DNA from: Patescibacteria group bacterium
GTDB lineage: Bacteria; Patescibacteriota; Patescibacteriia; CAIXNZ01
DNA: 64,000 nucleotides
NCBI GenBank assembly: GCA_028714455.1
Contig: JAQTMG010000001.1
Coordinates: 568-64,567 of the forward strand
Reading direction: 5' to 3'
This document shows, piece after piece, positions 1 through 64,000 of this stretch (within the stretch, counting starts at the first letter, position 1; each line of letters begins with the position of its first letter). Both the position numbers and the translations under genes were made by a program. The notes beneath the pieces are model-generated. The model did not search any database. It worked only from the letters and a program-made list of their open reading frames with translations, and was not told the DNA's origin.

Positions 1-475
1 AATAATTTTCCACAAAACTATGGTCCTGAAATCCCCACCAAACTCCGTCAGCATTAATCACCTCTTTTTGCCACTTGACTAAATTATCAAATAAAAATTT
101 TTTTAAATTATTTTCTTCAATAAACCGAATCTTTGGTACCGGATAAGCTTTTTCCGCGCTGATTAGACTTATTTCGCTGATGGCTTTTTTTATTAAAGTT
201 TCTTTTTCTGCCAACTCTCGCTTAGATTGCTCTAAGATTTTTTCCAAACTCTCTGGTGGCAGAGGCACAAACTGCAAAGTTTTTCCGCCAAAATCTTCGG
301 AGATCAAGCCTTTAGCCAGCAACCCTTTGGCAATATGATATAAAGAGGCGCGTTTAAGTTTGGTTAAATTCGCTAAAACAGACGGTTTGGTTTTCCCGCT
401 TTTTAATAGAGCCAAATAAACTTGAATTTCCTTGTCATTGAGCCCCAATTTTTTTAACGTTTGGTTAATAGCCAT
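1..475 (-). CDS. TrmB-like winged-helix transcriptional regulator, 5'-complete, truncated at window edge
   Basis: Minus-strand ORF MAINQTLKKLGLNDKEIQVYLALLKSGKTKPSVLANLTKLKRASLYHIAKGLLAKGLISEDFGG... runs off the window start; N-terminal HTH typical of TrmB family; preceded by a perfect TTGACA-N17-TATAAT promoter. Confidence 0.5.
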   Translation of the reverse strand, partial: MAINQTLKKLGLNDKEIQVYLALLKSGKTKPSVLANLTKLKRASLYHIAKGLLAKGLISEDFGGKTLQFVPLPPESLEKILEQSKRELAEKETLIKKAISEISLISAEKAYPVPKIRFIEENNLKKFLFDNLVKWQKEVINADGVWWGFQDHSFVENY

Positions 476-493
476 AAATTAAATCAATATTTA

Positions 494-522
494 CATTATA
501 CACTGTTGTTCATATTTTGTCA
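494..522 (-). promoter_or_regulatory. sigma70-like promoter TTGACA-N17-TATAAT (minus strand) for the TrmB-like gene
   Basis: RC of 517-522 is TTGACA, RC of 494-499 is TATAAT, spacer 17 nt. Confidence 0.45.
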
Positions 523-541
523 ACACTTGTCCAACAATAAT

Positions 542-570
542 TGACAAAATGTATAATTTATTTTATACTA
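542..570 (+). promoter_or_regulatory. divergent promoter TTGACA-N17-TATACT for ORF 639
   Basis: TTGACA at 542-547, TATACT 17 nt downstream; followed by strong SD aaaaaggagg before ATG 639. Confidence 0.35.
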
Positions 571-638
571 CCCCATTAGTTAAGGAGTGGCCTAAATCCT
601 AAAAAAATCGTTCTTCAAAAATTAAAAAGGAGGAAAAA

Positions 639-1232
639 ATGAATACACAAGGATGGTTTGGCACTATTTCTAAAGATGGTTGGGAAACAATCGAAAAACC
701 TGGCTGGTTCGGTGAGAGAAAAAGAAATGCTTTGGCTGAATATGATCGACTTTATGGACAAGGCAACTGGCGTATTCGCCATCGCTTAGGTTCACGCCTA
801 ATTGATTTCTCGGAAGCCGTGCGAATTTATGAATTATGTTATGAATTACATTTTCTTAATCCTCATAGCAGATACCTTTGGCTTCAACTTTTCAAAGAAG
901 CTAGGGATGTTTGGACTGAACTAGAATCTGATGTTGAATCTGGCACTGACTATTTAATCCAAAAAGCTCCGGCGCCACATTACGAAGATATTGCCATTCG
1001 TATCATTTTGCAACGATATGATAGAAAATTCACTGGCAATAAGATGATACGTGTGCGCGCTGACAGCCCGGATGTAATAGGAGTCGCCTTGAGCTCAATC
1101 CACATACCATTTATACTCCCGGACTTCATTGAACCTGAAGCTCACGGTGTGCAATGGTGGAATCGTCATAGAGGCTCATTAGAGCATTTCTGGCATGCCA
1201 ATAAAGAATTGCAAATCAGGAGAAAAAAATGA
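639..1232 (+). CDS. hypothetical protein (197 aa)
   Basis: ORF with strong SD AAGGAGG 8 nt upstream; Trp/His-rich, no family recognised. Confidence 0.6.
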   Translation: MNTQGWFGTISKDGWETIEKPGWFGERKRNALAEYDRLYGQGNWRIRHRLGSRLIDFSEAVRIYELCYELHFLNPHSRYLWLQLFKEARDVWTELESDVESGTDYLIQKAPAPHYEDIAIRIILQRYDRKFTGNKMIRVRADSPDVIGVALSSIHIPFILPDFIEPEAHGVQWWNRHRGSLEHFWHANKELQIRRKK

Positions 1233-1525
1233 AAAAGCCTGCGCATGAAGTAATCTTGCAAGAATTAAAAAGACAATTTCGAATTTCTATTGAGCTAGAT
1301 AAAAAAATGGCAGATTGTAGAAAACGATTTAGAAATGATTCGCCATATCAAACAGAATCTGTTATTTCTTCAACGAAAATTTTGTTGCTTTTCCAACTTC
1401 TGATGAAAATCTATATCCCTCGAAAAGAAATTTCAGAAATAATTAAGGAGCTTCAAGAACTGCACTCAAAAACTGAAACTTTCGGAACCTTATTTATAGA
1501 ACTTATAAGAAATTTGTCCGAATAA
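1229..1525 (+). CDS. hypothetical protein (98 aa), translationally coupled (ATGA overlap)
   Basis: 4-nt overlap with upstream ORF; followed by terminator. Confidence 0.5.
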   Translation: MKKPAHEVILQELKRQFRISIELDKKMADCRKRFRNDSPYQTESVISSTKILLLFQLLMKIYIPRKEISEIIKELQELHSKTETFGTLFIELIRNLSE

Positions 1526-1530
1526 ACACA

Positions 1531-1556
1531 AGACCCGCTTTCGCGGGTCTTTTTCT
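1531..1556. terminator. bidirectional Rho-independent terminator
   Basis: gacccgc-tttc-gcgggtc hairpin followed by T-run; convergent genes on both sides. Confidence 0.6.
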
Positions 1557-3482
1557 TTATCTTTTTAACTTTCTTATCTCATCCCTAATCTCAATCGCTT
1601 TTTCAAAATCAAGGTTTTCGGCCGCGATTTGCATTTGAGTTTCCAGCTCCACGATCAAATCTTCAAGTGAATTAACTTTCTTCAAGTCAAACTTCTCGAT
1701 TTCCTTTTCAATCGTGGCTGGTTTTTCTTTAATGGTTTTAATAATAGAAGCCGGAGTTATATTGTGCTTTTCATTATATTCAACCTGAATCTTGCGGCGG
1801 CGATTTGTTTCGTCAATGGCTTCCTTCATAGAACCAGTCATTACATCCGCGTACATTAAAACTTTGGAATCAACATTACGAGCGGCACGACCGATTGTCT
1901 GAATTAAACTTCGGGCATCGCGCAAAAAACTTTCTTTGTCAGCGTCCAAAATTGCCACCAAACCAACTTCTGGAATATCCAAGCCCTCGCGCAATAAATT
2001 AATACCGACTATCACATCATATTTGCCCCTTCTTAAATCATGGATAATTTCAGTGCGTTCCAGAGTATCGACTTCAGAATGCAAATAGGTCACCAAAATA
2101 TCTTTTTTTAATAAATATTCAGTCAAATCCTCGGCCATTTTCTTGGTTAGGGTTGTGACCAAGGTTCTGTTGCCCATTTCTTTTGTCTTGAGAATTTCAT
2201 TTACCAAATCATCGAGCTGGCCTTCTGATTTTCTGACAAAAATTTCAGGATCAATCAAGCCAGTCGGTCTGATAATCTGCTCGACCACTTGTCCCGAATT
2301 TCTAACTTCATAATCGCTAGGTGTGGCCGAAGTATAAACTACATGTTTCATGTATTTTTCAAATTCATCAAAACGCAAGGGACGATTATCATAAGCCGAG
2401 GGCAATCTAAAGCCGTTATCAATCAAATTTTTCTTTCTAGTTTTATCACCAGCATACATGCCATGAAGCTGGGGCAGGGCCTGATGCGATTCATCTATAA
2501 TCAAAAGAAAATCTTTTGGAAAAAAATCTAAAAGTGTTTTAGGCGGTTCGCCAACTGCGCGGCCATCAAAATGTCTTGAATAATTTTCAATGCCTTTGCA
2601 ATAACCAAGTTCGCGAATCATTTCCATGTCGTATCGAGTTCTTTTTTCCAAACGATGCGCTTCCAGCATGGGCAGAGTCGGCAAAACTTCTTTTAGCTCT
2701 GCTTCAATTGATTTCAAAGCGCGCTCAATTGAATCTTTTGAGGTCATAAAAGGCGAAGCTGGAAAAATATCCAATTTTTTAATTTCTTCCAAAACTTTCA
2801 AATTAACCGGCTCAATCACTTTAATCCCTTCGATCTTATCGCCAGAAAAATTTATTCTGTAGATATACCGACCATAACCTTGAACTAAATCCAAAGTATT
2901 TCCTCGTACTCTAAAGCGCCCCGAGCGCAAATCAGTGTCATTGCGTTCAAATTGAGTGTGAACCAAATGTTTAATTAAATTTTCTCTGCCAAATTCCTGA
3001 CCAACCTTAATGGTAAAAATACTTTTGCTATATTCTTTGGGATCTCCCAAGCCATAAATACAAGAAACAGAAGCCACCACAATTACATCTTCGCGTGAGA
3101 CAACTGAAGCTGCCGCTTCCAGCCGATATTCTTCAATTTTTTCATTAATCTTAATATCTTTTTCAATATAGGTATCTGTTGAGGGAACATAACTTTCTGG
3201 CTGATAATAATCATAATATGAAATAAAATAGCAAACCTTATTGTCCGGAAAATATTCTTTAAACTCTTCGTAAAGCTGACCAGCCAAGGTTTTATTGTGC
3301 GCCAAAACAAGCGTGGGTTTTTGCACGCTCTGAATTAAGTTGGCCATGGTAAAAGTTTTGCCAGAGCCAGTTACACCCAAAAGAGTTTGCTGGGGAAACT
3401 TTTTGTAACCAGTTTCAAGTTCTTTAATTGCCTTGGGCTGGTCGCCAGTGGGCTTATAAGTTGTTTTAAGTTTAAATTTCAT
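1557..3482 (-). CDS. uvrB: excinuclease ABC subunit B
   Basis: 641 aa; N-terminal MKFKLKTTYKPTGDQPKAI, Walker A GVTGSGKT, helicase motifs, C-terminal UVR domain AIEIRDEIRKL. Confidence 0.95.
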   Translation of the reverse strand: MKFKLKTTYKPTGDQPKAIKELETGYKKFPQQTLLGVTGSGKTFTMANLIQSVQKPTLVLAHNKTLAGQLYEEFKEYFPDNKVCYFISYYDYYQPESYVPSTDTYIEKDIKINEKIEEYRLEAAASVVSREDVIVVASVSCIYGLGDPKEYSKSIFTIKVGQEFGRENLIKHLVHTQFERNDTDLRSGRFRVRGNTLDLVQGYGRYIYRINFSGDKIEGIKVIEPVNLKVLEEIKKLDIFPASPFMTSKDSIERALKSIEAELKEVLPTLPMLEAHRLEKRTRYDMEMIRELGYCKGIENYSRHFDGRAVGEPPKTLLDFFPKDFLLIIDESHQALPQLHGMYAGDKTRKKNLIDNGFRLPSAYDNRPLRFDEFEKYMKHVVYTSATPSDYEVRNSGQVVEQIIRPTGLIDPEIFVRKSEGQLDDLVNEILKTKEMGNRTLVTTLTKKMAEDLTEYLLKKDILVTYLHSEVDTLERTEIIHDLRRGKYDVIVGINLLREGLDIPEVGLVAILDADKESFLRDARSLIQTIGRAARNVDSKVLMYADVMTGSMKEAIDETNRRRKIQVEYNEKHNITPASIIKTIKEKPATIEKEIEKFDLKKVNSLEDLIVELETQMQIAAENLDFEKAIEIRDEIRKLKR

Positions 3483-4111
3483 TTTTTATCAGCTATTAAA
3501 ATAATAAATTTGCTACTAAATCTATAAGGAATTTTTGCCTTAACAATTTCTGGGCGAACTTCGGATTCATAAATCTTAACCCTATAATTTTTAAAAAGTT
3601 TTTTAAGAATATTTTTGGCTTCCTGTAATTTATAAAGTGGTTCCTTGCCAATCTTAATAAATTTACCAGCAAAAGAGATTCTTTTTAAATCAGTAGCAAA
3701 ATCTATTATAACCCTTCCATTCTTATTTAAAACCCTGTCTATTTCTCTAAATACTTTCGGTAAAATTTTTCTTGGCAGAAGATGTAGGGTACCGGTGCAA
3801 AAGACACCATCAAAATAATTATCTTTAAAAGGAAATTTTTTAGTAATATCAAAAACCCTAATCTTTAATTTTGACTTATACTTAGTCGGGGTATTACTCC
3901 TCAATTTATTCAAAGCGCCCTTGTCAACGTCCGAAGCAATGACAAAATCTACCTTTTTCAATAGATTTAAATTGTAACGACCGTCGCCGCCTGCCAGATT
4001 AAGCCATCTACCTTTAATTTTAGTCTCTTCCAAAAACTTAAGGGTATCTTTATCACCCTTACCCCAAATGGATTTTCTTTTATTCTCAATTGTTTTAAGT
4101 TTAAATTTCAT
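3479..4111 (-). CDS. class I SAM-dependent methyltransferase
   Basis: 210 aa; motif LNLAGGDGRY, FDGVFCTG; start overlaps uvrB; shares 22-nt start-region duplication with uvrB. Confidence 0.75.
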   Translation of the reverse strand: MKFKLKTIENKRKSIWGKGDKDTLKFLEETKIKGRWLNLAGGDGRYNLNLLKKVDFVIASDVDKGALNKLRSNTPTKYKSKLKIRVFDITKKFPFKDNYFDGVFCTGTLHLLPRKILPKVFREIDRVLNKNGRVIIDFATDLKRISFAGKFIKIGKEPLYKLQEAKNILKKLFKNYRVKIYESEVRPEIVKAKIPYRFSSKFIILIADKK

Positions 4112-4855
4112 TTATTTTTTATTGTCATTCTTGCAAACCATAATATAATCTCCGTATTGTGATTCAATATCGGGCCAGGTCTTAACCACCTCGACATTGC
4201 CAAAATATTTATTAAAAATAGGCAACCGTTTTTTCAATGAAGTTTTATACTCGTTCTTCATCACATCATTATGCAAAATATCTACGGTGGCTGCAATGAC
4301 ATCATCTGGAGCGCCATTTTTGATAGTTTCCACTAAATATTCATATCCCAATTTAGCAGCTGCGATTTTTCTTTCTTTCTCGTTGGCATAATCATCAATA
4401 TGACAGTCGGAAATTATTACTAACCCGTCTGGCTTAACCATGTCCGCGATTCTGGCAATTGCCCGATCCTGTTTTTCGTATACAATATGATGAATTGAGC
4501 CCGTGCAGATAACTACATCAAAGAGTTGCTGCGGTTGCCATGAAAGAGTATCTCCTACTTCAAAACTAATCTTAGGATATTTCTCTTTAGAAAAACTGAT
4601 ATATCTTTCATCCAAATCAACGCCCACAAGTTTAAGGTCACCTCTCTTGTCTGATATTTGGCCAAGCAAATATCCTGGCCCGCACATTATGTCCAGCAAA
4701 GTGCCATTTTTCGGCGCTTGAGAATTTATAATTTCTAGCACTTTTTCAAGCGACTTTTTATAGGGCATATAGAGCAACTCCAGCTCATAAATTTTTGACT
4801 CGGGTAGTTCTTTCATATAATTTGGATTATTTATTTGACACCTCAATTTTACCAT
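4112..4855 (-). CDS. class I SAM-dependent methyltransferase
   Basis: Motif I LLDIMCGPGYLLGQ, DVVICTGSIHH; ORF-track N-terminal extension (to 5047) reads through two tRNA genes and is rejected; start at MVKLRCQ (4855) or MKELPES (4816). Confidence 0.7.
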   Translation of the reverse strand: MVKLRCQINNPNYMKELPESKIYELELLYMPYKKSLEKVLEIINSQAPKNGTLLDIMCGPGYLLGQISDKRGDLKLVGVDLDERYISFSKEKYPKISFEVGDTLSWQPQQLFDVVICTGSIHHIVYEKQDRAIARIADMVKPDGLVIISDCHIDDYANEKERKIAAAKLGYEYLVETIKNGAPDDVIAATVDILHNDVMKNEYKTSLKKRLPIFNKYFGNVEVVKTWPDIESQYGDYIMVCKNDNKK

Positions 4856-4867
4856 TTTACACCAAAA

Positions 4868-4898
4868 ACAAAAAACCGTCCAGATTGAACGGTTTGAA
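4868..4898 (-). terminator. terminator after tRNA pair (minus strand)
   Basis: accgttcaatctggacggt hairpin followed by TTTTTGTTTTT on minus strand. Confidence 0.5.
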
Positions 4899-4902
4899 TT
4901 TA

Positions 4903-4978
4903 TGGAGCGGGGAGCGGGAGTCGAACCCGCAACACCCAGATTGGAAGTCTGATACTCTGCCAATTGAGTTACCCCCGC
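4903..4978 (-). tRNA. tRNA-Gly (anticodon UCC), CCA encoded
   Basis: Manual cloverleaf: acceptor GCGGGGG/TCCCCGC, D-stem ACTC/GAGT, anticodon loop CTTCCAA, T-arm GCGGG-TTCGACT-CCCGC. Confidence 0.85.
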
Positions 4979-4998
4979 CCTAAAGAACGAATGTTTGT

Positions 4999-5075
4999 TG
5001 GTCGGGCTGGTGGGACTCGAACCCACGATCTCTTGGTCCCAAACCAAGCGCGATAGCCAGCTTCGCTACAGCCCG
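4999..5075 (-). tRNA. tRNA-Pro (anticodon UGG), CCA encoded
   Basis: Manual cloverleaf: acceptor CGGGCTG/CAGCCCG, anticodon loop TTTGGGA, T-arm GTGGG-TTCGAGT-CCCAC. Confidence 0.85.
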
Positions 5076-5220
5076 ACCCGTTAATTAAGGATTGTAGCAT
5101 AAATTAGTCAAGCTGTCAATGGGGCGGAATAGTAACTTTTAATTATTCACAAATTATTGACAAGAGAGAAAAAAGGCGCTAAGATAAAATATCAAAATAG
5201 AACCTTAACAAGGAGGTAAA

Positions 5221-5772
5221 ATGGCCAGCGAGAATAAAGAGCCTGTTAGCCTGCCAGTGTATAAGACCAAACCCGAATTCTTACTAACGTTATGGGACGT
5301 TAAATCCAGACATCTACAATTATTGCGTGATGCCGTACCCGTAGCGTTTCTCTCGCCCTCAAAAAGAAAAATACCGTTGTATAGTCGAGACCAATGCGAA
5401 CAAATCGATATAATCGGAGAACACGAGGGCTTACCCATCTATTGGAAAAAACCCGACGGACTATTTACCGAGTCAGATTTAAAGAAGATGGGATTTAAAT
5501 TAGTAGCCCAGGCCAAACCTACCGGCGTCATCAAATATGAGTTCGCACGAATGGGTAATTATCTCTACCCGATATCGCAATCAATCCCCAGGCTTAAACA
5601 TAAACATCTGACTAAATTCGAACGTATACTTTGGGCGGCGGATATCGAGTCGGATCTAAAAAATCTAAAACAGAGGGAAGTTGCAGAAAAATATGGCTGT
5701 TCTCTAAAGCTGGTGTCTAAACTGAAAAAAACATTTCAAAGGCTAAATCAAGGGAGAGAGGCTAGCGTTTAA
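5221..5772 (+). CDS. hypothetical protein with C-terminal HTH-like segment (183 aa), GC-elevated
   Basis: Strong SD aacaaggaggtaaaATG; C-terminal KQREVAEKYGCSLKLVSKLKK resembles an HTH; GC clearly higher than flanks. Confidence 0.6.
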   Translation: MASENKEPVSLPVYKTKPEFLLTLWDVKSRHLQLLRDAVPVAFLSPSKRKIPLYSRDQCEQIDIIGEHEGLPIYWKKPDGLFTESDLKKMGFKLVAQAKPTGVIKYEFARMGNYLYPISQSIPRLKHKHLTKFERILWAADIESDLKNLKQREVAEKYGCSLKLVSKLKKTFQRLNQGREASV

Positions 5773-5774
5773 AA

Positions 5775-5805
5775 CAAAATCCCTCCGCGCCGCGGAGGGA
5801 TTTTT
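5775..5805. terminator. bidirectional Rho-independent terminator
   Basis: ccctccgcg-ccg-cggaggg hairpin followed by T-run. Confidence 0.6.
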
Positions 5806-5820
5806 CTATTTTTAGAATTT

Positions 5821-6114
5821 CTATTTGTTCTCTAATTCGATGCCAATTCCGCCAATCCAGCCAGCCACTAGGTTATAAAGCCAAGCGACGATTGCGCCGG
5901 AAATAAAACCGCCAATGCCGTACATAATCGGCATAAGAATGATGGCAAACAAACCGCCTCCCATCATGCCCCAACCGCCCTGGTCACCCAGCATACCTGA
6001 AATGCCGGCACCGACTAAGGCGAAAAGGATTCCCAGGACAAGTCCCAGAATTACGCCCAGTAAACCTTCGACTTTTGCGACTGAAAGTACATCCAGACTT
6101 TTGATTTTTGTCAT
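5821..6114 (-). CDS. glycine-zipper small membrane protein (GlsB/YeaQ/YmgE-like?)
   Basis: 97 aa, Gly-rich hydrophobic repeats GxxxG; family assignment tentative. Confidence 0.55.
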   Translation of the reverse strand: MTKIKSLDVLSVAKVEGLLGVILGLVLGILFALVGAGISGMLGDQGGWGMMGGGLFAIILMPIMYGIGGFISGAIVAWLYNLVAGWIGGIGIELENK

Positions 6115-6202
6115 AGATTTTGGTTAATTATATTCCACCCCCATTATAACAAAAAAAGAAAAAACCGTCACTTTCGTGACGGTTTGAACGCTTAATCTTG
6201 TC

Positions 6203-6547
6203 CTATACATTGAGGTTGGTGATAACCTTCTCCTTTATGGGAACCTCTTTGGGAATTTCCTCGTCTGCATAATAGAATTCGAGTTCCTCTTGAGACAAGG
6301 ACTCTCTGATGCTCGGCGACAAAGAGGCGGGTTGAATTATCTCGCCTTTTTCCCTGGCCAACTCTGCTTCCTCACGCGATTCATAGACCTGGTTTCCAGA
6401 AGTACGCGGGATGCAAAAGCGCTTGAGAAACGGGCTGTTATCAGCAAACAGCTCAAACACAAAGTCTTTTGCTTCCTGACCATGAGGGAATATCTTCTCC
6501 AATTTTCCACCATCTCTGTACATCACCACGTAAGTGTAATCGGGCAT
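6203..6547 (-). CDS. hypothetical protein (114 aa), last gene of GC-rich small-protein operon
   Basis: Strong SD aaaaggaggccaaaATG; acidic C-terminus; YTYVVMYRDGG segment weakly resembles the IPH-motif paralogs upstream. Confidence 0.55.
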   Translation of the reverse strand: MPDYTYVVMYRDGGKLEKIFPHGQEAKDFVFELFADNSPFLKRFCIPRTSGNQVYESREEAELAREKGEIIQPASLSPSIRESLSQEELEFYYADEEIPKEVPIKEKVITNLNV

Positions 6548-6560
6548 TTTGGCCTCCTTT

Positions 6561-6722
6561 TCATTCAGCCCAAAGTCTGTACCAGTTTCCGTCTTTTGTC
6601 AACGCGTATCTTCTAAGTCCTTTTGTCAGTTTTGCCACCAATTCTTTACAAAACGGAGCTCCCACGCTTAATGCCCAGAAGCTCGGTTTTTGCAAATTCT
6701 CAAATTTGACCTTTCTGGCCAT
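6561..6722 (-). CDS. small ORF (53 aa) MARKVKFENLQKPSFWALSVGAPFCKELVAKLTKGLRRYALTKDGNWYRLWAE
   Basis: Not in ORF track (<60 aa); strong SD gaggagggtaaaATG; fills gap between flanking operon genes. Confidence 0.4.
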   Translation of the reverse strand: MARKVKFENLQKPSFWALSVGAPFCKELVAKLTKGLRRYALTKDGNWYRLWAE

Positions 6723-6723
6723 T

Positions 6724-7083
6724 TTACCCTCCTCTTCGCTGGCTCATGGCGATTGACAGAATTTCCTCGGGCTCCATGTCAAAGTCCGGCGGTAAGGGCT
6801 TGCCGTTTTGCGACATCATCACCTGTTCGAGCGAATCATGAGGAATCAACAAAATGGTGTACTCCCTTCCCGTTGACCTCTCAAAAGAGCAGACCTCGTC
6901 ATTCAGGCGGATGATCGTTCTCTCCACTTCTGAATCAATGTGCCAAGATCCAAATCTTGGCGGCGTAGTCTCGCCCTTACGCCTCGCTTTCATGGCCAAA
7001 GCCAAGATTTGTTCGGCAGGCGTGGAATTATCATTGGCCAAAAACGCCGTTGACCGACATAACGATTCTTTCATCGGCCGCAT
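6724..7083 (-). CDS. small hypothetical protein, paralog B (IPH-motif family); true start probably 6993 (MKARRK..., 89 aa)
   Basis: Core HIDSEVERTIIRLNDEVCSFERSTGREYTILLIPHDSLEQVMMSQNG aligns with paralog A; 5' part of the long ORF overlaps paralog A in another frame. Confidence 0.5.
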   Translation of the reverse strand: MRPMKESLCRSTAFLANDNSTPAEQILALAMKARRKGETTPPRFGSWHIDSEVERTIIRLNDEVCSFERSTGREYTILLIPHDSLEQVMMSQNGKPLPPDFDMEPEEILSIAMSQRRGG

Positions 7084-7207
7084 GAGGAATAAAAAGAACT
7101 GCGTACTCGTTACCTGATTTCCCAGAAAACTTTTTGATTCCTTCGTTCAGCTCAAGCAACGCCCCGCTCACGCCTTCATCAATATGCAACGAATCATTTT
7201 CTCCCAT
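7031..7207 (-). CDS. small hypothetical protein, paralog A (58 aa; MGENDSLHIDEGVSGALLELNEGIKKFSGKSGNEYAVLFIPHAADERIVMSVNGVFGQ)
   Basis: Start at internal ATG 7207 with SD aaaaaggagggttcaaaATG; the ORF-track start 7264 lies inside the promoter. Confidence 0.5.
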   Translation of the reverse strand: MGENDSLHIDEGVSGALLELNEGIKKFSGKSGNEYAVLFIPHAADERIVMSVNGVFGQ

Positions 7208-7236
7208 TTTGAACCCTCCTTTTTGTATTTGTTGAC

Positions 7237-7264
7237 ATTTTATAAGTTTATGGCAAAAAGTCAA
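7237..7264 (-). promoter_or_regulatory. promoter TTGACT-N16-TAAAAT for the small-protein operon
   Basis: RC of 7259-7264 is TTGACT, RC of 7237-7242 is TAAAAT. Confidence 0.4.
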
Positions 7265-7339
7265 GAAAAATCATTTGTCACAGCCAAAAAATTATCATAT
7301 AATTAAATAAGGGATTTCGCCCTCTTTTATTTTTACTAT

Positions 7340-7395
7340 GAGCCATGAGCTCGAAGCACGGAGCTCTAAGCCCTAAGCCCAGAGCTCGAGGCCTT
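7340..7395. repeat. tandem heptamer array, 8 units (GAGCCAT GAGCTCG AAGCACG GAGCTCT AAGCCCT AAGCCCA GAGCTCG AGGCCTT)
   Basis: Strict 7-nt periodicity directly upstream of the smc start codon; member of dispersed RAGCYCN family. Confidence 0.65.
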
Positions 7396-7400
7396 CCAAT

Positions 7401-10085
7401 ATGTTTTTAAAAAAATTAGAAATTCAGGGTTTCAAATCTTTTGCCAATAAGATTGTTTTGGAATTTCCAGAAAAAGCCAAAAACACCAGGGGTATCACGG
7501 CTGTGGTCGGTCCAAATGGCTCGGGCAAGTCAAATACGGCCGATGCCATCCGCTGGGCTTTGGGCGAACAGAGCATCAAGATGCTGCGCGGCAAAAAAAG
7601 CGAGGATGTCATCTTTACTGGTTCTGACAAGAAAGCGCGCATGGGTTTTGCCGAGGTTTCTTTATTTTTGGATAATCACGATAAATCGGCTGACATTGAT
7701 TATGAAGAATTAATTATTACGCGCCGCGTCTACAGAAACGGCGACAGCGGATATCTTATCAATAACGCCAAGGCGCGTCTGGCTGACATTCAGTTGCTTT
7801 TAGCCAAAGCCAATTTTGGCCAGCGCAGTTATTCCATCATCGGCCAAGGCATGGCTGATTCTGTTTTGTCTGCTTCACTCCAAGAGAGAAAAGAACTTTT
7901 TGATGAGGCAGTCGGTGTTCGCCAGCTGCAGATTAAACGCGAACAGGCGCTCAATAAATTTAAAGCAACCCGAGACAATCTGGCGCAGACGGCAGTTACT
8001 CTGTCAGAAATAGAACCGCGAATAAGATCGCTTACCAGACAGGTAAAAAAACTGGAGAAGCGCGAAGAGTTTGAAAAAGAGCTAAAAGTCATTCAGCTTG
8101 ATTACTTCGCCCAGATCTGGCAGCGGCTGGAAAAAAACCAAAAAGACATAGAAATTAAAAAAAATGAGCTGGATAAAACCGCGTCTTCTTTAAGTGAGAA
8201 AATTCAGATCATCGAAAGCAAAATTAATGAATCATCGGCAGAGAGTTCGCGCCAGGTTCTTTTTGAAAAAATCCAGAACGAATATAATAATTTGATTTTG
8301 CAAAAAAATTCTCTTTTACGCGACCAGACGATTTTGAAAGCCAAGTTGGATGTGGAATTTGAGAAGCAGGGCCAGGGCAATGTGGTCTGGCTCAAAAACA
8401 GAGTCGAGGAAATCCAAAATCAGATTACCAATCACAAGCAGCAACTTTCGGAGATTGAAGACCTGATCAAAAAAGAACAAACCAATTTAAAAAATAAAGA
8501 AAACAATTTTGAATCAATCAACAAGCGCTTGGAAAATGTTAGAACAGAATTAAACCAAATCAAGGGTTCTGACAGTCAGCCTTTTGAGGGAGAAAAAGAG
8601 CTGGAAGCGATTTTTGAGCTGCAACAAGATCTGGTCAACAAACTTCTGAAGGTTGAAAATATTGAAGAACTGAAAGAGCTAAAAAATCAGGCGCGAGAAG
8701 TTTCGCAAAAACTTTCTGTCTACCTGGAAAAATTAAAAAGTGTAAAAAAACAAGGTGCTGATAATCTTTTTAATCTGCAAAACCAGCTGGAAGCCTTGAG
8801 CAAGGAAAAAAATGACTTGAGCTTGGAAATTTCCCAGTTCAAATTAAACCTGAATATAAAAAATGAAAAAATCACCTCGCTCAATCAGGAAATCACCAAG
8901 CTAAATTCGGAAATTGAAAAAATCAATCAGGAAATTTCCTTGAGCCAGGTTAAAAATGACAAAAAAGAATTTACCAGCCAGGTTGAAAAACAAATTAAAG
9001 AAGCCGAGACAAAAATTTCTGATCTAGACAAAAAAATCAGCGAACAGGCAGCCAAAATTTCTGACTTTAACAAAGATGAACAGGGTAAAAAAGAAAAATT
9101 AATTGAATTGCAGAAGGAATTTCAGGAAAAACTTAATCAGCTTAGCCAGCTTAACCAAAAAATTAGTCAGTTTGATATTGAGCTGGCCAAATATTCAACT
9201 CGCAAGGAGGATATTGAAAGCGAAATCAGGCAGGAAAAACTGGAGTTAGCCACAATTTCAAAACATCGAGCCGAAAAAGAGCTGGATGAGAATGCCGCCA
9301 GCGAACAGATTCAATATCTCAAGAGGCAAATGGAAATAATCGGCGGCATTGATGAAGAGACTCAAAAAGAATACACGGAAATCAAAGAGCGCTATGACTT
9401 TTTAAAAACGCAGTCCGAAGATCTGGAAAAAGCCATTAGTTCGGCTGAAAAAATCATTGAAGAACTCGATCGCACAATCAAGGAACAGTTTGACAAAGCC
9501 TTTAAAGAAATCAACAAGGAATTCCAAAAATATTTCCGAGTACTTTTCAACGGCGGTCAAGCCGAATTGATTAAAGTTAGCGTGGATGAAATAAAAAAAG
9601 AAGAGAAAGAAGAGAAAGAGGGGGAAGAAGGCAAAGAAGGAGCAGAGGAAGAGTCGGGCGTTTTGGCCCAGGCCGAAAAATTTGTGGAAAAATTAAAGCA
9701 AAAAGAAAAAGAGAGTTACGCGGGTATTGAAATTAAAGCCGTGCCGCCTGGCAAAAAAGTAAAGTCAATAAATATGCTTTCTGGCGGCGAGCGAGCCCTC
9801 ACTTCAATCGCCTTAATTTCGGCTATTATCGCCAATAATCCTTCGCCCTTTGTCGTGCTTGATGAAGTTGACGCGGCTCTGGACGAAGCCAATTCGGAAA
9901 GGTTTAGTTATATTATTGAAGAGCTGGCCCAAAAAACTCAATTCATTGTCATTACTCATAACCGTGTGACCATGCACAAAGCCGATGTACTTTACGGCGT
10001 GACTATGGGCGACGACGGCGTTTCTAAATTACTTTCAATCAAACTGGCCGACGCCGAGGATATGGTTGGCTCGGTCAGAGGTTAA
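7401..10085 (+). CDS. smc: SMC-like chromosome segregation ATPase (894 aa), apparently hinge-less
   Basis: N-terminal Walker A VVGPNGSGKSN, long coiled coils, C-terminal signature LSGGERALTSIAL, Walker B VVLDEVDAALD, D-loop; no recognisable glycine-rich hinge in the middle. Confidence 0.85.
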   Translation: MFLKKLEIQGFKSFANKIVLEFPEKAKNTRGITAVVGPNGSGKSNTADAIRWALGEQSIKMLRGKKSEDVIFTGSDKKARMGFAEVSLFLDNHDKSADIDYEELIITRRVYRNGDSGYLINNAKARLADIQLLLAKANFGQRSYSIIGQGMADSVLSASLQERKELFDEAVGVRQLQIKREQALNKFKATRDNLAQTAVTLSEIEPRIRSLTRQVKKLEKREEFEKELKVIQLDYFAQIWQRLEKNQKDIEIKKNELDKTASSLSEKIQIIESKINESSAESSRQVLFEKIQNEYNNLILQKNSLLRDQTILKAKLDVEFEKQGQGNVVWLKNRVEEIQNQITNHKQQLSEIEDLIKKEQTNLKNKENNFESINKRLENVRTELNQIKGSDSQPFEGEKELEAIFELQQDLVNKLLKVENIEELKELKNQAREVSQKLSVYLEKLKSVKKQGADNLFNLQNQLEALSKEKNDLSLEISQFKLNLNIKNEKITSLNQEITKLNSEIEKINQEISLSQVKNDKKEFTSQVEKQIKEAETKISDLDKKISEQAAKISDFNKDEQGKKEKLIELQKEFQEKLNQLSQLNQKISQFDIELAKYSTRKEDIESEIRQEKLELATISKHRAEKELDENAASEQIQYLKRQMEIIGGIDEETQKEYTEIKERYDFLKTQSEDLEKAISSAEKIIEELDRTIKEQFDKAFKEINKEFQKYFRVLFNGGQAELIKVSVDEIKKEEKEEKEGEEGKEGAEEESGVLAQAEKFVEKLKQKEKESYAGIEIKAVPPGKKVKSINMLSGGERALTSIALISAIIANNPSPFVVLDEVDAALDEANSERFSYIIEELAQKTQFIVITHNRVTMHKADVLYGVTMGDDGVSKLLSIKLADAEDMVGSVRG

Positions 10086-10099
10086 TAAAAATATAAAAA

Positions 10100-10128
10100 A
10101 GAGAGCCGACATTCAGCTCTCTTTTGCT
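10100..10128. terminator. bidirectional terminator
   Basis: agagagc-N9-gctctct hairpin followed by T-run. Confidence 0.6.
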
Positions 10129-10132
10129 TTAT

Positions 10133-10528
10133 CTATTCGACTTTACTCCCAAATTCCTCATCGGCCGTGTCTCTTTCAGCCGCTTTCTTGGTTTTGTGAA
10201 TAACTTTGTCAATGTGATTGGCTGGAGCATAAATAGTAAAAAGCTTCATTGAGCTTTTACCAGTGTTCACAAAGTTGTGTCTGGTGCCCGGAGTAACCAC
10301 CACCACATCACCTTTTACTACTGGCGATTCCACGCCATCCAAAATCGCCTTGCCCTCGCCCTTTAAAAAAATCAAAGTCTGTTCAACATGGGCATGTGTC
10401 TCTTCGCCGATATCCCCGCCCTTAGGGATACTCATGACGACCAACTGGCTCTTGGCACCGGTAAAAAGAACCTGTCTGAAAAATTTATTCTTCTTGGTCG
10501 CGCTGATAATGTTTGTCTGGAAAGACAT
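10133..10528 (-). CDS. cupin domain protein
   Basis: 131 aa; G(X)5HXH-like motif EETHAHVEQTLIFLKGEG, PGTRHNFVN. Confidence 0.75.
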   Translation of the reverse strand: MSFQTNIISATKKNKFFRQVLFTGAKSQLVVMSIPKGGDIGEETHAHVEQTLIFLKGEGKAILDGVESPVVKGDVVVVTPGTRHNFVNTGKSSMKLFTIYAPANHIDKVIHKTKKAAERDTADEEFGSKVE

Positions 10529-10576
10529 AAAAATTTTTTAATAATTAAAGGCGCGACCAAAGCCGCGCCTTTTATA

Positions 10577-10789
10577 TTATGATTGTATTGTCGTTTCCTT
10601 TTTGCTTCGGCTAAAAACGTAAAGGTAAAGAATATCCAGAATGCCAATTGTATTGACTACCAGCAAAACGATAAACCACCACTCCTCTTTGCGTCTGGCT
10701 GATTTCCAAAGAGCCAGGCCTTTCCAAATCGTTGACCAGATTAGCACGAGAACTAAAACCCACTGGTTTTGTAATAAAAATTGTTCCAT
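10577..10789 (-). CDS. small membrane protein (70 aa)
   Basis: Two hydrophobic helices, Trp-rich; hairpin terminator aaggcgcg...cgcgcctt at 10536-10562. Confidence 0.45.
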   Translation of the reverse strand: MEQFLLQNQWVLVLVLIWSTIWKGLALWKSARRKEEWWFIVLLVVNTIGILDILYLYVFSRSKKETTIQS

Positions 10790-10812
10790 AAATTTTTTTA
10801 ATTAATTATTTG

Positions 10813-12810
10813 TTAAAGTAATAATCCCACTATCAGTAATGCCACGATATTTAAAATCTTAATCATCGGGTTTATAGCTGGACCAGCCGTATCTTTATAA
10901 GGATCGCCGACTGTATCGCCGGTAACCGCGGCCTGATGGGCGAGTGAACCTTTGCCGCCAAAATTTCCTTCTTCAATATATTTCTTGGCATTATCCCAGG
11001 CACCGCCGCCGCTGGTCATGGAAATGGCCACGAAAATGCCGGTGATGATCGAACCGAGAAGCAAGCCGCCGAGAGCTTTGATACCTAAGAATGGAGTGAA
11101 GCCAACTATAATTGGCACTAAAATAGGAATGAGAGCAGGCACGATCATTTCCTTAATGGCTGATTTCGTCACGATATCAACGGCCTTGCCATAATCCGGC
11201 TTTTGCGTGCCCTGCATGATGCCAGGCATTTCTCTGAATTGACGCCTGACTTCTTCCACGACTTTGCCGGCCGCGCGTCCAACCGCCTGCATGGCAAAAG
11301 CGCCGAAGTAATAAGGCAAAAGACCGCCAATCAGCAAGCCGATTAAAACTTTGGGGTCATCAATCAAAAACTTTGCCCCCTCGCCAATGGCATGAGTGTA
11401 ATCGGCAAATAAAACTAAAGCGGCCAAAGCAGCCGAAGCAATGGCATAGCCCTTGGTCACGGCTTTTGTAGTATTACCAACCGCATCAAGAGGATCAGTC
11501 ACGTTTCTGACTTCCTCTGGCAATTCTGCCATTTCAGCGATACCTCCAGCGTTATCAGTAATTGGTCCGTAGGAATCAATTGTCACTATAATACCGGCCA
11601 TTGAAAGCATGGCCATGGCGGCGACAGCGATACCATAAAGTCCGGCAAAAGAATAGGCGCCCAAGATAGCAGCTGAAATAACAATGATTGGCCAGGCCGT
11701 AGATTTCATGGAAACGGCCAAGCCTGCGATTATATTTGTGCCGTGTCCGGTTACCGAGGCCCTAGCAATATCTTGCACCGGCTTATAAGATTTTGAAGTG
11801 TAATATTCGGTAATTATCACGATCGCCGCCGTAACCAAGAGACCAATCAAAGAACAAAAATATAAATTATTGACCGAATATTTATCATTGGTGCCGAGCA
11901 ACCATTTTGTCACGGGATAAAACACGACAGCGGAAATTAGACCAGCCGAAATTAGACCTTTGTACAAAGCGCCCATGATATTTTTTTTGCTGCCCAGCCG
12001 GATAAAGAAACTGCCGATAATAGAAGCAATAATAGAAACAGCGCCCAGAGCTAATGGATAATAAATAACGCTTGAGATATTGCCGAAAATCAACGAGCCC
12101 AAAAGCATGGCGGCAATAGCCGTCACGGCATAAGTTTCAAAAAGATCAGCGGCCATGCCAGCGCAGTCGCCAACATTGTCTCCAACATTATCAGCGATCA
12201 CGGCTGGATTTCTCGGATCATCTTCCGGAATCCCCGCTTCGACTTTACCGACCAAATCAGCTCCCACGTCAGCGGCCTTAGTGTAAATACCGCCGCCGAG
12301 CCTGGCAAAAATGGAAATAAGCGAACCGCCAAAAGCCAGACCGATCATGGGTCTGACGTCGTTAGTGAAAAGATAAAAAATAACCAAACCCAAAAGTCCG
12401 AGGCCGACAACCAAAAAACCCGTTACCGAACCTCCCATGACAGCGACTTTAAGCGCTGATTTAAGTCCTGACTTGGCCGCTTCGGCCGTTCTGACATTGG
12501 CTCTGACCGAAACATTCATGCCGATATAACCGGCTAACGCCGACAAAACCGCGCCCAGTAAAAAACCAAGGGCCGTAATAATTCCCAGGCCAGGAGTTAC
12601 TGAAATCAAAATAAATAAAACTGCTGCCACGATGGCGATGGTCTTATACTGTCGATTTAAATAGGCCTTGGCGCCCGACTGGATCGCCTTAGCTATTTCT
12701 TTCATTTTATCACTGCCTTCTGGCATTTTAATGATCAATCTCACAAGGATCAGGCCATAAGCAATGGCCAAAATCGCCGAGACCAAAACAAAAATCACGG
12801 TCAAGTTCAT
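10813..12810 (-). CDS. hppA: membrane-bound H+/Na+-translocating pyrophosphatase
   Basis: 665 aa polytopic; [40 protein letters not shown] motifs. Confidence 0.95.
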
Positions 12811-12923
12811 AGTTTTCTTAATTAATTCTTATTAATATTTAATGGTTGAATTTGTTTTTAGCTAAGATAAGGTCTATTACAGTAATATTTTATCTTTTTG
12901 CCGATTTTCTGTCAATTTAATGG

Positions 12924-12952
12924 GTTGACCGAGCTCGACTCCTTTGTTATAA
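12924..12952 (+). promoter_or_regulatory. promoter TTGACC-N17-TATAAT
   Basis: Exact spacing 17; drives ~110-nt structured leader of the LysM/M23 gene. Confidence 0.55.
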
Positions 12953-13065
12953 TGTTTCTATATTAACTTCGTCTGTTTTTAGGCGTTTTTGGCCGACTGC
13001 ATGCAAAAACGTTCGGCAGACGAGGGGAGTAGAAAAATATTAAAAAATCAATAAAACAATTATCA

Positions 13066-14361
13066 GTGCGCGCTCTGCTTACTGTTATAAAAGGCTTTAC
13101 CCTAATCATAAAGTCCTTTTTTAATTTGCTTCAGCCCCTGGCTGCTCCGTTGCGCTGGTTCTTCGGAATATTTTTTAAATTCATCATAGTCGGCATTTAT
13201 CGCTTATATTTTTATATAAAAAAAATATTTAGAAAAATTTTGCCCGAAAACGTATCGAGGCCAATTTATGTTTTTATAAATAAATACAGCCCCCACATCT
13301 TTATAGTGATTCTGACTGTCGCGGTCAGCTTCTCCAACCTTTTCGCCACGAACACCGGAGCACAAATTTTTGGCGAAAAAAGTATTCTTTATGCCATGGC
13401 GACTGGCAGCGACTACGAAGATCAGTATATAGAAGAAAGCATTGATTCTGCCGCGCCACAAATACAAACTAATTATATGGGGACCGAAAAAAACGCTGTC
13501 TCGGGCAGCCAAAATATATCGGCGGGCACGGAACCCGAAAGCATCGCTTCAATCAGCGGTCTGGGCGCCATTCTAAAACCAGAGATTTCCTCGATGGAGG
13601 CTGCCCAGAGATTTCGCGATCAACCAATTGAATATATCGTTAAGGCCGGCGACACGGTCAGCACCATCGCTGAAGAATTTGAAATTACGGACGAGACGAT
13701 TATGTGGCAAAACAATTTGAGTGCCACTAGCTTGATCAGACCGGGGCAAAAATTAGTGATCCTGCCGATCAATGGCGTTGCTCACACCGTTGTCAAAGGC
13801 GACACGCTGGCCAGTATCGCCAAGAAATATAAGGCGGATCAGCAGAAAATTATTGATTATAACAAATTAGCCGACGTAAATGACATCTCAATTGGAGAAC
13901 TTTTGGTTATTCCAGAGGGACAACCCTATCGTCCGCCGATCGCTCCCACTCGCCTTGCTCCAATTCAACAAATCTTTGAGCAACCGGCTCCGGTCGTACC
14001 GGGCCAGATGGTCTGGCCAAACGGCTGCCACCGCATAACCCAATACTTTAAGTGGAATCACACGGGCGTTGACATCGCCTGCCCATTAGGCACGCCGATA
14101 CGCGCGGCAGAAGATGGAGTTATTAAGGCTGTTCACTATTTGAATACGGGCTACGGCCATTCTGTGGATATTGATCATGGTAACGGCAAAATGACCAGAT
14201 ACGGCCACATGACAACCATCTACGTTAAAGAGGGCGAAAGCGTGAAAGCCGGACAAGCCATCGGTTTGGAGGGCTCAACTGGCAAATCAACCGGCCCCCA
14301 TCTGCATTTTGAAGTACGTTTCTGGGGCAAGGTCTACAATCCACTCAACTATGTAAAATAA
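13066..14361 (+). CDS. LysM-repeat M23 family peptidase (GTG start)
   Basis: N-terminal TM segment, two LysM domains (YIVKAGDTVSTIAEEF, HTVVKGDTLASIAKKY), M23 motifs HTGVDIA, GSTGKSTGPHLHFEV. Confidence 0.85.
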   Translation: MRALLTVIKGFTLIIKSFFNLLQPLAAPLRWFFGIFFKFIIVGIYRLYFYIKKIFRKILPENVSRPIYVFINKYSPHIFIVILTVAVSFSNLFATNTGAQIFGEKSILYAMATGSDYEDQYIEESIDSAAPQIQTNYMGTEKNAVSGSQNISAGTEPESIASISGLGAILKPEISSMEAAQRFRDQPIEYIVKAGDTVSTIAEEFEITDETIMWQNNLSATSLIRPGQKLVILPINGVAHTVVKGDTLASIAKKYKADQQKIIDYNKLADVNDISIGELLVIPEGQPYRPPIAPTRLAPIQQIFEQPAPVVPGQMVWPNGCHRITQYFKWNHTGVDIACPLGTPIRAAEDGVIKAVHYLNTGYGHSVDIDHGNGKMTRYGHMTTIYVKEGESVKAGQAIGLEGSTGKSTGPHLHFEVRFWGKVYNPLNYVK

Positions 14362-14364
14362 AAA

Positions 14365-14392
14365 AGAAGAGGTCGCCCCCGGCCTCTTTTTT
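14365..14392 (+). terminator. Rho-independent terminator
   Basis: agaggtcg-cccc-cggcctct followed by T6. Confidence 0.6.
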
Positions 14393-14404
14393 AATTGGAT
14401 AAAA

Positions 14405-14464
14405 GTTGAGGGTTTAGAGTTGAGAGCTCGGCTAAAATTTAACTCCCAACTCTCGACTCTCAAC
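14405..14464. repeat. heptamer-family repeat / inverted repeat (GAGGGTT TAGAGTT GAGAGCT ... CTCCCAA CTCTCGA CTCTCAA)
   Basis: 7-nt periodicity on both arms; arms are reverse complements (agagttgagag / ctctcaactct). Confidence 0.5.
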
Positions 14465-15974
14465 GATTAAACCTGTATTGCAGCGCCTCGGCGACATTTT
14501 GAATTCTTATTGCTTCGCTGCCCTCTAAATCGGCAATTGTCCTGGCCAGTTTTAAAATCCTGTGATAGGCTCTCGCCGAAAGATGAAATTGATTAACGGC
14601 ATTTTTGAGAAGTTCCGAGCACTGATTGTCTACAACACAAAATTGTTTAATCTCCTGCGGCCGCATTTCGCTGTTATACATTATTTTAAAATCTTTAAAT
14701 CTTTCTTTTTGTTTTTCTCTGGCCGCCTCAATCCTTTTTCTAATTTGCTCCGACTCCTCGGCGACCTTTTCCGTGGTCAATTTTTCAAAACTCAAACGCG
14801 GCACCTCAACGTGCAAATCAATACGATCCAAAATCGGACCAGAAACTTTTTTTTGATATTTAATTATCTGATAAGGCGTACAGGTGCAGTGCCTTTCCGA
14901 ATCGCTGGCGTAACCGCAGGGGCAGGGATTTTGGGCGGCGATCAAAATAAAACGCGCCGGATAACCTAGAGTTCCGGATGCTCTGGAAATTACTACTGAA
15001 CCGTCTTCCATGGGCTGGCGCAAATTTTCCAAAACCAGGCGCGAAAATTCGGAAAACTCGTCAAGAAACAAAACTCCCCGATGAGCCAAGCTGATTTCTC
15101 CCGGCCTCGGTATCCTGCCGCCGCCAACCAACGAAACTGCCGAAGAAGAATGATGCGGAGAACGAAAAGGACGCTTTTTTATGAGCGACTGATTGTGCGG
15201 CAAAAGTCCGGCCACACTGTAAATCTTGGTCACCTCTAAAATTTCCTCCAAAGTCATTTTGGGCATAATCGAAGAGGCCGCCTTAGCGAGTAGTGTCTTG
15301 CCAGAACCTGGCGGGCCGCTCATCAAGACGTTGTGTCCGCCAGCCATGGCGATTTCCAGCGCCCGCTTAACATGCTCTTGGCCCGCGATATAAGCCATGT
15401 CATATTCAATCTCATCCTCATTAAAATCAATCGGATTCTCTCTTTTATAAGAGCTAATCAATTCTTTGCCCAATAAATGGTTCATCACTTCCATGAGATT
15501 TCTGGCCGGCAAAACATTGATTCCTTCAATTAAAGCCGCCTCTTCAGCATTGATCCATGGCAAAAAAACATTTTTAAACTTATTTTCTTTGGCAAAAATA
15601 ACCGCCGGCAAAATTCCATTGGTATGCCTCAAATTCCCATCAAGTGAAAGTTCTCCAATAAATAAACAATCGGCAAGGTTTAGATTTGATTCAAAAGAAT
15701 TAAGCAGGATGCCAACCGCCATGGCCAGATCAAAGGCCACGCCTTCTTTTTTTATGTCAGCGGGTGCTAAATTAACCACAATTTTTTTTAAATACGGATA
15801 ATCATAGCCGCAATTTTTTATGGCCAGACGCGTTCTTTCTCTCGCCTCTTGAACTGCCGTATCACCCAGACCAACAATAAAAAAATCCGGCTTGCCATTA
15901 GAGACATCCGTCTCTACCTCAATCAATTTGGGATTCAGGCCGATGACCGCGCACGAATTTAATTTAGTTAACAT
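14460..15974 (-). CDS. comM: YifB/ComM family Mg-chelatase-like AAA+ ATPase
   Basis: 504 aa; Walker A GPPGSGKT, C-terminal Mg-chelatase ChlI domain. Confidence 0.9.
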   Translation of the reverse strand: MLTKLNSCAVIGLNPKLIEVETDVSNGKPDFFIVGLGDTAVQEARERTRLAIKNCGYDYPYLKKIVVNLAPADIKKEGVAFDLAMAVGILLNSFESNLNLADCLFIGELSLDGNLRHTNGILPAVIFAKENKFKNVFLPWINAEEAALIEGINVLPARNLMEVMNHLLGKELISSYKRENPIDFNEDEIEYDMAYIAGQEHVKRALEIAMAGGHNVLMSGPPGSGKTLLAKAASSIMPKMTLEEILEVTKIYSVAGLLPHNQSLIKKRPFRSPHHSSSAVSLVGGGRIPRPGEISLAHRGVLFLDEFSEFSRLVLENLRQPMEDGSVVISRASGTLGYPARFILIAAQNPCPCGYASDSERHCTCTPYQIIKYQKKVSGPILDRIDLHVEVPRLSFEKLTTEKVAEESEQIRKRIEAAREKQKERFKDFKIMYNSEMRPQEIKQFCVVDNQCSELLKNAVNQFHLSARAYHRILKLARTIADLEGSEAIRIQNVAEALQYRFNR

Positions 15975-16035
15975 ATTTAAATTCTATCATCTTCCTGCAA
16001 ATAAAAAAATCGCACAATAATTCTGTGTATTCGAA

Positions 16036-17118
16036 TTAACCGATCTTTTGTGCGACCAAAATGATTATATCGTGTTTATGAGGTTTCCCGTGATAATCTT
16101 GCTTAATATAATTTTTGTATTCCAATATTCTCCACCCTTTATAAAAATTCTTTAATTCCTCGGGCTCGAAAAAATGTAACTGGCGGTTTTTCTTAAAAGC
16201 ATAGTCCTTGGTAGTAAAAACAGAAATTAAATTTATTCCATTTATTGCAGTGTGCGATTGAATCTTCAAAATCAATTTTGATAAATCTTCTCTCTTAATA
16301 AGATGCAAAACGGCCGTGCTTATAATAACATCGTAATTTTCATTAAACTCAAAATTGTTTGCGTCTACGGTAAATGTTTTTATTTGTAGATTTCTTTCGT
16401 GGGCGGAATTTTGTAGTCTGACGATTGCTTCTTCTGAAATATCGATGCCCGTTACCTCAAATCCTTCCTCGGCTAAAAATATAGCATTTCTCCCTTCCCC
16501 ACAACCAACATCCAGCACCCTTCCTTTTTTTATATAACCCGGAATCTTCACAACGTATTCATTGGGTACATTTCCCCACAAACATTTATTAAGCCTGTAG
16601 GCAGAGTTAATTTTGTTTTGATCTAAAAAAATTGATTCTCGATTTGTTTTAAATCCTTCGACAAAAAATATTATTACTCCAACAACAATCATGGCATCGG
16701 CCAGATTAAAAACAGGCCAGATAAATACATTGATATAGTCAATCACAAACCCAAAAATCAAACGGTCAATAAAATTACTCAAAGCACCCAAAATAATTAA
16801 GGAGACAGAAAATACTTGCCAAAGATTGCCCAAAATTAAATCGCGCCACCAAAGGTAACCCAAGACAATCAGGATTAAAAAAATAAAAACCATAATTACT
16901 GATTGGGGCAGCGGCAAACCGAAAGCTAAATTTAAATTAGTAAAAAAACCAATCTGCAGCAAACCATTAAAAAAATAAAATCCCGACTGCGGGATTTTAT
17001 TTAATATCAAATAATATTTTATAAATGATTCGAGGGCAAAAAATATTGTCGGAATTAAGAGGATTAAAATTATCTTTTTTGCCCCTTTCATTATTGGCTG
17101 CTTAATTTTTCTTTGCAT
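16036..17118 (-). CDS. lspA: fusion: lipoprotein signal peptidase II (N-term) + class I SAM-dependent methyltransferase (TehB-like, C-term)
   Basis: N-terminal ~160 aa polytopic with LspA signature FIDRLIFGFVIDYINVFIWPVFNLADAMIVVG; C-terminal VLDVGCGEGRNAIFLAEEGFEVTGIDISEEAI methyltransferase motif I. Confidence 0.75.
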   Translation of the reverse strand: MQRKIKQPIMKGAKKIILILLIPTIFFALESFIKYYLILNKIPQSGFYFFNGLLQIGFFTNLNLAFGLPLPQSVIMVFIFLILIVLGYLWWRDLILGNLWQVFSVSLIILGALSNFIDRLIFGFVIDYINVFIWPVFNLADAMIVVGVIIFFVEGFKTNRESIFLDQNKINSAYRLNKCLWGNVPNEYVVKIPGYIKKGRVLDVGCGEGRNAIFLAEEGFEVTGIDISEEAIVRLQNSAHERNLQIKTFTVDANNFEFNENYDVIISTAVLHLIKREDLSKLILKIQSHTAINGINLISVFTTKDYAFKKNRQLHFFEPEELKNFYKGWRILEYKNYIKQDYHGKPHKHDIIILVAQKIG

Positions 17119-17459
17119 TCAACGCAAGAACTGGAAGCGGGTCGCGCCAGTAAGCGTTCTTCGGGAATTTCATTGCCGCAATAATTGCACTTGCCGTATT
17201 TTCCCTTCTCGATTTTTTCCAGCGCCTTATTAATATCGCGCAAAGTTGTTTCCAGGGAAAATTCGATTGATAAATTATCAGTGTATTCTGCGATCTCGCC
17301 AGCATTTTCATCTTCTTTATCGCCATAGTCAGGAAATTCCGAACGATAATTATCTTTAATGTGTTCGTCTTTTTTAGCAAAACCAGCCAATTCGTTTTCG
17401 ATTTGGCTTTTTCGTTCCAATAAATCCTTCTTTATTTTTTCTAAAATTTCTTTCTTCAT
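17091..17459 (-). CDS. DksA/TraR family C4-type zinc finger protein
   Basis: 122 aa; C-terminal CNYCGNEIPEERLLARPASSSCVEC. Confidence 0.75.
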   Translation of the reverse strand: MKKEILEKIKKDLLERKSQIENELAGFAKKDEHIKDNYRSEFPDYGDKEDENAGEIAEYTDNLSIEFSLETTLRDINKALEKIEKGKYGKCNYCGNEIPEERLLARPASSSCVECKEKLSSQ

Positions 17460-17559
17460 AAATATGCCTAATCAATCATAAATTAAGTATACGATAAGTA
17501 ATATTTATTATAAAGACAATATTAAAATAAATCAAGAGTTCGTGTCAAGGCAAATAAAA

Positions 17560-17755
17560 AAGGTCGACTAGATCCAATTATATTTTAATTTATGATCTGT
17601 CGACCTTTATGTCGACTTATCTGGTTGGTGTCGCCCTAGGCGAGCAGCCAACACGTATGAAAAAGTCGTGTTGATTCTCGTGGAGCAATGTAGAATCATA
17701 CTTCTCACCGTTCTTTGGTTAGTTTGGCTAACCAATGTTGTTTTGTTTTTGTTTT
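17560..17755 (+). ncRNA. candidate structured ncRNA (SRP-RNA-like domain IV motif?) ending in intrinsic terminator
   Basis: No ORF across a 570-bp gap; nested perfect hairpin AAAGGTCGAC...GTCGACCTTT; hairpin CGACT-...GTTGG-TGT-CGCC-CTAG-GGCG-AGCAG-CCAAC-...AGTCG whose 3' side AGCAGCCAA matches SRP RNA helix-8 motif; terminator ttggttag-tttgg-ctaaccaa plus T-run at 17715-17755. Confidence 0.3.
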
Positions 17756-18031
17756 ATGGAACACTCCAAGTTGTTCCTTAAAAACAGTGGGAAGCGAGGA
17801 AATATAGCCAATCTTAGCCAATTAGCTAGATGTCCTCATAAATTCTTTTTTATTGTACATCATCATTATACCATTATACATAAATTTCGTCAACCTTAGG
17901 CTGGGTATAAGTACAAAAAATAGCTAATTATAGCCATTAAATTAGCAGAGATGTATTGAGTGGCGACAAATTCTATTTTCTTAAATTAAGTAATAATCGA
18001 ATTATTATCCCCACATTATCCCCATAACATT

Positions 18032-19522
18032 TTATTCTAATATTAGCGAAAATAAACCACTTTGCTCACCTAAATTTAGGCTATTTATTAGGCCAGAAAA
18101 ATCACCATAATAAGACAATAATTTATCGCTAATTGTTATATTTGTGCTTAGATTAGCTATTTTATCAACATCTGCGCTTACTAGGCCCATTCCCGAACCT
18201 AAATTATTTAATAATTCCAAAGAATTAGACAAAATTAATCTCTTTCCGCTTATATAATAGCCAAATTCAATCTTACTATTGCTTAATACTCTCGTTTTAT
18301 TATCTTCGCCAGCATTCTCAAATTGCTGATTAGCCGTTCTGAAGATTTGCGTAATGTAAGTGCCATCAACTAAACGCTTCTGAACCTCTTTAGAGCCCTC
18401 GACGGCAAAGGCGTTAATAACTATCTCCTCAAGCTTGCTCAATTTCGCTGGCAGATCAGCCACCCTCTCTATTTCCGTGGCCACCAGATATTTATTGCCA
18501 GGGTAAGAGACAATTTGGGTACGCTGGTTAAACAGGGGTAAAATGTCATTTTGCCAGTCCATATTCAATATGCCTTTTGAATATTCCATGTTCTTAAAAA
18601 TCTGGCTGTAAAAATCAGGCGCTAGGCTATTTAAGCTGTTAAGCGTCTTAATCAGCTTGTTGCTGCCTGATTCAAATTCCAGGTTATAAAAAAAATCAGC
18701 TGGCACGTTGGCAAGCAAAGCTTGCCTGGAAAAATTATTGCTGCCAAAATTACTCAAGACGATTTTTCGGCCAGCGCTATTTATGCCCAGATACAGATCC
18801 GCCGCCTTGCCCTCTCTCAAGGAAAGCAGGAGTAATTTAAATCTTAAATCGGTTAGCTGGCTGTAGTGACTGGCCAATTTTTCTAAATTTACATACATCT
18901 TGCCGATGTTTGGCTTGAGTTTATCCAAATTCATTGACACGCCAAGACTTTGGGCCAATGAATTTTCTTCCTGATTTCGAACGCTAATCACTTTTGTAAT
19001 CGCATCGGCAGAAGAGGCTAGGACTAAAATATTTTTATTTAAAAAATCATTTTCTAAATACGCGTAATTTAAGTTTTGCGCACTTAGCCAGGCTTCATCC
19101 GGCTTTTTGCTTAAGTCAAAGAATATTAGATAGTCAAAATTGTAAAAATCATCATCGCTTTTGGGAATAATAGCCAGTGCCATGTTTTCTCCCACCCATT
19201 TATTCAAAATGTTTGTATCCAGGTTGGCCAGACCGTATTTTTGTTTCAAGGCTGTTAAAATATTCTCAATAAACCCCTGGTCATTAAAACGCGCTGTATT
19301 AAATGACGCGTACAAAATCGCCTCGCCCGGCACATATCTGATCATCCGGTCTTTATTAAAATAAAAATTAAAATATAAAATGATGGCAACTAAAACCAGC
19401 AAAATTAAAATTATGCCAAAAATCGAACCGATGATTTTAATCGATCGAGCGTTCATTTTTATCTTGGCTAAAATTAGAAGCCAAATTTGCCTAAATTTGA
19501 ATTGCCAATTATTCATATACAC
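18032..19522 (-). CDS. hypothetical membrane-anchored protein (496 aa)
   Basis: N-terminal TM helix then large extracytoplasmic domain; no family recognised. Confidence 0.6.
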   Translation of the reverse strand: MYMNNWQFKFRQIWLLILAKIKMNARSIKIIGSIFGIILILLVLVAIILYFNFYFNKDRMIRYVPGEAILYASFNTARFNDQGFIENILTALKQKYGLANLDTNILNKWVGENMALAIIPKSDDDFYNFDYLIFFDLSKKPDEAWLSAQNLNYAYLENDFLNKNILVLASSADAITKVISVRNQEENSLAQSLGVSMNLDKLKPNIGKMYVNLEKLASHYSQLTDLRFKLLLLSLREGKAADLYLGINSAGRKIVLSNFGSNNFSRQALLANVPADFFYNLEFESGSNKLIKTLNSLNSLAPDFYSQIFKNMEYSKGILNMDWQNDILPLFNQRTQIVSYPGNKYLVATEIERVADLPAKLSKLEEIVINAFAVEGSKEVQKRLVDGTYITQIFRTANQQFENAGEDNKTRVLSNSKIEFGYYISGKRLILSNSLELLNNLGSGMGLVSADVDKIANLSTNITISDKLLSYYGDFSGLINSLNLGEQSGLFSLILE

Positions 19523-19612
19523 ATTCTATCATAAATCTATTATAATTATGCTATAATCCAATTTAACCGATAAATCCATTAAAATATTTTTACTAATAAT
19601 TAAGTAGATTTT

Positions 19613-20392
19613 ATGAAAAAAAGATTAGTTACTTATCTGGCCCTAATTCTAATTTTGTTTCCTTTAATTTCTGCGAGTGCCCAGACTGCCGCGACTTACA
19701 AGCAAGATTGGTTCAGCGCCCAGCAGTCAAGAATAGCAGGTGAAAAAGCGCACAACCAGGCCGTGCTCGACTACGCCGCGAATAAAACACCGGAAAATGA
19801 TCAGAGGGTTATTGAAACGACTAAAGCCCTGCTTAACTCGGCTCTTGATGAAGCCGCCGCCTGGCTAAATTGGAAAAATTCAGAAGCCAAAGAAAGCCCG
19901 GAAGTCCCCGACTCAATTAAAGCCAGCATCCAAGCTGATGTCAACACGAATCTCGCCAAGATTAACAGCTTGCGCACCGAAGTGAACGCCATAAAAAACA
20001 GGCTTGACGCCGGTGTTGTCTTTTTAAAAATGGTTGGCGCCTATGCGGGCTTATTGGCTGACGTGGCCAGAAACACCGGCGCCATGTGGGTTTATATTGG
20101 CAACGAGCGAATCAACACGGCCTCGAATTTTGAAACCCAGCTTCGGGCAGCCGCTGAAAAAATAGGAAATAATTCTGATATCATAAGCAAATTGGATTTA
20201 GCCAAATCAGAAATAAATCTGGCCAAAAGTAAAGTTGACCTGGCCGAAGCGGCCTATAAAAAAGTGGCTGTGCCTGGCACACCCTTAATCAAATTCGCCG
20301 AGGGCAATAATGATCTGACGCAGGCTAAAACAAACCTGCTCAACGCGCAAGCCCAGCTCCTGGCTGCTTTTAATTTAATAATCGCTAAATAA
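19613..20392 (+). CDS. secreted hypothetical protein (signal peptide)
   Basis: MKKRLVTYLALILILFPLISASAQ signal peptide; Ala/Asn-rich helical; extended -10 TGcTATAAT upstream at 19549-19557. Confidence 0.6.
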   Translation: MKKRLVTYLALILILFPLISASAQTAATYKQDWFSAQQSRIAGEKAHNQAVLDYAANKTPENDQRVIETTKALLNSALDEAAAWLNWKNSEAKESPEVPDSIKASIQADVNTNLAKINSLRTEVNAIKNRLDAGVVFLKMVGAYAGLLADVARNTGAMWVYIGNERINTASNFETQLRAAAEKIGNNSDIISKLDLAKSEINLAKSKVDLAEAAYKKVAVPGTPLIKFAEGNNDLTQAKTNLLNAQAQLLAAFNLIIAK

Positions 20393-20397
20393 AATCT

Positions 20398-20652
20398 ATG
20401 AAAAAAATATTAATAATTTCAACGCTGACACTGCTTGTGGCGATAATTTTAAGCGGCTGCGCTCCTCAAACAAACCAAACCAATACAAATAATTCTGCTG
20501 TGAATAAAAATGCTCCAACCACCAATCAGGAAGTTAACACGAATGAACCAACGCAGAAAACCGAACTCAACATAAATAAAGCGGATCTGGACAAATTAAA
20601 AGCCGATATCAACAAAATGGAATTTGAAAATATAAATGGATTTTCACAATAA
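20398..20652 (+). CDS. small lipoprotein (84 aa)
   Basis: Signal peptide with lipobox LSGC; terminator ggcga-tcgtaag-tcgcc plus T-run at 20654-20690. Confidence 0.6.
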   Translation: MKKILIISTLTLLVAIILSGCAPQTNQTNTNNSAVNKNAPTTNQEVNTNEPTQKTELNINKADLDKLKADINKMEFENINGFSQ

Positions 20653-20795
20653 TCAAAAAGGGGCGATCGTAAGTCGCCTCTTTTTTTATTGACAAATTTT
20701 TCTGTAGTGTTAAGGTATAAGCGATTGGCAAACGCCAATCTTGTCCCTGAAAAGGGATAAAAAATTCTTTGAAAAAAGAAAAAGGAGGCAGGAAG

Positions 20796-21563
20796 ATGGG
20801 AAAGGAAACGAGAGGCGAGGCTATGTCAAGGATACTGGAAAGATATTCGGGCAAAAAAATCGAATGGGCGCTCAAGGATTGCATCCAATCCGTGTTGGAC
20901 AAGAAAGATAACTACCTTAGGCAAATCGTCCAACGTATGTGCGGGCCTGACATTAACACGGTCTCCGAAATAACATTGGCCATATTTATCTTGGACGTTG
21001 CCAACAGAAAAGAGTGGCTGGATCTTTTGATGCGGATACTTGAATCTGAAGATGGCTCGATTTTCATAGAAATGAATCTTGAACACATCAGCCAGAACTT
21101 TTATTTCGGGGTATGTCTGGGCATATTTAAGATCGCTAACGAACTGACAGAACATCATGCCAATAAAGAAGAGGATGATTTTTTAATCGCCATACCTGAA
21201 ATAATCTACGAGATAATTACTTCTCATGGTTGTCTTCTTAACAAGACACGACGTGTACTTTCAAACATAAACAGCTGCTTTTCGCCTGGAGAGAGCAACG
21301 AGTTCAGAAGCGCTCTGACAAAGGAAATCTATAGGTATATGCGGTGGTATAGGCAATATAAAGATGAGGGGGGATTGATACAAAGTAAGATGGACCCGCG
21401 AAGAATCATGGAAAAAATGGGAAACCCTGACAAGCTCTGGAGAGAGGTAGACAAGTACAACATCGGAGGTTTAATCCTGGACCAAATCTGCTATGCCATC
21501 TTTGGGGATTCAGATCTCGAAGAGCGCGTGCAGGCGATTCACTGTCTGGTCATGCATAAGTAA
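20796..21563 (+). CDS. hypothetical protein (255 aa from ATG 20796), GC-elevated
   Basis: Perfect SD aaaaaggaggcaggaagATG; ORF-track TTG start at 20769 rejected; followed by terminator. Confidence 0.6.
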   Translation: MGKETRGEAMSRILERYSGKKIEWALKDCIQSVLDKKDNYLRQIVQRMCGPDINTVSEITLAIFILDVANRKEWLDLLMRILESEDGSIFIEMNLEHISQNFYFGVCLGIFKIANELTEHHANKEEDDFLIAIPEIIYEIITSHGCLLNKTRRVLSNINSCFSPGESNEFRSALTKEIYRYMRWYRQYKDEGGLIQSKMDPRRIMEKMGNPDKLWREVDKYNIGGLILDQICYAIFGDSDLEERVQAIHCLVMHK

Positions 21564-21565
21564 AA

Positions 21566-21600
21566 AACGCCAAGAGGCGATCAGCTGATCGCCTCTTTTC
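21566..21600. terminator. bidirectional terminator
   Basis: agaggcgatc-agc-tgatcgcctct hairpin flanked by A/T runs. Confidence 0.6.
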
Positions 21601-21620
21601 TATTTATAACAATTTGTAAC

Positions 21621-23855
21621 TTAATATCTTTTTCTGCCAAAACCACCATGGCCGCCGCGGCCGCCTCGATCTTCTCTTGGTCGGCGCGGACCTCGGTCGT
21701 CAAAACCGCCGCCTGGAGCTGGGACTGGTTTTTTGCCGCCTTCGATCAGAGAAAGATTGACTCGGCCCTGTGAATCAATTTCATCAACTTTAACTTTTAC
21801 CTCATCGCCGAGGTTCAGGACATCTGTAACTCTGGCGATTCTAAACGGCGCCATTTTTGAAATATGAATCATGCCGTCTTTGCCAGGCAAGACCTCCACA
21901 AAAGCGCCAAAGTCCATGATGCGCACAACTTTGCCATTATAAATTTCACCAACCTCAACCTCTTTCACAATATCCTTAATCCACATGACGGCTCTGGTTG
22001 CCATTTCAGAATTATTGGAAGTGACCATAACCTGACCGGTTTGTTCAACATCTATTGTTACGCCTGTCTCATCAATAATTTTATTGATCATCTTGCCGCC
22101 TGGGCCAATAACATCCTTGATTTTTTCAGGGTCGATAAAGAAACTGGTAATACGCGGCGCAAATGGCGATAAATCAGGTCTTGGTTTATCAATAACTTTG
22201 GACATCTCTTCAAGCACCTGGTTCAAAGCCTTTCTGCCCTGGCTCAAAGTTTCTTCAACCATTTTAATTGTTAAACCATCTGACTTGGTATCCATTTGAA
22301 TAGCTGTAATACCGTCTTTGGTGCCAGTGATTTTGAAATCCATGCCACCCGGACCATCTTCAAGATCTTGAAGATCGGTAATAATCTTGTATTTGCCGCT
22401 GCCATCAGTAGCTAAACCGAGAGCAATGCCAGCGACTGGATTTTTTATTGGCACGCCAGCATCCATCAGAGCCAGAGTTGAACCGCAAGTAGAAGCCATT
22501 GAGCTGGAACCATTTGAGCCCAGCGTTTCAGAAACAACTCGGATCGTATATGGAAAATTTTCTTTACTTGGTAAAACCGAAACCAAGGCTTTTTCAGCTA
22601 AGGCGCCGTGGCCAATTTCTCGACGACCCAATCCACGCATTGGCTTTACTTCTGCGACAGCAAAGGGCGCGAATGTATAATGATGCATGTATCTTTTTTC
22701 ACCGACTTCTTCCATACTTTCCAGAACCTGCGCTTCACCTGGCCCGGCCAAAGTCACGACCGAGAGAACCTGGGTTTCGCCTCTCTGAAATAAACCGCTG
22801 CCATGCAGGCGTTTAAAAATTCCTACCTCAAATGAAAGCGGCCTTATCTGATCAACTTTGCGTCCATCAACGCGAGCGCCAGTTTCCACAATGGCAGCTG
22901 AAGTTTTTTGCTCAATCATTTTTACCGACTCGATAATAACCTGATCAATCAACTCATCCTCATAACCTTTTTCAGTCAGCATCTTATGAAGTTCATTGGT
23001 CAATTCGTGCAAACCGTGTTTGCGTAATGCTTTGGTTGGCCGAACTTCATCAAGCAAATATGGCTTAACTTTTTCGCTGACAAATTTTTCAGCGATATCA
23101 AGCATTTCTTTTCTAATTTTCAATGTCTCTTCTGTTTCGTGAGGCATTAAATCCAAAACATTTAATTTATCCCTGCCTGCTTCTCTGACAACTTCATTGA
23201 TTAATCCAACAATGTCGCCCAGGGCTTTTTGGCCAAATTTAAAGGCCTCAAAAACGGTCTTATCTGGTACCTGTTTGGCTTCGGCTTCGATCATAATGAT
23301 TTTGTCTTTTGTGCCAGCCAATGTCAGTTCCAAATCACCTTCATTCAATTGAGCTACGGTTGGGTTCAAAATAAACTCGCCGTCTTTTTGGCCGATATTA
23401 ATTCCAGCCAACGGACCATTCCAGGGAATATTAGAAATAGCCAGTGCGGCTGAAGCAGCAATCAAGCCAACAATCTTTGATGGATTTTCTCCATCAACTG
23501 AAAGCACGGTCAAAATAACCTGCACTTCATTTCTAATCTCTTCGTTAAAAAGAGGTCTAATGGCGCGATCAATCATGCGTCCGTTTAATACTGCTTCATC
23601 GCCAGGTCTAGTATCTCTTTTAATAAACTTAGAACCTTTGATGCGACCTGCCGCATAAAGTCGTTCTTCAAATTCCACGGTCAATGGGAAGAAATCAATG
23701 CCCTCTCTAGTTTCCCGCGAAATTACGGCCGTAGCCAAAACAACCGTATCGCCATATGATACGGTCACGCTGCCATTGGCCTGATTAGCCAATTTGCCTG
23801 TCTCTATTTTGAGAGTCCGGCCAGCGATTTCCTTTTCAAATCGTAAAACTTCCAT
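21621..23855 (-). CDS. pnp: polyribonucleotide nucleotidyltransferase
   Basis: Two RNase PH domains, KH and S1 domains, Gly/Arg-rich C-terminal tail; start taken at MEVLRFEKE with SD AAGGA. Confidence 0.95.
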   Translation of the reverse strand: MEVLRFEKEIAGRTLKIETGKLANQANGSVTVSYGDTVVLATAVISRETREGIDFFPLTVEFEERLYAAGRIKGSKFIKRDTRPGDEAVLNGRMIDRAIRPLFNEEIRNEVQVILTVLSVDGENPSKIVGLIAASAALAISNIPWNGPLAGINIGQKDGEFILNPTVAQLNEGDLELTLAGTKDKIIMIEAEAKQVPDKTVFEAFKFGQKALGDIVGLINEVVREAGRDKLNVLDLMPHETEETLKIRKEMLDIAEKFVSEKVKPYLLDEVRPTKALRKHGLHELTNELHKMLTEKGYEDELIDQVIIESVKMIEQKTSAAIVETGARVDGRKVDQIRPLSFEVGIFKRLHGSGLFQRGETQVLSVVTLAGPGEAQVLESMEEVGEKRYMHHYTFAPFAVAEVKPMRGLGRREIGHGALAEKALVSVLPSKENFPYTIRVVSETLGSNGSSSMASTCGSTLALMDAGVPIKNPVAGIALGLATDGSGKYKIITDLQDLEDGPGGMDFKITGTKDGITAIQMDTKSDGLTIKMVEETLSQGRKALNQVLEEMSKVIDKPRPDLSPFAPRITSFFIDPEKIKDVIGPGGKMINKIIDETGVTIDVEQTGQVMVTSNNSEMATRAVMWIKDIVKEVEVGEIYNGKVVRIMDFGAFVEVLPGKDGMIHISKMAPFRIARVTDVLNLGDEVKVKVDEIDSQGRVNLSLIEGGKKPVPAPGGGFDDRGPRRPREDRGGRGGHGGFGRKRY

Positions 23856-23940
23856 AAGTTTTCCTTTCTTGCTGGCCAACATACTTCTGAATTGTTTGTG
23901 AAAAACAATTTCAGCTTGTCTGCCGGTCAGCTTATAATAA

Positions 23941-24621
23941 TTATTTTATAAATTTAAAGCTTTTTTCCATTTCGGGGTCATATCCCACAATAGTCATGCC
24001 AGTTGAATCTAATAATTCTGCACTTTTTGAAAATGAATAATCCATTCCCATATTCCATGTTGCAACTTTTTTGACTCCAGGATTATAAATAAAGCCCATT
24101 GCCCAATTGATATAGCATTTTGATTCATCTAGATCTTTCCCATCGTACTTGTAAGTTACATCAAAGTCATCATTACCTCTGGGTATCAATTTTTCTATCT
24201 CACAAGTATCATAAAAATTTTCTTTAAAAATATTTTGCAGCTGATCAAGCGTTTCCACATTTTGATAAATACTTATTTCCCAGATACCGTCCCAGTATTT
24301 AAATTCGCCATTGCAAAAATGACCAATTGCTATTTTATTGCCGATTTCTTCAACTCTTACTTCGGCCATACCGTCATATTTGCACTGCCATTCCCATGTG
24401 CGCGATTCTTCGGGCAAATCAATAGAAAATCCTAATTTATTATTAACATATCTTTGCCAGCCATTTCCTAGCTTAATTATTTGAGTTTCTGGTTTAACTG
24501 AATTATCATCTGATTTGGCGAATTGTATTTTAGGTAATAAATTGGTAAAAAAATAATATCCAAATATGCCAATCAAAATAACAATTATTAAAATTGCGCG
24601 ATAAATATTTACTTTTTTCAT
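23941..24621 (-). CDS. hypothetical membrane-anchored protein (226 aa)
   Basis: N-terminal TM helix; Trp/Tyr-rich extracytoplasmic domain. Confidence 0.6.
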   Translation of the reverse strand: MKKVNIYRAILIIVILIGIFGYYFFTNLLPKIQFAKSDDNSVKPETQIIKLGNGWQRYVNNKLGFSIDLPEESRTWEWQCKYDGMAEVRVEEIGNKIAIGHFCNGEFKYWDGIWEISIYQNVETLDQLQNIFKENFYDTCEIEKLIPRGNDDFDVTYKYDGKDLDESKCYINWAMGFIYNPGVKKVATWNMGMDYSFSKSAELLDSTGMTIVGYDPEMEKSFKFIK

Positions 24622-24630
24622 AAAACAAAT

Positions 24631-25149
24631 TTATCTTCTTCTTTTACCTGTAGTCATCAGATACTTACTCGGACTTGCTCCCAAATCAGTGTAATCATCA
24701 GCTACTTCAATAAGCTTGCTTGATGTACTCTTGGCAAAAGATATCACTTCAACAAGACAACCTTTATTTTCTCGCAAATAATTAACGAGCGAAATAAAAT
24801 CGCCATCGCCAGTCACCAAAACAACTACATCTAATTTGTCAGCCATTTTAATGGCATCAACGGCCATGCCTACGTCCCAGTCGGCCTTCTTGGCGCCGCC
24901 TGGAAAAATCTGCAAGTCCTTTACTTTAACTTCAAAACCCTGTTTCTCCAGTGTCTCCAAAAACTTTTTTTCTTCTCCACTTGGAGAAATGATAGCGTAA
25001 ACAACCGCTCTAATTAATTTTCTGCCAAAAACTGCGGTTTTCAAAAGTTCCTGAAAATTAACATTGGCCTTGTACAAATTCTTGGCCGAGTGATACATGT
25101 TTTGGACGTCGACGAAAATGCCGACTCTTTGTTCTTTGTGTTTTATCAT
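24631..25149 (-). CDS. NYN domain (LabA-like, PIN-like) protein
   Basis: VGIFVDVQNMYHS ... VLVTGDGDF motifs. Confidence 0.75.
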   Translation of the reverse strand: MIKHKEQRVGIFVDVQNMYHSAKNLYKANVNFQELLKTAVFGRKLIRAVVYAIISPSGEEKKFLETLEKQGFEVKVKDLQIFPGGAKKADWDVGMAVDAIKMADKLDVVVLVTGDGDFISLVNYLRENKGCLVEVISFAKSTSSKLIEVADDYTDLGASPSKYLMTTGKRRR

Positions 25150-25162
25150 ATTTTTACTGCTT

Positions 25163-25199
25163 TGAGCTTAGAGCTCTGAGCTCAGGGCTCATAGCCCAT
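25163..25199. repeat. tandem heptamer array (GAGCTTA GAGCTCT GAGCTCA GGGCTCA TAGCCCA)
   Basis: 7-nt period, lies in the 5' leader of the NYN gene (minus strand). Confidence 0.6.
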
Positions 25200-25207
25200 T
25201 ACCAAAC

Positions 25208-25232
25208 TAAAACCCCGGCGGGCGGGGTTTTA
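25208..25232 (-). terminator. rpsO terminator
   Basis: aaaaccccgcccgccggggtttt on minus strand. Confidence 0.6.
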
Positions 25233-25235
25233 GTG

Positions 25236-25511
25236 TTATTCTGCGACTTTAAGTTTTAAACTTTTTAATAGTTTTTCGTAACCTTCTAAATTTTCCCTCT
25301 TCAGATAAGTCATTAATTTTTTTCTCTCCTGGACTTTTTTTATCAAGCCAAGGCGAGATGAATAATCATGCTTGTGATTTTTCATGTGTTCGGTCAACGA
25401 TTTAATTTCCTGCGTCAGAATCGCGATCTGCACCTCGGCCGAACCAGTGTCCTTGTCGTGCAGCCGAAACTTTTTAATAATTTTGTCCTTCTCTTCCTTT
25501 GTTAATGCCAT
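25236..25511 (-). CDS. rpsO: 30S ribosomal protein S15
   Basis: MALTKEEKDKIIKKF...GLIKKVQERKKLMTYLKR; start at ATG 25511 with SD. Confidence 0.9.
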   Translation of the reverse strand: MALTKEEKDKIIKKFRLHDKDTGSAEVQIAILTQEIKSLTEHMKNHKHDYSSRLGLIKKVQERKKLMTYLKRENLEGYEKLLKSLKLKVAE

Positions 25512-25729
25512 AAAGCATCCTTTCAATTGCGCTTATCCAAGATAGATTTGGCAAATCTAACCGAGAAAACGCCTTACTTTGTTAATTATTAGCATAATAA
25601 CACTCAAAAGTAATGATGTCAAGGCAAGGTAAGATACTAATATACTAATACTATACTAATTTACGAATTTTCTTCCCTGGACAATTCGTATATTCGTAAC
25701 TCTAAAAATTTGTTAAACTCAATTAAGTA

Positions 25730-25758
25730 TTGACGTGTTTCTATTAATTTGTTTAAAT
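25730..25758 (+). promoter_or_regulatory. promoter TTGACG-N17-TTAAAT for ncRNA candidate
   Basis: Exact 17-nt spacer; no ORF downstream. Confidence 0.45.
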
Positions 25759-25764
25759 GCGAAC

Positions 25765-25987
25765 AAGCGTAGAAACAGTACGGCGACTCGTGCCCATCTA
25801 AACACGAGGAAAGGGTTCGACTCCCTTTGACTGGCTTTACAAGGAGCTTTTATCTGCCGAGAATAGTTGGGAGGCAATGAATCCCGGTTTTCGGACTGGG
25901 TGGAGCCGAATCTGGAATACCAACCGGATAAAAGACCTTGGCAAGTTCTGCGCTAGGGGGAGAGTGCCACAACCTCTCCCTTTTTTC
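25765..25987 (+). ncRNA. candidate ~220-nt structured ncRNA (identity unresolved; short RNase P / tmRNA-like motifs)
   Basis: 630-bp gap without ORFs; promoter upstream; strong terminator GGGGAGAG-N9-CTCTCCC plus T6 at 25957-25987; hairpin GTTTCTA...TAGAAAC; motifs CGAGGAAAGGGTTCGACTCCC (cf. RNase P CR-I GAGGAAAG; tRNA-like T-arm) and GAATCCCGGTTTTCGG (cf. RNase P P4 3' strand GAACCCGGCTTATCGG). Confidence 0.4.
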
Positions 25988-25999
25988 TTTTCTAAAAAT

Positions 26000-26028
26000 T
26001 TGTCAAAATTGCTTAAGTGTCGTAAAAT
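26000..26028 (+). promoter_or_regulatory. promoter TTGTCA-N17-TAAAAT upstream of xerC/D
   Basis: Hexamer spacing 17. Confidence 0.4.
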
Positions 26029-26062
26029 AATGACTATAAGATAATAAGAGCTACAAGAGCTA

Positions 26063-26150
26063 AATGCCCATAGGCCTAAATGTTTCTCTCGGCCTATTAG
26101 CCTATAGTTCTTCTAGTCGTATAGCTCTTATAGCTCCTATATAACAAAGA
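26063..26150. repeat. degenerate AGAGCT / TAGCTC repeat block in xer 5' leader
   Basis: aagagctacaagagctaaatgcccataggcct...tatagctcttatagctcctat; related to heptamer family. Confidence 0.4.
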
Positions 26151-26156
26151 GTTTAA

Positions 26157-27101
26157 ATGGAAAAATCAAAGTTACAAAATTTAATCCGCGAGTTTCTCGA
26201 ATATCTCGAGATCGAAAAAGGCCGTTCCCGGATGACCATCAGAAATTATGAATTTTATTTACTGCGTTTTTTAACTTGGTCAAATTTTAAAAATCCAGAA
26301 CAAATCACCAGCGACACGGTGCGCAATTATCGGCTCTGGTTAAATCGCCAGAAAGATTCGACTGGACAATTTTTAAAGAAAAATACGCAAAACTATCACT
26401 TAATCGCCTTGCGCGCCTTTTTAAAATATCTGGCTAAGCGCGATATTAAGACTTTGCCGCCGGAAAAAATTGAATTAGCCAAAATGCCAGACCGCCAGAT
26501 TGAATTTTTAGAAGGTTTTGATTTGGAAAACTTTATGGAAGCGCCAATGAAAGTTGAAGAACCGGAAATAATAAGATTGCGTGACAAATCAATTTTAGAA
26601 ACCTTGTTTTCAACCGGACTTCGTGTGTCAGAACTTTCCAATTTAAAAAAAGAGGTTGTTAATTTAAATAAAGATGAATTCACGGTCCGCGGCAAGGGTT
26701 CAAAGCTGCGCGTTGTTTTTCTTTCCAACCAAGCTAAATATTGGCTGAAAAAATATCTGGAAGCGCGAAAAGACATGTCGCAATTTCTATTTACCAATCA
26801 CGACAAAGCCGGTAACAAAAGAAATAAAAAGGGTGATGACAAACCTTTGACGCCGCGCAGTATTCAAAGAATCGTGGAAAAATATGCCAAGGTCGCGGGC
26901 ATCACCAAAAAAATCACGCCCCATGTCCTGCGACATTCTTTTGCCACTGATTTATTAATCAACGGCGCGGATATTCGTTCTGTCCAATCAATGCTGGGCC
27001 ATTCCAGCATCACCACGACTCAAATTTATACGCACATTACAGACAGGCAACTACGCGAAGTGTATAAAAATTTTCACGGCAAGAGAAGAAGAAAGGAATA
27101 A
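26157..27101 (+). CDS. xerC: tyrosine recombinase XerC/XerD family
   Basis: N-terminal core-binding domain; C-terminal RHSFATDLLINGADIRSVQSMLGHSSITTTQIYTHI with catalytic Y. Confidence 0.85.
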   Translation: MEKSKLQNLIREFLEYLEIEKGRSRMTIRNYEFYLLRFLTWSNFKNPEQITSDTVRNYRLWLNRQKDSTGQFLKKNTQNYHLIALRAFLKYLAKRDIKTLPPEKIELAKMPDRQIEFLEGFDLENFMEAPMKVEEPEIIRLRDKSILETLFSTGLRVSELSNLKKEVVNLNKDEFTVRGKGSKLRVVFLSNQAKYWLKKYLEARKDMSQFLFTNHDKAGNKRNKKGDDKPLTPRSIQRIVEKYAKVAGITKKITPHVLRHSFATDLLINGADIRSVQSMLGHSSITTTQIYTHITDRQLREVYKNFHGKRRRKE

Positions 27102-27149
27102 TACAATCTATCACATAATACAGACCGTACCCTGGGGTGCGGTTTTTTA

Positions 27150-27191
27150 AAAAAGAAAAACCCCTCACCTTTTCTTTGAAAAGGTGAGGGG
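27150..27191 (-). terminator. terminator of the short RFLAIRK paralog (minus strand)
   Basis: cccctcacctttt-N5-aaaaggtgagggg followed by T-run on minus strand. Confidence 0.55.
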
Positions 27192-27207
27192 TAAGTGTTC
27201 AAATACC

Positions 27208-27456
27208 TTACTTGCGAATGGCCAGGAACCGCCAACTGCCAAGCCACTTACTGTCAACATTGTTCCAGTAGAGGTTGAGCTTGCGCTTGCCATCATTGAA
27301 GACCAGGCACGGACAGTTACGATTGCCGTTGTCATTGACCCAGACCGAGCCGAGATTATACAGAATACCGCCAAAGCCACTGCCCATTGAGTACTCTCTG
27401 GACTGTATTTTATGCGGGAGCATCCTCCCTTGATATTCTGTACCAAGTATTTTCAT
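27208..27456 (-). CDS. short paralog (83 aa; possible pseudogene/remnant) of the C-terminal Cys/Trp-rich domain, ...WRFLAIRK
   Basis: GSVWVNDNGNRNCPCLVFNDGKRKLNLYWNNVDSKWLGSWRFLAIRK aligns with C-terminus of 27682..28296; GC-rich; own extended -10 promoter and ~150-nt leader. Confidence 0.45.
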   Translation of the reverse strand: MKILGTEYQGRMLPHKIQSREYSMGSGFGGILYNLGSVWVNDNGNRNCPCLVFNDGKRKLNLYWNNVDSKWLGSWRFLAIRK

Positions 27457-27581
27457 TTTTAGAAATACCAAATGTATGCTAAGCCAAGACGTGTCCTGAC
27501 CTATTCTAACGAATTTAGTATTCTAGATTTCAACCGCCCAAAGCCGTGACCGTGGGCTGATTCGTTTACTATCCATAAAAA

Positions 27582-27626
27582 ATTATAGCACAAAAAAAAC
27601 ACCGCGCAGATATTATCCACGCGGTG
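27582..27626 (-). promoter_or_regulatory. terminator of upstream paralog (caccgcg-N13-cgcggtg + T8) overlapping extended -10 TGcTATAAT
   Basis: Seen on minus strand between the two paralogs. Confidence 0.45.
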
Positions 27627-27681
27627 ATATGATTTGCAAGTGTCCAAGTGCCAAGAGCTCAAGGTTCCAAGAATCCAAGAA

Positions 27682-28296
27682 CTACTTGCGGACGGCCAAG
27701 AAACGGCAACAGGCACCCCAATGACCGTCACCACCGAACCAATAGAGGAAGAGCTTGCGCTCGCCATCAGTGAAGTTCAGGTACGGACAGCTACGATTGC
27801 CGAAGGCATCGACCCAGACCGAGCCGAGAGCGACGATCGGAAACTCCCGTTGAACATCCGGGTTGGCCGCTCCAAAGGCGAGCAGGTGTTCAATGCTAGC
27901 CGGCTTAAGACCCAGACCGTCAAGATGCGCCAGCGCTTCTTTGGTCGTAGCGTCTTTGTTGAGATGAACCAGAACCAATTCGGCTTCTTGCTGACCGACG
28001 CCCTGGACAGGAAAGTGCTTGTCGCTGATGTCGTCATTGACCCAGGCATATTTGCCGAGCTTGATCATCTCGGTGAGCGTCTTGCCGTAGTCCACGACCA
28101 CTCTGTAGGTGTCGCTGGCTTTTTGCCGGCCGAACATGATCAGTTCGGCAACCTGCTTGACCAACTTGCTGTCAGTGAGCAGGCGGTGCAGATCGTCGTC
28201 GCCGCCGCCCAATTCCAGGACGGCATTTGTGATCGCTTGCATTATGGACCACATTTTGCCGGCGGCCTTCAAAAACTCGCTTTTCTTTCTTGCCAT
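27682..28296 (-). CDS. hypothetical protein (204 aa) with C-terminal Cys/Trp-rich domain ...HWGACCRFLAVRK, GC-rich
   Basis: Strong SD aaaggaggatttgacaATG; the mirror-image plus-strand ORF 27634..28323 lacks ATG/SD and is rejected. Confidence 0.6.
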   Translation of the reverse strand: MARKKSEFLKAAGKMWSIMQAITNAVLELGGGDDDLHRLLTDSKLVKQVAELIMFGRQKASDTYRVVVDYGKTLTEMIKLGKYAWVNDDISDKHFPVQGVGQQEAELVLVHLNKDATTKEALAHLDGLGLKPASIEHLLAFGAANPDVQREFPIVALGSVWVDAFGNRSCPYLNFTDGERKLFLYWFGGDGHWGACCRFLAVRK

Positions 28297-28532
28297 TGTC
28301 AAATCCTCCTTTGTCGCGCTTAGCGACTCCAGTGGCTTGCCCCTTGCTTTGACTTTCAAGGCCTAAGGCTTGCCAAGTATGCTTTCATACTATCATACTT
28401 TTATAATTTTGTCAATGATAACGATTCAAAAATTAGCTAATATTAAATAAATAAATTTTTTAGCTATCTTTAGACAATAAATCCAGGCAAAGTTGACTAA
28501 GACCAAAATTTTTGCTAAACTATATTATAATA

Positions 28533-28567
28533 TAGCTCTGGGCTCGGAGCTTTGAGCTTAGAGCTTT
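28533..28567. repeat. tandem heptamer array (TAGCTCT GGGCTCG GAGCTTT GAGCTTA GAGCTTT)
   Basis: 7-nt period. Confidence 0.6.
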
Positions 28568-28650
28568 TTAAATAAAACATTCTAAAATTGTTCCGAAGGG
28601 ATGCCTTTGGCATAAATTGTAAATTGAGAATTGTAAATTGTTTCAGACTC

Positions 28651-28729
28651 CGTAGTTTCCGCCAGAGGCGGACCACGAATCGAGCTTTGCTCTGGTTCGT
28701 GGCAATGGATATCAAAAAATTAACACCTG
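28651..28729 (+). repeat. tRNA-Arg-associated leader element, copy A (identical to copy B at 60670-60752)
   Basis: CCGTAGTT + TCCGCCAGAGGCGGA hairpin + CCACGAA-N16-TTCGTGG hairpin + CAATGGATA (tRNA D-loop sequence) + TCAAAAAATTAACACCT, directly abutting tRNA-Arg 5' end. Confidence 0.7.
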
Positions 28730-28801
28730 TCCTCGTAGTTCAATGGATAGAACAAGAGCCTTCTAAGCTCTGGATTGGGGTTCGATTCCTCACGGGGACA
28801 T
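28730..28801 (+). tRNA. tRNA-Arg (anticodon UCU), no encoded CCA
   Basis: Acceptor GTCCTCG/CGGGGAC, D-arm GTTC-AATGGATA-GAAC, anticodon arm AGAGC-CTTCTAA-GCTCT, T-arm TGGGG-TTCGATT-CCTCA. Confidence 0.85.
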
Positions 28802-28906
28802 CAGTGGTTCTCGGCCAAAGGCTGATCCGCCTCTGGCGGAGATTCCTGGCGGGGTCATAAGGAGATTCGAGTTTCGTGCAAGAGCAAGAGAAATAAAAAT
28901 AAAAAT

Positions 28907-29251
28907 ATGTTTGATTTTGAAAAACTTGAAGTTTATAAAAAAGCCAAAAATATAAATGTTGAAATTTCGGAATTTTTAAAATCTGCAAATGTAGATATTT
29001 TCCTGAATAATCAGTTGAAAAGAGCTTCGTTAAGCATATTATTGAATATTGCGGAAGGTAGCGGTAGATCAACAAAAAGAGATAAAAGAAATTTTTTTGT
29101 CATTGCTCGCGGTTCGGTCTTTGAGTGCACTTCAATTTTTGATCTATTATTCACAGAGAAAGAAATTGAAATTGAAAAATATAATTATTTTTACAATCAG
29201 CTTGAAGAGATTTCAAAAATGCTATACGGTCTAATCAAAACTCATGAATAA
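28907..29251 (+). CDS. four-helix-bundle protein (23S rRNA intervening-sequence / Avd-like family)
   Basis: 114 aa; KLEVYKKA...LKRASLSILLNIAEGSGRSTKRDKRNFFVIARGSVFECTSIFDLL pattern of TIGR02436-type proteins; flanked by inverted GCAAGAG-rich repeats (28883-28895 / 29256-29280). Confidence 0.75.
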   Translation: MFDFEKLEVYKKAKNINVEISEFLKSANVDIFLNNQLKRASLSILLNIAEGSGRSTKRDKRNFFVIARGSVFECTSIFDLLFTEKEIEIEKYNYFYNQLEEISKMLYGLIKTHE

Positions 29252-29288
29252 ACTCTTGCTCGTATCTCTCGTCTCTTGCTGATATCAT

Positions 29289-29360
29289 GGCGGGTATAGT
29301 TTAACGGTAGAACAGCGGGTTGTGGTCCCGTTGGCCTGGGTTCAACTCCCAGTACTCGCC
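29289..29360 (+). tRNA. tRNA-His (anticodon GUG) with encoded G-1, no CCA
   Basis: G-1 pairs with discriminator C73; acceptor GCGGGTA/TACTCGC; anticodon loop TTGTGGT; T-arm CTGGG-TTCAACT-CCCAG. Confidence 0.85.
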
Positions 29361-29444
29361 CTGTACAATTCACCTCTAAGGAAAAAAGAGTCGAATTTCC
29401 GACGGGGATAAAGTTTTGACAATTTAATTCACTTATCAAAAAAC

Positions 29445-29645
29445 ATGAACGGAAAAATCAAAAGATTGACTGATAAAGGTTTTGGCTTCATCGCTTCCGA
29501 TGAAACTCCAGACAAAGATGTCTTCTTCCATTCCAGCGCGCTGGTCGGAGTCGGTTTCGCCGACTTGAGAGAAGGCGACGCCGTGACATTTGACACCGAG
29601 GATTCGGAAAAAGGTCCTCGCGCCGTCAACGTGAAACGCGTCTAA
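29445..29645 (+). CDS. cspA: cold-shock protein (CSD)
   Basis: MNGKIKRLTDKGFGFIASDETPDKDVFFHSSAL (RNP1/RNP2 motifs); terminator cccgtataaatgcggg at 29661-29690. Confidence 0.9.
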   Translation: MNGKIKRLTDKGFGFIASDETPDKDVFFHSSALVGVGFADLREGDAVTFDTEDSEKGPRAVNVKRV

Positions 29646-29774
29646 GATTATCGTCAAATGTAAAACCTCCCGCATTTATACGGGAGGTTTTATAGTAAAA
29701 AAATCGGCACATTCTCTAATTTTTTTATTTTGAATAGTTTGCTATAATTTAAATGTTAAATATTAAATAAATCT

Positions 29775-30263
29775 ATGAAAAAATTCTTATTCATCGCTGT
29801 TCTTTTAGCCACGCTCACGGCGGGTTGCAGTCTTACTCCAACAAATCAGAACCAACCGCCAGTGAACCAAGTTAGCGAAACTACTGTCAGTTTCCTGGTG
29901 TCGCCAGATGCCTACACAAAATACTGTAACGGCGCTGACATGGATAGCGCTGGTTATAAGAAATCATTGACTAAACTCGAGACGCAAACTGTGCCGGGAA
30001 ATTTAACAACTGCGGAAATCGCCAAAGAGGCGGTTATTTTGGCTTCGAAAGAATCAACTCTTGAAACCATAACGGGCAATCAGCCCGATTTTATAAAAAT
30101 AGTAGATGATACCGCTTACATTATACCGATTGAGGGCTGGGCAGGAGTTTCAATCTTTATGTGCGCCTGGCAACCGCTCGTGGAAACGAATCTTTTGCAA
30201 TTTTCCGAAATTAAAAATGTTGTCTGGGTAAATAATGCGCAACAATGGGCCGCTTTGAAATAA
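29775..30263 (+). CDS. lipoprotein, hypothetical (162 aa)
   Basis: Signal peptide with lipobox LTAGC; terminator ggggctcgcttcgcgagcccc at 30284-30312. Confidence 0.6.
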   Translation: MKKFLFIAVLLATLTAGCSLTPTNQNQPPVNQVSETTVSFLVSPDAYTKYCNGADMDSAGYKKSLTKLETQTVPGNLTTAEIAKEAVILASKESTLETITGNQPDFIKIVDDTAYIIPIEGWAGVSIFMCAWQPLVETNLLQFSEIKNVVWVNNAQQWAALK

Positions 30264-30378
30264 TTAAAAATTGATAAATAGAAAAAGGGGCTCGCTTCGC
30301 GAGCCCCTCTTGATTTAAAATCCTATTTTTTTAAGTATCTAGTCTTTTATCAGCTAGAACGAAGCGGAACTAACCGAT

Positions 30379-32247
30379 TTGAAAAAAATCAAAAAATGTT
30401 TCATAATTGTATATATGAATTATCTATTACTCATAATTTCAAATCTGCTCGATTTGATCTTGCTAATCTTGCTGATTGTCTTGATAATCGGCATTTTTCA
30501 ATTGACAAAATCTCTTAAAAGAGAGTATGGGCTTATTCAGAAATTGAGAGTTGCCCCGAAGCTGATTGCGGCAAAACCGGATAAAATTTTCGAACAGCAC
30601 GTTGACCGAGATCTCAACGGCACGTTTTTGGCTTCCTACAACAAACATAAAGAGTCTAGCAAATTAATTAAACGCTTAATGGCCGGCACCGCGGCTTTTT
30701 TGGCCATCAAGCTAGTGGTGGTGAGTTTAATCTTTCTCCAGATCCCGAAGCCGAGCGATGCCCAGTCAAAATACTATTCCGCGCTTTACATGGCCAGCAC
30801 CTTTAACACGTTTACTAAAGGAACTTATACGCTTGCTCAATGGGATAACGATGGAATTGATTTAAAACCGGGCCAGCTTGATGGAAATTACATATCCGTA
30901 CCCATCGGCAGCGCAAATGCCATCAGTCAGTGGAAAAATCTTTCTTTCAAAACAGACCGCCCTTATGGACAGGCGCCGATTCTGAAAAATCTGATTGCGA
31001 CCTGGCCGCTTAACTCGCTCAACCAGTGTGCGGAAGCAAAATCCAAGTACACGTGCGCGGTCCAGGACGTCGTCCTAGCTGACGGGATATATGAAACCGA
31101 CGCTTACCGTTTCGATGGCTTCAGGTCAACAGTCAAAATAGAACAAAATGTTTCTCCCGCTGGTTCTTTCACTGTCGCGGCCTGGATCAGACCCGCCCAG
31201 TTTATTTTAAACGGCAATGAAAACCAAAACTATACGATTTTCGCCAAGGCTTACGGCGATTACACGGCCAAAACACCTTATGCTTTCAGATATCAATTAT
31301 TTTTCGGCATCAGAAACGGCAGTCTAACACTGCAATATTGGTCCGATACTAACCCCGAGCATTGGGTCAAGGTTCAAAACAACAAATTTAATTTTGACGC
31401 CGACCGCTGGTATCACGTTGCCGGGATTTACGACGCTACCAATAAGTCGCTTGAACTTTATATAGACGGCATTGAGCAATCCAATGTGCTCATAGACTAC
31501 GATGGAGGCAAAATCGACCATGCCCCCAACTTTAAAGAAAATCTGCCCAGCTGGATCGGCAGTTCCGCTTTCAGATGGACTGACGGGCAAGAAAAATCCG
31601 TCGATGTTTTTAATGGCACGATCGATCACGTTGTACTTGCTAATTCTGTCATGCCGCTAAACGACATCAGAAATCTGGTATATTCGGCCGGAAGAATAAT
31701 ATTTCAAGTACGTACCGGCGATACTCTGCCGCTGAACGGAATATTTTTTGGTCCAAAAGGCGACCCAACCCAATTTTTCACTAATTCAACTGCCAACGAC
31801 TTATCTTTCTTGCCTTCGAGCAAATACCTGCAGTATATGTGCTATTTAAGCAGACCCGATACGAATTTTAATCCTAAACTGGTTAATATCTACATTGATT
31901 ACTTGACGATGGAACAAGAGTCCGATTTCCAAATTTCTTCGGTTAACGGAGTAAATAACGGCTCAAATATTTCACGCGACCCCGTTAAAGAAAAGGAGGC
32001 TAACGATTTATTTTACAAATTCTTTGGCTATAAGCCGAAAAGCGAAGCCGATCAACAATTCGTTAATCTGCTCGCCTACGGGCAAGTGAGCAGTCGTAAT
32101 CTCACCCTGGAACAAAGCGGTCTGTCTGCTTTTGTTAAACATTACAAGCGCTTGCCAAAATCAGATCTGGACTGGCGCCTCGTCAGGGCGCTGGCTTATT
32201 GCCCGAAGGGAACAGAGCTCCTAAACGCCTGGCTCGGCAAAAAATAA
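30379..32247 (+). CDS. membrane-anchored LamG-like (concanavalin A-like lectin) domain protein
   Basis: N-terminal TM; central FTVAAWIRPAQ...NYTIFAKAYGD...WYHVAGIYDATNKSLELYIDGIEQ resembles LamG jelly-roll. Confidence 0.55.
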   Translation: MKKIKKCFIIVYMNYLLLIISNLLDLILLILLIVLIIGIFQLTKSLKREYGLIQKLRVAPKLIAAKPDKIFEQHVDRDLNGTFLASYNKHKESSKLIKRLMAGTAAFLAIKLVVVSLIFLQIPKPSDAQSKYYSALYMASTFNTFTKGTYTLAQWDNDGIDLKPGQLDGNYISVPIGSANAISQWKNLSFKTDRPYGQAPILKNLIATWPLNSLNQCAEAKSKYTCAVQDVVLADGIYETDAYRFDGFRSTVKIEQNVSPAGSFTVAAWIRPAQFILNGNENQNYTIFAKAYGDYTAKTPYAFRYQLFFGIRNGSLTLQYWSDTNPEHWVKVQNNKFNFDADRWYHVAGIYDATNKSLELYIDGIEQSNVLIDYDGGKIDHAPNFKENLPSWIGSSAFRWTDGQEKSVDVFNGTIDHVVLANSVMPLNDIRNLVYSAGRIIFQVRTGDTLPLNGIFFGPKGDPTQFFTNSTANDLSFLPSSKYLQYMCYLSRPDTNFNPKLVNIYIDYLTMEQESDFQISSVNGVNNGSNISRDPVKEKEANDLFYKFFGYKPKSEADQQFVNLLAYGQVSSRNLTLEQSGLSAFVKHYKRLPKSDLDWRLVRALAYCPKGTELLNAWLGKK

Positions 32248-32352
32248 CTTTGTCGCCAAACACTTTTTTACGTTTACCTCGCTGATTGACAGGCGTCTTT
32301 TTTTAATGTAAAATAAACTAACGACAAAAAATAAATAACCCAAATTGAATGT

Positions 32353-34179
32353 ATGAGTAAAACAATTTTAAAAAATTTTTTAGTATTTTTGATAATCTTT
32401 CTAGTCATCGCTGTGCTTTTTAGCACTTACTACGTGACAGCCGAAAAGCCGACCACCATCGGCCTTGAAAAAGTTGTCCAACAGTTAAACAACGGGGAAA
32501 TTTCACAAATCATTGTTAAGGGTGATCAGCTGGAAATAACCCAAACCAACGGCAAAAAGGAAGTCTCCAGCAAGGAAAGCACTGAATCGTTAAGCACGCT
32601 TTTAAAAAATTTCGGTGTCGAGGCGAATAAACTTCAAAATGTAAATATAGAGATCCAAAGTGGCGGTGACTGGAGCTTCTGGCTAACCACGATTTTGCCG
32701 TTTTTGATTCCTTTTATTTTAATCGTACTTTTTGTTTACTTCATGATGCGGCAGCTCCAAGGCGCCAACACCAAAGCTCTCTCCTTTGGCCAGAGTCAGG
32801 CAAGAGAAATTCAGCAAAAAGGAAAAGCAAAAATTACTTTTAAAGACGTAGCCGGTTGCAAAGAAGCCAAAGAAGAACTGACCGAGATAGTTGAATTTTT
32901 AAAAAACCCCCGCAAATTTACGCAGCTCGGCGCTAAAATACCCAAGGGCGTTCTTTTGATGGGCGCGCCTGGGACGGGCAAAACTCTACTGGCCAAAGCA
33001 GTGGCCGGCGAAGCCGACGTGCCGTTTTTTTCAATTTCAGGCTCTGAATTCGTGGAAATGTTTGTCGGTGTCGGCGCTTCCCGCGTACGTGATCTTTTCA
33101 AAAGAGCAAAAAAATCAGCGCCCTGTATAATTTTTATTGATGAGATTGACGCCGTCGGCAGACAAAGAGGAGCCGGCCTAGGCGGTTCGCATGATGAAAG
33201 GGAGCAGACACTCAACCAAATCCTGGTGGAGATGGACGGCATGGAGACAAAAATTAATGTCATTGTCATGGCCGCCACCAACAGGCCAGATGTTTTAGAC
33301 CCGGCGCTCTTAAGGCCAGGACGATTTGATCGTCGCGTTATTCTTGATCTGCCTGACATTAACGACAGAGAAGCGATTCTAAAAGTGCACGCCGAAAATA
33401 AACCGATTTCCAGAGAAACAGACCTGCGAAGAATCGCCGAAAGAACTCCTGGTTTTTCCGGCGCTGACTTAGCCAACCTGCTTAACGAAGCCGCGATTTT
33501 ATCGGCCAGACGCAATAAAAAAATAATTGAACAGGCGGAAATTTTTGAAAGTGTTGAAAAGGTTATGCTCGGCCCCGAAAGAAAAAGTCATATCTTAAAC
33601 GAAGCGGAAAAGAAAATAACCGCCTTCCATGAAGCGGGTCATGCCTTGGTCGCTCATGAACTGCCTCACGTCGACAGGGTACAGAAGGTTTCAATTATTT
33701 CACGCGGCCAGGCAGCCGGTTACACGCTCAAATTGCCCATAGAAGACAGGCATCTTCATTCGAGGTCAGAATTTATCGAAGAGCTGTCTGTCTTACTCGC
33801 CGGCTTTGTCGCCGAAAAAGAAATCTTTGGCGAAGTCACCACTGGCGCTTCCAGCGACTTGAGAACCGCCACCGAGTTGGCCAAGAGCATTGTCACGGAA
33901 TACGGCATGGACGAAAATATCGGTCCGCGCACCCTGGGCGAGCGCGAAGAACTAATCTTTTTGGGTAAGGAGATTCACGAGCAGAGGGACTACAGCGAAA
34001 AAACAGCCGAGAGGATTGACCAGAGCATAAGCGCGCTTATCTCTTCGGCCCAGCTCACCGCCAAAAACATCATAATTAAAGACAGAAAGCAGCTAGAAAA
34101 AATCGTCAACGAACTCATCAAGAAAGAGACTCTGGAGAAAGAAGAATTCGAAGCGCTTTTCCCCAAAACCAAAAAATAA
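32353..34179 (+). CDS. ftsH: ATP-dependent zinc metalloprotease FtsH
   Basis: Two N-terminal TM helices, AAA Walker [19 protein letters not shown] zinc motif. Confidence 0.95.
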
Positions 34180-34225
34180 AGAAAATAACTTATTTTTAAA
34201 ACCCCCGCGGCGCGGGGGTTTTAGA

Positions 34226-34254
34226 TTGAGTAAGAAAGCGAAATATTGTATAAT
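34226..34254 (+). promoter_or_regulatory. promoter TTGAGT-N17-TATAAT followed by 24-bp operator-like palindrome (34280-34303)
   Basis: Perfect palindrome AATTTATCAAT-ct-ATTGATAAATT between -10 and RBS of the 34319 gene. Confidence 0.45.
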
Positions 34255-34318
34255 ACTAATAGGCAAAATCAAAATAAAAAATTTATCAATCTATTGATAA
34301 ATTAGAAAGGGAAAAAAT

Positions 34319-35374
34319 ATGGACATCACCTACAGAGCAATTTTAAAAAATGCTCTACGCGTTGTTTGGAAAAATAAAATTCTCTGGTTTTTCGGCATCT
34401 TCGCCTCGTTCCTGACTTTCGGCGGAGTCTACGAAATAATCATCGGCCAGATCAACCTGTTCAGAAACAGAGAGATTTTATATAACTCCGTTTTGAATCT
34501 CTATTCCAATCAGAGCTTGTTTTTAAACAAAAATATCTATTTTCTCAATCTGCTTTCCTCTGACAGCAGTGCCTATATATATTTTATTTTAGCCGCCGTT
34601 TTGGTGCTGTTTTTTTTCTGGTTTGCCTTCGTCTCCCAGATTTTTATCATAAAGTCTTCTTATCTGCTGTACAGAAAAAAAATCATGGAGACCAAAAAAA
34701 TATTTCATCAGAGCACGACAAAATTCTGGCCGGTCCTGGGGATTAACATCATAGTTAAACTGATTCTGTACGCCGGCTTTATCGCCTTCAGTTTGCCGCT
34801 CTTCTTCTCGCTTTATACCAATCAAATAAATAACGTGACGGCGGCCAGTATTTTTCTCTTTGTGCTTTTTACTCTGTTGGCGATCTTTCTGGAATTTATA
34901 AACGCCTATGCCACCAACTTTGTGGCCGTTAAAAATCATCCGATGATCGAGGCTGTAAAAGAGAGCTGGCGGCTTTTTGCCAAAAACATCACGATCAGTC
35001 TTGAAATCGCGCTAATACTTTTTGTCTTGAAGATAGTTGCTCTCATTATTATTTTTTCTCTCTTTTTCTTATTGCTAATGCCGCTTTCTTTATATCTATT
35101 CGCTTCGCTGGGCCTGAATTCACCGGCTAATTTCGTACTGGCCATCTCGCTCATCGTGCTGGCCTTTACCCTCATTTCTGTTTTTATAAATTCATTTTTT
35201 GCCGCTTTTTCTCTCTCTACCTGGGCGATTACTTTTGCTAAACTGTCCGAGGAATCAATGATGAGCAAACTGGCTCGCGTGGCCAGAAAAATCCCCGCTA
35301 TCTTAAGAAGAAGCGCGATAAACAAAATCAACGGTGTGAAGAAGCTAGGTGCTAGAAAAAAAATAAAAAAATAA
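34319..35374 (+). CDS. polytopic integral membrane protein, hypothetical (351 aa)
   Basis: 6-8 hydrophobic helices; basic C-terminal tail. Confidence 0.6.
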   Translation: MDITYRAILKNALRVVWKNKILWFFGIFASFLTFGGVYEIIIGQINLFRNREILYNSVLNLYSNQSLFLNKNIYFLNLLSSDSSAYIYFILAAVLVLFFFWFAFVSQIFIIKSSYLLYRKKIMETKKIFHQSTTKFWPVLGINIIVKLILYAGFIAFSLPLFFSLYTNQINNVTAASIFLFVLFTLLAIFLEFINAYATNFVAVKNHPMIEAVKESWRLFAKNITISLEIALILFVLKIVALIIIFSLFFLLLMPLSLYLFASLGLNSPANFVLAISLIVLAFTLISVFINSFFAAFSLSTWAITFAKLSEESMMSKLARVARKIPAILRRSAINKINGVKKLGARKKIKK

Positions 35375-35394
35375 CGTCTCGTTATTGACTAATT

Positions 35395-37140
35395 ATGGCT
35401 GACCAAAAAGAGGAAAACGAAGTAAAGGGAATCGAGGAATTGATTTCTGAAAGTAAAAAAAACGCCACCCCAAAAATTTCTGAAAAAAAGGTGGCGGAAG
35501 TGTTTGAAGAGAAAATGGGGAAAATCAGGATTCAAGAACTTGAGGCGGTCGCTCAAAAAGAAGCGGCTTCTCTTGGCTATTCCTACATAAACCTAGTCGG
35601 TTTTCCAATCAACAGTGAATCAATAAACAGTATTCCCAAAGATACGGCGCTTAAACAAAAAGTTGTCTGTTTCGTTAAAACCGATGAGGGGGTGAAAATC
35701 GCTTCCACTAATCCTGCCAACCCCAAACTCAAAGAAATTCTCGACACTCTAATCAAAGACACCTTCACCGGCAAGGGCGAAATTTTTCTTACCTCGGAAA
35801 ATAGCTTGCAGAGTGCCATAAAATTATATGAAAAATTTCCACCAGCCCGAGAATTCGTGGCCGGCGTGCAGATTACCGGGGAAGAGCTAACTGCTCTTAA
35901 AAAAGAGCTCAAAAATTTCGGCATACTCAACGCCCGACTCAACGAAGAAAAAAATATTACTCAAGTTATCAAGATATTGCTGGCCGGCGCCCTGCAGTCA
36001 GAGGCCTCGGACATCCATATCGAAACAGAGGAGAACAAAATAACGATTCGCTACAGAATTGACGGCGTTTTGCACGTTGTCGCCACCATGCCGAAAAAAA
36101 TCTGGGACTTGCTTGATTCTCGAATCAAGACAATCGCCGGCCTGATGATAAACGTTACTGAAAAACCGCAGGACGGGCGCATCACCATGATCATGAAAGA
36201 GACGGGCAATCTCGAAATCCGCGTTTCTACTCTGCCGACCGCCTACGGTGAAAGTATTGTCATGCGTTTATTAAGTTCAAAAATCGCCAGTCTGAAATTT
36301 GAAGATCTGGGCCTGCGCGGCAAATCTTATGAGGATCTAAAAAAACAAGTCGAGCGGCCGACTGGCATGATTATCACGACCGGTCCGACCGGTTCTGGCA
36401 AAACCACCACTCTTTACGCTATCTTGAGCAAGCTAAATAATCCCGAGACAAAAATCATTACGCTCGAAGACCCCATTGAATATAAACTCGAGGGCATTGC
36501 CCAGAGCCAGATCGACCACGATAAAGGCTACTCATTTGCCTCGGGCTTGCGTTCAATCTTAAGACAGGACCCTGACATTATCATGGTTGGCGAGTTGCGC
36601 GACCTGGAGACGTGCGAGGTCGCCGTTCAAGCGGCCCTGACCGGTCACGAAGTTGTCTCCACGTTGCACACCAATGACGCGGCCGGCGCCATTCCCCGCT
36701 TTCTTTCAATGGGCGTTAAACCATATTTATTAGCCCCATCGTTAAACGCCGTCATCGGCCAGCGCCTGGTCAGGAAGATCCATGATAAATGCAAAATAGA
36801 AGCCAAGCCAGAACCCGAACAGCTGGCCAAGATCAAGGAAATTCTGGAAAAACTGCCGCCAAATTCTGGCTACAAAATAGATCTCAATAAATTGAAATTT
36901 TACCGCGGCCAGGGTTGCGATGGATGCAATCACATTGGCCTAAAAGGCAGAATCGGTATTTATGAAATATTCACTCTTAACGCTGACATAGAGAAAGAAA
37001 TACTCGGTGGCAAAACTTCCGAATACAGGATGGCCGAACTCGCCTTTGCCGAGGGCATGATCACCATGGCCCAGGACGGCTTGCTCAAGGCCCTTGACGG
37101 CATCACCACAATCGATGAGGTCTTTAGAGTCGCCGAATAG
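35395..37140 (+). CDS. pilB: type II/IV secretion system ATPase (PilB/GspE family)
   Basis: N-terminal GSPII_E N domain, Walker A TGPTGSGKTTT, Asp/His boxes, tetracysteine CDGCNHIGLKGR. Confidence 0.9.
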   Translation: MADQKEENEVKGIEELISESKKNATPKISEKKVAEVFEEKMGKIRIQELEAVAQKEAASLGYSYINLVGFPINSESINSIPKDTALKQKVVCFVKTDEGVKIASTNPANPKLKEILDTLIKDTFTGKGEIFLTSENSLQSAIKLYEKFPPAREFVAGVQITGEELTALKKELKNFGILNARLNEEKNITQVIKILLAGALQSEASDIHIETEENKITIRYRIDGVLHVVATMPKKIWDLLDSRIKTIAGLMINVTEKPQDGRITMIMKETGNLEIRVSTLPTAYGESIVMRLLSSKIASLKFEDLGLRGKSYEDLKKQVERPTGMIITTGPTGSGKTTTLYAILSKLNNPETKIITLEDPIEYKLEGIAQSQIDHDKGYSFASGLRSILRQDPDIIMVGELRDLETCEVAVQAALTGHEVVSTLHTNDAAGAIPRFLSMGVKPYLLAPSLNAVIGQRLVRKIHDKCKIEAKPEPEQLAKIKEILEKLPPNSGYKIDLNKLKFYRGQGCDGCNHIGLKGRIGIYEIFTLNADIEKEILGGKTSEYRMAELAFAEGMITMAQDGLLKALDGITTIDEVFRVAE

Positions 37141-37141
37141 C

Positions 37142-37170
37142 TTGACATAATACTTAACGCGTGCTAAGAT
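37142..37170 (+). promoter_or_regulatory. promoter TTGACA-N17-TAAGAT
   Basis: Consensus -35, exact spacing; precedes SD GGGAGG and ATG 37200. Confidence 0.5.
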
Positions 37171-37199
37171 TTTTTATCAAGGACAGAGGGAGGTAAAAA

Positions 37200-37391
37200 A
37201 TGACAAAGGCAGTTGCGGAAGATCTGCACGAAAGAAGGGTAAAAAAAATAATCAAAAAAGGAGTAGCCGAGATGAAGGATGGGAAGACAGCCGTCTTCCG
37301 AGTGAGCGAGCTTATCGCGGCCGAAACAAATCATCTCAAGGCGAAAGATGACGCAAGAAGAAGGAAACAAAAAAAAGAAGCTCTTAGCTAA
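37200..37391 (+). CDS. small basic protein (63 aa), hypothetical
   Basis: Strong promoter + SD; perfect palindromic terminator AAGAAGCTCTTAGCTAAGAGCTTCTT at 37370-37398. Confidence 0.5.
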   Translation: MTKAVAEDLHERRVKKIIKKGVAEMKDGKTAVFRVSELIAAETNHLKAKDDARRRKQKKEALS

Positions 37392-38175
37392 GAGCTTCTT
37401 TCTTTATTCTGTTTAATATTTCTTGGTATCTATCTTGAAAATCTTTATATTTTTCTTTTTTAAACTTGGACTGCTTTGCCAACAAATCAATATTGTCAAT
37501 AATCTTCTGGAGCTGGTCCGTAACTTCTTTCTCCACCGATTCCCTGACTTTTTCTAATTCCGTTTCCTCTGTCAGACTTAATTCTTTATGCTCCTTGATT
37601 TTTAGCATAAGATCCTGCATCTTGAGCGCGGCCTCGGAGCTCAAAACAACGGCGATTTTCGGCAGTTCAATTCTGCCCTTAATATCGCTGGCCTGATCTT
37701 CGAAATATTTTAAGCGGCCGAGTTCGCCTCGGCGCAAAAAATTCAGGATATTTTCGCGCTTAGCATTTATCACCTCGTAATCAGTCGAGGTCGTAACGTC
37801 AACGCCCAGATACAGCGGCTTGTCTTTCTCGTCAAGACGCAGAACAAAATCAATGCCATTTTTTATGTCGTCATATTCGCTGGTCGGCAAAACTTCAATC
37901 CCCTCGGCTATCCATTCAGCCTCATAAATTCCCTCCATAATCACTGATTCGCCGACAATGGCCGTCTCGCCTCGGGCCGCAAATTTCTCCTTAAGCTTTT
38001 CAATCTCCTCGGAATCAGCCGCGATTTCCTTGGCCGGATAAACATCAGAGAAATTTTTTATCTTGGGTTTTAATTTGTTCCATTCCGCCTGAATTTTTTC
38101 TAAAAAATCAGGGTTGTTGCTCGCACCTTCTTTTCGATTTATTTCACCGATGGCTATTTCCTCTATATTTTTCAT
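37384..38175 (-). CDS. hypothetical protein (263 aa), acidic/coiled-coil
   Basis: ORF with typical codon usage; no family recognised. Confidence 0.55.
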   Translation of the reverse strand: MKNIEEIAIGEINRKEGASNNPDFLEKIQAEWNKLKPKIKNFSDVYPAKEIAADSEEIEKLKEKFAARGETAIVGESVIMEGIYEAEWIAEGIEVLPTSEYDDIKNGIDFVLRLDEKDKPLYLGVDVTTSTDYEVINAKRENILNFLRRGELGRLKYFEDQASDIKGRIELPKIAVVLSSEAALKMQDLMLKIKEHKELSLTEETELEKVRESVEKEVTDQLQKIIDNIDLLAKQSKFKKEKYKDFQDRYQEILNRIKKEALS

Positions 38176-38227
38176 ATCATTTTATAGAATAATTTATAAT
38201 TAATCATAGCATTTTTTTAGCCAAAAG

Positions 38228-38668
38228 TCAATGCCTAACTACTAAAAATTCTCTGCCGTTTCTTGTCGTTTTTATTTTTAGCCAGATAACTTTTTTAAAT
38301 TTTTTTAAATAATTTTTAATCTTATCCGCCCATTCAATCACCACGACGCTATTTGGGTTATTTAAATATTCTTCAAGCCCTAAATAAAATAATTCCTGCG
38401 GCTCATCAAGCCGATAACAATCTACGTGAATTAAGGCTCTGAGCCCCGAGCTCTGAGCCCCGAGCTCGTATACCTTCATCAAAACAAAAGTCGGGCTGGT
38501 GATGTGTTTTTTAATTCCAAACGCATGACCAAGAGCTTGCGCAAAAGTCGTCTTGCCCGCGCCCAAATCGCCTTCCAGCGCCAAAATCTCCCCGCCCTTC
38601 AACTTTTCGGCAATCTTGGCGGCGATCTTGGTAGTATCTTGTTCTGATTTTGAAATGATTGTTTTCAT
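38228..38668 (-). CDS. tsaE: tRNA t6A biosynthesis ATPase TsaE
   Basis: P-loop GDLGAGKTTFAQ, SPTFVLMKVYE...HVDCYRL; contains in-frame heptamer array (ELGAQSSGLRAL). Confidence 0.85.
   Translation of the reverse strand: MKTIISKSEQDTTKIAAKIAEKLKGGEILALEGDLGAGKTTFAQALGHAFGIKKHITSPTFVLMKVYELGAQSSGLRALIHVDCYRLDEPQELFYLGLEEYLNNPNSVVVIEWADKIKNYLKKFKKVIWLKIKTTRNGREFLVVRH
38435..38467. repeat. heptamer array inside tsaE coding sequence (GGCTCTG AGCCCCG AGCTCTG AGCCCCG AGCTCGT)
   Basis: Same RAGCYCN family; encodes a short insertion relative to canonical TsaE. Confidence 0.55.
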
Positions 38669-38696
38669 AATAGTTCATGAGAAAGAGGGGATGATG

Positions 38697-38803
38697 GGCG
38701 AAAAAAGCCTTTGTCTCGTACTGTCATCCTGAGCATAGTCGAAGGATCCATAACATCATGGATTCCTCTCTGCGCTCGGAATGACAAAGGCTTTTTTCGC
38801 CCT
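38697..38803. repeat. 107-bp intercistronic hairpin element with perfect 20-bp inverted arms GGGCGAAAAAAGCCTTTGTC
   Basis: Arms 38697-38716 and 38784-38803 are exact reverse complements; 67-nt spacer is itself near-palindromic; lies between tsaD and tsaE (same strand). Confidence 0.6.
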
Positions 38804-38956
38804 ACCAAAATTCTCAATTCTATATTCTATGTCTATATTCTAAGATTCCAAATAACAAACAAATAGTAATTTCCAAGCACTAAATTATAAACGCGTTTAT
38901 TATTTATAATTTATTATTTTGAATTTGTTTGGGTTTTGGTGCTTGCGATTTGGTCA

Positions 38957-39997
38957 TTATAGTTCTAGATTTGGTTCCACTTTAATCGTTTTCCACGCCT
39001 CATAAAAATTCTTCGGTTTATCTTTATATTCGAAGTAAGCGGAAATGGCCACCATCAAGGCATTGTCAGTTGTCATATTTAATTCTGGTTGAAAAAATTT
39101 TACGCCTTTTAATTCCAAATCAATCTTTTCTGCCAATTGTTTTCTTAATTCCTTGTTCGCTGCCACACCACCGCCCAACAAAATAGATTTGACCCCATAT
39201 TTTTTAGCGGCCTCAATTGTTTTTTTCACTAAAACATCGACGCAGGCCTGCTGAAAAGACGCGCACATTTTTCTCACATTTTCTTTGTCTTTGAATTGCT
39301 CCCACTCCCACTCATTTTTCACAGCCGTTTTTAAACCAGAAAAAGAAAAATCAAAATCGCCCGAGTTAATCATGGGTCTAGGCAGCTTATAAAATTCTTT
39401 GTCTGCATTTTCTGCTTTTTCTGAAATAATTGGACCGCCTGGATAACCAAGCCCTAAAATTTTCGCCACCTTATCAAAGGCCTCACCCACCGCGTCATCT
39501 CTTGTCTGACCAACTGTTTTAAAATTATTTTCATCTTTCATGGAAACTAACATGGTGTGCCCGCCCGAAACAACCAGGCACATAGCTGGATATTTTATTT
39601 TAACTAAACTACCCGATTCGCCCTCAACCAAATTTGCCAAAATATGCGCCTTCATATGATCAACCGGAATCAGGGGCTTTTGCCAAACCAAAGATAGGGT
39701 TTTGGCAGTTTCAATGCCGACAATCAATGAAGTAATTAAACCCGGACCATAAACCACGCCAATGGCCTCAATATCTTTTGGACTAACTTTTGCCTTGACC
39801 ATGGCTTTTTCCAAAAGTGGCAAAAGATTATCCAGATGTTTTCTGGCTGCGATTTCCGGCACCACCCCGCCATATTTTTTAAATATGTTGACTTGCGAAG
39901 AAACTAAATTCGCCAAAACTCTAAACTTATCGCCTTTAATTTCTAATAAAGCGACTCCGGTCTCGTCACATGAACTTTCAATGCCTAAAATTAACAT
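38957..39997 (-). CDS. tsaD: tRNA N6-adenosine threonylcarbamoyltransferase TsaD
   Basis: MLILGIESSCDETGVALLE..., HxxGH-like metal site, Kae1/Gcp fold. Confidence 0.95.
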   Translation of the reverse strand: MLILGIESSCDETGVALLEIKGDKFRVLANLVSSQVNIFKKYGGVVPEIAARKHLDNLLPLLEKAMVKAKVSPKDIEAIGVVYGPGLITSLIVGIETAKTLSLVWQKPLIPVDHMKAHILANLVEGESGSLVKIKYPAMCLVVSGGHTMLVSMKDENNFKTVGQTRDDAVGEAFDKVAKILGLGYPGGPIISEKAENADKEFYKLPRPMINSGDFDFSFSGLKTAVKNEWEWEQFKDKENVRKMCASFQQACVDVLVKKTIEAAKKYGVKSILLGGGVAANKELRKQLAEKIDLELKGVKFFQPELNMTTDNALMVAISAYFEYKDKPKNFYEAWKTIKVEPNLEL

Positions 39998-40145
39998 AAT
40001 TGGTTTATTGGTATATTTGTTTATTAGTTAAATGGTATCGTTAAAATGCTATTTTTTCAAGATTGCGGAAAGAGTGAAATCAAGGTAGAATTAAATTACG
40101 AAACATTAAGACGTTCATTTCTACTTTAAATATTATGATAATAGA

Positions 40146-40610
40146 ATGGAACATATCTCTAAAAAAACGACGCAGAATATTAGTGATGCCTTGAGAGAAA
40201 TTGGCGAACTTTCAAGTGTATTCTATTTATACTATTATTTTAACGACAAAGGCTGGTCAGTATACAGAAATTATGACGAGAAGGGTTATGATATATTGTT
40301 GTTTAATGAAAAAACGGGCGAAAAAAGAAAGATAGAAGTAAAGACCAGGCAAAGACTAATCAGCTCTGCAAGTAACAAAAATAAAAATACACATTTTACT
40401 TTAACAGAATTGGAAAAAAATGAAGCAGATTTTTTAATAGGATTCTGGTTTGAATACAATATGTTTTTCATAGTTCCAACTTCAAAATTAATGGAAACCA
40501 AATCAAATGACAAAAAACTATATAAATTCATAGTATCACTTGATAAAGATAATAAACCCGATGAAAACTCCGGGAAATATCTGGGTAATTGGGGGGATGT
40601 AATAAAATAA
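40146..40610 (+). CDS. hypothetical protein, possible PD-(D/E)xK nuclease fold; very AT-rich
   Basis: GYDILLFNEKTGEKRKIEVKTRQ fits D...E.K pattern; weak. Confidence 0.5.
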   Translation: MEHISKKTTQNISDALREIGELSSVFYLYYYFNDKGWSVYRNYDEKGYDILLFNEKTGEKRKIEVKTRQRLISSASNKNKNTHFTLTELEKNEADFLIGFWFEYNMFFIVPTSKLMETKSNDKKLYKFIVSLDKDNKPDENSGKYLGNWGDVIK

Positions 40611-40615
40611 TAAAT

Positions 40616-41095
40616 ATGGATGATGAAAATTTTATGGAAGAAGCGCTCAAAGAGGCAAAAGTCGCTTTGAGCGAAGGTAACTGGCCGATAGGCTGTGTTA
40701 TTGTGCTTGATGGTAAAATTATCTCTCGTGCGCATAATCAAGTTTATTCAAAAAAAGATAAGTTGGCTCATGCAGAAATGATCGCGCTCCAGCAGGTCAA
40801 GGAAATTTTACACGAAAATAAAGGTAAAGCGATTTTGTACACAACCTATGAACCATGCCCGATGTGTTTTGGCGCTTCGGTTTTAAACAGGATAAAAAAA
40901 GTTGTTTGCGGAATTGATTTAGATAATAGCGGCGCCATGTATTTTCGAGATAATCTTCCGCTTCTTTTCAAACAAGAAAAATTTTCATTAGAATTTAAGA
41001 CCGGCGTTCTTGCGAAAAAGTGTCATGAAGTTTTTATTCAAGGCGAGCCTACTAAAAAATTAATTGCGAATGATTTAATCAAAAAAGTTTTATGA
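40616..41095 (+). CDS. tadA: tRNA-specific adenosine deaminase (CDA family)
   Basis: HAEMIAL and PCPMC zinc-binding motifs; start at ATG 40616 (ORF-track upstream extension rejected). Confidence 0.85.
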   Translation: MDDENFMEEALKEAKVALSEGNWPIGCVIVLDGKIISRAHNQVYSKKDKLAHAEMIALQQVKEILHENKGKAILYTTYEPCPMCFGASVLNRIKKVVCGIDLDNSGAMYFRDNLPLLFKQEKFSLEFKTGVLAKKCHEVFIQGEPTKKLIANDLIKKVL

Positions 41096-42366
41096 ACAAA
41101 AATTCAAATTCAAACGGCCAAAATTTTTCTGGCCTCGGAATCGCACCTGCTTTACTAGATACAATCGCCAGATTAAATTTTAAAACTCCCACACCAATAC
41201 AACGCCAGGCCATCCCAATCGCCTTGCAAGGAAAGGATTTGGTTGGCGTGGCACAGACAGGCACGGGCAAAACCATGGCCTTTGGTCTACCAATGATTCA
41301 GCGCTTGCAACAAGTGAGCGGCCAGGGATTAATTGTTTTACCTACTCGAGAACTAGCAGCCCAAGTTGATGAGGCCTTGCGTAAAGTTGGCGGCAGGGCG
41401 GGCTTACGCACAGCACTCTTAATCGGCGGCGCTTCAATTTATATTCAAATCCAGACGCTTAAACGCCAACCTCACATCATTATTGCCACGCCAGGCCGTC
41501 TCAATGATCATCTTCAGCAAAAAACTCTGTCGCTTAAAAATGTTAAAATTGTTGTCCTTGATGAAGCCGACCGCATGCTGGATATGGGCTTTGCGCCGCA
41601 GATAAAAAAAATCTTTCAAGAACTGCCTGCCCAAAGACAAACCATGCTTTTTTCCGCCACCATTCCGCCGGAAATTATGAAAATGGCCACCAATTACATG
41701 AAACTGCCCATCAGAATAGAAGTCGCGCCAACCGGCTCAATTGCCGAACACTTAACTCAAGAAATTTTTATTATTCCCAAACCCGATAAGACTCGCTTGG
41801 TGGATAAACTTTTACAGCAATATCTTGGCCCCACACTTATTTTTACCAGGACAAAATATGGCGCCAGGAAATTAACACGAGCCATTCGCGACATGGGCCA
41901 TGCGGCAGCCGAGATTCATTCTGACCGCACTCTTTTTCAGCGCAAAGACGCACTGGCTGGATTTAAGTCTGGCAAATATCGTGTTTTAGTCGCCACTGAC
42001 ATTGCTTCGCGCGGCATTGATGTCAGTAATATTGAACTGGTAATTAATTATGATTTACCAACTAATACCGAAGATTATGTTCATCGCATTGGTCGCACAG
42101 CTAGAGCCGGGGTGAGCGGGCATGCTATTTCTTTAGCGACCCCAGACCAGCGCAAAGAATTGCACGCCATTGAACGACTAATCAAAAAAAATATACCAAT
42201 CTCCCCCGTACCAATTCTTCCTCCAGTGCGACAACCTAAATTCAAACCAATCAGCCAGCCAAGTCCTGAAAAATGGGCGCGGCCACAGGGCTCGAATTTC
42301 GCCCGTCCCAGACGCCCATTTCGCCATCAGAGGCAGAGAAATAGACAAAGACAAAATTTTCGATAA
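41092..42366 (+). CDS. DEAD-box ATP-dependent RNA helicase
   Basis: Q motif, AQTGTGKT, DEAD (VLDEADRMLDMGF), SAT, HRIGRTAR; basic C-terminal tail. Confidence 0.9.
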   Translation: MNKNSNSNGQNFSGLGIAPALLDTIARLNFKTPTPIQRQAIPIALQGKDLVGVAQTGTGKTMAFGLPMIQRLQQVSGQGLIVLPTRELAAQVDEALRKVGGRAGLRTALLIGGASIYIQIQTLKRQPHIIIATPGRLNDHLQQKTLSLKNVKIVVLDEADRMLDMGFAPQIKKIFQELPAQRQTMLFSATIPPEIMKMATNYMKLPIRIEVAPTGSIAEHLTQEIFIIPKPDKTRLVDKLLQQYLGPTLIFTRTKYGARKLTRAIRDMGHAAAEIHSDRTLFQRKDALAGFKSGKYRVLVATDIASRGIDVSNIELVINYDLPTNTEDYVHRIGRTARAGVSGHAISLATPDQRKELHAIERLIKKNIPISPVPILPPVRQPKFKPISQPSPEKWARPQGSNFARPRRPFRHQRQRNRQRQNFR

Positions 42367-42381
42367 ATAAAATTAAAATTT

Positions 42382-43227
42382 ATGTCCAAACCAGAAAAAA
42401 TTAAATCAGCACTAAATCAGCCCGAGGGCCTGGAAATGTATTTTGCGCCTGAAGTGGCGAAAAAGTTTGCCGAATTGGAACAAAATGAAAAAAATTTCAG
42501 AGTCGCGCAAATCGTAGACAAAATCTTGATGACAGAAACTGCTGAAATGAAGAATCCTCTTCGTGCCGTTGAGCTTGGCGCCGGCGCCCATCCTGACAGA
42601 TATGATGAATTTTTCAAAAAATTACTTTCAGAACCAAAAGGCCAAATTGATTGGGTTGATGTCTCCCCCCATATGCTAGACCTGGCTAAAAAATATATTG
42701 GTAATGAAAAATACAAAGATAGAAATGAAGTGGTTAAATTTATTCAGAGTGATGTCTTTGAGTATCTGCGCAATTTGAAAGACGATGAACTTGACCTGGC
42801 GATTATAAAATATACTCTGGATTATCTCAAAGATCTTAAATCGTTATTTGAACTATTGGCTAAAAAATTAAAACAAGGCGGCAAGCTCGTGGCCACGGTC
42901 GGTAAACTAAATCCTGAACTTAAAAGTTTCTCAACCAATGCCAGATATTTATATAATGGCAGACAATTTCCAGATGACGAGATGCGGATTCTAAAAGACG
43001 GCGATACTTACACAGTCAAATTTTTTAAAGTCTCGGGCGACCCAAAATCAGGTTATCTGGAAGGCGCCGAAGCACTTGAATATTTTCACTCGGCAGAAAA
43101 AATAAAAGAATATGCTGAAAATGCGGGTCTTGAAATATTTCTTGGAGATTGGAAGGATTTTGTCGATAAAAATAAACAGGGCAGTGAAAAAATGGATCAA
43201 GATATATTGGTGCTGACGAAAAAATAA
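42382..43227 (+). CDS. class I SAM-dependent methyltransferase
   Basis: Motif I VELGAGAHPDR; acidic motif II. Confidence 0.65.
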   Translation: MSKPEKIKSALNQPEGLEMYFAPEVAKKFAELEQNEKNFRVAQIVDKILMTETAEMKNPLRAVELGAGAHPDRYDEFFKKLLSEPKGQIDWVDVSPHMLDLAKKYIGNEKYKDRNEVVKFIQSDVFEYLRNLKDDELDLAIIKYTLDYLKDLKSLFELLAKKLKQGGKLVATVGKLNPELKSFSTNARYLYNGRQFPDDEMRILKDGDTYTVKFFKVSGDPKSGYLEGAEALEYFHSAEKIKEYAENAGLEIFLGDWKDFVDKNKQGSEKMDQDILVLTKK

Positions 43228-43487
43228 AAAGGGCTTTTAAACAAGCCCTCAATTATCAGTGGCGTGGACCCATATATCTCCAGGTCTGGAATGAACCTTT
43301 GGAGAAACGGCGCTAGCGTAAATAACCAGATGGTTAATTTATCTTTGCGCCAACCCTGTCTTATGACGGGCGCCGACATTCCTTGCTATGGAATCTAAAC
43401 CACTGACAAAATTAACTTACCAAAGACTCATTAAACTGTCAAGAATAAAAAAGTCCTTTGATATTATCGCGGGACTTGGGCGGCTTA

Positions 43488-43628
43488 GGGCCGATAGAGA
43501 CCGGCCGTGAGCAAATAGGTATAATCGCACAGAACGGACTGCCACAGCGGCCTTGGCCAATGAGACCCGAAAGAGGTTATTGATGGAGCCGTCGCAAAAC
43601 CCTTGAACCGTTGCCACAGTTTTTTCAT
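43488..43628 (-). CDS. small ORF (46 aa, Trp-rich) in GC-rich non-coding block
   Basis: Strong SD aaaggaggacttttcATG; terminator agtcc-N15-ggact + T-run downstream (minus strand); not in ORF track. Confidence 0.3.
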
Positions 43629-43995
43629 GAAAAGTCCTCCTTTACTTTGTTGATGTTAATATATTGAAATTAATTCGATAAGTCAAGCTTGACTTTTGTT
43701 ATATTTTAGCTTATTATAATAGTAATCCCGAAAGGGATTTTGTTTTTTGAGAATAGGTATTAGGTAATAGTTATTAGGAAATGGAATAAATTTCTTATCG
43801 CCAATACCTATTGCCAAATACCCAATATCCAGCACACCGCCTTCGTCCCGAACTATATCTCGCTTTGCTCAATAAGTTCGGGATAAATCTAATGGTTAGC
43901 CATAGTCCGCCGAAGCACGAAGTGCGAAGGCGGAGACACCGCGCTTTTCCGCCAGAGGCGGACCCGCCTACGGCGGGCAATGCGGTTAAATAAAT

Positions 43996-44250
43996 ATGTA
44001 TTATTTATATATTTTAAAAAGTTTAAAAGACGAAGGATATTATATTGGAATTACAGATAGCACCCTAGATCGACTCAAGGAACATAATCAGGGCAAGGTA
44101 AGATCGACAAAAAGTCGCAGACCATTTATCCTAAAATATTCTGAAAATTATAATACAAAAACTGAAGCAAGAGAAAGAGAGATTCAGCTGAAAAGAAACT
44201 GCAAAATCCGCAAAGAACTTTTACTAAAACTGAAATTTAGTGTTAAATAA
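43996..44250 (+). CDS. GIY-YIG nuclease family protein (84 aa)
   Basis: MYYLYILKSLKDEGYYIGITDSTLDRLKEHNQG — GIY-YIG motif. Confidence 0.8.
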   Translation: MYYLYILKSLKDEGYYIGITDSTLDRLKEHNQGKVRSTKSRRPFILKYSENYNTKTEAREREIQLKRNCKIRKELLLKLKFSVK

Positions 44251-44257
44251 ATATCAC

Positions 44258-44329
44258 GCCGCCATCGTCTAATGGTTAGGACACCGCGCTTTCAATGCGG
44301 TAATCGGGGTTCGATTCCCCGTGGCGGTA
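44258..44329 (+). tRNA. tRNA-Glu (anticodon UUC), no CCA
   Basis: Acceptor GCCGCCA/TGGCGGT (G1.U72), D-arm GTCT-AATGGTTA-GGAC, anticodon arm CCGCG-CTTTCAA-TGCGG, T-arm CGGGG-TTCGATT-CCCCG. Confidence 0.8.
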
Positions 44330-44578
44330 CTTGTCCACAGTTGTCATTCTTTCAGTTGAATTTTTCCCCCGAAAAATTCTAACATCATTTGCCAGGCAGT
44401 ACTATTAAAAACCCCGCGACTATCTCGCGGGTTTTTTATTCTTGACAAAATTAAAAAATTTTGTTAAAATAATCTATCGTTCATTGATAAAAAAGACTGT
44501 TTAAACAGTTTTAATAAATATAAATAAAAGATTTTGTGATGGGTGCCAAAACGCATTCCTAGCCATAAGGAGGAACTG

Positions 44579-46933
44579 ATGCTGAATTTAACTGCCAAAT
44601 CCGAAGGTAACAGACCGCCCTTACCTATTGCCGATTTCAGACAAAAAATAATTCGGACCGTTACCGAAAATCAAGTCACGATCATTACGGCCGAGACAGG
44701 CGCCGGCAAAAGCACGCAAGTACCCCAATATCTGTTAAGCCAGGGTCTTTCAGTAATCATCACCCAGCCACGGCGCATAGCCGCACGCACTATTTCCGCC
44801 CGAGTAGCCCAAGAATACGGCTGCGAACTCGGCACGGTCATCGGCTACCGCACCGCCTTTGAGCGACGCGATTCGCCGGAGACCAGATGTCTCTTTTGTA
44901 CTGATGGCCTAGAACTCGTGCGCGAACTCCACTATTCCAGACTGCCCGATGTTCTGATTATTGATGAGGTGCACGAGTGGAATCTCAACATCGAGACGCT
45001 GGCGGCCTGGTCAAAGAAGCAACTGGCTGAAAATCCCGGCTTCAGGGTCGTGATTATGAGCGCGACGCTTGAAGCGAAACGACTCTCGGAATTCTTTAAC
45101 AACGCCCCAGTCATCTCCGTGCCTGGCGTGCTCTACCCGATTGAGGTTAGATTGCCCAAATTTGGCGACCTAATCGGCGAGATAGCCGATCTGGCCGGAG
45201 AAAAACGCAACGTGCTGGTCTTTCTACCCGGCAAGCAAGAAATTCGCAAAATGATCGAGGAGCTCGAGCAGCTGAATCTTGAGGCAATTATTCTGCCCTT
45301 GCACGGCGAATTGGAGCCGGACGAACAGGACAAAGTATTCAAAAAATATCCCTTGCCTAAAATTGTCGTCGCCACTAACGTGGCTCAAACCAGCCTCACT
45401 ATTGAGGACGTCGACGCAGTCGTTGATTCTGGGCTTGAGCGACGTATCGAAACAAGGGACGGCATTGAGGGCCTCTATTTAAGAAGGACTTCCGAAGCCG
45501 ACGATACCCAGAGAAAGGGTCGCGCCGGCCGCTGTCGCCCTGGCATCTACATCAACTGCTACGACGGCCAAGATGAACAGCTTGAATTCCCAAAGGCGGA
45601 AATACAACGCGTCCGACTTGATCAGATGGTTTTGCGTCTGGCCATCATCGGCTTTGACGCAACCGAGCTGGAATTTTTTCACCAGCCGAAAAAAGCCATG
45701 CTGCTTGAAGCCAAAAAGTGTCTACACGCACTAGGTGCGATTGACGCAAACGAGAAAGTAACGCGCATCGGCCGAGAAATGGCTCATCTACCAGTCTCGG
45801 TCAATTTCGCGCGCATGATCATCGAAGCCGTCAACCTGAACGTGGTCGGCCCGGTGATTACCATTGCCGCCTGTCTCGAAGTTGACGGCATCACCGACAG
45901 CAAAAAGTTGGCCCTCTGGCAATCGCTCACCGAAGAAAATGAATCAGATTTACTCGCGCAACTTGATGTCTATAACAAAGCCATCAATTTCAGCGACAAA
46001 GAAGAACTGGCAGCCAGAGGCATTCGCGTGAAATCGTTTTATCGAGCCATAGAGATTCGCAGAAAGCTTTGCGAGACTCTAATTAACATGGCCAGGGGCA
46101 AAAGGATCTTTATTGATTTCAACTCTCCCGGCGACAAGCAAAAAATCTTGAACGCCTGCATCCCTGGACTGGTCGACCACCTCTATCGGATCAACGACTA
46201 TGGCCTGTGCAAAAACGGCGATCAGATAAATAGAGTTCTTAACCGAAATTCAGTGCTTGGCGGAAAAGGGGGCTGGATCGTCGGTCTTCCTCTGGACCTA
46301 GAAACCAGAAACAGGGACGGCATCGTGACCAAAAATCTGGTTACCATGGCCACCCGAGTTGATCCTTCGGTTCTGGCTGACCTGGCTCCGCACCTTTTCA
46401 GCGTCAGAAAGGAGATTTGTCTTTCGCCTTACGGAGGATTTTTGGTAATCGAACACTTAAACTTCGGCTCCCAAGAATTACCGCCAAGGGAAAAGCAAAT
46501 TTTTGACTGGAACGAACTAATAAGAGAACATCTGCCCGCGGACATGACGGCAGAGCAGCTAAAGAACCAATTCATCAGAGAACAACTAGAATCGGAAAAC
46601 TACTTTAGAACACGCCGTTTTGAAGAAAGACCGATTCAAGAAACCTTGGACATAATCAAGCCATTTGAATTTGGCAGGGATCCCACAACCGGCGAAGCGC
46701 TTAAGGCGTTTCCTGGCTTTGCGAGAAAATTCGATTCCGCCGTTTATTATGAATTGAAATATTATTTATCAAAAGAAGAGGCGGACAAATCTACTGCCGA
46801 AGCGCTTGGTTCCGGCAAATGGACCAAAAAGGATAAACGCTGGTGGGAATGTCCGGATGGACACACCACCAGAGCGTCCAAAAACGCCCCCGAAGTCGTC
46901 TGCGATACCTGCAGAGCACGACACAAGATCTAA
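44579..46933 (+). CDS. DEAH-box (HrpA/HrpB-like) ATP-dependent helicase with C-terminal zinc ribbon; GC-rich
   Basis: Walker A TAETGAGKST, DEVHEW, SAT, HA2/OB regions; C-terminal CPDGH...CDTCRARH; start at ATG 44579 with SD ataaggaggaactgATG. Confidence 0.85.
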   Translation: MLNLTAKSEGNRPPLPIADFRQKIIRTVTENQVTIITAETGAGKSTQVPQYLLSQGLSVIITQPRRIAARTISARVAQEYGCELGTVIGYRTAFERRDSPETRCLFCTDGLELVRELHYSRLPDVLIIDEVHEWNLNIETLAAWSKKQLAENPGFRVVIMSATLEAKRLSEFFNNAPVISVPGVLYPIEVRLPKFGDLIGEIADLAGEKRNVLVFLPGKQEIRKMIEELEQLNLEAIILPLHGELEPDEQDKVFKKYPLPKIVVATNVAQTSLTIEDVDAVVDSGLERRIETRDGIEGLYLRRTSEADDTQRKGRAGRCRPGIYINCYDGQDEQLEFPKAEIQRVRLDQMVLRLAIIGFDATELEFFHQPKKAMLLEAKKCLHALGAIDANEKVTRIGREMAHLPVSVNFARMIIEAVNLNVVGPVITIAACLEVDGITDSKKLALWQSLTEENESDLLAQLDVYNKAINFSDKEELAARGIRVKSFYRAIEIRRKLCETLINMARGKRIFIDFNSPGDKQKILNACIPGLVDHLYRINDYGLCKNGDQINRVLNRNSVLGGKGGWIVGLPLDLETRNRDGIVTKNLVTMATRVDPSVLADLAPHLFSVRKEICLSPYGGFLVIEHLNFGSQELPPREKQIFDWNELIREHLPADMTAEQLKNQFIREQLESENYFRTRRFEERPIQETLDIIKPFEFGRDPTTGEALKAFPGFARKFDSAVYYELKYYLSKEEADKSTAEALGSGKWTKKDKRWWECPDGHTTRASKNAPEVVCDTCRARHKI

Positions 46934-46939
46934 AACAAG

Positions 46940-46978
46940 GCCCCACCTGGTTTAAATGACTGGGTGGGGCCTTTTACT
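46940..46978 (+). terminator. Rho-independent terminator
   Basis: ggccccacc-N12-ggtggggcc + T-run. Confidence 0.6.
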
Positions 46979-47065
46979 ATCAATATTGGCCAAATCGCTA
47001 AAATTTTGTTAATATTTCATTTATTTACAAAAGCCTGTCAGTAAAAAGCTGGCAGGCTTTTAATA

Positions 47066-47094
47066 TTGACAATATCGTTAAAATGTGCTATAAT
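47066..47094 (+). promoter_or_regulatory. consensus promoter TTGACA-N17-TATAAT (with TGc extension)
   Basis: Both hexamers perfect. Confidence 0.6.
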
Positions 47095-47123
47095 CGAAGT
47101 TCTAGAATTAATAAATTGAATTT

Positions 47124-47618
47124 ATGACGCTTAACACAATATTAGTAAAATTAGCCAAAATCAGCCAAAAATTTATTGAAAAATCTGTTTTAATCGCACT
47201 TATTTTTGCTATATTATGGCAGTTTGCCCTCCCGAGATTAACATCTTTGGCCGCTTTTAGTCAGGCCGAAGCAGCCAATCAGCAGATTCAGGGCTTAATC
47301 GCCGAGCTAGGCAAACCAAGGGTAGTTACTGTGCCTGTGACGGCTTACAATAGCTTGCCAAACCAGACAGACAGCACCCCGTGTGAAACCGCCAACGGCT
47401 TTGATCTCTGTGAAAATAACAGACAAAACGTCATCGCCGCCAACTTCTTGCCTTTTGGCACAAAAGTCAGATTTCCCGATTACGACCCAAATACCATCTA
47501 TACTGTTCAGGACAGAATGAACGCGCGCTACGCTTATCGCGCCGATATCTGGATGAAGACTAAGGGCGAGGCATTTACCTTTGGCTTTCGCAATCTGAAA
47601 ATGGAAATTTACGAATAA
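47124..47618 (+). CDS. 3D-domain (MltA/YuiC-like) cell-wall protein
   Basis: N-terminal TM; TAYNSLPNQTDSTPCETANGFDL...FGTKVRF...TVQDRM...ADIWM. Confidence 0.7.
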   Translation: MTLNTILVKLAKISQKFIEKSVLIALIFAILWQFALPRLTSLAAFSQAEAANQQIQGLIAELGKPRVVTVPVTAYNSLPNQTDSTPCETANGFDLCENNRQNVIAANFLPFGTKVRFPDYDPNTIYTVQDRMNARYAYRADIWMKTKGEAFTFGFRNLKMEIYE

Positions 47619-47669
47619 AGATAATCACAGGACCGCTCTTTCCGAGGGCGGTTTTGTGTTATAATGTAA

Positions 47670-48185
47670 TTGATGATAAAGATAAATCAAACGGCTCTTG
47701 TCTATCTTTTATCTAAAAATCTTAAAGTTAAAAGACCATTATTTATTTTCGTTGCAATTTACATTGCAATTTTTTGTTGCCCGTTTGTGACTACTCACGC
47801 TGACTACTTTCCGACCTCTGAAAGCGACCTGACCAGGATCCAAAAAGAAGTCTCTTTTTCACTAAAACAAACGCCAGAAATTAAAAAAGTTTTTGTCACG
47901 GCCTATTCCAGCACCGTGGGTGAGACAGACGACACGCCCTGCATTAGCGCTAACGGTTATGATTTATGCAAGCATAATTCTGAAAATGTGGTCGCCTGTA
48001 ATTTCTTGCCCTTTGGCGCTAAAGTCATCTTTCCGCAACTTGATCCAAACAAATATTACACCGTTGTCGACCGCATGCAAAATATATTTGACGACAGAAT
48101 TGATATCTGGAAAAAAACGCATAAAGACGCGGAAAAATTTGGTATCAAATATTTAAAAGTTGAAATTTACAGAGACAATCAATGA
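47670..48185 (+). CDS. 3D-domain protein, tandem paralog
   Basis: VTAYSSTVGETDDTPCISANGYDL...FGAKVIF...TVVDRM...IDIWK. Confidence 0.7.
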   Translation: MMIKINQTALVYLLSKNLKVKRPLFIFVAIYIAIFCCPFVTTHADYFPTSESDLTRIQKEVSFSLKQTPEIKKVFVTAYSSTVGETDDTPCISANGYDLCKHNSENVVACNFLPFGAKVIFPQLDPNKYYTVVDRMQNIFDDRIDIWKKTHKDAEKFGIKYLKVEIYRDNQ

Positions 48186-48925
48186 AACTGCGCTACAAAA
48201 GTAAAGCGTTTTTAAAGGGACTGATTGTTTTTATCGCTGTTTCCTTTTTTATGCTCTCACAGATTGTTTCTGTGATTTTTTATAATAAGCCGGCGCAAAG
48301 CTTACTGGTGGATTTTGTCCTGGCGATAATCGGCTCGATAATCATCGCCGAGATTGTCTTGAATCTGATTGGCAAGAAAGAAAAACAACTGGACAAAGAA
48401 GTTGAGCAACTGATTGACGCCTACCAATACATCGGCAACGTCAATCGTAAGATTGATTCCCTGCTAGAGATGGACATCTCCTATCTGGATCACTCAAAAA
48501 ATCACTCAAAAAATGAAACGGCCATGGATATTTTTCGCCGTCTAGCCTCTTTGCTCTCGCCAGAGTATGGCTGTCTTAATCTCACCGAGCCATTCAATCT
48601 AAAATATTGCATCGGTACAAAAAATAATAATGAGTTGGGCCGACCCGTTGAGATTTTAAAAAACGTTAATGGTTCGACTTTCAAATATAGCGAGAGAACC
48701 GAAGACCAGGAATATTTTAAAGAGCAATTCGGAGATAATGTTTTAAAAAAATATTCCTTTCTGATTAAACCAGTCTACATGCATGACAAAGATATCGGTT
48801 TTATGTTTTTAATTTTTCGCAAAAATCAGCGCCTAGAAGAAAGGGACTTCAATATTATCAAAATCTTCTCCTTCTACATCGCGCTCAACTACACCTTCAA
48901 GCCCGATTTCTCCATGCTTAAATAA
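48182..48925 (+). CDS. hypothetical membrane protein (247 aa)
   Basis: ATGA overlap with upstream gene; two N-terminal TM helices. Confidence 0.55.
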   Translation: MKLRYKSKAFLKGLIVFIAVSFFMLSQIVSVIFYNKPAQSLLVDFVLAIIGSIIIAEIVLNLIGKKEKQLDKEVEQLIDAYQYIGNVNRKIDSLLEMDISYLDHSKNHSKNETAMDIFRRLASLLSPEYGCLNLTEPFNLKYCIGTKNNNELGRPVEILKNVNGSTFKYSERTEDQEYFKEQFGDNVLKKYSFLIKPVYMHDKDIGFMFLIFRKNQRLEERDFNIIKIFSFYIALNYTFKPDFSMLK

Positions 48926-49100
48926 CTTGAATTTTTAAAAAAATTAAGCTAAAATAAAGAAAACTTACCATTGGTAAGTTTTTCTATTGCAACATTGGGT
49001 TCGGCTTGAAAGCCCAGCCTAAGTAAGCATCGCACTGATCGTATTTTTAGCATAATCTAATTTTCACGAAATGAAGCATGAATACATAAACTTGCAACTG

Positions 49101-49133
49101 GGCCACTTAGCCAAGCAGTAAGGCAAGGATCTG
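49101..49133 (+). pseudogene. degenerate 5'-half copy of tRNA-Cys
   Basis: GGCCACTTAGCCAAGCAGTAAGGCAAGGATCTG vs genuine GGCCTGATAGCCAAGTGGTAAGGCGAGGGTCTG 20 nt downstream. Confidence 0.5.
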
Positions 49134-49153
49134 TCTGCCTACGCAATTTCTGC

Positions 49154-49225
49154 GGCCTGATAGCCAAGTGGTAAGGCGAGGGTCTGCAAAACCCTTATTC
49201 GTGGGTTCGATTCCCACTCAGGCCT
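49154..49225 (+). tRNA. tRNA-Cys (anticodon GCA), no CCA
   Basis: Acceptor GGCCTGA/TCAGGCC, anticodon arm AGGGT-CTGCAAA-ACCCT, T-arm GTGGG-TTCGATT-CCCAC. Confidence 0.85.
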
Positions 49226-49344
49226 AATTCAATTCCTTGCCCAGCACCTCTTTGGTGCTAGGCCATAGTGGCCTCAAGAAAGCCCCGCGGTGCGGGGTTT
49301 TTTGATGGTAAATTAACCAAAAAAGTGATAAAATTAAGAAAAAC

Positions 49345-49989
49345 ATGGCTAAAACAAATCCAAACATTACAACCATTTACTTTGTCAGGCACGCCAAAAC
49401 CAATAACCCGCACCGTATCGTTAAGGGCTGGTTGCCTGGCTTTAAATTGACCAGCATAGGCAAAAAAGAAGTCGCCAGGCTGGCTAATTATCTACGGAAT
49501 AAACCCATTAAATATATTTTCTGCAGCCCGCTTCTTCGAGCCAAACAAACCGCGCAAGTCATTCATAAAAGTTTACCGAACGCAAAATTGATTCCAGATA
49601 AGCGACTAATAGAATGGCTGACTGCCTGGCAAGGCAAGACAATCAAACAAGTTCAAGCCGACCCAAAAATGCAGTGGTCAGTATATTATTCTAACCCTTT
49701 AAAATTCTGGACTGGCCAAGGTCAGACGGCCCAACAAATAGTTAAGAATCTGCTTTCATTCACAAAAATGACAATCAAAAAATATCCTAACCAGGAAATC
49801 GTCGCCGTCTCCCACGGCGACCCGATTAAACTGTTGCGCTGTTATTTAGAGACTGGGAAAATAAGTAAAAAATTCGTTGGCTATAAATGCAGCCAACCTT
49901 CAATCACGGCCTTTATTTTTAATAATGGAAAATATAAAAAAACGCTTTACAAAAGTTATATCAAAAATCAACCTTATTTCACCCAATAA
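49345..49989 (+). CDS. histidine phosphatase family protein (phosphoglycerate mutase-like)
   Basis: IYFVRHAKTNN catalytic RHA/G motif, C-terminal SHGDPI. Confidence 0.7.
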   Translation: MAKTNPNITTIYFVRHAKTNNPHRIVKGWLPGFKLTSIGKKEVARLANYLRNKPIKYIFCSPLLRAKQTAQVIHKSLPNAKLIPDKRLIEWLTAWQGKTIKQVQADPKMQWSVYYSNPLKFWTGQGQTAQQIVKNLLSFTKMTIKKYPNQEIVAVSHGDPIKLLRCYLETGKISKKFVGYKCSQPSITAFIFNNGKYKKTLYKSYIKNQPYFTQ

Positions 49990-52757
49990 TGCCAAAAGCT
50001 AAACAAAAATTTATTCTCATTGACGGGAACGCCATTGTTCACCGCGCTTTTCACGCTCTGCCGCCTTTTAAAACTAAGGAAGGCGAATTAGTCAACGCGG
50101 TTTATGGTTTCACCACCATATTTTTAAAAGCCCTGCGCGAAATCAAACCGCAATACGCGGCTGTCACTTTTGATAAGGCTAAAAAAACCTTTCGCAACGA
50201 TTTATATCCCGAGTACAAAGCCACCCGAGTTAAGGCACCGCAGGAACTTTATGATCAGATTCCTAAAATAAAAGAACTGCTCAAACTTTTTAACATACCG
50301 ATTTATGAAATCGAGGGGTTTGAGGCTGACGATGTCATCGGCACCATCAGTCATCTCAAGGGCGTTGACCGGCCAGACATTAAAACCGTAATCGTCACCG
50401 GCGACCTGGACACGCTCCAGCTAGTTGATGACAACACCGAAGTTTTCTCGCTCAAGCGCGGCGTTTCAGACACAATTATCTATGACGAAAAAACCGTTTC
50501 CCAAAGATACGAAGGTTTAAAACCCGACCAACTTATTGATTTTAAAGCGCTCAAGGGCGATCCTTCTGACAATATCCCGGGGGTAAAAGGCATCGGCGAC
50601 AAAACTGCCATCACGCTTCTCAACGAATTTAAGACCCTGGAAAATCTTTACAAAAATATCAACAGCCAAAAAATAACGGAATCTGTCAGAAAAAAATTGA
50701 TTGAACACAAAGATGAGTCCTTTTTGAGTAAAAAATTGGCCACCATTGTACTGGATGTGCCCATCAAATTTGAATTGGAAGACGCAAAAATTAAAAGTTA
50801 TGACAAGCAGGCAGTCATGGAACTTTTTAGAAAGTTTGCTTTCACCAGTTTGATCAATAAATTACCTCCCGAACTCGGGCGACCCGAGGCTGTTATGGTG
50901 AGCTTAGTCGAACCATCAGCCGAGGATAAAATCGTAAAGTTCAATTATCGACTAATAAAAACCGAAGTAGAGCTTGATAAACTAATCGCCGATTTAAATA
51001 AACAAAAAATAATCGCTTTTGACACCGAAACAACGGGATTAGATCCTTTTAGTGTTCAGATTCTGGGCGTTAGCTTTTCCTGGAAGGGTGGCGAGGCTTA
51101 TTACGTACCCGTCGCCGAAATTAAGGGCGAAGGCTTGTTTGAAAATATAAAAATCAAAGAAGACTGGCTTAATAAATTAAAGCCTATTTTAGAAAATCAA
51201 AATATTAAAAAAATCGGCTTTAACGTCAAATACGATTCAGAAGTCATGAGTAATTATGGAATCGAGGCCAAACCTCTATCCTTTGACCCCATGGTCGCTG
51301 ATTATTTATTAAGTCCGGGCATCAGGTCGCACGGCATTGATAATCTCTCCTTCACCGAATTCGGCCATCAAAAAATATCTTTTGACCAGCTCACTGGCGA
51401 AGGCAAAAATAAAATTTCCATTACCCAGGTGCCCCTAGAAAAATTATCTTATTATTCTTGTGAAGACGCTGATTTCGCTTTTCGTCTCTACGAAGTTTTA
51501 GAAAGTAAGCTAAAAAAAGAAAAGCTGGCAGAACTGTTTGAAAAAATAGAAATGCCGCTAATTCCGGTTCTGATTGAAATGGAAAAAAACGGCGTCTTGA
51601 TTGATTCTGCCTATCTCAAAAAATTTGACAAAGAATTAAAAGAGAAAATAAATCAGGTCTCCAAAAAAATCCACAAACTGGCTGGCGATAAATTTAACAT
51701 CTCCTCACCCAGTCAGCTGAAAGAAATTCTGTTCACCAAGCTTCAAATCTCAACCCAGGGCATTGGCCGAACCAAGACTGGCTTTTCCACGGCGGCCGGC
51801 GAATTGGAAAAATTAAAAGGCAGGCACGAAATAATTGATTATATCTCCAAATATCGCGAGCTGACTAAACTGCAAACGACTTACGTTGATTCACTGCCGC
51901 AACTGGTCAATAAAAAAACCGGCCGCGTGCACACCAGTTTTAATCAGACAATTACTGCCACGGGCCGTTTATCTTCTTCAAATCCAAATCTGCAAAATAT
52001 TCCCATCAAAACTAAATTGGGCAACAAAGTGCGCCGCGCTTTTATCGCCGAGAAGGGCAATAAGATTCTCTCGGCCGATTATTCGCAAATCGAATTAAGA
52101 ATCGCGGCCTCCATCTCCGAAGATAAAAATATGATTGACGCTTTTAAACGCGGCGATGACATTCACACCATTACCGCGGCCAAGATAAATGACGTAAAGC
52201 CGGAAGAAGTAACCAAAGAAATGCGCAGCCGCGCCAAGGCCGTTAATTTTGGCGTGCTTTATGGTATGGGCTCGAATGGCCTAGCTCAAAGAACGGGCAT
52301 CTCTCGCGAACGCGCCCAGGATTTTATCGCTAAATATTTTCAGGCCTTTCCCAAAATCAGAGAATATGTAAATGAAACAAAAGATTTTGTTTATAAAAAT
52401 GGCTATGTGGAAACTTTATTTGGTCGCAAGCGCTATTTGCCTGATATTCATTCTGGCGTGCCCAATATCGCGGCCACGGCCGAGCGCATGGCCATCAACA
52501 TGCCTATCCAAGGCACGGCCGCTGACTTGCTTAAACTGGCCATGATAGAAATCCACAAAAAACTTGCAGATGTTTCACCCAGATCAAAATTGATTATTCA
52601 AGTTCACGATGAATTGGTCTTTGAAGTGCCTGAAAAAGAAATAAAAAAAGTCGCCGGCTTTGTCAAAGAGACCATGGAAAGCGTCCATAAATTCAAATGT
52701 CCAATTTTAGCAGAAGTGGAGGTTGGAGACAATTGGGGTGAATTGGAAAAAATATAA
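49989..52757 (+). CDS. polA: DNA polymerase I
   Basis: 5'-3' exonuclease, 3'-5' exonuclease and polymerase domains (motifs A DYSQIELR, B, C QVHDEL). Confidence 0.95.
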   Translation: MPKAKQKFILIDGNAIVHRAFHALPPFKTKEGELVNAVYGFTTIFLKALREIKPQYAAVTFDKAKKTFRNDLYPEYKATRVKAPQELYDQIPKIKELLKLFNIPIYEIEGFEADDVIGTISHLKGVDRPDIKTVIVTGDLDTLQLVDDNTEVFSLKRGVSDTIIYDEKTVSQRYEGLKPDQLIDFKALKGDPSDNIPGVKGIGDKTAITLLNEFKTLENLYKNINSQKITESVRKKLIEHKDESFLSKKLATIVLDVPIKFELEDAKIKSYDKQAVMELFRKFAFTSLINKLPPELGRPEAVMVSLVEPSAEDKIVKFNYRLIKTEVELDKLIADLNKQKIIAFDTETTGLDPFSVQILGVSFSWKGGEAYYVPVAEIKGEGLFENIKIKEDWLNKLKPILENQNIKKIGFNVKYDSEVMSNYGIEAKPLSFDPMVADYLLSPGIRSHGIDNLSFTEFGHQKISFDQLTGEGKNKISITQVPLEKLSYYSCEDADFAFRLYEVLESKLKKEKLAELFEKIEMPLIPVLIEMEKNGVLIDSAYLKKFDKELKEKINQVSKKIHKLAGDKFNISSPSQLKEILFTKLQISTQGIGRTKTGFSTAAGELEKLKGRHEIIDYISKYRELTKLQTTYVDSLPQLVNKKTGRVHTSFNQTITATGRLSSSNPNLQNIPIKTKLGNKVRRAFIAEKGNKILSADYSQIELRIAASISEDKNMIDAFKRGDDIHTITAAKINDVKPEEVTKEMRSRAKAVNFGVLYGMGSNGLAQRTGISRERAQDFIAKYFQAFPKIREYVNETKDFVYKNGYVETLFGRKRYLPDIHSGVPNIAATAERMAINMPIQGTAADLLKLAMIEIHKKLADVSPRSKLIIQVHDELVFEVPEKEIKKVAGFVKETMESVHKFKCPILAEVEVGDNWGELEKI

Positions 52758-52834
52758 TCGAAAAAAGCTGGCTCCGATAAGCCAGTTTTTGATTTGAAAA
52801 ATAAAGGCCCCGTACGTGGTACGGGGCCGTTTGA

Positions 52835-53902
52835 TTATTTATTCAGTTCATCATAAAAAGCTCTCAGCACGAGAACGCCGCCGGAATTGTAATTCAATTC
52901 GCCGGGGCCCGCGAAGCTGGACGGTATTCCTGGCGCGTGCTCTTCCAAAAACCAATCGCGAGCTAAGCCGAACCACAAGCCATAGCCATTGGAAATATTA
53001 TTTGATAAATGGCCATTGGATGGCTTGAACTTTTTCATGTTTTCTGGGTAAAGAACAAGTTCCAAGTGGTTCGATCGCGGCGTGTTCTGCCACACATTCC
53101 TATTGTTCAAAATGTATTTCCAATGATAAGTAGGAATAGCAACCGACCAACAGGCCATATTCTCCTGTTCTTTTCTGCTAAAGTACTTCATGGATTCGTT
53201 CGGCTGACCAGAAAACTTCAACAGAAAATCGCACAAGACAAAATCTTTATGGCTTTCTCCGGCGTAAGGATTATGAAATCCTTCACATAAACAGTGGTAA
53301 CGTCCTGGGTCACCACAAAATCCAGCTGACTGGATCTTTGAAAAATCATTTTCACGTTTAAATAACGACCCGAGAGAATGCCTAACGAGCATTTCCCTAT
53401 CCATCCTGAACCTTCGTCCAGCGAAAGAGGACTCTGATTTTTCTGTCATAAAGCACGGCACAGAAGTAAAAACATCTGGCGCATATTCGGCATCCCAGTC
53501 GCAACAATGCGTGTATTCCACAAACCTGAGAAGAAGCAGAGTTTTTTTCGCCTCCATCATGACAAAGGTAAAATGCTTCAAATCAGTTATCGGCTCTTTT
53601 TCGCCAGGCAACGGGATTCCCCTAGTCAGCGATGCCGTGAGTGTTTGCAATGCATAAAGATGTCCATCTCGCTTTAGCTTAGCCATCAGGTTGCCGACAA
53701 TTCTCCAATCAGCGTGATAACCATCAAGATGCCGACAAAAATCACTGGGATTTTCAGACAATTCAACAAAACGCAGGGGTCCCAGATTGGCATTACCCTG
53801 TGTTTTTTCACCTCTTTGCCTTAGCCGCGCAAAGGCTTGATTACCTGCCAGTTTCTTCAAAAGCATCTCGTACTGTTTCCCTTCGGGCAATTGTTCGGTC
53901 AT
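52835..53902 (-). CDS. hypothetical Cys/His/Trp-rich protein (356 aa), GC-rich singleton
   Basis: SD aaaaggaggattaaaATG; flanked by hairpin terminators (52760-52800, 52804-52830); no family recognised. Confidence 0.6.
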   Translation of the reverse strand: MTEQLPEGKQYEMLLKKLAGNQAFARLRQRGEKTQGNANLGPLRFVELSENPSDFCRHLDGYHADWRIVGNLMAKLKRDGHLYALQTLTASLTRGIPLPGEKEPITDLKHFTFVMMEAKKTLLLLRFVEYTHCCDWDAEYAPDVFTSVPCFMTEKSESSFAGRRFRMDREMLVRHSLGSLFKRENDFSKIQSAGFCGDPGRYHCLCEGFHNPYAGESHKDFVLCDFLLKFSGQPNESMKYFSRKEQENMACWSVAIPTYHWKYILNNRNVWQNTPRSNHLELVLYPENMKKFKPSNGHLSNNISNGYGLWFGLARDWFLEEHAPGIPSSFAGPGELNYNSGGVLVLRAFYDELNK

Positions 53903-53963
53903 TTTAATCCTCCTTTTAACCAAACTCTCCGAAGCACATGCTCCAAGGAGCATGCTGTATCAT

Positions 53964-54007
53964 CAGGCAAACCATTTGCCTGAAAATGTTTCCCTGGGGA
54001 AACATTT
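53964..54007. promoter_or_regulatory. two adjacent perfect hairpins/palindromes (CAGGCAAA-cc-ATTTGCCTG; AAATGTTTCCC-tgg-GGAAACATTT) in the leader of the 53902 gene
   Basis: Seen directly; possible operator or attenuator. Confidence 0.3.
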
Positions 54008-54118
54008 AACACATTTTAGTGCTGATACGATTTCAAGGAACTCTAATTTAATAAATTACACTCTATTCTAAATTTTGTCAAGAAAAAAACTGATCAATGA
54101 CCAGTCAAATTAAGTTGC

Positions 54119-54175
54119 GCGGGAAGAAATCCACATTTGTTTTTTCGGGATTCTTCCCGCACGCTTTTTTGTCGA
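54119..54175 (+). terminator. orphan Rho-independent terminator (gcgggaagaat-N22-attcttcccgc + T6)
   Basis: No annotated plus-strand gene upstream; may end an sRNA. Confidence 0.4.
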
Positions 54176-54426
54176 AACCTCCATTCCGACATATTTCAGT
54201 ATAGCATATTTTTATGGTCTTGTCAACACTTTCATTAGTGCTATATTTGAGATAAAATAAAGATACTACTTAAGCGGTTTTTTACATTTTGTGCATATTC
54301 AAACGATATCCTACAAAATTACGAAACCGCTACAAATTTACGAAAAAGTTATTTTGTATATTTTGTAGATTAATTTGAAGTTTCGTTTAGTATTTAAAGA
54401 ACAACGCACCAAGCGCAAATACTCGT

Positions 54427-55398
54427 ATGATCATATTCCTATTCGGTGAAGATACTTACCGCTCAAGTCAAAAACTGGAAGAGCTGAAAGCCAAGTTTAA
54501 TCGCGAAGTTGATTCAAGTGGCATGAACCTCGTCTCGCTGGACGGCGCTAAACTTAAATTTGAAGAATTTAATCAGCAAGTCAAGGCCTCGCCTTTTTTG
54601 GCGCGCAAAAGAATGGTTATCATTAAAAATTTAATTTCAGAAAATAAATCAAAAGAAATTCAAAAAGAAATAGTGGAATTACTCAATGAGGAATGGAAAA
54701 ATAATAAGGATGATAATATTATAATTTTTTGGGAAAATATCTCGGCGCCAAGGTCAGCTTCGAAAGACGCGCTCTGGAAACGTCTGGCCAAAGAAAAATA
54801 TGCGCAGGAATTTGAGCCGTTAAAACCGAATCAAATCAGCGCCTGGGCGGAAAAAGAGATTAAGGAGCGCGGGGGAAAAATCGACAGAGCAGCCGCCAAT
54901 TTAATAGGCGCGCTGGTCGGCAATGATTTGTGGCAGCTATCCAACGAGCTGGAAAAATTACTCAATTATTCTTCGGCCAAAAATATCACCAGTAAAGACG
55001 TGGAAAACTTGGTCAAGGCCAAATTTGACGACAATGTTTTTAATCTGGTTGACGCGCTGGGTAATAAAAATAAAAAGCTCGCCTTAAAACTAATGTCAGA
55101 CCAATTCAGTCTGGGCAGTAACGAGCTGGAACTGCTGGGCATGCTCATCTGGCAATTTCGGATTTTGCTGCTCATCAAAGATCAACAGCGAGGAAAGCCA
55201 AACCTCTCCCAGGCCGAGGCCGCCAAAAAACTAGGCATTCATCCTTTTGTGGCGCTAAAATCTTTAGAACGAGCCAGAAATTTTACCCTGGAGCAATTGA
55301 AAAATATTTACAGCCAGCTTCTAAATATCGATTTAAAAATCAAAACCAGCGCCACTAAACCTCGGTTACTTTTCGATTTACTAATCGCTCAAATTTAA
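54427..55398 (+). CDS. holA: DNA polymerase III delta subunit
   Basis: 323 aa; N-terminal IIFLFGED..., C-terminal helical domain typical of HolA. Confidence 0.75.
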   Translation: MIIFLFGEDTYRSSQKLEELKAKFNREVDSSGMNLVSLDGAKLKFEEFNQQVKASPFLARKRMVIIKNLISENKSKEIQKEIVELLNEEWKNNKDDNIIIFWENISAPRSASKDALWKRLAKEKYAQEFEPLKPNQISAWAEKEIKERGGKIDRAAANLIGALVGNDLWQLSNELEKLLNYSSAKNITSKDVENLVKAKFDDNVFNLVDALGNKNKKLALKLMSDQFSLGSNELELLGMLIWQFRILLLIKDQQRGKPNLSQAEAAKKLGIHPFVALKSLERARNFTLEQLKNIYSQLLNIDLKIKTSATKPRLLFDLLIAQI

Positions 55399-55410
55399 AA
55401 GAAAAGGCTC

Positions 55411-55791
55411 TCATAAGAGAGCCTTTTTGATTGCGTTAGAAAGTTCCTGGGTTTCGAACGGTTTGTCCAGGAAGATTACTCCTTCCGGCAACGACGGTCT
55501 TCCTGCTCCTGAAGTCAAAATCACCTTCAGATCCGGAGCGATTTTTTTTACTTCTTCAACCAGCCCCAACCCGGTCAGGCCAGGCCTTGTCCTGGTTCCC
55601 AAAATGTTCCCGGTGATTAAGAGGCTGAAAAAAGACGGGTCCGACTCGATTAGCGTCATGGCTTCCTTGGCGCTGTTGACAGAGATAATCGAATTCGAAC
55701 CGATCCCCAGTATCAGCCTCAACAACCTTGAAACGGCCGAGCAGATGTCTTCTCGATCGACTAAAAGGACCTTCAGATTCTTTTTATCCAT
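55411..55791 (-). CDS. single-domain response regulator (CheY-like receiver)
   Basis: 126 aa; LKVLLVDRED..., conserved T/K positions; bidirectional terminator 55398-55435. Confidence 0.65.
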   Translation of the reverse strand: MDKKNLKVLLVDREDICSAVSRLLRLILGIGSNSIISVNSAKEAMTLIESDPSFFSLLITGNILGTRTRPGLTGLGLVEEVKKIAPDLKVILTSGAGRPSLPEGVIFLDKPFETQELSNAIKKALL

Positions 55792-55878
55792 TTTCCCTCC
55801 TTTATCGTTTGATAATTTAGCTTATCACCAAAATCCAAAACTGTCAAGCAATAAAACACCCCGCTACGCGGGGTTATT

Positions 55879-56163
55879 TTATTTCTTTTCAACCACCTGA
55901 CTGCCCCTCTTGTGATACTTAATCAATCGTGAAAGCTTGCGCGCGGCCGTGTTTTTCTTAATCACGCCTTTTTGGGCTGCCTTATCAATGCTTTTTTGCG
56001 CTTGTCTAATTAAGGTTTCGACATCTTTAGCGGCTTTTTTGCTATCAATATCTTTTCTAATTTTCTTTAATAGAGTTTTTAAATCCTCGCGGATTTTGGT
56101 ATTGCGCTCTAGATGTCTTTTAGTCTTTCTTAGGGCTTCTTTGGCTTGCTGTTTAATTGGCAT
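55879..56163 (-). CDS. rpsT: 30S ribosomal protein S20
   Basis: MPIKQQAKEALRKTKRHLERNTKIRE...; terminator caccccgctacgcggggtt at 55851-55878. Confidence 0.9.
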   Translation of the reverse strand: MPIKQQAKEALRKTKRHLERNTKIREDLKTLLKKIRKDIDSKKAAKDVETLIRQAQKSIDKAAQKGVIKKNTAARKLSRLIKYHKRGSQVVEKK

Positions 56164-56208
56164 ACTATTTAATTATGAAATATGAATTATGAATTAGATT
56201 TGATTTAA

Positions 56209-56236
56209 AAAGCTCTAAGCTCATGGCTCAAAGCTA
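56209..56236. repeat. tandem heptamer array (AAAGCTC TAAGCTC ATGGCTC AAAGCTA) in rpsT leader
   Basis: 7-nt period. Confidence 0.55.
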
Positions 56237-56278
56237 AATATATAAAAATGATAGCAAATAATAATTCCTTGGTCAAGC

Positions 56279-57310
56279 TCAAGCCTGCGGCTTATCAATT
56301 TCCAGTGTTTCTATTTTGCTTTCTTTACCCGTAATTTTAGTCACGTCCTTATCAACCTTCTTAAATTCTTTGTAGGCCGTGTTATACATATTTACCGTGG
56401 TAGACAAGTTATCCCCCATTTTCTGCATATACTGGTCATAGGCCATGAGATGTTTTTGCAAATCTTCGACTCGCTCCCTAATCTCCTGCGCCGATTTTTC
56501 AATCTGTAACGCTTTCAGGCCCTGTAACACCGTCTGCAGATAGGCGAAAAATGATGTTGGCGAAGTTATAATCACGTGTTTGTCCTTGAAAGCATATTCG
56601 ATCAAATCCCTAGTATTAACTTTGACGGCGCCAACTTGGTTAATAAGCAAATCATAGTAAATACCCTCTGACGGAATAAACATAAAAGCAAAATCCATTG
56701 TTTTCTCGCTTGGCCTGATATATTTAGCCGTCTCGTCAATTCTATTTTTTAAATCCTGCTTAAATTGTTTTTCCAATCTTTCGCGCGCAACCGCGTCTTT
56801 TTCTTCCACGATTTTGTTATAATTTTCCAATGAAAATTTGGAGTCGATGGGGATTATTTTATCTTTGACAAAAATAACCGCGTCAACGATTTCCCCGTCC
56901 TTAAATTTATATTGCATCTGATAAGAAGCCGGCGGCAAAACATTTTTCAACAATGTGTCCAGAAAATATTCTCCCAAAATACCGCGTTGTTTGGGATTGG
57001 TTAAGATATTTTCCAGGCCCTGCATCTGCTCGGCAAAGCTCACGATCTGCTTATTGGTTTCTCCCAGTTTGGTTAATTTATCGGTTACCTCGGAAATAAT
57101 TTTGGCGCTCTGGCCAAATTGCTGCTGAATCGTTTGATGAGTATTGGCCAAGCCATCGCCAAGCGATTTTTGAATCTCATTGATTTGATTTTGCAGCATT
57201 AACATGGCCTGATCGTCCCTTTTCCCGCCAGAAACTTTATTCAGCATAAAAAACACGGCCGCAAAGCCGGCAATGACCAAAATCAAAATTATAACTAAAA
57301 ATATTTCCAT
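56279..57310 (-). CDS. rmuC: DNA recombination protein RmuC
   Basis: N-terminal TM, coiled coil, C-terminal RmuC nuclease-like domain. Confidence 0.85.
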   Translation of the reverse strand: MEIFLVIILILVIAGFAAVFFMLNKVSGGKRDDQAMLMLQNQINEIQKSLGDGLANTHQTIQQQFGQSAKIISEVTDKLTKLGETNKQIVSFAEQMQGLENILTNPKQRGILGEYFLDTLLKNVLPPASYQMQYKFKDGEIVDAVIFVKDKIIPIDSKFSLENYNKIVEEKDAVARERLEKQFKQDLKNRIDETAKYIRPSEKTMDFAFMFIPSEGIYYDLLINQVGAVKVNTRDLIEYAFKDKHVIITSPTSFFAYLQTVLQGLKALQIEKSAQEIRERVEDLQKHLMAYDQYMQKMGDNLSTTVNMYNTAYKEFKKVDKDVTKITGKESKIETLEIDKPQA

Positions 57311-57355
57311 AATTCTTGTTGAATTATTTTAACACCAAGAAGCTAAAAGCACAAA

Positions 57356-57637
57356 TTATTCAGTCAGCTCCTTGACCTCTTTCTCGCCTTTGATCAGCTC
57401 CGCCGCCTGTTCCTCGTCTAGGCGCACCAAAAGCGCTTGAAACTCGCCGACATGCGTCTTCTCCTCTTTGGCAATGTCTTGTAACACGGCTTTTACCTTA
57501 TCGCTCTGCGCCAGCTCGGCCATCTGCTCGTAAAGATTGACGGCGTCGAGCTCGGCAATCAGACCGGCGCGCAAAATCTCCCGATCAACCGCGTCCTGGT
57601 TGACTTTAGCCAAATTGATTGGAATTTGTGACATCAT
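57356..57637 (-). CDS. ferritin-like (EncFtn / rubrerythrin-like) small protein
   Basis: 93 aa; AELDAVNLYEQ ... DIAKEEKTHVGEFQALLVRL di-iron ligand pattern. Confidence 0.55.
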   Translation of the reverse strand: MMSQIPINLAKVNQDAVDREILRAGLIAELDAVNLYEQMAELAQSDKVKAVLQDIAKEEKTHVGEFQALLVRLDEEQAAELIKGEKEVKELTE

Positions 57638-57643
57638 AAATTT

Positions 57644-60223
57644 TTATATATCAAATTTTTTATAAAGTATTCTTTTGGCGATCTCGGCCGCTGCGTAATA
57701 GAAAATCAGCACAAAGAAAATCATGATCAAAACGCTTATCGGCATATTGGTGAAGCCGAAAAAACTTCGACCAAAGCTCGTATAGGTAATAAACAAGGCA
57801 AAGGCGACAACCAGAAACACCGCGATAAACAAAGATTTGCTCGGCCGGCTTTTGTAAAACGGTAATTTGCTGCGCAAGAAAAAAATCACGATGATTTGAG
57901 AAAATGTCGATTCGACAAACCAAGCCGTCCTGAACAAATCAATACTGGCTCTAAAAATAAAAATCAGAAAACCGATCGTGATCAAATCGAAGATTGTACT
58001 GATGGGTCCGAAATAAAGCATGAATCGCGAAATAAGTTTGATGTTCCAGCGCTTTGGCTTTCTGACAAATTCATCGTCAACATTATCAGTGGAAATGGTC
58101 AGCATCGACATGTCGCTCAAAAAATTATTTAACAAAATCTGCGAAGGCAATAAGGGCACGAAAGAAAACCAGAAAGAAGAAAGCGCAACAGTCATCATGT
58201 TGCCATAATTAGAACTCACGGTGTTCAAAATATATTTGGTGATATTGCCAAAAGTTTTTCTGCCTTCGGTTATACCTTCGGCCAAAACCCTCAAGCTTTT
58301 TCGCAGCAAAATAATATCAGCCGCCTCTTTGGCAATACTGGTGCCGGTGTCAACTGAAATGCCCACGTCCGCGGCCTTAAGAGCTGGCGCGTCATTAACA
58401 CCGTCGCCTAAAAACCCAACAATGCGGCCTTCCTTGTTCAGACTCGTAACTATTTTAAATTTTTGTTCGGGCGTGGTACGCGCGAAAATATTATATCTAT
58501 GACTATATTCTTCAAACTGCTGCGGATTTAATTTATCAAGATCTTCGCCCAAAATTATTTTATTTTCAACAATCGACAAGCCAACTTCCGAACATATCTT
58601 TTGAGTCACGACGGCGCTATCGCCGGTGATAATTTTTATGTCCACGCCCAGCTCGTTAAATTTACGCAAAGCCTCCTTGGCCGTCTGCTTGGCCGGGTCC
58701 AAAAATAACAGGAAGCCGACCAATGTTAAGTCCTTTTCATCAACAACTTCGGCCGCCTCTTTTTTTATTTGTTTTTTGGCCACGGCAATCACGCGATAGC
58801 CGCTCTTTTCATAATTTACCACTCGTTCATTAAATTCCGCTTTTAGCTTGGCATCTAGGCTTCTCTTCTCGCCTGATATCTCAATATTAGTGCTTACTGA
58901 TAAAACTGACTCGGGCGCGCCTTTGACTAAAAGATCTAGTCTATCCCCGTCTTTGGTCACAGAACTCTGCCTCTTTCTCTCAAAATCAAACTCTATTTTA
59001 TCCAGACAAACCATTTTACCCAAAACCAGCTCCAGTTGCTTTACGCCTTCGTTATCCCAGATAGCTTTATCGAGTGGGTTGGTGAAAACCTTGTGCTTGG
59101 CTTTTATATCAGCTGAATTGCAAATAAGTCCGTAGAGTAAAATCTTACTATCCCGCTGGCCATTCCAATCTATGTAATCAATTAAAGAAATTTTCCCTTC
59201 GGTCAAGGTGCCTGTCTTGTCACAGCAAAGTGTATCAATGTTGCCAAGATCTTCCACGGAAATCAAACGCTTAATAATTACCATTTTTTTGGACATTCTC
59301 ACGGCGCCGGAAGAAAGAGCAATCGTAATAACCAGAGGTAGTAATTCTGGCGTTATGCCGACGGCCAGGGCCAGGGAAAAAAGTAAAAAATCAATTATAC
59401 TTTTTCCTAAAAGCACATTGCCCAAAAAAATAAAGACGGCCATTGATAAAATGACCTTGAGTAAAAAATTACTAAATTTTTTGATATTTTTTTGAAAGTC
59501 CGTTTCGTTTTTTTCCTGCAGATATTTTGAGGTCTCGCCAAAAAAAGTATTCTTGCCTGTTGCCACGACCACGCCGTTGCCAGAACCGCTGGAAACAGAA
59601 GTCCCCATAAAAGCCATGTTATGCAAATACTGCGGCACGGAATATTGTTTAGAGACCACAGTCACCTCTTTTAAAACTGGCAATGATTCTCCAGTTAAAA
59701 CCGATTCATCTGTTGTCATGTCCTTTAATTCAATCAATCTAATATCAGCCGGGATTACATCGCCGATATCTAGATAAACAATGTCGCCGGGTACTAACTC
59801 TTTTGAATCAATTTCAGCAACCTGCCCGTTTCTTAAAACACGCACTTTTAGAGTTAAATATTTTTTCAACGCCTGTAAAACTTTTTCAGCTCTATATTCT
59901 TGAAAAAAACTTAAACCCGCGCCAAGAAAAACCATCAGCAAAATAACCGCCGCGCTAAGATGTTCTCCCAAAAAAAAGCTGACTACCGCAGCCACGGCCA
60001 GAATCAGCACTAATGTACTTTTAAATTGTCTAGCAAATATTTCCCAGACTCTTATCTTCTCTCTTTCTTCAATCGCATTTTTGCCATAGCTTAAAATTCT
60101 GGCCTGGACATCTTTTGTGGTCAGCCCGCTCGTACTCGTATTTAAAAAACTAAGCACTTCCTTTATTGGCAGCGCCCAGATTATCGGTTTTTCTTTAGCT
60201 ATTTGTACCTTGTCATCCGCCAT
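57644..60223 (-). CDS. cation-transporting P-type ATPase (MgtA/Ca-ATPase-like, type II/III)
   Basis: LCCDKTGTLTEGK phosphorylation motif, TGES, GDGVNDAPALKAADVGIS, 10 TM helices. Confidence 0.9.
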   Translation of the reverse strand: MADDKVQIAKEKPIIWALPIKEVLSFLNTSTSGLTTKDVQARILSYGKNAIEEREKIRVWEIFARQFKSTLVLILAVAAVVSFFLGEHLSAAVILLMVFLGAGLSFFQEYRAEKVLQALKKYLTLKVRVLRNGQVAEIDSKELVPGDIVYLDIGDVIPADIRLIELKDMTTDESVLTGESLPVLKEVTVVSKQYSVPQYLHNMAFMGTSVSSGSGNGVVVATGKNTFFGETSKYLQEKNETDFQKNIKKFSNFLLKVILSMAVFIFLGNVLLGKSIIDFLLFSLALAVGITPELLPLVITIALSSGAVRMSKKMVIIKRLISVEDLGNIDTLCCDKTGTLTEGKISLIDYIDWNGQRDSKILLYGLICNSADIKAKHKVFTNPLDKAIWDNEGVKQLELVLGKMVCLDKIEFDFERKRQSSVTKDGDRLDLLVKGAPESVLSVSTNIEISGEKRSLDAKLKAEFNERVVNYEKSGYRVIAVAKKQIKKEAAEVVDEKDLTLVGFLLFLDPAKQTAKEALRKFNELGVDIKIITGDSAVVTQKICSEVGLSIVENKIILGEDLDKLNPQQFEEYSHRYNIFARTTPEQKFKIVTSLNKEGRIVGFLGDGVNDAPALKAADVGISVDTGTSIAKEAADIILLRKSLRVLAEGITEGRKTFGNITKYILNTVSSNYGNMMTVALSSFWFSFVPLLPSQILLNNFLSDMSMLTISTDNVDDEFVRKPKRWNIKLISRFMLYFGPISTIFDLITIGFLIFIFRASIDLFRTAWFVESTFSQIIVIFFLRSKLPFYKSRPSKSLFIAVFLVVAFALFITYTSFGRSFFGFTNMPISVLIMIFFVLIFYYAAAEIAKRILYKKFDI

Positions 60224-60464
60224 ACATATCCAAATAATTGTAAAAGTGAATTATTTCTGTTATTATTAACTAAAAATTACGGGAATATTTTGTATTCCGC
60301 AGCTGCTATACTAATTATATACGTTTATTGATAGGTAATAAAGTTAATAAGTTCCAGTATCATCATGGAATTAAATGCGCATATTTCTGTTTTATGTTTA
60401 TATAGCGACACATATTTTTAACTAAAATTAGATAAAAATTGTAATTTAGGCATATTTTAATCAT

Positions 60465-60488
60465 AAATTGTTTCACGTGAAACAATTT
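60465..60488. promoter_or_regulatory. 24-bp perfect palindrome AAATTGTTTCACGTGAAACAATTT
   Basis: Seen directly; candidate operator upstream of tRNA cluster. Confidence 0.35.
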
Positions 60489-60548
60489 TCATGTTTTTGA
60501 AAACAATATATATAAATTTCCCGACTGGATTTGAACAATATCAAATTC

Positions 60549-60600
60549 GAGGGCCAAGAAATATATAGCCCTCGGGCAGATACAAGTTTATGTATAATTA
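60549..60600. repeat. ~50-bp repeat unit (GGCCAAGA...GGGCAGATACAAGTTTATGTATAATT), copy 1
   Basis: Paralogous to 60852-60890 and 60897-60935; inverted copies at 60655-60676 and 60990-61008. Confidence 0.6.
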
Positions 60601-60669
60601 GCAATAATCGTATTTAACGTTAAATCGATAAGTGCGATTATAATTCAGGCCTTACGCAGACTTGTATCT

Positions 60670-60752
60670 GCCCTCGTAGTTTCCGCCAGAGGCGGACCAC
60701 GAATCGAGCTTTGCTCTGGTTCGTGGCAATGGATATCAAAAAATTAACACCT
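60670..60752 (+). repeat. tRNA-Arg-associated leader element, copy B (100% identical to copy A core)
   Basis: GCCCTCGTAGTT (tRNA nt 1-12) + 45-nt double hairpin + CAATGGATA (D-loop) + TCAAAAAATTAACACCT, then the complete tRNA. Confidence 0.7.
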
Positions 60753-60824
60753 GCCCTCGTAGTTCAATGGATAGAACAAGGGACTCCTAAGCCTTAGATG
60801 GTGGTTCGATTCCTCCCGAGGGCA
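60753..60824 (+). tRNA. tRNA-Arg (anticodon CCU), no CCA; two stem mismatches
   Basis: Acceptor GCCCTCG/CGAGGGC perfect; D-arm identical to tRNA-Arg(UCU); anticodon loop CTCCTAA; A31.G39 and T51.T63 mismatches. Confidence 0.6.
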
Positions 60825-60851
60825 TTAAATTGTGTATAATTGGCCAAGATA

Positions 60852-60935
60852 AAAAAGGGGCCAGCCCAGATACAAGTTTGTGTGTAGGCCTAAGAAAATG
60901 GGCCTGCCCCGATAAAAGTTTATGTGAAAAATAGT
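60852..60935. repeat. repeat units 2 and 3 (..CCCAGATACAAGTTTGTGTGTAGG.. / ..CCCCGATAAAAGTTTATGTG..)
   Basis: Direct repeats after tRNA-Arg; unit 3 is inverted partner of the sequence abutting tRNA-Ala. Confidence 0.55.
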
Positions 60936-61002
60936 TTTATGCATTGTTTGTATTGCGTACGAAAAAATACGCTTCAAACATTGAGCACACAGACTTTTAT
61001 CG

Positions 61003-61075
61003 GGGCCGCTAGCTCAGCTGGTAGAGCGCTTCCATGGCATGGAAGAGGCCAGGGGTTCAAGTCCCCTGCGGTCCA
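61003..61075 (+). tRNA. tRNA-Ala (anticodon GGC), no CCA
   Basis: G3.U70 identity pair; D-arm GCTC-AGCTGGTA-GAGC; anticodon arm CTTCC-ATGGCAT-GGAAG; T-arm AGGGG-TTCAAGT-CCCCT. Confidence 0.8.
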
Positions 61076-61140
61076 AAGCGAAATTAACATAAAATTGCTC
61101 AAAGTATAAACGGGCCTGCCCGCCAAAGCTTTGCGAAGGC

Positions 61141-61214
61141 GGGCAATTAGCTCAGCTGGTTAGAGCGTACGATTCACATTCGTAAGGTCACTGGTTCAAT
61201 TCCAGTATTGCCCA
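61141..61214 (+). tRNA. tRNA-Val (anticodon CAC), no CCA
   Basis: Acceptor GGGCAAT/ATTGCCC; anticodon arm TACGA-TTCACAT-TCGTA; T-arm ACTGG-TTCAATT-CCAGT. Confidence 0.8.
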
Positions 61215-61216
61215 AT

Positions 61217-62290
61217 ATGTCATTATCAATAGGCATTGTCGGTTTGCCCAATGTTGGCAAGTCCACAATATTCAATTCATTAACGCGCCAAAAGGTGGAT
61301 AGCGCCAATTATCCATTTTGCACCATCAACCCCAATGTTGGCTGTGTTAAGGTACCGGATTCTCGTTTAGATCAGCTAACAGTGATGTCAAAATCCGAAA
61401 AAACCATTTATTCGACCATGGAGTTCATTGATATCGCTGGCCTAGTACGAGGAGCTCATAAAGGCGAGGGGCTTGGCAACCAATTCTTGACTAATATTAG
61501 AGAAACTAGTGCTATTTGTCATATTTTGCGACACTTCGTTAACCCAAATATCGTCCATGTTGAGAATAGAATTAACGCCAAAGACGACTTGGACATTATA
61601 AATATTGAATTAATAATGGCTGATTTGCAGCAGATCAATAAAAAGCTGGAGTCTCGAAAAGACACTGATTTATCAGAACTCAAGCCGTTATTACAAAAAG
61701 TTAAAATTAACCTTGAGAATAATGCGTTAATAAAAGATCAGGATCTTACCGAAGATGAGTTAACCTTGCTTAAGCAATTCAATTTTTTAACTTCTAAGCC
61801 CTGTCTTTATGTTTTTAATGTAGCCGAAATTGATATAAACAAAACTCCGGAACAAATTTTAAAAGAAGCTAATTTGAATCTAGACCCCAAAAAAGTTATT
61901 ATAGTTTGTGGCAAAATGGAAGAAGAACTTTCGCAACTTCCAGAGAATGAAGTGAAAGAATATTTACAAAATTTAAATATTTCACAGACCGGTCTGGAAA
62001 AAATGATTATTGCCGGCTATAAATTATTGAATTTGATTTCCATGTTAACGACTGGGCCGAAAGAAACCAGGGCCTGGGAACTGATAAATGGCCTGAAAGC
62101 GCCTCAAGCGGCCGGCAAAATCCACACGGATTTTGAAAAAGGTTTTGCGCGAGTAGAAGTAATCAACTGGAAAACATTATTGGATTGCGGCAGCTGGACC
62201 AACGCCAAGGAAAAAGGATTGATTAGAATTGAAGGCAAAGAATATCTGATGAAAGACGGCGACACTGTTGTTTTTCATTTTTCCGATTAA
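61217..62290 (+). CDS. ychF: ribosome-binding ATPase YchF (Obg family)
   Basis: MSLSIGIVGLPNVGKSTIFN, C-terminal TGS domain; start at ATG 61217 (ORF-track TTG 61208 overlaps tRNA). Confidence 0.9.
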   Translation: MSLSIGIVGLPNVGKSTIFNSLTRQKVDSANYPFCTINPNVGCVKVPDSRLDQLTVMSKSEKTIYSTMEFIDIAGLVRGAHKGEGLGNQFLTNIRETSAICHILRHFVNPNIVHVENRINAKDDLDIINIELIMADLQQINKKLESRKDTDLSELKPLLQKVKINLENNALIKDQDLTEDELTLLKQFNFLTSKPCLYVFNVAEIDINKTPEQILKEANLNLDPKKVIIVCGKMEEELSQLPENEVKEYLQNLNISQTGLEKMIIAGYKLLNLISMLTTGPKETRAWELINGLKAPQAAGKIHTDFEKGFARVEVINWKTLLDCGSWTNAKEKGLIRIEGKEYLMKDGDTVVFHFSD

Positions 62291-62422
62291 ACACAAAAAG
62301 TAATCTGAACGCATAGAATATATCTCGAGAGAATAAAATTTTAAAAACAGCAGCGACAATCAGTTTTTTATTAAAAAATACCGCCACCTTTGTGACGGTA
62401 TTTATATTTAGAAAAATTTAAA

Positions 62423-63604
62423 TTATTTTTTCATAAATACGCAAATTTCCCTGTAAATATGCTGTTTTTCGCGTGAGTAAATAAGTTGTTCTTTGTTGAC
62501 TTTTTCAAAACCCAGATCAAATAATTCATCAAAAATATTTAATTCCGCTAAGTTGCTGCCTAATTTAAAAATTGGAAACACAATTACAATCTTGCCTGAT
62601 GGTTTTAAAATTTTAGCAAATTGTTTAAAAGCATCTAAATACAATTGTTTCAAGCTATTTATAATTTTATTTATTTCGTTTTGATTTTCTCTACCGTTTA
62701 AAGCTGGCCCGAGATATGGTTCCGTAATAATGGCATCGATAACAGGGGATTCAAATTCGGCTGATAGATTTTTCACATCAACTTTACTTATTTTTATATT
62801 ATCAATATCCAAACCAAATCTTTCTTTTAACCAATTTATATTTGTGATTGAATTTTCAACTGCTTTATCGTTCGAATCAAAACCAAATAATTTTTTATAA
62901 CCGAGAAATAATGCTTCTTGTAAAATAGTTCCGGAACCGCAAAACGGATCGACAATAATTGCTTCGCTTTTTAATTCAGCCAAGTTTATCATCATGCGCG
63001 CCAGTTTTGGCGGCAACATGCCCGAGACATCGTCGCGGCCTGGCCGCGTAAAATCTCTGGCGCCAAATTCTTCAAATTCTTGCACGGCCATCGTCTGACC
63101 AAAAATAATCTCATCTTTTTTTATAAAAAAACAAATTTCCGCGCCATTTTGTAAAAGCTTATTTTTTTTGACAATCACTGATGAAAGCTCTTTTTCTTTG
63201 GAGACAACATATCTGGAGCTGATATCTTTTTCCTTTAGCTTTCTCTTGATTTCCATAGCAATCGGCAATAATTGCCTCTGGTATGTGCCCAAATGAACTT
63301 CAGGCGATAGGGAATATAAGCTAAAGCCATAATAGGCTTTGCCTTCTTCGACCTTAAATAAATCTATGAATTTATCCTCAAATCTGGCCAAATTTGATAT
63401 TTTACCTAAAATTAGCCCAATTTTGATAGTTCCCCCCAGTCGCTTATTAACCGTTTGTACATCAAGTTCCTTATCTGTCTCAATTATATATATATTATCT
63501 CTAAATTCTATGTTCTTTATTCTATATTCTAAAAACTCCGAGACGGCGTTAATCTCGGCTTTGGATAAAATCGGATTTTTACCTAATATGAAAAAGTATT
63601 GCAT
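62423..63604 (-). CDS. THUMP-domain RNA (guanine-N2) methyltransferase (Trm14/RlmL-like)
   Basis: Motif I DPFCGSGTILQEA, motif IV ITEPYLG; start at ATG 63604 preceded by TTGAAA-N17-TATGAT promoter; ORF-track TTG extension rejected. Confidence 0.75.
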   Translation of the reverse strand: MQYFFILGKNPILSKAEINAVSEFLEYRIKNIEFRDNIYIIETDKELDVQTVNKRLGGTIKIGLILGKISNLARFEDKFIDLFKVEEGKAYYGFSLYSLSPEVHLGTYQRQLLPIAMEIKRKLKEKDISSRYVVSKEKELSSVIVKKNKLLQNGAEICFFIKKDEIIFGQTMAVQEFEEFGARDFTRPGRDDVSGMLPPKLARMMINLAELKSEAIIVDPFCGSGTILQEALFLGYKKLFGFDSNDKAVENSITNINWLKERFGLDIDNIKISKVDVKNLSAEFESPVIDAIITEPYLGPALNGRENQNEINKIINSLKQLYLDAFKQFAKILKPSGKIVIVFPIFKLGSNLAELNIFDELFDLGFEKVNKEQLIYSREKQHIYREICVFMKK

Positions 63605-63825
63605 ATATATATTATCTAAATCATATCGTAAAAATCTGTACTTTTCAAGGATTGCTTTAGGACGATTTTTTGCTATAATTAAGGCAAACGGAACTATATC
63701 ACGCAACTCATTTCTAATACTAAATCATGTGTCAAATCAGCAAAGTATGTGCTAGAAATGAGTTATATGGAATGCTGAAACTACGGCTACACTTTTAAAA
63801 AACATTTTAAATTTATTTAAATTTT

Positions 63826-64000
63826 ATGATAAAAAATTATTGCCGACACGAGTGGGAAAAACACACTAACGTAAAAGCTGGCGGTATACCATCTACTTAC
63901 TTATGCAAAAAGTGCAATTCCATCATGACTGCGGCTGAGGTTTTCCAACTCGAGGCGCTTGAAAATCTAACCGGTTTTCAAAGGTGGTTGTCAATCTTAG
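63826..64000 (+). CDS. partial ORF at window edge (MIKNYCRHEWEKHTNVKAGGIPSTYLCKKCNS...), possible zinc-ribbon protein
   Basis: Open to window end; CxH...CKKC; no SD. Confidence 0.2.
   Translation, partial: MIKNYCRHEWEKHTNVKAGGIPSTYLCKKCNSIMTAAEVFQLEALENLTGFQRWLSIL

Follow-up and report, generated by a model that had tools for sequence, protein, structure and literature searches.

The tRNA cluster at 60.5–61.0 kb of the window (the whole analysed stretch of 64,000 nucleotides) contained a palindromic element of about 100 nt, designated here as E, which was also found at the 5' ends of tRNA genes in many other genomes and whose outer stem took in the first bases of the tRNA that it abutted. 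We propose, judging the proposal evenly poised between right and wrong, that E is a lineage-specific palindrome of MITE-like origin which is transcribed as a long stem in the pre-tRNA leader, with the stem kept under selection and probably cut by RNase III.

The repeats at this locus are real and exceed chance. The 15-nt core GATAMAAGTYTRTGT was present in direct orientation at 60579, 60869 and 60911 (+) and in inverted orientation at 60654 and 60987 (-), and this number of copies within 60.5–61.0 kb was reached by none of 100 shuffled sequences; together with a sixth copy carrying two mismatches at 49084 (-), the total stood against a chance expectation of 0.99, and again none of 100 shuffles got to six. 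The three direct copies could be aligned along about 50 nt, as the original prediction had it, and the inverted pairs that it described resolved into two complete E elements with 21-nt arms flanking an AT-rich interior, accompanied by a solo left arm and a fragment of an arm. The arms of the upstream element E-A (60574-60594 and 60653-60673) were 86% complementary with 58 nt between them, and those of the downstream element E-B (60906-60926 and 60986-61006) were 90% complementary with 59 nt between them. Both regions folded much better than their shuffled versions (-54 kcal/mol, z -8.65 for E-A; -51.6 kcal/mol, z -7.34 for E-B; 0 of 200 shuffles), and the covariance model matched them with 86 bits (E-value 2.8e-17) and 96.3 bits (E-value 9.9e-20), respectively. 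No further arm copies were found within the window, and an Rfam search of 59500-62000, even at E-value ≤ 10, matched three tRNAs and nothing else. The ORFs of 43–61 codons that overlapped the E region were never located wholly inside an element. Tandem Repeats Finder reported no array at the locus, the 42-nt modules being too diverged or too few for it.

The element E-A (60574..60673, +) was located between the tRNA-Arg(CCU) gene and a palindrome, TGTTTCACGTGAAACA (60469..60484), which was unique in the window, lay outside E and was also present upstream of tRNA-Arg(CCU) in the relatives L001, L082, L086, L093, L105, L106 and L108; it marks a conserved region ahead of the tRNA-Arg(CCU) operon, which may be a promoter or an operator. 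E-A was preceded by the hairpin H-A (60548..60574, +), recognized from the sequence and the minimum-free-energy fold and consisting of CGAGGGC, a 13-nt AT-rich loop and GCCCTCG. Its 3' strand at 60568-60574 (DR-L) was a direct copy of nucleotides 1-7 of tRNA-Arg and thereby the reverse complement of the 3' acceptor strand, exactly as had been pointed out for the first repeat copy. Equivalent hairpins were present upstream of E in L087, L089, L093, L101 and L104. The last 4 nt of E-A (GCCC, 60670-60673) were at the same time the first bases of an 82-nt pseudo-5'-tRNA-Arg leader (60670..60751, +), which opened with tRNA nucleotides 1-12 GCCCTCGTAGTT (60670-60681) and continued with GC-rich hairpins at 60682-60696 and 60697-60726 and with a copy of the D loop at 60727-60735 (CAATGGATA), after which came an AT-rich linker. 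The complete tRNA-Arg(CCU) followed at 60753..60825 (+; start 60752/60753; ARAGORN, Rfam 62.1 bits). The inverted copy at 60655, thought originally to run into tRNA-Arg(CCU), thus entered the 12-nt copy of its 5' end, while the one at 60990 did enter the tRNA-Ala at 61003, as claimed. The leader was considered as a permuted or split tRNA or a D-loop intron and this was rejected, since a complete tRNA follows and the upstream piece ends after the D loop. A second copy of the leader was present at 28651..28727 (+) before tRNA-Arg(UCU), with CAGACT as the sole trace of an E arm ahead of it; a 107-nt stretch was common to the leader region of tRNA-Arg(CCU) and 28651-28757, with a single mismatch. 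Homologous pseudo-tRNA-Arg leaders with different hairpins were found in L081, L082, L093, L098 and L105.

The spacer between tRNA-Arg and tRNA-Ala was a tandem series of modules, each made of a hairpin plus a left arm. It began with a fragment of the inner part of the left arm, TTGTGTATAATT (60830..60841, +), followed at 60841..60884 (+) by a TGGCC..GGCCA hairpin (60841-60863, with a GGGCC copy at 60858-60862) and the solo left arm (60864-60884). The latter corresponded to the second direct copy of the original prediction; it had no right arm of its own, and the right arm of E-A, on the other side of tRNA-Arg, is a possible pairing partner. Next came the hairpin H-B (AGGCC..GGCCT, 60886..60905, +; sequence and fold), whose 3' strand carried GGGCC (60900-60904), a copy of nucleotides 1-5 of tRNA-Ala, and then E-B (60906..61006, +), whose last 4 nt were nucleotides 1-4 of tRNA-Ala(GGC) (61003..61075, +; ARAGORN and Rfam). 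Upstream of tRNA-Val(CAC) (61141..61214, +; ARAGORN and Rfam), a distinct short GC-rich leader hairpin (61112..61145, +) had a layout like that of E, with a GGGCC copy followed by the stem TGCCCGCC/GGCGGGCA including nucleotides 1-5 of tRNA-Val; it was otherwise met in L081 only. A probable decayed E copy was located at 49012..49104 (+), with a right arm ATACATAAACTTGCAACTGGGC and the two-mismatch core but a weak model match (18 bits, E-value 0.4); this arm abutted a pseudo-5'-tRNA-Cys (49101-49145) upstream of the tRNA-Cys at 49154.

An unbiased two-arm pattern scan of metagenomes, in which the pattern fixed 22 arm positions, gave 20 hits at 19 loci, and in 18 of the 20 one arm ended 1–3 nt from the 5' end of a tRNA or pseudo-tRNA. 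The covariance model R1 added six further copies, every one at a tRNA, which brought the total to 26. Twenty-four of them lay directly before a tRNA (Arg, Ala, Ile, Leu, Met, Gly, Lys or Phe) or a pseudo-tRNA leader, at its 5' end; one adjoined tRNA-Ser at the 3' end, oriented equivalently, and one was not assigned to a class. The polarity of E relative to the abutted acceptor-like sequence was identical in all 26 copies. The same pattern scan of viral contigs yielded no E copies, and an Rfam scan of L086-L104 matched tRNAs and rRNAs and nothing else. An RNase P RNA, suspected downstream of the L094 copy from a GGAAATTCCGGGT motif, had no Rfam support. The common layout from 5' to 3' started, often, with a small hairpin whose 3' strand was a direct copy of the first 5–8 nt of the tRNA; then 1–3 nt complementary to the first tRNA bases led into the left arm (C)CAGATAMAAGTYTRTGT, and an AT-rich interior of about 45–50 nt was followed by the right arm ACAYARACTTKTATCTGG, 1–3 nt of leader and the tRNA itself. 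The core-to-core span was 88–92 nt. In half of the copies the two arms were distinguishable, the far one being of the AAGTTTATGT type and the near one of the AAGTCTGYGT type, and no conserved internal hairpin was found in the arms.

The hairpin-forming units suggested originally around the tRNAs were substantiated as a covarying 21-bp stem, in which 93.8% of the cells were paired (20 copies), with neither the pairing nor the covariation reached by any of 500 shuffles. The stem always included nucleotides +1 to +3 or +4 of the tRNA, with covariation: the pair involving a tRNA base was GC in nine cases, CG in five, UA in five and AU in one, and compensated variants of the arms were also found (GATG/CATC and GTTA/TAAC). 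The stem extended exactly 5 bp beyond GATA/TATC in 22 of 24 copies, on average 4.9 bp compared to 2.4 ± 0.3 after the flanks were swapped among elements, while the flanking direct repeat averaged 5.6 nt compared to 3.5 ± 0.25 nt with swapped flanks; neither value was matched in 2000 flank permutations. The flanks of E are therefore specific to each abutted tRNA, and both the covariation and the flank statistics rest on positions that the search pattern had left free. Arm conservation in the 20 pattern-found copies was partly a matter of ascertainment because of the 22 fixed positions; the arms were intact in five of seven copies found by the model and not by the pattern. Interior identity across the copies equaled the shuffled background (0.60 ± 0.04), with the exception of the Ile copies among themselves and two adjacent copies in L089 (0.75). 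The CCA with which the left arm opens was considered as an encoded tRNA 3' end and rejected, since it was CCC in 4 of 20 copies with a compensating G on the other arm.

Relatives retrieved via YchF from genome contigs were mostly Clostridia and of little use, the informative ones being L001 and a few Patescibacteria. Among related genomes, E sites were found filled, decayed or empty. At the Arg(CCU) locus the window, L086 and L093 had an intact E, L082 a decayed one (37 bits) and L081, L001 and L105-L108 none, so that E is dispensable at a given locus. At tRNA-Gly, L101 and L091 had a filled site and L088 an empty one, while in L098 the tRNA-Ser was followed by E together with a duplicated CTCCG(C), and the syntenic L103 lacked both. 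The filled and empty sites, together with the direct repeats at the flanks, point to an origin by insertion. These repeats were 5–8 nt long, and on the far side 1–3 extra nucleotides complementing the tRNA were present between repeat and arm; since repeat length varies and the complementary nucleotides intervene, a simple staggered-cut duplication does not yield the far-side layout. A guide-sequence mechanism of the IS200/IS605 type was considered for these junction bases and rejected, as bases that change from target to target could not already be part of the element. Copies within one (partial) genome were dissimilar in their interiors and hence gave no hint that E had transposed recently. 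Neither a transposase nor an autonomous element with E ends was found in the window, the viral contigs or the partial genomes, and no RAYT was seen adjoining any E; a Y1_Tnp gene occurred in L108, where E was absent. The Arg-Ala spacer measured 177 nt in the window and 4–6 nt in L081, L082, L086 and L093, where the modules were lacking. The growth of the cluster by module duplication was in this respect predicted correctly; its promoter component was not recovered, as no -35/-10 pair stood at a fixed place.

According to the reading proposed here, E would have inserted in a transposition-like manner at the acceptor-stem sequence, with the short target duplication sparing the tRNA, and the solo arm and arm fragment of the window would be leftovers of tandem duplications and deletions at the locus. 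Transcription of E is supported by the four copies in the 16S-tRNA-Ile spacer and, at Arg(CCU), by its position between the conserved palindrome and the tRNA. The predicted 21-bp arm stem of the pre-tRNA or pre-rRNA would also hold tRNA nucleotides +1 to +3 or +4. A double-stranded RNA stem of about 21 bp is a standard substrate of RNase III, which needs about 20 bp or more of dsRNA within a transcript, a length that the predicted E stem would provide. The cut would release the tRNA from the RNA ahead of it, with a short leader remaining for RNase P, and would probably precede the action of the latter. The arms kept their sequence while the interiors drifted almost to background, which indicates continuing selection on the stem and not recent copying, and E may be of benefit to the host. 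There is only a small chance that E and the upstream copy of the acceptor strand form a working cis-acting RNA device, in which the stem would lock tRNA nucleotides +1 to +4 and the decoy strand would pair with the 3' acceptor strand of the tRNA, so that the pre-tRNA would stay alternatively folded up to the cleavage of the stem by a double-strand nuclease. Maturation of the tRNA 5' end would then be subject to a built-in checkpoint or control, common to many tRNAs of the lineage.

The same insertion origin would also apply to a purely selfish or neutral MITE with a roleless RNA hairpin, tolerated since RNase P trims the upstream RNA. We give this a modest chance of being correct: E was present, decayed or absent at orthologous loci, its flanks resemble target duplications, and the antisense copy at the tRNA-Ser 3' end is unable to serve 5' processing, but a dead neutral copy should decay evenly, and in E the arms and their pairing with tRNA bases were kept with the interiors near background, and the arms were intact in most of the model-found copies, too. 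Moreover, the RNA fold was better on the sense than on the antisense strand in 17 of 24 copies (mean difference -3.1 kcal/mol; Wilcoxon p 0.0045, which overstates independence, as do the other p-values, since the E sequences are related), and the sense strand had 27 G.U cells versus 13 A.C cells, although this excess could come from transcription-linked C-to-T mutation instead of selection. An origin in situ and without mobility, whereby template switching produced an inverted copy of a conserved leader motif at every locus and the resulting palindrome grew into the flank by extension and "correction", is quite improbable. It would explain the 1–3 extra tRNA-complementary nucleotides as the expected product of quasi-palindrome correction, and the different hairpin of the same layout before tRNA-Val agrees with it; the same 21-nt arms, spacing and boundary, on the other hand, would have to arise independently at more than eight kinds of tRNA, and the far-side direct repeat and the antisense tRNA-Ser copy with its duplicated CTCCG would be left unexplained. 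The right-arm leader motif alone was not seen at the tRNAs of relatives, except for decayed copies.

A role at the DNA level, in which a protein would bind the palindrome or E would serve the tRNAs as a promoter module, is improbable. The distance to tRNA +1 was fixed, the interior contained a third GATAA-like motif, and -10-like hexamers (TAAAAT, TCTAAT, TATAAT) scored slightly higher near the tRNA than on the far side (mean best score 4.0 vs 3.4), but consensus scans of the window and 24 copies revealed no -35/-10 pair at a constant position in E, and loose promoter matches were alike on both strands (14 of 24 sense, 12 of 24 antisense). Ordinary sigma-70 promoters exist in this genome, such as the TTGACA-17-TACAAT of tRNA-Pro, and four E copies were located between the 16S rRNA and tRNA-Ile on the same strand, within the transcript of an rRNA operon. 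The outer stem pairs changed with the tRNA yet stayed complementary, which argues for a need of nucleic-acid pairing and not of protein recognition. A small invertible DNA switch, as had been suggested originally, is hardly credible despite the 21-bp inverted repeats around a short segment: the polarity relative to the tRNA never varied among the 26 copies, the two arms were distinguishable in half of them, the interior was itself palindromic, so that inversion would change little, and the 48–59 bp that separate the arms are a very short distance for a recombinase to loop and invert.

No description of E, or of such placement of a bacterial repeat element at tRNA 5' ends, was found in the literature searched, and tRNA is nowhere mentioned in a 2024 review of prokaryotic MITEs. 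Like MITEs, E had terminal inverted repeats, was non-coding and shorter than 300 bp, and showed insertion polymorphism between related genomes; many near-identical copies per genome were not seen among the partial genomes. In size, non-coding nature and inverted repeats it resembled Correia/CREE of Neisseria and other bacterial MITEs (RUP, ERIC, RPE). The Correia repeats (NEMIS) are multi-copy, non-coding elements of about 100–150 bp with terminal inverted repeats of about 20–26 bp, co-transcribed with their neighbors, and their RNA stem is bound and cut by RNase III (PMC2649163; PMC10969869). However, Correia inserts at TA throughout intergenic DNA, while E was confined to the border of tRNA acceptor sequence, with tRNA bases included in its stem and flanks made of 5–8 nt of tRNA sequence plus 1–3 complementary nucleotides. 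REPINs, mobilized by RAYT, share with E two inverted units of about 20 nt placed 50–70 nt apart, a hairpin of about 100 nt and conservation of the units but not of the spacer; the E arms, in contrast, were not palindromic hairpins themselves, the copies were not scattered through extragenic space, and no RAYT gene flanked by E arms was seen.

The eukaryotic retrotransposons Ty3 and Dictyostelium TRE5-A integrate upstream of many different tRNA genes, always at the same very small distance, which offers a safe haven in a compact genome, but they are autonomous and directed by factors of RNA polymerase III, while E is a 100-nt bacterial palindrome with a junction inside the first bases of the gene. 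If the reading holds, E is a bacterial repeat with a position-specific tie to the 5' edge of many tRNA genes, a behavior for which the only descriptions found concerned retrotransposons of eukaryotes. In these streamlined uncultured bacteria (Patescibacteria/CPR), the maturation of pre-tRNA would then routinely pass through a long leader stem, and the order of RNase III before RNase P becomes a testable idea. E, the pseudo-tRNA leaders and the GC hairpins account for much of the "unannotated" DNA around CPR tRNA genes, and they can mislead calls of tRNA boundaries, as happened in the original prediction. Integrative elements that target tRNA genes, and make them whole again from a tRNA end that they bring along, likewise leave a partial tRNA duplicate beside an intact gene, but they are kilobases long, carry an integrase and use the 3' part of one specific tRNA, while in E the duplicate is 5–8 nt long and comes from the 5' end of the adjoining tRNA, whatever its kind. 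Finally, RNase III processing stems and rRNA IVSs are, like E, long stems in stable-RNA precursors that are removed without harm to the mature RNA; the classical processing stems pair both flanks of one rRNA and the IVSs replace an rRNA helix, whereas E forms a hairpin of its own within the tRNA leader and overlaps the tRNA 5' end. The E-bearing genomes also contained ORF-bearing insertions of the IVS type beside tRNAs (23S_rRNA_IVP, GIY-YIG ORFs).

The tRNA cluster at 60540–61215 comprises tRNA-Arg(CCU) (60753–60825), tRNA-Ala(GGC) (61003–61075) and tRNA-Val(CAC) (61141–61214), with ychF after it. The repeats and inverted pairs seen here in the original prediction were confirmed: the 15-nt core GATAMAAGTYTRTGT was found three times on the plus strand (60579, 60869, 60911), twice on the minus strand (60654, 60987) and once with two mismatches (49084), giving six matches against approximately one expected by chance and reached in 0 of 100 shuffles. 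The three direct copies were alignable across ~50 nt. The arm pairs 60574–60594/60653–60673 and 60906–60926/60986–61006, separated by 58 and 59 nt, folded into long hairpins (z -8.65 and -7.34) and delimit two copies of a palindromic element of ~100 nt (hereafter E) made of two 21-nt arms around an AT-rich interior. The downstream copy, E-B (60906–61006), runs into tRNA-Ala, while the inverted arm of the upstream copy, E-A (60574–60673), was wrongly described as running into tRNA-Arg: it abuts GCCCTCGTAGTT at 60670, a 12-nt copy of the tRNA-Arg 5' end. This begins an 82-nt pseudo-tRNA leader, in which tRNA nt 1–12 precede two GC-rich hairpins, the D-loop sequence CAATGGATA and finally an AT-rich linker, and 107 nt (the leader plus tRNA nt 1–30) recur with a single mismatch at 28651–28757 before tRNA-Arg(UCU). 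Both tRNA-Arg genes of the window have a pseudo-5'-tRNA-Arg leader of ~80 nt upstream (60670–60751 and 28651–28727), and outside the shared 107 nt they are only ~75% alike. Leaders of like layout with different hairpins were present in L081, L082, L093, L098 and L105, their tRNA-like parts tracking the tRNA of their own genome.

Scanning of public metagenome contigs for both arms 45–70 nt apart, with 22 fixed bases, yielded 19 loci, a single strict scan whose sample is biased towards intact arms. In 18 of the 20 pattern matches a tRNA or a pseudo-5'-tRNA leader began 1–3 nt past the end of one arm; these tRNAs were Arg (CCU, UCU, GCG), Ala (UGC, GGC), Ile, Leu (CAA, UAA, GAG), Met, Lys and Phe. 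The match in L102 looks like a chance occurrence, while that in L094 preceded a 5' fragment resembling a tRNA and then a structured stretch. Downstream of E on the minus strand of this contig (1–247) there was no called tRNA but GGGCATGTGTACATT, and then a stretch of long-range pairing that bears two ATTCCGGGT(T/G)G motifs and continues past the contig end; Rfam gave no match to it. A covariance model trained on 20 copies and run on the same loci added six copies, before tRNA-Leu, Met and Gly (two), in decayed form in L082, and at tRNA-Ser, and matched weakly upstream of the pseudo-tRNA-Cys of the window. The tRNA-Cys has a pseudo-5' copy of itself upstream (49101–49145), and a probable decayed E lies between this copy and a possible pseudo-3' fragment with a hairpin insert (~48997–49025). 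Altogether, 18 of 26 copies were placed at a tRNA 5' end, six at a pseudo-tRNA leader and one at the tRNA-Ser 3' end, with one unassigned. The tRNA-Ser copy is on the opposite strand and abuts GGAGAGG, a sequence identical to the 5' strand of that tRNA. The carriers of E are Patescibacteria: YchF of the window matched an NCBI 'Patescibacteria group bacterium' protein at 100% identity, the closest named relative being a Candidatus Falkowbacteria MAG. The two-arm pattern was absent from the viral collection, and no Rfam family matched E.

The arms formed a 21-bp stem with 93.8% of the cells paired; neither the pairing nor the covariation score was reached in 500 column shuffles, and slid controls decreased the paired fraction to 23–49%. 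Eleven stem pairs were invariant, in part because they were fixed by the search pattern, the informative pairs being those it left free. Alignment columns 9/110, which include a tRNA base, held GC 9, CG 5, UA 5 and AU 1, columns 12/107 AU 16 and CG 4, and columns 17/102 AU 14, CG 4 and UA 1, and arm changes in the model-found copies were fully compensated (GATG/CATC and GTTA/TAAC). The stem reached exactly 5 bp past GATA/TATC in 22 of 24 copies, so that tRNA nt +1 to +3 or +4 are included in it (only +1 to +2 in the Met and Gly copies). Folding favored the tRNA-sense RNA over the antisense strand for 17 of 24 copies (-3.1 kcal/mol on average; Wilcoxon p 0.0045, a generous value because the copies are related), including those of the window (-54.0 vs -47.5 and -51.6 vs -47.3 kcal/mol). 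The non-Watson-Crick cells of the sense strand were 27 G.U and 13 A.C, and part of the G.U excess could result from transcription-linked C-to-T change.

On the tRNA-distal side the E copies each carried a direct repeat of tRNA nt 1 to 5–8 (Ile GGACGTGT; Leu GCCGAGG; Arg GCCCTCG or GTCCTCG; Ala GGGCC; Met GCCAG; Gly GCGGG), with 1–3 nt complementary to the first tRNA bases between this repeat and the arm. With flanks swapped between elements, the mean direct repeat was 3.5 ± 0.25 nt (observed 5.6) and the mean stem extension 2.4 ± 0.3 bp (observed 4.9); none of 2000 permutations reached either observed value, although relatedness among the copies inflates these statistics too. At many loci a small hairpin adjoined E without a spacer, its loop AT-rich and its 3' strand formed by the direct repeat (60548–60574, 60841–60863 and 60886–60905 in the window; also in L087, L089, L093, L101 and L104). 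The 1–3 complementary nucleotides may come either from template-switch 'palindrome correction' or from selection for two extra GC pairs; both are possible.

Filled and empty sites were found among the relatives. After tRNA-Ser, L098 contained E together with a further CTCCG(C), both lacking from the syntenic locus L103; from the sequence this looks like a target duplication. This antisense copy (L098, 1901–2013), with its duplicated CTCCG(C), is the only one at a tRNA 3' end (tRNA-Ser UGA); the empty site (L103, 3600–3700) has an unrelated AT-rich hairpin, ACAATTACGATAACAATAAC..GTTATTGTAATCGTTATTGT, in its place. At tRNA-Gly, L101 and L091 had filled sites and L088 an empty one. For tRNA-Arg(CCU), whose locus set was gathered through YchF independently of the arms, the window carried an intact E and L082 a decayed one, and E was absent from L081, L001, L105, L106 and L108. 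The gap from tRNA-Arg to tRNA-Ala measured 177 nt in the window against 4–6 nt in L081, L082, L086 and L093, and contained an arm fragment, a hairpin with a solo arm, and a hairpin with E-B, each with a copy of GGGCC. We read this tandem series as the probable outcome of recurrent insertion or tandem duplication with later deletion; the growth by duplication proposed originally is retained in part, without support for promoter modules as the duplicated units.

The conserved stem including tRNA bases, the tRNA-specific flanks, the insertion polymorphism and the location in transcribed leaders are directly supported. Beyond them, E would have entered by a transposition-like event at the acceptor-stem sequence, only those insertions surviving whose duplication restores the tRNA; the 21-bp RNA stem would be an RNase III substrate, RNase P then finishing the tRNA 5' end, and selection on the RNA stem would keep the arms. 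We give this combined scheme about an even chance. A DNA-level binding site or promoter appears unlikely. Eight genomes (the window, L001, L082, L086, L093, L105, L106 and L108) shared the conserved palindrome TGTTYCACGTGRAACA (60469–60484) ahead of their tRNA-Arg(CCU)-Ala-Val-ychF cluster, 16–17 nt from the tRNA or leader at sites without E and with the element placed in between at sites with E; together with a conserved TTACGACAC motif ~80 nt further upstream, it may mark an operator or promoter. E itself lacked a -35/-10 pair of constant position, and loose promoter matches were as common on one strand as on the other, which argues that it is not the promoter of these tRNA genes, contrary to the promoter-module reading. 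The tRNA-Pro/Gly operon of the window has a textbook predicted sigma-70 promoter (TTGACA-17-TACAAT; 5075–5130, minus strand) ending 10 nt before tRNA-Pro, which shows ordinary promoters behind at least some of its tRNA operons. Four E copies lay between 16S rRNA and a co-oriented tRNA-Ile, where the entire hairpin is within a precursor RNA. That the inverted arms serve as an invertible switch is very improbable.

A neutral MITE devoid of an RNA role is a less probable alternative. Bacterial MITEs, Correia/CREE among them (PMC2649163; PMC10969869), share with E its size, terminal repeats, co-transcription and an RNase III stem, the last only predicted for E, and REPINs share its paired-unit hairpin. 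As for the other features of bacterial MITEs, the putative target duplication of E is of non-fixed length, near-identical copies were absent among the genome fragments compared and no cognate transposase is known; unlike in REPINs, its arms are not palindromic themselves. It is set apart by exclusive placement at the tRNA acceptor sequence of at least eight amino-acid families and by a stem borrowing the first bases of the tRNA itself. A review of prokaryotic MITEs from 2024 makes no mention of tRNA, and our search of the published literature found no matching description. Interior identity among copies, even within one genome, equaled that of shuffled sequences (0.60 ± 0.04), except among the Ile copies and within the adjacent pair of L089, while the arms were near-identical in all copies, indicating that the copies are old and the arms under maintenance. 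Ascertainment explains this in part, not wholly, because neutral arms around interiors this diverged would fail a 22-base pattern altogether and because the arms were intact in five of seven model-found copies too. In-situ inverted duplication, independent at each locus, would have to produce these same arms every time, and we consider it slightly less likely still than the DNA-level role.

Other features were also observed. Short GC-rich hairpins CCGCC-N3-GGCGG form a second repeat family (four exact copies vs 0.05 expected: 28659, 28827 on the minus strand, 43949 and 60683; variants at 43910, 43962 and 61120), all within pseudo-tRNA pieces or adjoining tRNAs. At 43836–44330 a pseudo-5' half of tRNA-Glu, broken by three GC-rich hairpins, is followed by an 84-aa GIY-YIG ORF (43996–44247; Pfam PF01541) and the intact tRNA-Glu (44258). 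GC-rich hairpins and a small ORF, which from reading by eye we take to be GIY-YIG-like, also occur between tRNA-Pro and tRNA-Gly in L101 (2860–3230), L088 (10640–11040) and L091 (11590–11990); this gap is only 20 nt in the window. Between tRNA-Arg(UCU) and tRNA-His (28803–29290) a 114-aa 23S_rRNA_IVP (four-helix-bundle) ORF (28907–29251) is flanked by the inverted repeats GCAAGAGCAAGAG / CTCTTGCTCG, resembling an rRNA intervening sequence, here within a tRNA operon. The tRNA-Val leader hairpin TGCCCGCC..GGCGGGCA (61112–61145) differs from E but is alike in layout, including tRNA nt 1–5 with a GGGCC copy upstream, and is common only to the window and L081 (3870–3929, with a larger loop). A 173-aa Y1_Tnp (IS200/RAYT-type) gene in L108 (1242–1763) and a TnpB-like gene adjoining a Cas1 gene in L082 (1–1165) were not near E. 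Finally, a direct repeat of 147 nt with 80% identity is present at 27209–27355 and 27683–27829, 474 nt apart.

Follow-up and report, generated by a model that had tools for sequence, protein, structure and literature searches.

Displaced tRNA Fragments and GC-Rich Double Hairpins Before the tRNA-Arg Genes of a Patescibacteria Genome: A Candidate Relic of a tRNA-Invading Cassette

Introduction

Integrative elements that target tRNA genes, including phages, ICEs and genomic islands, rebuild the tRNA gene from their own sequence and displace its original end, and such events can stack at one site. Among known integrases, the large majority target the 3′ part of the gene. The loci described in this work are found in a 64-kb stretch of Patescibacteria DNA (the whole 64,000 nucleotides are called the window below) and share with these elements a regenerated tRNA gene and an original end left as a displaced fragment. 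They differ in that it is mostly the 5′ part that has been replaced, the element spans 40–300 nt, no integrase is present, and a hairpin splits the fragment a few nucleotides from the junction.

Phages T4 and T6 encode the free-standing GIY-YIG endonuclease SegB, which cleaves within tRNA genes and recognises the T-psi-C motif; repair of its cut by homologous recombination leads to co-conversion of the flanks and to segmental amplification, and can yield segmental duplications (PMC2330249, PMC13096335). The loci described here resemble this system in that a GIY-YIG gene is located directly beside tRNA genes, abutting tRNA nt 1 in 7 of about 17 cases. In contrast to SegB, the putative nuclease ORF in the window has 84 aa, consists of a UPF0213/YhbQ-like catalytic domain only and lacks the DNA-binding part of SegB. 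Moreover, the hosts are cellular CPR genomes rather than phages, the hairpin being present on only 6 viral contigs among the matches listed, and displaced tRNA fragments and GC-rich double hairpins belong to the build. Neither Arg locus of the window carries a nuclease ORF; the sole GIY-YIG ORF of the window is at the tRNA-Glu locus, and no DNA-binding domain is recognisable in it.

The insertion sequences of CPR rRNA genes, which are not introns, encode GIY-YIG or 23S_rRNA_IVP proteins, and tRNA genes are not mentioned in that report (PMC11270868). Both the host phylum and the kinds of ORF agree with what is seen here (GIY-YIG at tRNA-Glu, 23S_rRNA_IVP at 28907–29251). However, the rRNA insertions interrupt their gene, whereas here a complete tRNA gene is kept beside dead fragments. 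Similarly to REP/BIME and MITE sequences, the hairpins described below are short, GC-rich and present in many copies, with covarying stems, mainly outside essential sequence. Unlike REP/BIME, they form a tandem pair of 15-nt hairpins rather than inverted REP doublets, are not flanked by a target-site duplication (TSD), are not known to be associated with a RAYT or transposase, and are tightly coupled to the ends of tRNA fragments. Archaeal split, permuted and multi-intron tRNAs offer a further likeness, with gene pieces, GC-rich complementary break points and nested layouts (as in the tRNA-Ala locus of L003 and in L207). In contrast to archaeal split tRNAs, the 24 loci considered below have a complete uninterrupted gene beside the fragments, and the fragments are decayed (T-loop U55 changed to C, acceptor pairing broken). 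Neither a bulge-helix-bulge motif nor a splicing endonuclease was found at the fragmented tRNA loci, and nothing suggests that the pieces are joined. Our literature searches turned up no account of such tRNA fragments or of hairpin inserts in CPR.

In this paper, we describe the anatomy of the two Arg loci, the integrity and conservation of tRNA-Arg(CCU), the displaced 5′ end of tRNA-Arg(UCU), a tract shared by both loci, and the family-wide architecture with its GIY-YIG association.

Anatomy of the Locus Upstream of tRNA-Arg(CCU)

The sequence GCCCTCGTAGTT occurs exactly at 60670–60681 and again at 60753–60764, where it forms nt 1–12 of tRNA-Arg(CCU) (locus B; Table 1). Between this upstream fragment and the gene lie 71 nt, giving a relic of 83 nt in total. 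A 45-nt insert, TCCGCCAGAGGCGGACCACGAATCGAGCTTTGCTCTGGTTCGTGG, follows the fragment; it occurs exactly twice in the window, at 28658–28702 and 60682–60726 (matches in 0 of 100 shuffles), and its predicted fold, named E1, consists of two hairpins, hp1 and hp2 (−27.2 kcal/mol, z = −5.6). The second of these is 28/30 identical to a hairpin in L212. The 9 nt after the hairpins equal tRNA nt 13–21; hence, the upstream copy comprises 21 nt of the gene, split by the hairpins, and is not a 12-nt repeat on either side of an insert. An earlier note on this DNA had reported the 12-nt repeat, the 45-nt hairpin insert and two stem mismatches in the tRNA, A31.G39 and T51.T63, and all of these sequence statements were confirmed.

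No ORF is present in 60670–60752 or 28646–28728, and an outer 3′ fragment is absent at locus B. The spacer and leader upstream of tRNA-Arg(CCU) contain no promoter consensus, so the leader is probably transcribed with the tRNA. When the leader was scanned against the covariance models of Rfam 15, only the tRNAs themselves were recovered, both at the gathering threshold and with E relaxed to 10. tRNA-Arg(CCU) is a healthy single gene behind an 83-nt relic, in the order old 5′ end, hairpins, spacer and regenerated gene.

Table 1. Coordinates of the tRNA genes, displaced fragments, hairpins and ORF at the Arg and Glu loci of the window.
Feature	Position	Strand	Remarks
Displaced tRNA-Arg 5′ fragment, nt 1–12 (GCCCTCGTAGTT)	60670..60681	+	Exact copy; orthologous fragments at the same place in L002, decayed in L085
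GC-rich double hairpin E1	60682..60726	+	hp1 60682–60696 (TCCGCCAGAGGCGGA), hp2 60697–60726
Tail of displaced fragment, tRNA nt 13–21 (CAATGGATA)	60727..60735	+	Matches tRNA nt 13–21
AT-rich 17-nt spacer (TCAAAAAATTAACACCT)	60736..60752	+	Identical in copy A; different in L002 and L085
Intact tRNA-Arg(CCU) gene	60753..60824	+	ARAGORN; Rfam RF00005; identity in L002; covariation across orthologues
Displaced original 5′ end of tRNA-Arg(UCU) (GACTCCGTAGTT)	28646..28657	+	Equals functional 5′ end of the L211 orthologue
Copy A: E1 28658–28702, tail CAATGGATA 28703–28711, spacer 28712–28728	28658..28728	+	100% identical to 60682–60752
Intact tRNA-Arg(UCU) gene	28729..28800	+	nt 1–28 match the CCU gene except nt 2
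Displaced 3′ fragment of tRNA-Arg(UCU): TCAGTGGTT, E2, GATTCCTGGCGGGGTCA	28801..28857	+	Canonical double hairpin E2 at 28810–28840
Pseudo-tRNA-Glu 5′ fragments with three hairpin inserts	43839..43995	+	z = −3.6; match tRNA-Glu nt 1–44 against 44258–44330
GIY-YIG (UPF0213-like) ORF, 84 aa, catalytic domain only	43996..44250	+	Pfam PF01541, E = 5.8e-14; PDB 1ywl, 1zg2
Intact tRNA-Glu(UUC)	44258..44330	+	7 nt past the end of the GIY-YIG ORF (44250)

Integrity and Conservation of tRNA-Arg(CCU)

The gene was called by ARAGORN as Arg(cct) at 60752–60825 and by Rfam at 60753–60824, where its RF00005 score of 62.1 bits compares with a gathering score of 29 and with 63–72 bits for the other tRNAs of the window. 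It is identical over 72/72 positions in L002, a relative with 85% identical YchF. Across six distinct tRNA-Arg(CCU) orthologues, 95.2% of stem cells are paired and eight pairs have changed on both sides. As to the two mismatches of the cloverleaf, A31.G39 is kept in five of these six orthologues, and the 51.63 mismatch is common to the window and L002. Additionally, the CCU and UCU genes occupy different syntenic contexts, each conserved in relatives. The gene thus has a cloverleaf above the gathering threshold, a correct anticodon loop and the conservation pattern of purifying selection, as a functional tRNA would. The earlier note had taken the mismatches as signs that the CCU gene may be a decaying duplicate; the ARAGORN call and the Rfam score are those of a normal CCU gene, and together with the identity in L002 and the conserved orthologues, A31.G39 among their shared features, they rule out a tRNA pseudogene.

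Displaced Ends of tRNA-Arg(UCU)

At the second Arg locus (locus A), the upstream version of the 5′ end reads GACTCCGTAGTT, and the gene starts with GTCCTCGTAGTT. The promoter and leader of this locus align to those of L212, L211 and L130. In the window and in L130, the same UCU promoter and leader run into the pseudo-fragment, and the functional UCU 5′ end of L211 equals the pseudo-fragment of the window. In L209 and L212, the site is ‘empty’, consisting of promoter, leader and tRNA. Filled (window, L130) and empty (L209, L212) orthologous UCU sites are therefore both found among relatives. At the UCU locus, the native promoter and leader thus lead into the fragment, which is therefore the displaced original 5′ end of the gene.

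A 3′ fragment of the gene is displaced as well. Its acceptor 3′ strand, CGGGGTC, pairs with GACTCCG of the displaced 5′ fragment, and the same 3′ fragment structure is found in L211 and L130. The 5′ and 3′ fragments of locus A may represent separate events because L211 has only the 3′ fragment.

A XerD-like gene is located 1.5 kb upstream of locus A and is syntenic in relatives with the empty site. An integron attC-like or Xer-mediated insertion was considered and rejected: no feature supports it, and the XerD-like gene is a conserved syntenic neighbour. Between tRNA-Arg(UCU) and tRNA-His, a 23S_rRNA_IVP ORF (28907–29251) has inverted repeats on both sides.

Gene Conversion and Age of the Relic

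The two Arg loci share a tract of 106 nt (28651–28756 and 60675–60780) in which only tRNA nt 2 (28730/60754) is mismatched. Upstream of this tract, they are unrelated except for a weak 15-nt resemblance, and the tRNA bodies beyond its downstream end have 11 differences in 45 positions. Compared with the two leaders of the window, those of the orthologous loci in L002 and L085 have diverged far more. This sharp-bordered tract of near-identity, closer than orthologues, supports a recent gene conversion between the two Arg leaders, as judged from the alignments. The earlier note had proposed conversion of the CCU leader from the UCU locus. Its conversion stands, with the alignment past the element delimiting a tract between unrelated flanks; its direction does not follow, as the spacer, hp2 and acceptor-strand signals conflict. 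The window spacer resembles the UCU leader of L211 (15/17), and a leader of this build was already present at the CCU locus before it diverged from those of L002 and L085. In the UCU gene, the acceptor 5′ strand reads GTCCTCG, which is CCU-like, the UCU consensus in L130, L209, L211 and L212 being GACCCCG/GACTCCG; this speaks for a transfer of at least the tRNA part in the CCU-to-UCU direction. In our reading, the identical copy at the UCU locus arose by isoacceptor gene conversion through the near-identical first 28 nt.

A CCU relic of the same build occurs in L002 and L085 and is absent from L003, L088 and L005 (YchF 70–75% identical); therefore, it is old and vertically inherited. A YchF search of genome contigs gave almost only Clostridia, with L005 as the sole useful relative, and no entry exactly matched the YchF protein of the window. 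The relic diverges much faster than the tRNA: hp2 has been replaced in L002 and cut to 11 nt in L085, and the spacers differ. Relative to shuffled sequences, the fold of the leader has z = −0.9 in L002 and +0.5 in L085.

The Double-Hairpin Family and Its Recurrent tRNA Architecture

The hp1 element of E1 is a member of a double-hairpin repeat that is widespread in Patescibacteria, was hit on at least 120 contigs from metagenomes and corresponds to no Rfam family. Among the matches listed, 103 of 131 copies contain the canonical 30-nt double hairpin, and hp2 has covarying pairs (UA 43 / CG 20 and AU 33 / CG 28). Within the 64-kb window, these hairpins occur only at tRNA loci. Most metagenome copies lie outside tRNA contexts, in intergenic regions and, in some cases, apparently in coding DNA. 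The metagenome sample was selected by a pattern starting with AGTT, a D-loop motif, which inflates the tRNA association, and the 6-mers before the hairpin stem (NAGTTT) are set by the same requirement. Copies outside the search prefix are preceded by T-rich sequence; most of them are second hairpins of the same modules.

A 5′ fragment, hairpins and an intact tRNA on the same strand were found together at 24 loci among the matches listed (22 metagenomic loci, the window and L002), covering seven tRNA identities: Arg, Val, Pro, Asn, Gly, Ala and Ile. The tRNA-Glu locus of the window has the same architecture. In all 24 loci measured, the fragment continues past the hairpins with a tail of 2–13 nt that matches its own intact tRNA. 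The position of the hairpin varies, lying after nt 12–13, 16–17 or 28, and the fragment ends 2–13 nt past the hairpin at any of these positions; therefore, the junction is coupled to the hairpin. The sequence upstream of the fragment and that upstream of the gene are generally unrelated, which argues against local tandem duplication and for import via homology within the tRNA. Tandem duplication of leader and 5′ part was accordingly rejected as a general origin.

Nested genes with both outer halves kept are found at locus A of the window, in L128, L191 and L207, and at tRNA-Ala of L003. In the window, four of nine tRNA genes (Arg-UCU, Arg-CCU, Glu and Cys) have their own cast-off 5′ fragments, and at two others (Ala and Val) hairpins overlap the 5′ ends. 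The 5′ pseudo-half of tRNA-Cys, at 49154, has no hairpin. Hairpin-interrupted tRNA copies are missed by tRNA finders, and ARAGORN called them only with the insert removed. In L100, L111, L208 and L127, such copies occur with no intact gene called nearby, and they look degraded. A D-loop tRNA intron was rejected as an explanation of the insert, since the locus retains a whole tRNA gene without interruption, bacteria are not known to possess the splicing endonuclease, and a group I intron would be much larger than this insert. A Logan contig ends inside the hairpin, and such repeats break assemblies.

GIY-YIG ORFs Between Fragment and tRNA

At the tRNA-Glu locus, a canonical double hairpin lies at 43948–43977, and its hp1 with flanks (19 nt, 43946–43964) is identical to 28656–28674 and 60680–60698. 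Here, the GIY-YIG ORF is placed between the pseudo-tRNA-Glu fragment and the intact tRNA-Glu, and the same layout is found in L089, L121, L166, L175 and L180. Such ORFs occupy exactly the spacer position. In 0.93 Mb, the seven ORFs (of about 17) that abut a tRNA are on its strand and have a frame end −6 to +11 nt from tRNA nt 1; the adjoining genes are Glu, Asn, Ile, Gly or Pro, and the count includes the ORF of the window. Among GIY-YIG ORFs not tied to a search hit, only one of about six abuts a tRNA.

In the 84-aa protein, PF01541 is the only match above the Pfam curated cut-off, with a weak sub-threshold T5orf172 overlap, and its nearest solved proteins are UPF0213 proteins of 96–107 aa. 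No NCBIfam model matches it, and a recognisable DNA-binding domain is absent. With a GIY-YIG catalytic domain only, sequence-specific homing stays hypothetical.

Origin of the Structures

The reading that we favour, with moderate confidence, is that the relic is an ORF-less remnant of a tRNA-invading, self-compensating Patescibacteria cassette, and that the Arg loci were homogenised by conversion. The full cassette would consist of hairpins, a small GIY-YIG nuclease ORF and a replacement tRNA part. Since it supplies this part itself, the invaded gene would stay functional while the original end is pushed aside. We infer that nuclease-initiated, homing-like recombination creates these structures, and that the hairpin is the end module of the cassette itself and not a later coloniser. 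Transcription probably includes the relic as a long 5′ leader of the tRNA, which RNase P would remove. For a classical homing endonuclease, it is awkward that the regenerated tRNA would keep any tRNA-based target site. Additionally, because hairpins occur far from tRNAs and only one of about six untied GIY-YIG ORFs is at a tRNA, the hairpin, the ORF and the fragment may be independent colonists of ‘safe’ spots.

The likeliest alternative separates the two components and involves neither nuclease nor cassette. A partial 5′ duplication of the tRNA, by illegitimate or unequal recombination, would have been followed by the landing of a REP/MITE-like hairpin at a T-rich site (..GTT^) in the dead copy, where insertions are neutral, with conversion later homogenising the Arg loci. 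The occurrence of the hairpin repeat in many non-tRNA contexts, the T-rich sequence before copies not selected by the search prefix and the hairpin-free 5′ pseudo-half of tRNA-Cys all agree with such a history, as do L128, in which about 12 nt of leader are duplicated along with the fragment, and dead tRNA copies with hairpins in all three loops (D, anticodon and T), all containing TT. We nevertheless judge it rather unlikely: if the events were independent, fragment ends 2–13 nt past the hairpin at 24 loci would be unexpected, the unrelated sequences upstream of fragment and gene mean that tandem duplication is not the usual origin, and GIY-YIG ORFs repeatedly fill the spacer, ending a few nucleotides from tRNA nt 1. 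An attachment-site scar is a third reading, in which an integrase-type element entered the 5′ part of the tRNA with a replacement 5′ part and then lost its interior, leaving attL beside the regenerated gene. A regenerated gene beside a displaced fragment is indeed what characterises integrative elements that target tRNAs, the short shared tail is reminiscent of a crossover core, and in L212 a large serine recombinase gene adjoins a pseudo-tRNA-His, an ORF and an intact tRNA-His. Dozens of independent loci are equally compact (40–300 nt), however, and would each require the same near-total deletion. Furthermore, no integrase or element body between attL and attR is found at the Arg locus, nor an integrase at the other loci; the XerD-like gene near locus A is syntenic in relatives with the empty site, and the usual integrase preference for the tRNA 3′ part points the other way. 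We regard such a scar as improbable.

A functional role of the leader has a similarly slim chance. The hairpins and the tRNA-like fragment might aid tRNA-Arg expression, for example by directing processing, by a stabilising effect or by decoying the 3′ acceptor strand. The presence of the leader at both tRNA-Arg genes, its stable fold (E1), its persistence with the same build at the CCU locus of three species and its probable transcription with the tRNA, given that it contains no promoter consensus, would be in line with this. Yet the leaders diverge strongly beside an identical tRNA, the fold in L085 is no better than shuffles and that in L002 is close to them, and L209, L212, L003, L088 and L005 manage without the leader; the same hairpin is also present at unrelated tRNAs and in non-tRNA DNA, and no Rfam family matches. 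The model of the earlier note, under which the CCU gene would be a duplicate of the UCU gene in decay and insertion of the 45-nt hairpin would have created the 12-nt repeat as a TSD, accounts for the two stem mismatches, the perfect direct repeat and the identical UCU leader, but we consider it hardly credible. The duplicate is refuted by the conservation data (normal Rfam score, L002 identity, six orthologues and a lineage-typical A31.G39) and by the different conserved syntenic contexts of the two genes. A transposable element with target-site duplication fails on other grounds, as no direct repeats were created at the termini: the tRNA sequence resumes past the hairpins, the repeats of locus A and L113 are imperfect, their fragments differing from the 5′ end of the gene, and the fragment of locus A is the native gene start, contiguous with its promoter and leader. 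The metagenome copies, most of them outside tRNA contexts and some apparently in frame in coding sequence, speak against the TSD reading too.

Within the cassette reading, we also put forward a broader and more speculative proposal, which is possible but doubtful: a new class of miniature self-compensating cassettes that invade tRNA genes. The hairpin would mark the break, and the GIY-YIG nuclease, possibly guided by the hairpin or a cruciform, would start recombination a few nucleotides away, with the cassette supplying the new tRNA end. Repeated rounds and isoacceptor conversion would then yield nested loci, the Arg leader being an ORF-less member.

Implications

For annotation, tRNA-Arg(CCU) is to be treated as a normal gene, and the 83 nt before it, together with the matching structure at the UCU gene, should be labelled relics of mobile elements and not regulatory RNA. 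If the cassette reading is true, CPR tRNA genes would be hot spots for a compact selfish element, as is already known for rRNA genes, and the element may offer an example from nature of a minimal GIY-YIG nuclease that is guided by structure. It would also contribute to the turnover of tRNA genes between isoacceptors and perhaps across genomes.

Condition of the tRNA-Arg(CCU) gene and anatomy of its leader

The window genome belongs to the Patescibacteria (CPR), close to Candidatus Falkowbacteria. Its tRNA-Arg(CCU) gene is called normally by ARAGORN and Rfam, and its Rfam score of 62.1 bits (gathering score 29) lies inside the range of all nine tRNAs in the window (62-72 bits). An earlier note, made from the sequence alone, had pointed to a pair of inserts, a 12-nt repeat and two stem mismatches, A31.G39 and T51.T63, all of which are confirmed. 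Its reading of the gene as a decaying duplicate is refuted by the normal score and by the orthologues (L-numbers denote compared loci from relatives or metagenomes). In L002 (GCA_016927685.1; YchF 85% identical), the gene is the same at all 72 nt, including both mismatches. Six distinct orthologues have 95.2% of stem cells paired, with both sides changed in eight pairs; five of the six have A.G at 31.39, and the 51.63 mismatch is found only in the window/L002 sequence (U.G in L208, A-U in L003 and L088). The identity in L002, the stem pairing with its two-sided changes and the retention at 31.39 mark a healthy gene under purifying selection.

The 45-nt insert in front of this gene folds into two hairpins, hp1 and hp2 (-27.2 kcal/mol, z = -5.6), and occurs exactly twice within the window, while none of 100 shuffles matched. 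The preceding 12 nt had been taken as one side of a TSD-like repeat, but the 9 nt that follow the insert, CAATGGATA, were overlooked; they are nt 13-21 of tRNA-Arg(CCU). Since the tRNA sequence resumes past the insert, the upstream copy is a 21-nt piece of the gene into which the hairpins are set after nt 12, and not a TSD. Compared position by position, the two Arg loci match over 106 nt except at tRNA nt 2. The left-hand flanks bear no relation to each other, and on the right 11 of 45 positions differ between the tRNA bodies.

Features of the window and of compared loci
Feature	Position	Description
tRNA-Arg(CCU); leader	60753-60824; 60670-60752	
Start of 5' fragment, CCU locus	60670-60681	GCCCTCGTAGTT, repeated as nt 1-12 of the gene
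tRNA-Arg(UCU); leader	28729-28800; 28646-28728	
45-nt insert	60682-60726; 28658-28702	
106-nt tract	60675-60780; 28651-28756	
Displaced 3' fragment, UCU locus	hairpin 28810-28840	TCAGTGGTT, then canonical double hairpin, then GATTCCTGGCGGGGTCA
Hairpins of this type	28658, 28826, 43948/43963, 60682	only sites in the window, each at a tRNA locus
84-aa ORF, tRNA-Glu locus	43996-44250	
Stretch before pseudo-tRNA-Glu block	43228-43820	~600 nt; no convincing ORF, no Rfam match at gathering threshold
23S_rRNA_IVP / four-helix-bundle ORF (PF05635, TIGR02436)	28907-29251 (block 28878-29279)	between tRNA-Arg(UCU) and tRNA-His; bordered by inverted repeats GCAAGAGCAAGAG ... CTCTTGCTCG..CTCTTGC; block missing in L211 and L209, where tRNA-His comes directly next
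Direct repeat, 147 nt, 80% identical	27209-27355; 27683-27829	C-terminal end of a 225-aa minus-strand ORF without a Pfam family (27682-28359), plus a truncated second copy
tRNA-Cys fragment	49101-49133	diverged copy of first ~33 nt (GGCCACTTAGCCAAGCAGTAAGGCAAGGATCTG), no hairpin insert; 20 nt upstream of intact gene 49154-49225
Second element type at tRNA 5' ends	60568-60672; 60863-60905; 60901-61007; 61112-61145	first tRNA bases (GCCCTCG, GGGCC, GGGC), then inverted-repeat arm (GGCAGATACAAGT / GCCCCGATAAAAGT / CTGCCCGCC); partner arm (ACTTGTATCTGCC / ACTTTTATCGGGGC / GGCGGGC) overlaps with the beginning of the following fragment or of tRNA-Ala or tRNA-Val; single solo left arm at 60863-60905; related ends in L085 and L002
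Perfect palindrome upstream of CCU locus	60466-60489	AAATTGTTTCACGTGAAACAATTT; kept as TGTTYCACGTGRAACA in L002, L003, L005, L085, L088; may be an operator or promoter element
Nested tRNA-Ala, L003 (stretches shared with next row)	3274-3480; 3565-3875	intact tRNA-Ala(GGC) within a split second tRNA-Ala, whose anticodon loop is interrupted by an insert with the ends CCTGCCCGCC ... GGCGGGG; outer copy retains G3.U70, T-loop U55-to-C change
Units before tRNA-Val, L003		two tandem units of GGGCAATTAGCTC plus ~140-nt insert; L088 built like L003 in both rows
tRNA-His locus, L212	4170-6147	hairpin 28/30 identical to window hp2 immediately before pseudo-tRNA-His, then 68-aa ORF (no known family), intact tRNA-His, gene for a 522-aa large serine recombinase; candidate for a larger element integrated at this hot spot
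tRNA-Val(CAC)-like units, L111	~7900-8250, minus strand	at least 2 tandem hairpin-interrupted units; truncated acceptor 5' strand, T-loop TCCGAGT, no intact copy within the stretch read
Double hairpin, apparently in coding sequence, L102 and L183	~5340-5375; ~9967-10290	apparently in frame, read by eye; would encode Gly/Ser/Ala-rich stretches, e.g. SAKGGSASGG

History of the two tRNA-Arg loci

At the CCU locus (RmuC ... tRNA-Arg-Ala-Val-YchF), L002 and L085 carry leaders of like build, in which a fragment and hp1 are followed by an hp2 that differs or is shortened, by CAAYGGAT(A) and by a ~17-nt spacer; such a leader is absent at the CCU locus of L003, L088 and L005. The UCU locus (S15-XerD ... 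tRNA-Arg-His) is a plain promoter-leader-tRNA in L209 and L212. L211 has no 5' fragment there, and its functional 5' end, GACTCCGTAGTT, is the sequence of the window's pseudo-fragment, while L130 has fragment and hairpins positioned as in the window. In alignment A6, L212 and L211 have a promoter (TTGAC-17-TAAAxT) and native leader that continue into the intact gene; in the window and L130 they continue into the pseudo-fragment instead. This contiguity shows that the UCU-locus fragment is the gene's original 5' end, displaced, with a new 5' end supplied downstream, which likewise contradicts a TSD. The displaced 3' fragment of this locus, common to L211 and L130, has an acceptor strand that pairs with the displaced 5' fragment.

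Orthologous leaders have diverged strongly although the tRNA is unchanged, and yet 79 non-tRNA bases are 100% identical between the two window Arg loci. Recent homogenisation follows, and we conclude that the CCU and UCU loci undergo concerted evolution. The conversion of the leader proposed earlier is thus supported by the 106-nt near-identity with unrelated left flanks; as to its supposed origin at the UCU locus, the direction signals are in conflict. In the spacer, 15 of 17 positions agree with the UCU leader of L211. The second hairpin, hp2, equals the CCU hp2 of L085 save for a 19-nt internal deletion and one substitution (10/11), and it also matches, at 28/30, a hairpin between tRNA-Arg(UCU) and tRNA-His in L212. 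The acceptor 5' strand of the UCU gene, GTCCTCG, is one base off the CCU strand (GCCCTCG) and two or three off those of UCU genes in relatives (GACCCCG or GACTCCG), producing a U5.G68 wobble. Most likely the tRNA part, as distinct from the leader proper, moved from CCU to UCU.

A recurrent architecture at tRNA genes

The degenerate pattern 'AGTT + hp1' matched at least 120 metagenome contigs, a sample ascertained by AGTT, a D-loop-like prefix; a related pattern without the AG prefix matched only 6 viral contigs. Among the matches listed, 103 of 131 copies conform to a canonical 30-nt tandem double hairpin (consensus TCCGCCAAAGGCGGA-TCAGCCTnTGGCTGA). Covariation in hp2 is clear (outer pair UA 43, CG 20; third pair AU 33, CG 28) in copies filtered for hp2 pairing, with hp1 fixed by the search. 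Neither an Rfam family nor a literature description of the double hairpin was found, and the double-hairpin/tRNA-fragment family appears undescribed. Another, independently made short-read assembly of this organism (Logan contig SRR22315509_312830) stops at ~60704 of the window, within the insert, consistent with a repeat that breaks assemblies.

About 40 of 128 metagenomic hairpin copies among the matches listed have an intact tRNA on the same strand 40-190 nt downstream. At 24 loci (22 metagenomic from these matches, the window and L002), the pre-hairpin sequence can be aligned with the 5' portion of the downstream tRNA (Arg, Val, Pro, Asn, Gly, Ala or Ile), mostly from nt 1 or 2, with a partial fragment only in a few. 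The hairpin follows nt 12-13, nt 16-17 or nt 28, varying with the tRNA, and in every case measured the fragment runs just 2-13 nt past it, matching the locus's own tRNA. Such a short tail at every hairpin position couples the fragment end to the hairpin. Sequences upstream of fragment and gene are generally unrelated, which argues for an event using homology within the tRNA; they also counter local tandem duplication. In relatives unselected for the hairpin, the first 12 nt of the gene recur, with no more than 1 mismatch, within 400 nt upstream for 3 of 29 tRNAs, compared with 0 of 14 tRNAs in non-CPR loci and none with reversed queries. Both outer halves are kept in nests in L207, L128 and L191 and at tRNA-Ala of L003.

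The spacer between fragment and gene is filled by a same-strand ORF of ~85 aa in L089, L175 and L192 (all three Asn), L121 (Ile), L166 (Gly) and L109. At tRNA-Glu the window has a like arrangement, with pseudo-tRNA-Glu pieces and three hairpin inserts, the ORF and the intact gene. This ORF comprises only the GIY-YIG catalytic domain (PF01541, E = 5.8e-14); its closest solved structures are the UPF0213 proteins 1ywl and 1zg2, and no NCBIfam model matched. L203, L208 and L127 show the mirror order (intact tRNA, ORF, D-arm fragment, hairpins, tRNA 3' part). For 7 of ~17 GIY-YIG ORFs in 0.93 Mb of CPR loci, the open frame ends between -6 and +11 nt relative to nt 1 of a tRNA on the same strand, compared with only ~1/6 of those independent of the search hit; the link is thus genuine, though not exclusive.

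Proposed mechanism and comparison with known systems

The build observed is a complete gene beside its own displaced end or ends, with a hairpin a few nt from the junction and a nuclease ORF optional in the gap, and the structure is shown to spread between isoacceptor loci through conversion. We propose that a compact mobile cassette inserts by recombination, probably started by a break near the hairpin; it would carry a replacement tRNA end, so that insertion would be phenotypically silent. The Arg leaders would be ORF-less derivatives, with transcription starting at the upstream promoter, since the spacer lacks a promoter consensus, and trimming by RNase P thereafter. The main rival, less likely but still plausible given that the metagenome sample was ascertained through the D-loop-like prefix, holds that fragment, hairpin and ORF each colonised a neutral site independently; it is weakened by the short tail fixed after the hairpin and by the lack of leader duplication. 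That the leader serves a function is unlikely, as it decays in L085 (z = +0.5) and L002 (z = -0.9) and is missing from several relatives.

Integrative elements that target tRNA genes are integrase-driven, kilobases long and mostly use the tRNA 3' end; the cassette proposed here resembles them in that the gene is regenerated and a fragment displaced. The nearest precedent for the tRNA-adjacent GIY-YIG ORFs is phage SegB, a free-standing GIY-YIG endonuclease whose cleavage within tRNA genes leads to co-conversion and segmental amplification (PMC2330249, PMC13096335). Unlike SegB, the CPR ORF lacks any recognisable DNA-binding domain, resides in a cellular genome and is accompanied by hairpins and displaced fragments. 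CPR rRNA genes bear non-intron insertions encoding GIY-YIG and 23S_rRNA_IVP proteins (PMC11270868), and both ORF types are present at tRNA loci of the window. These likenesses lead us to file the CCU leader as a putative relic, of homing or integrative type, at a tRNA gene. On its own, the CCU locus is a relic of modest interest; its family merits a systematic census.
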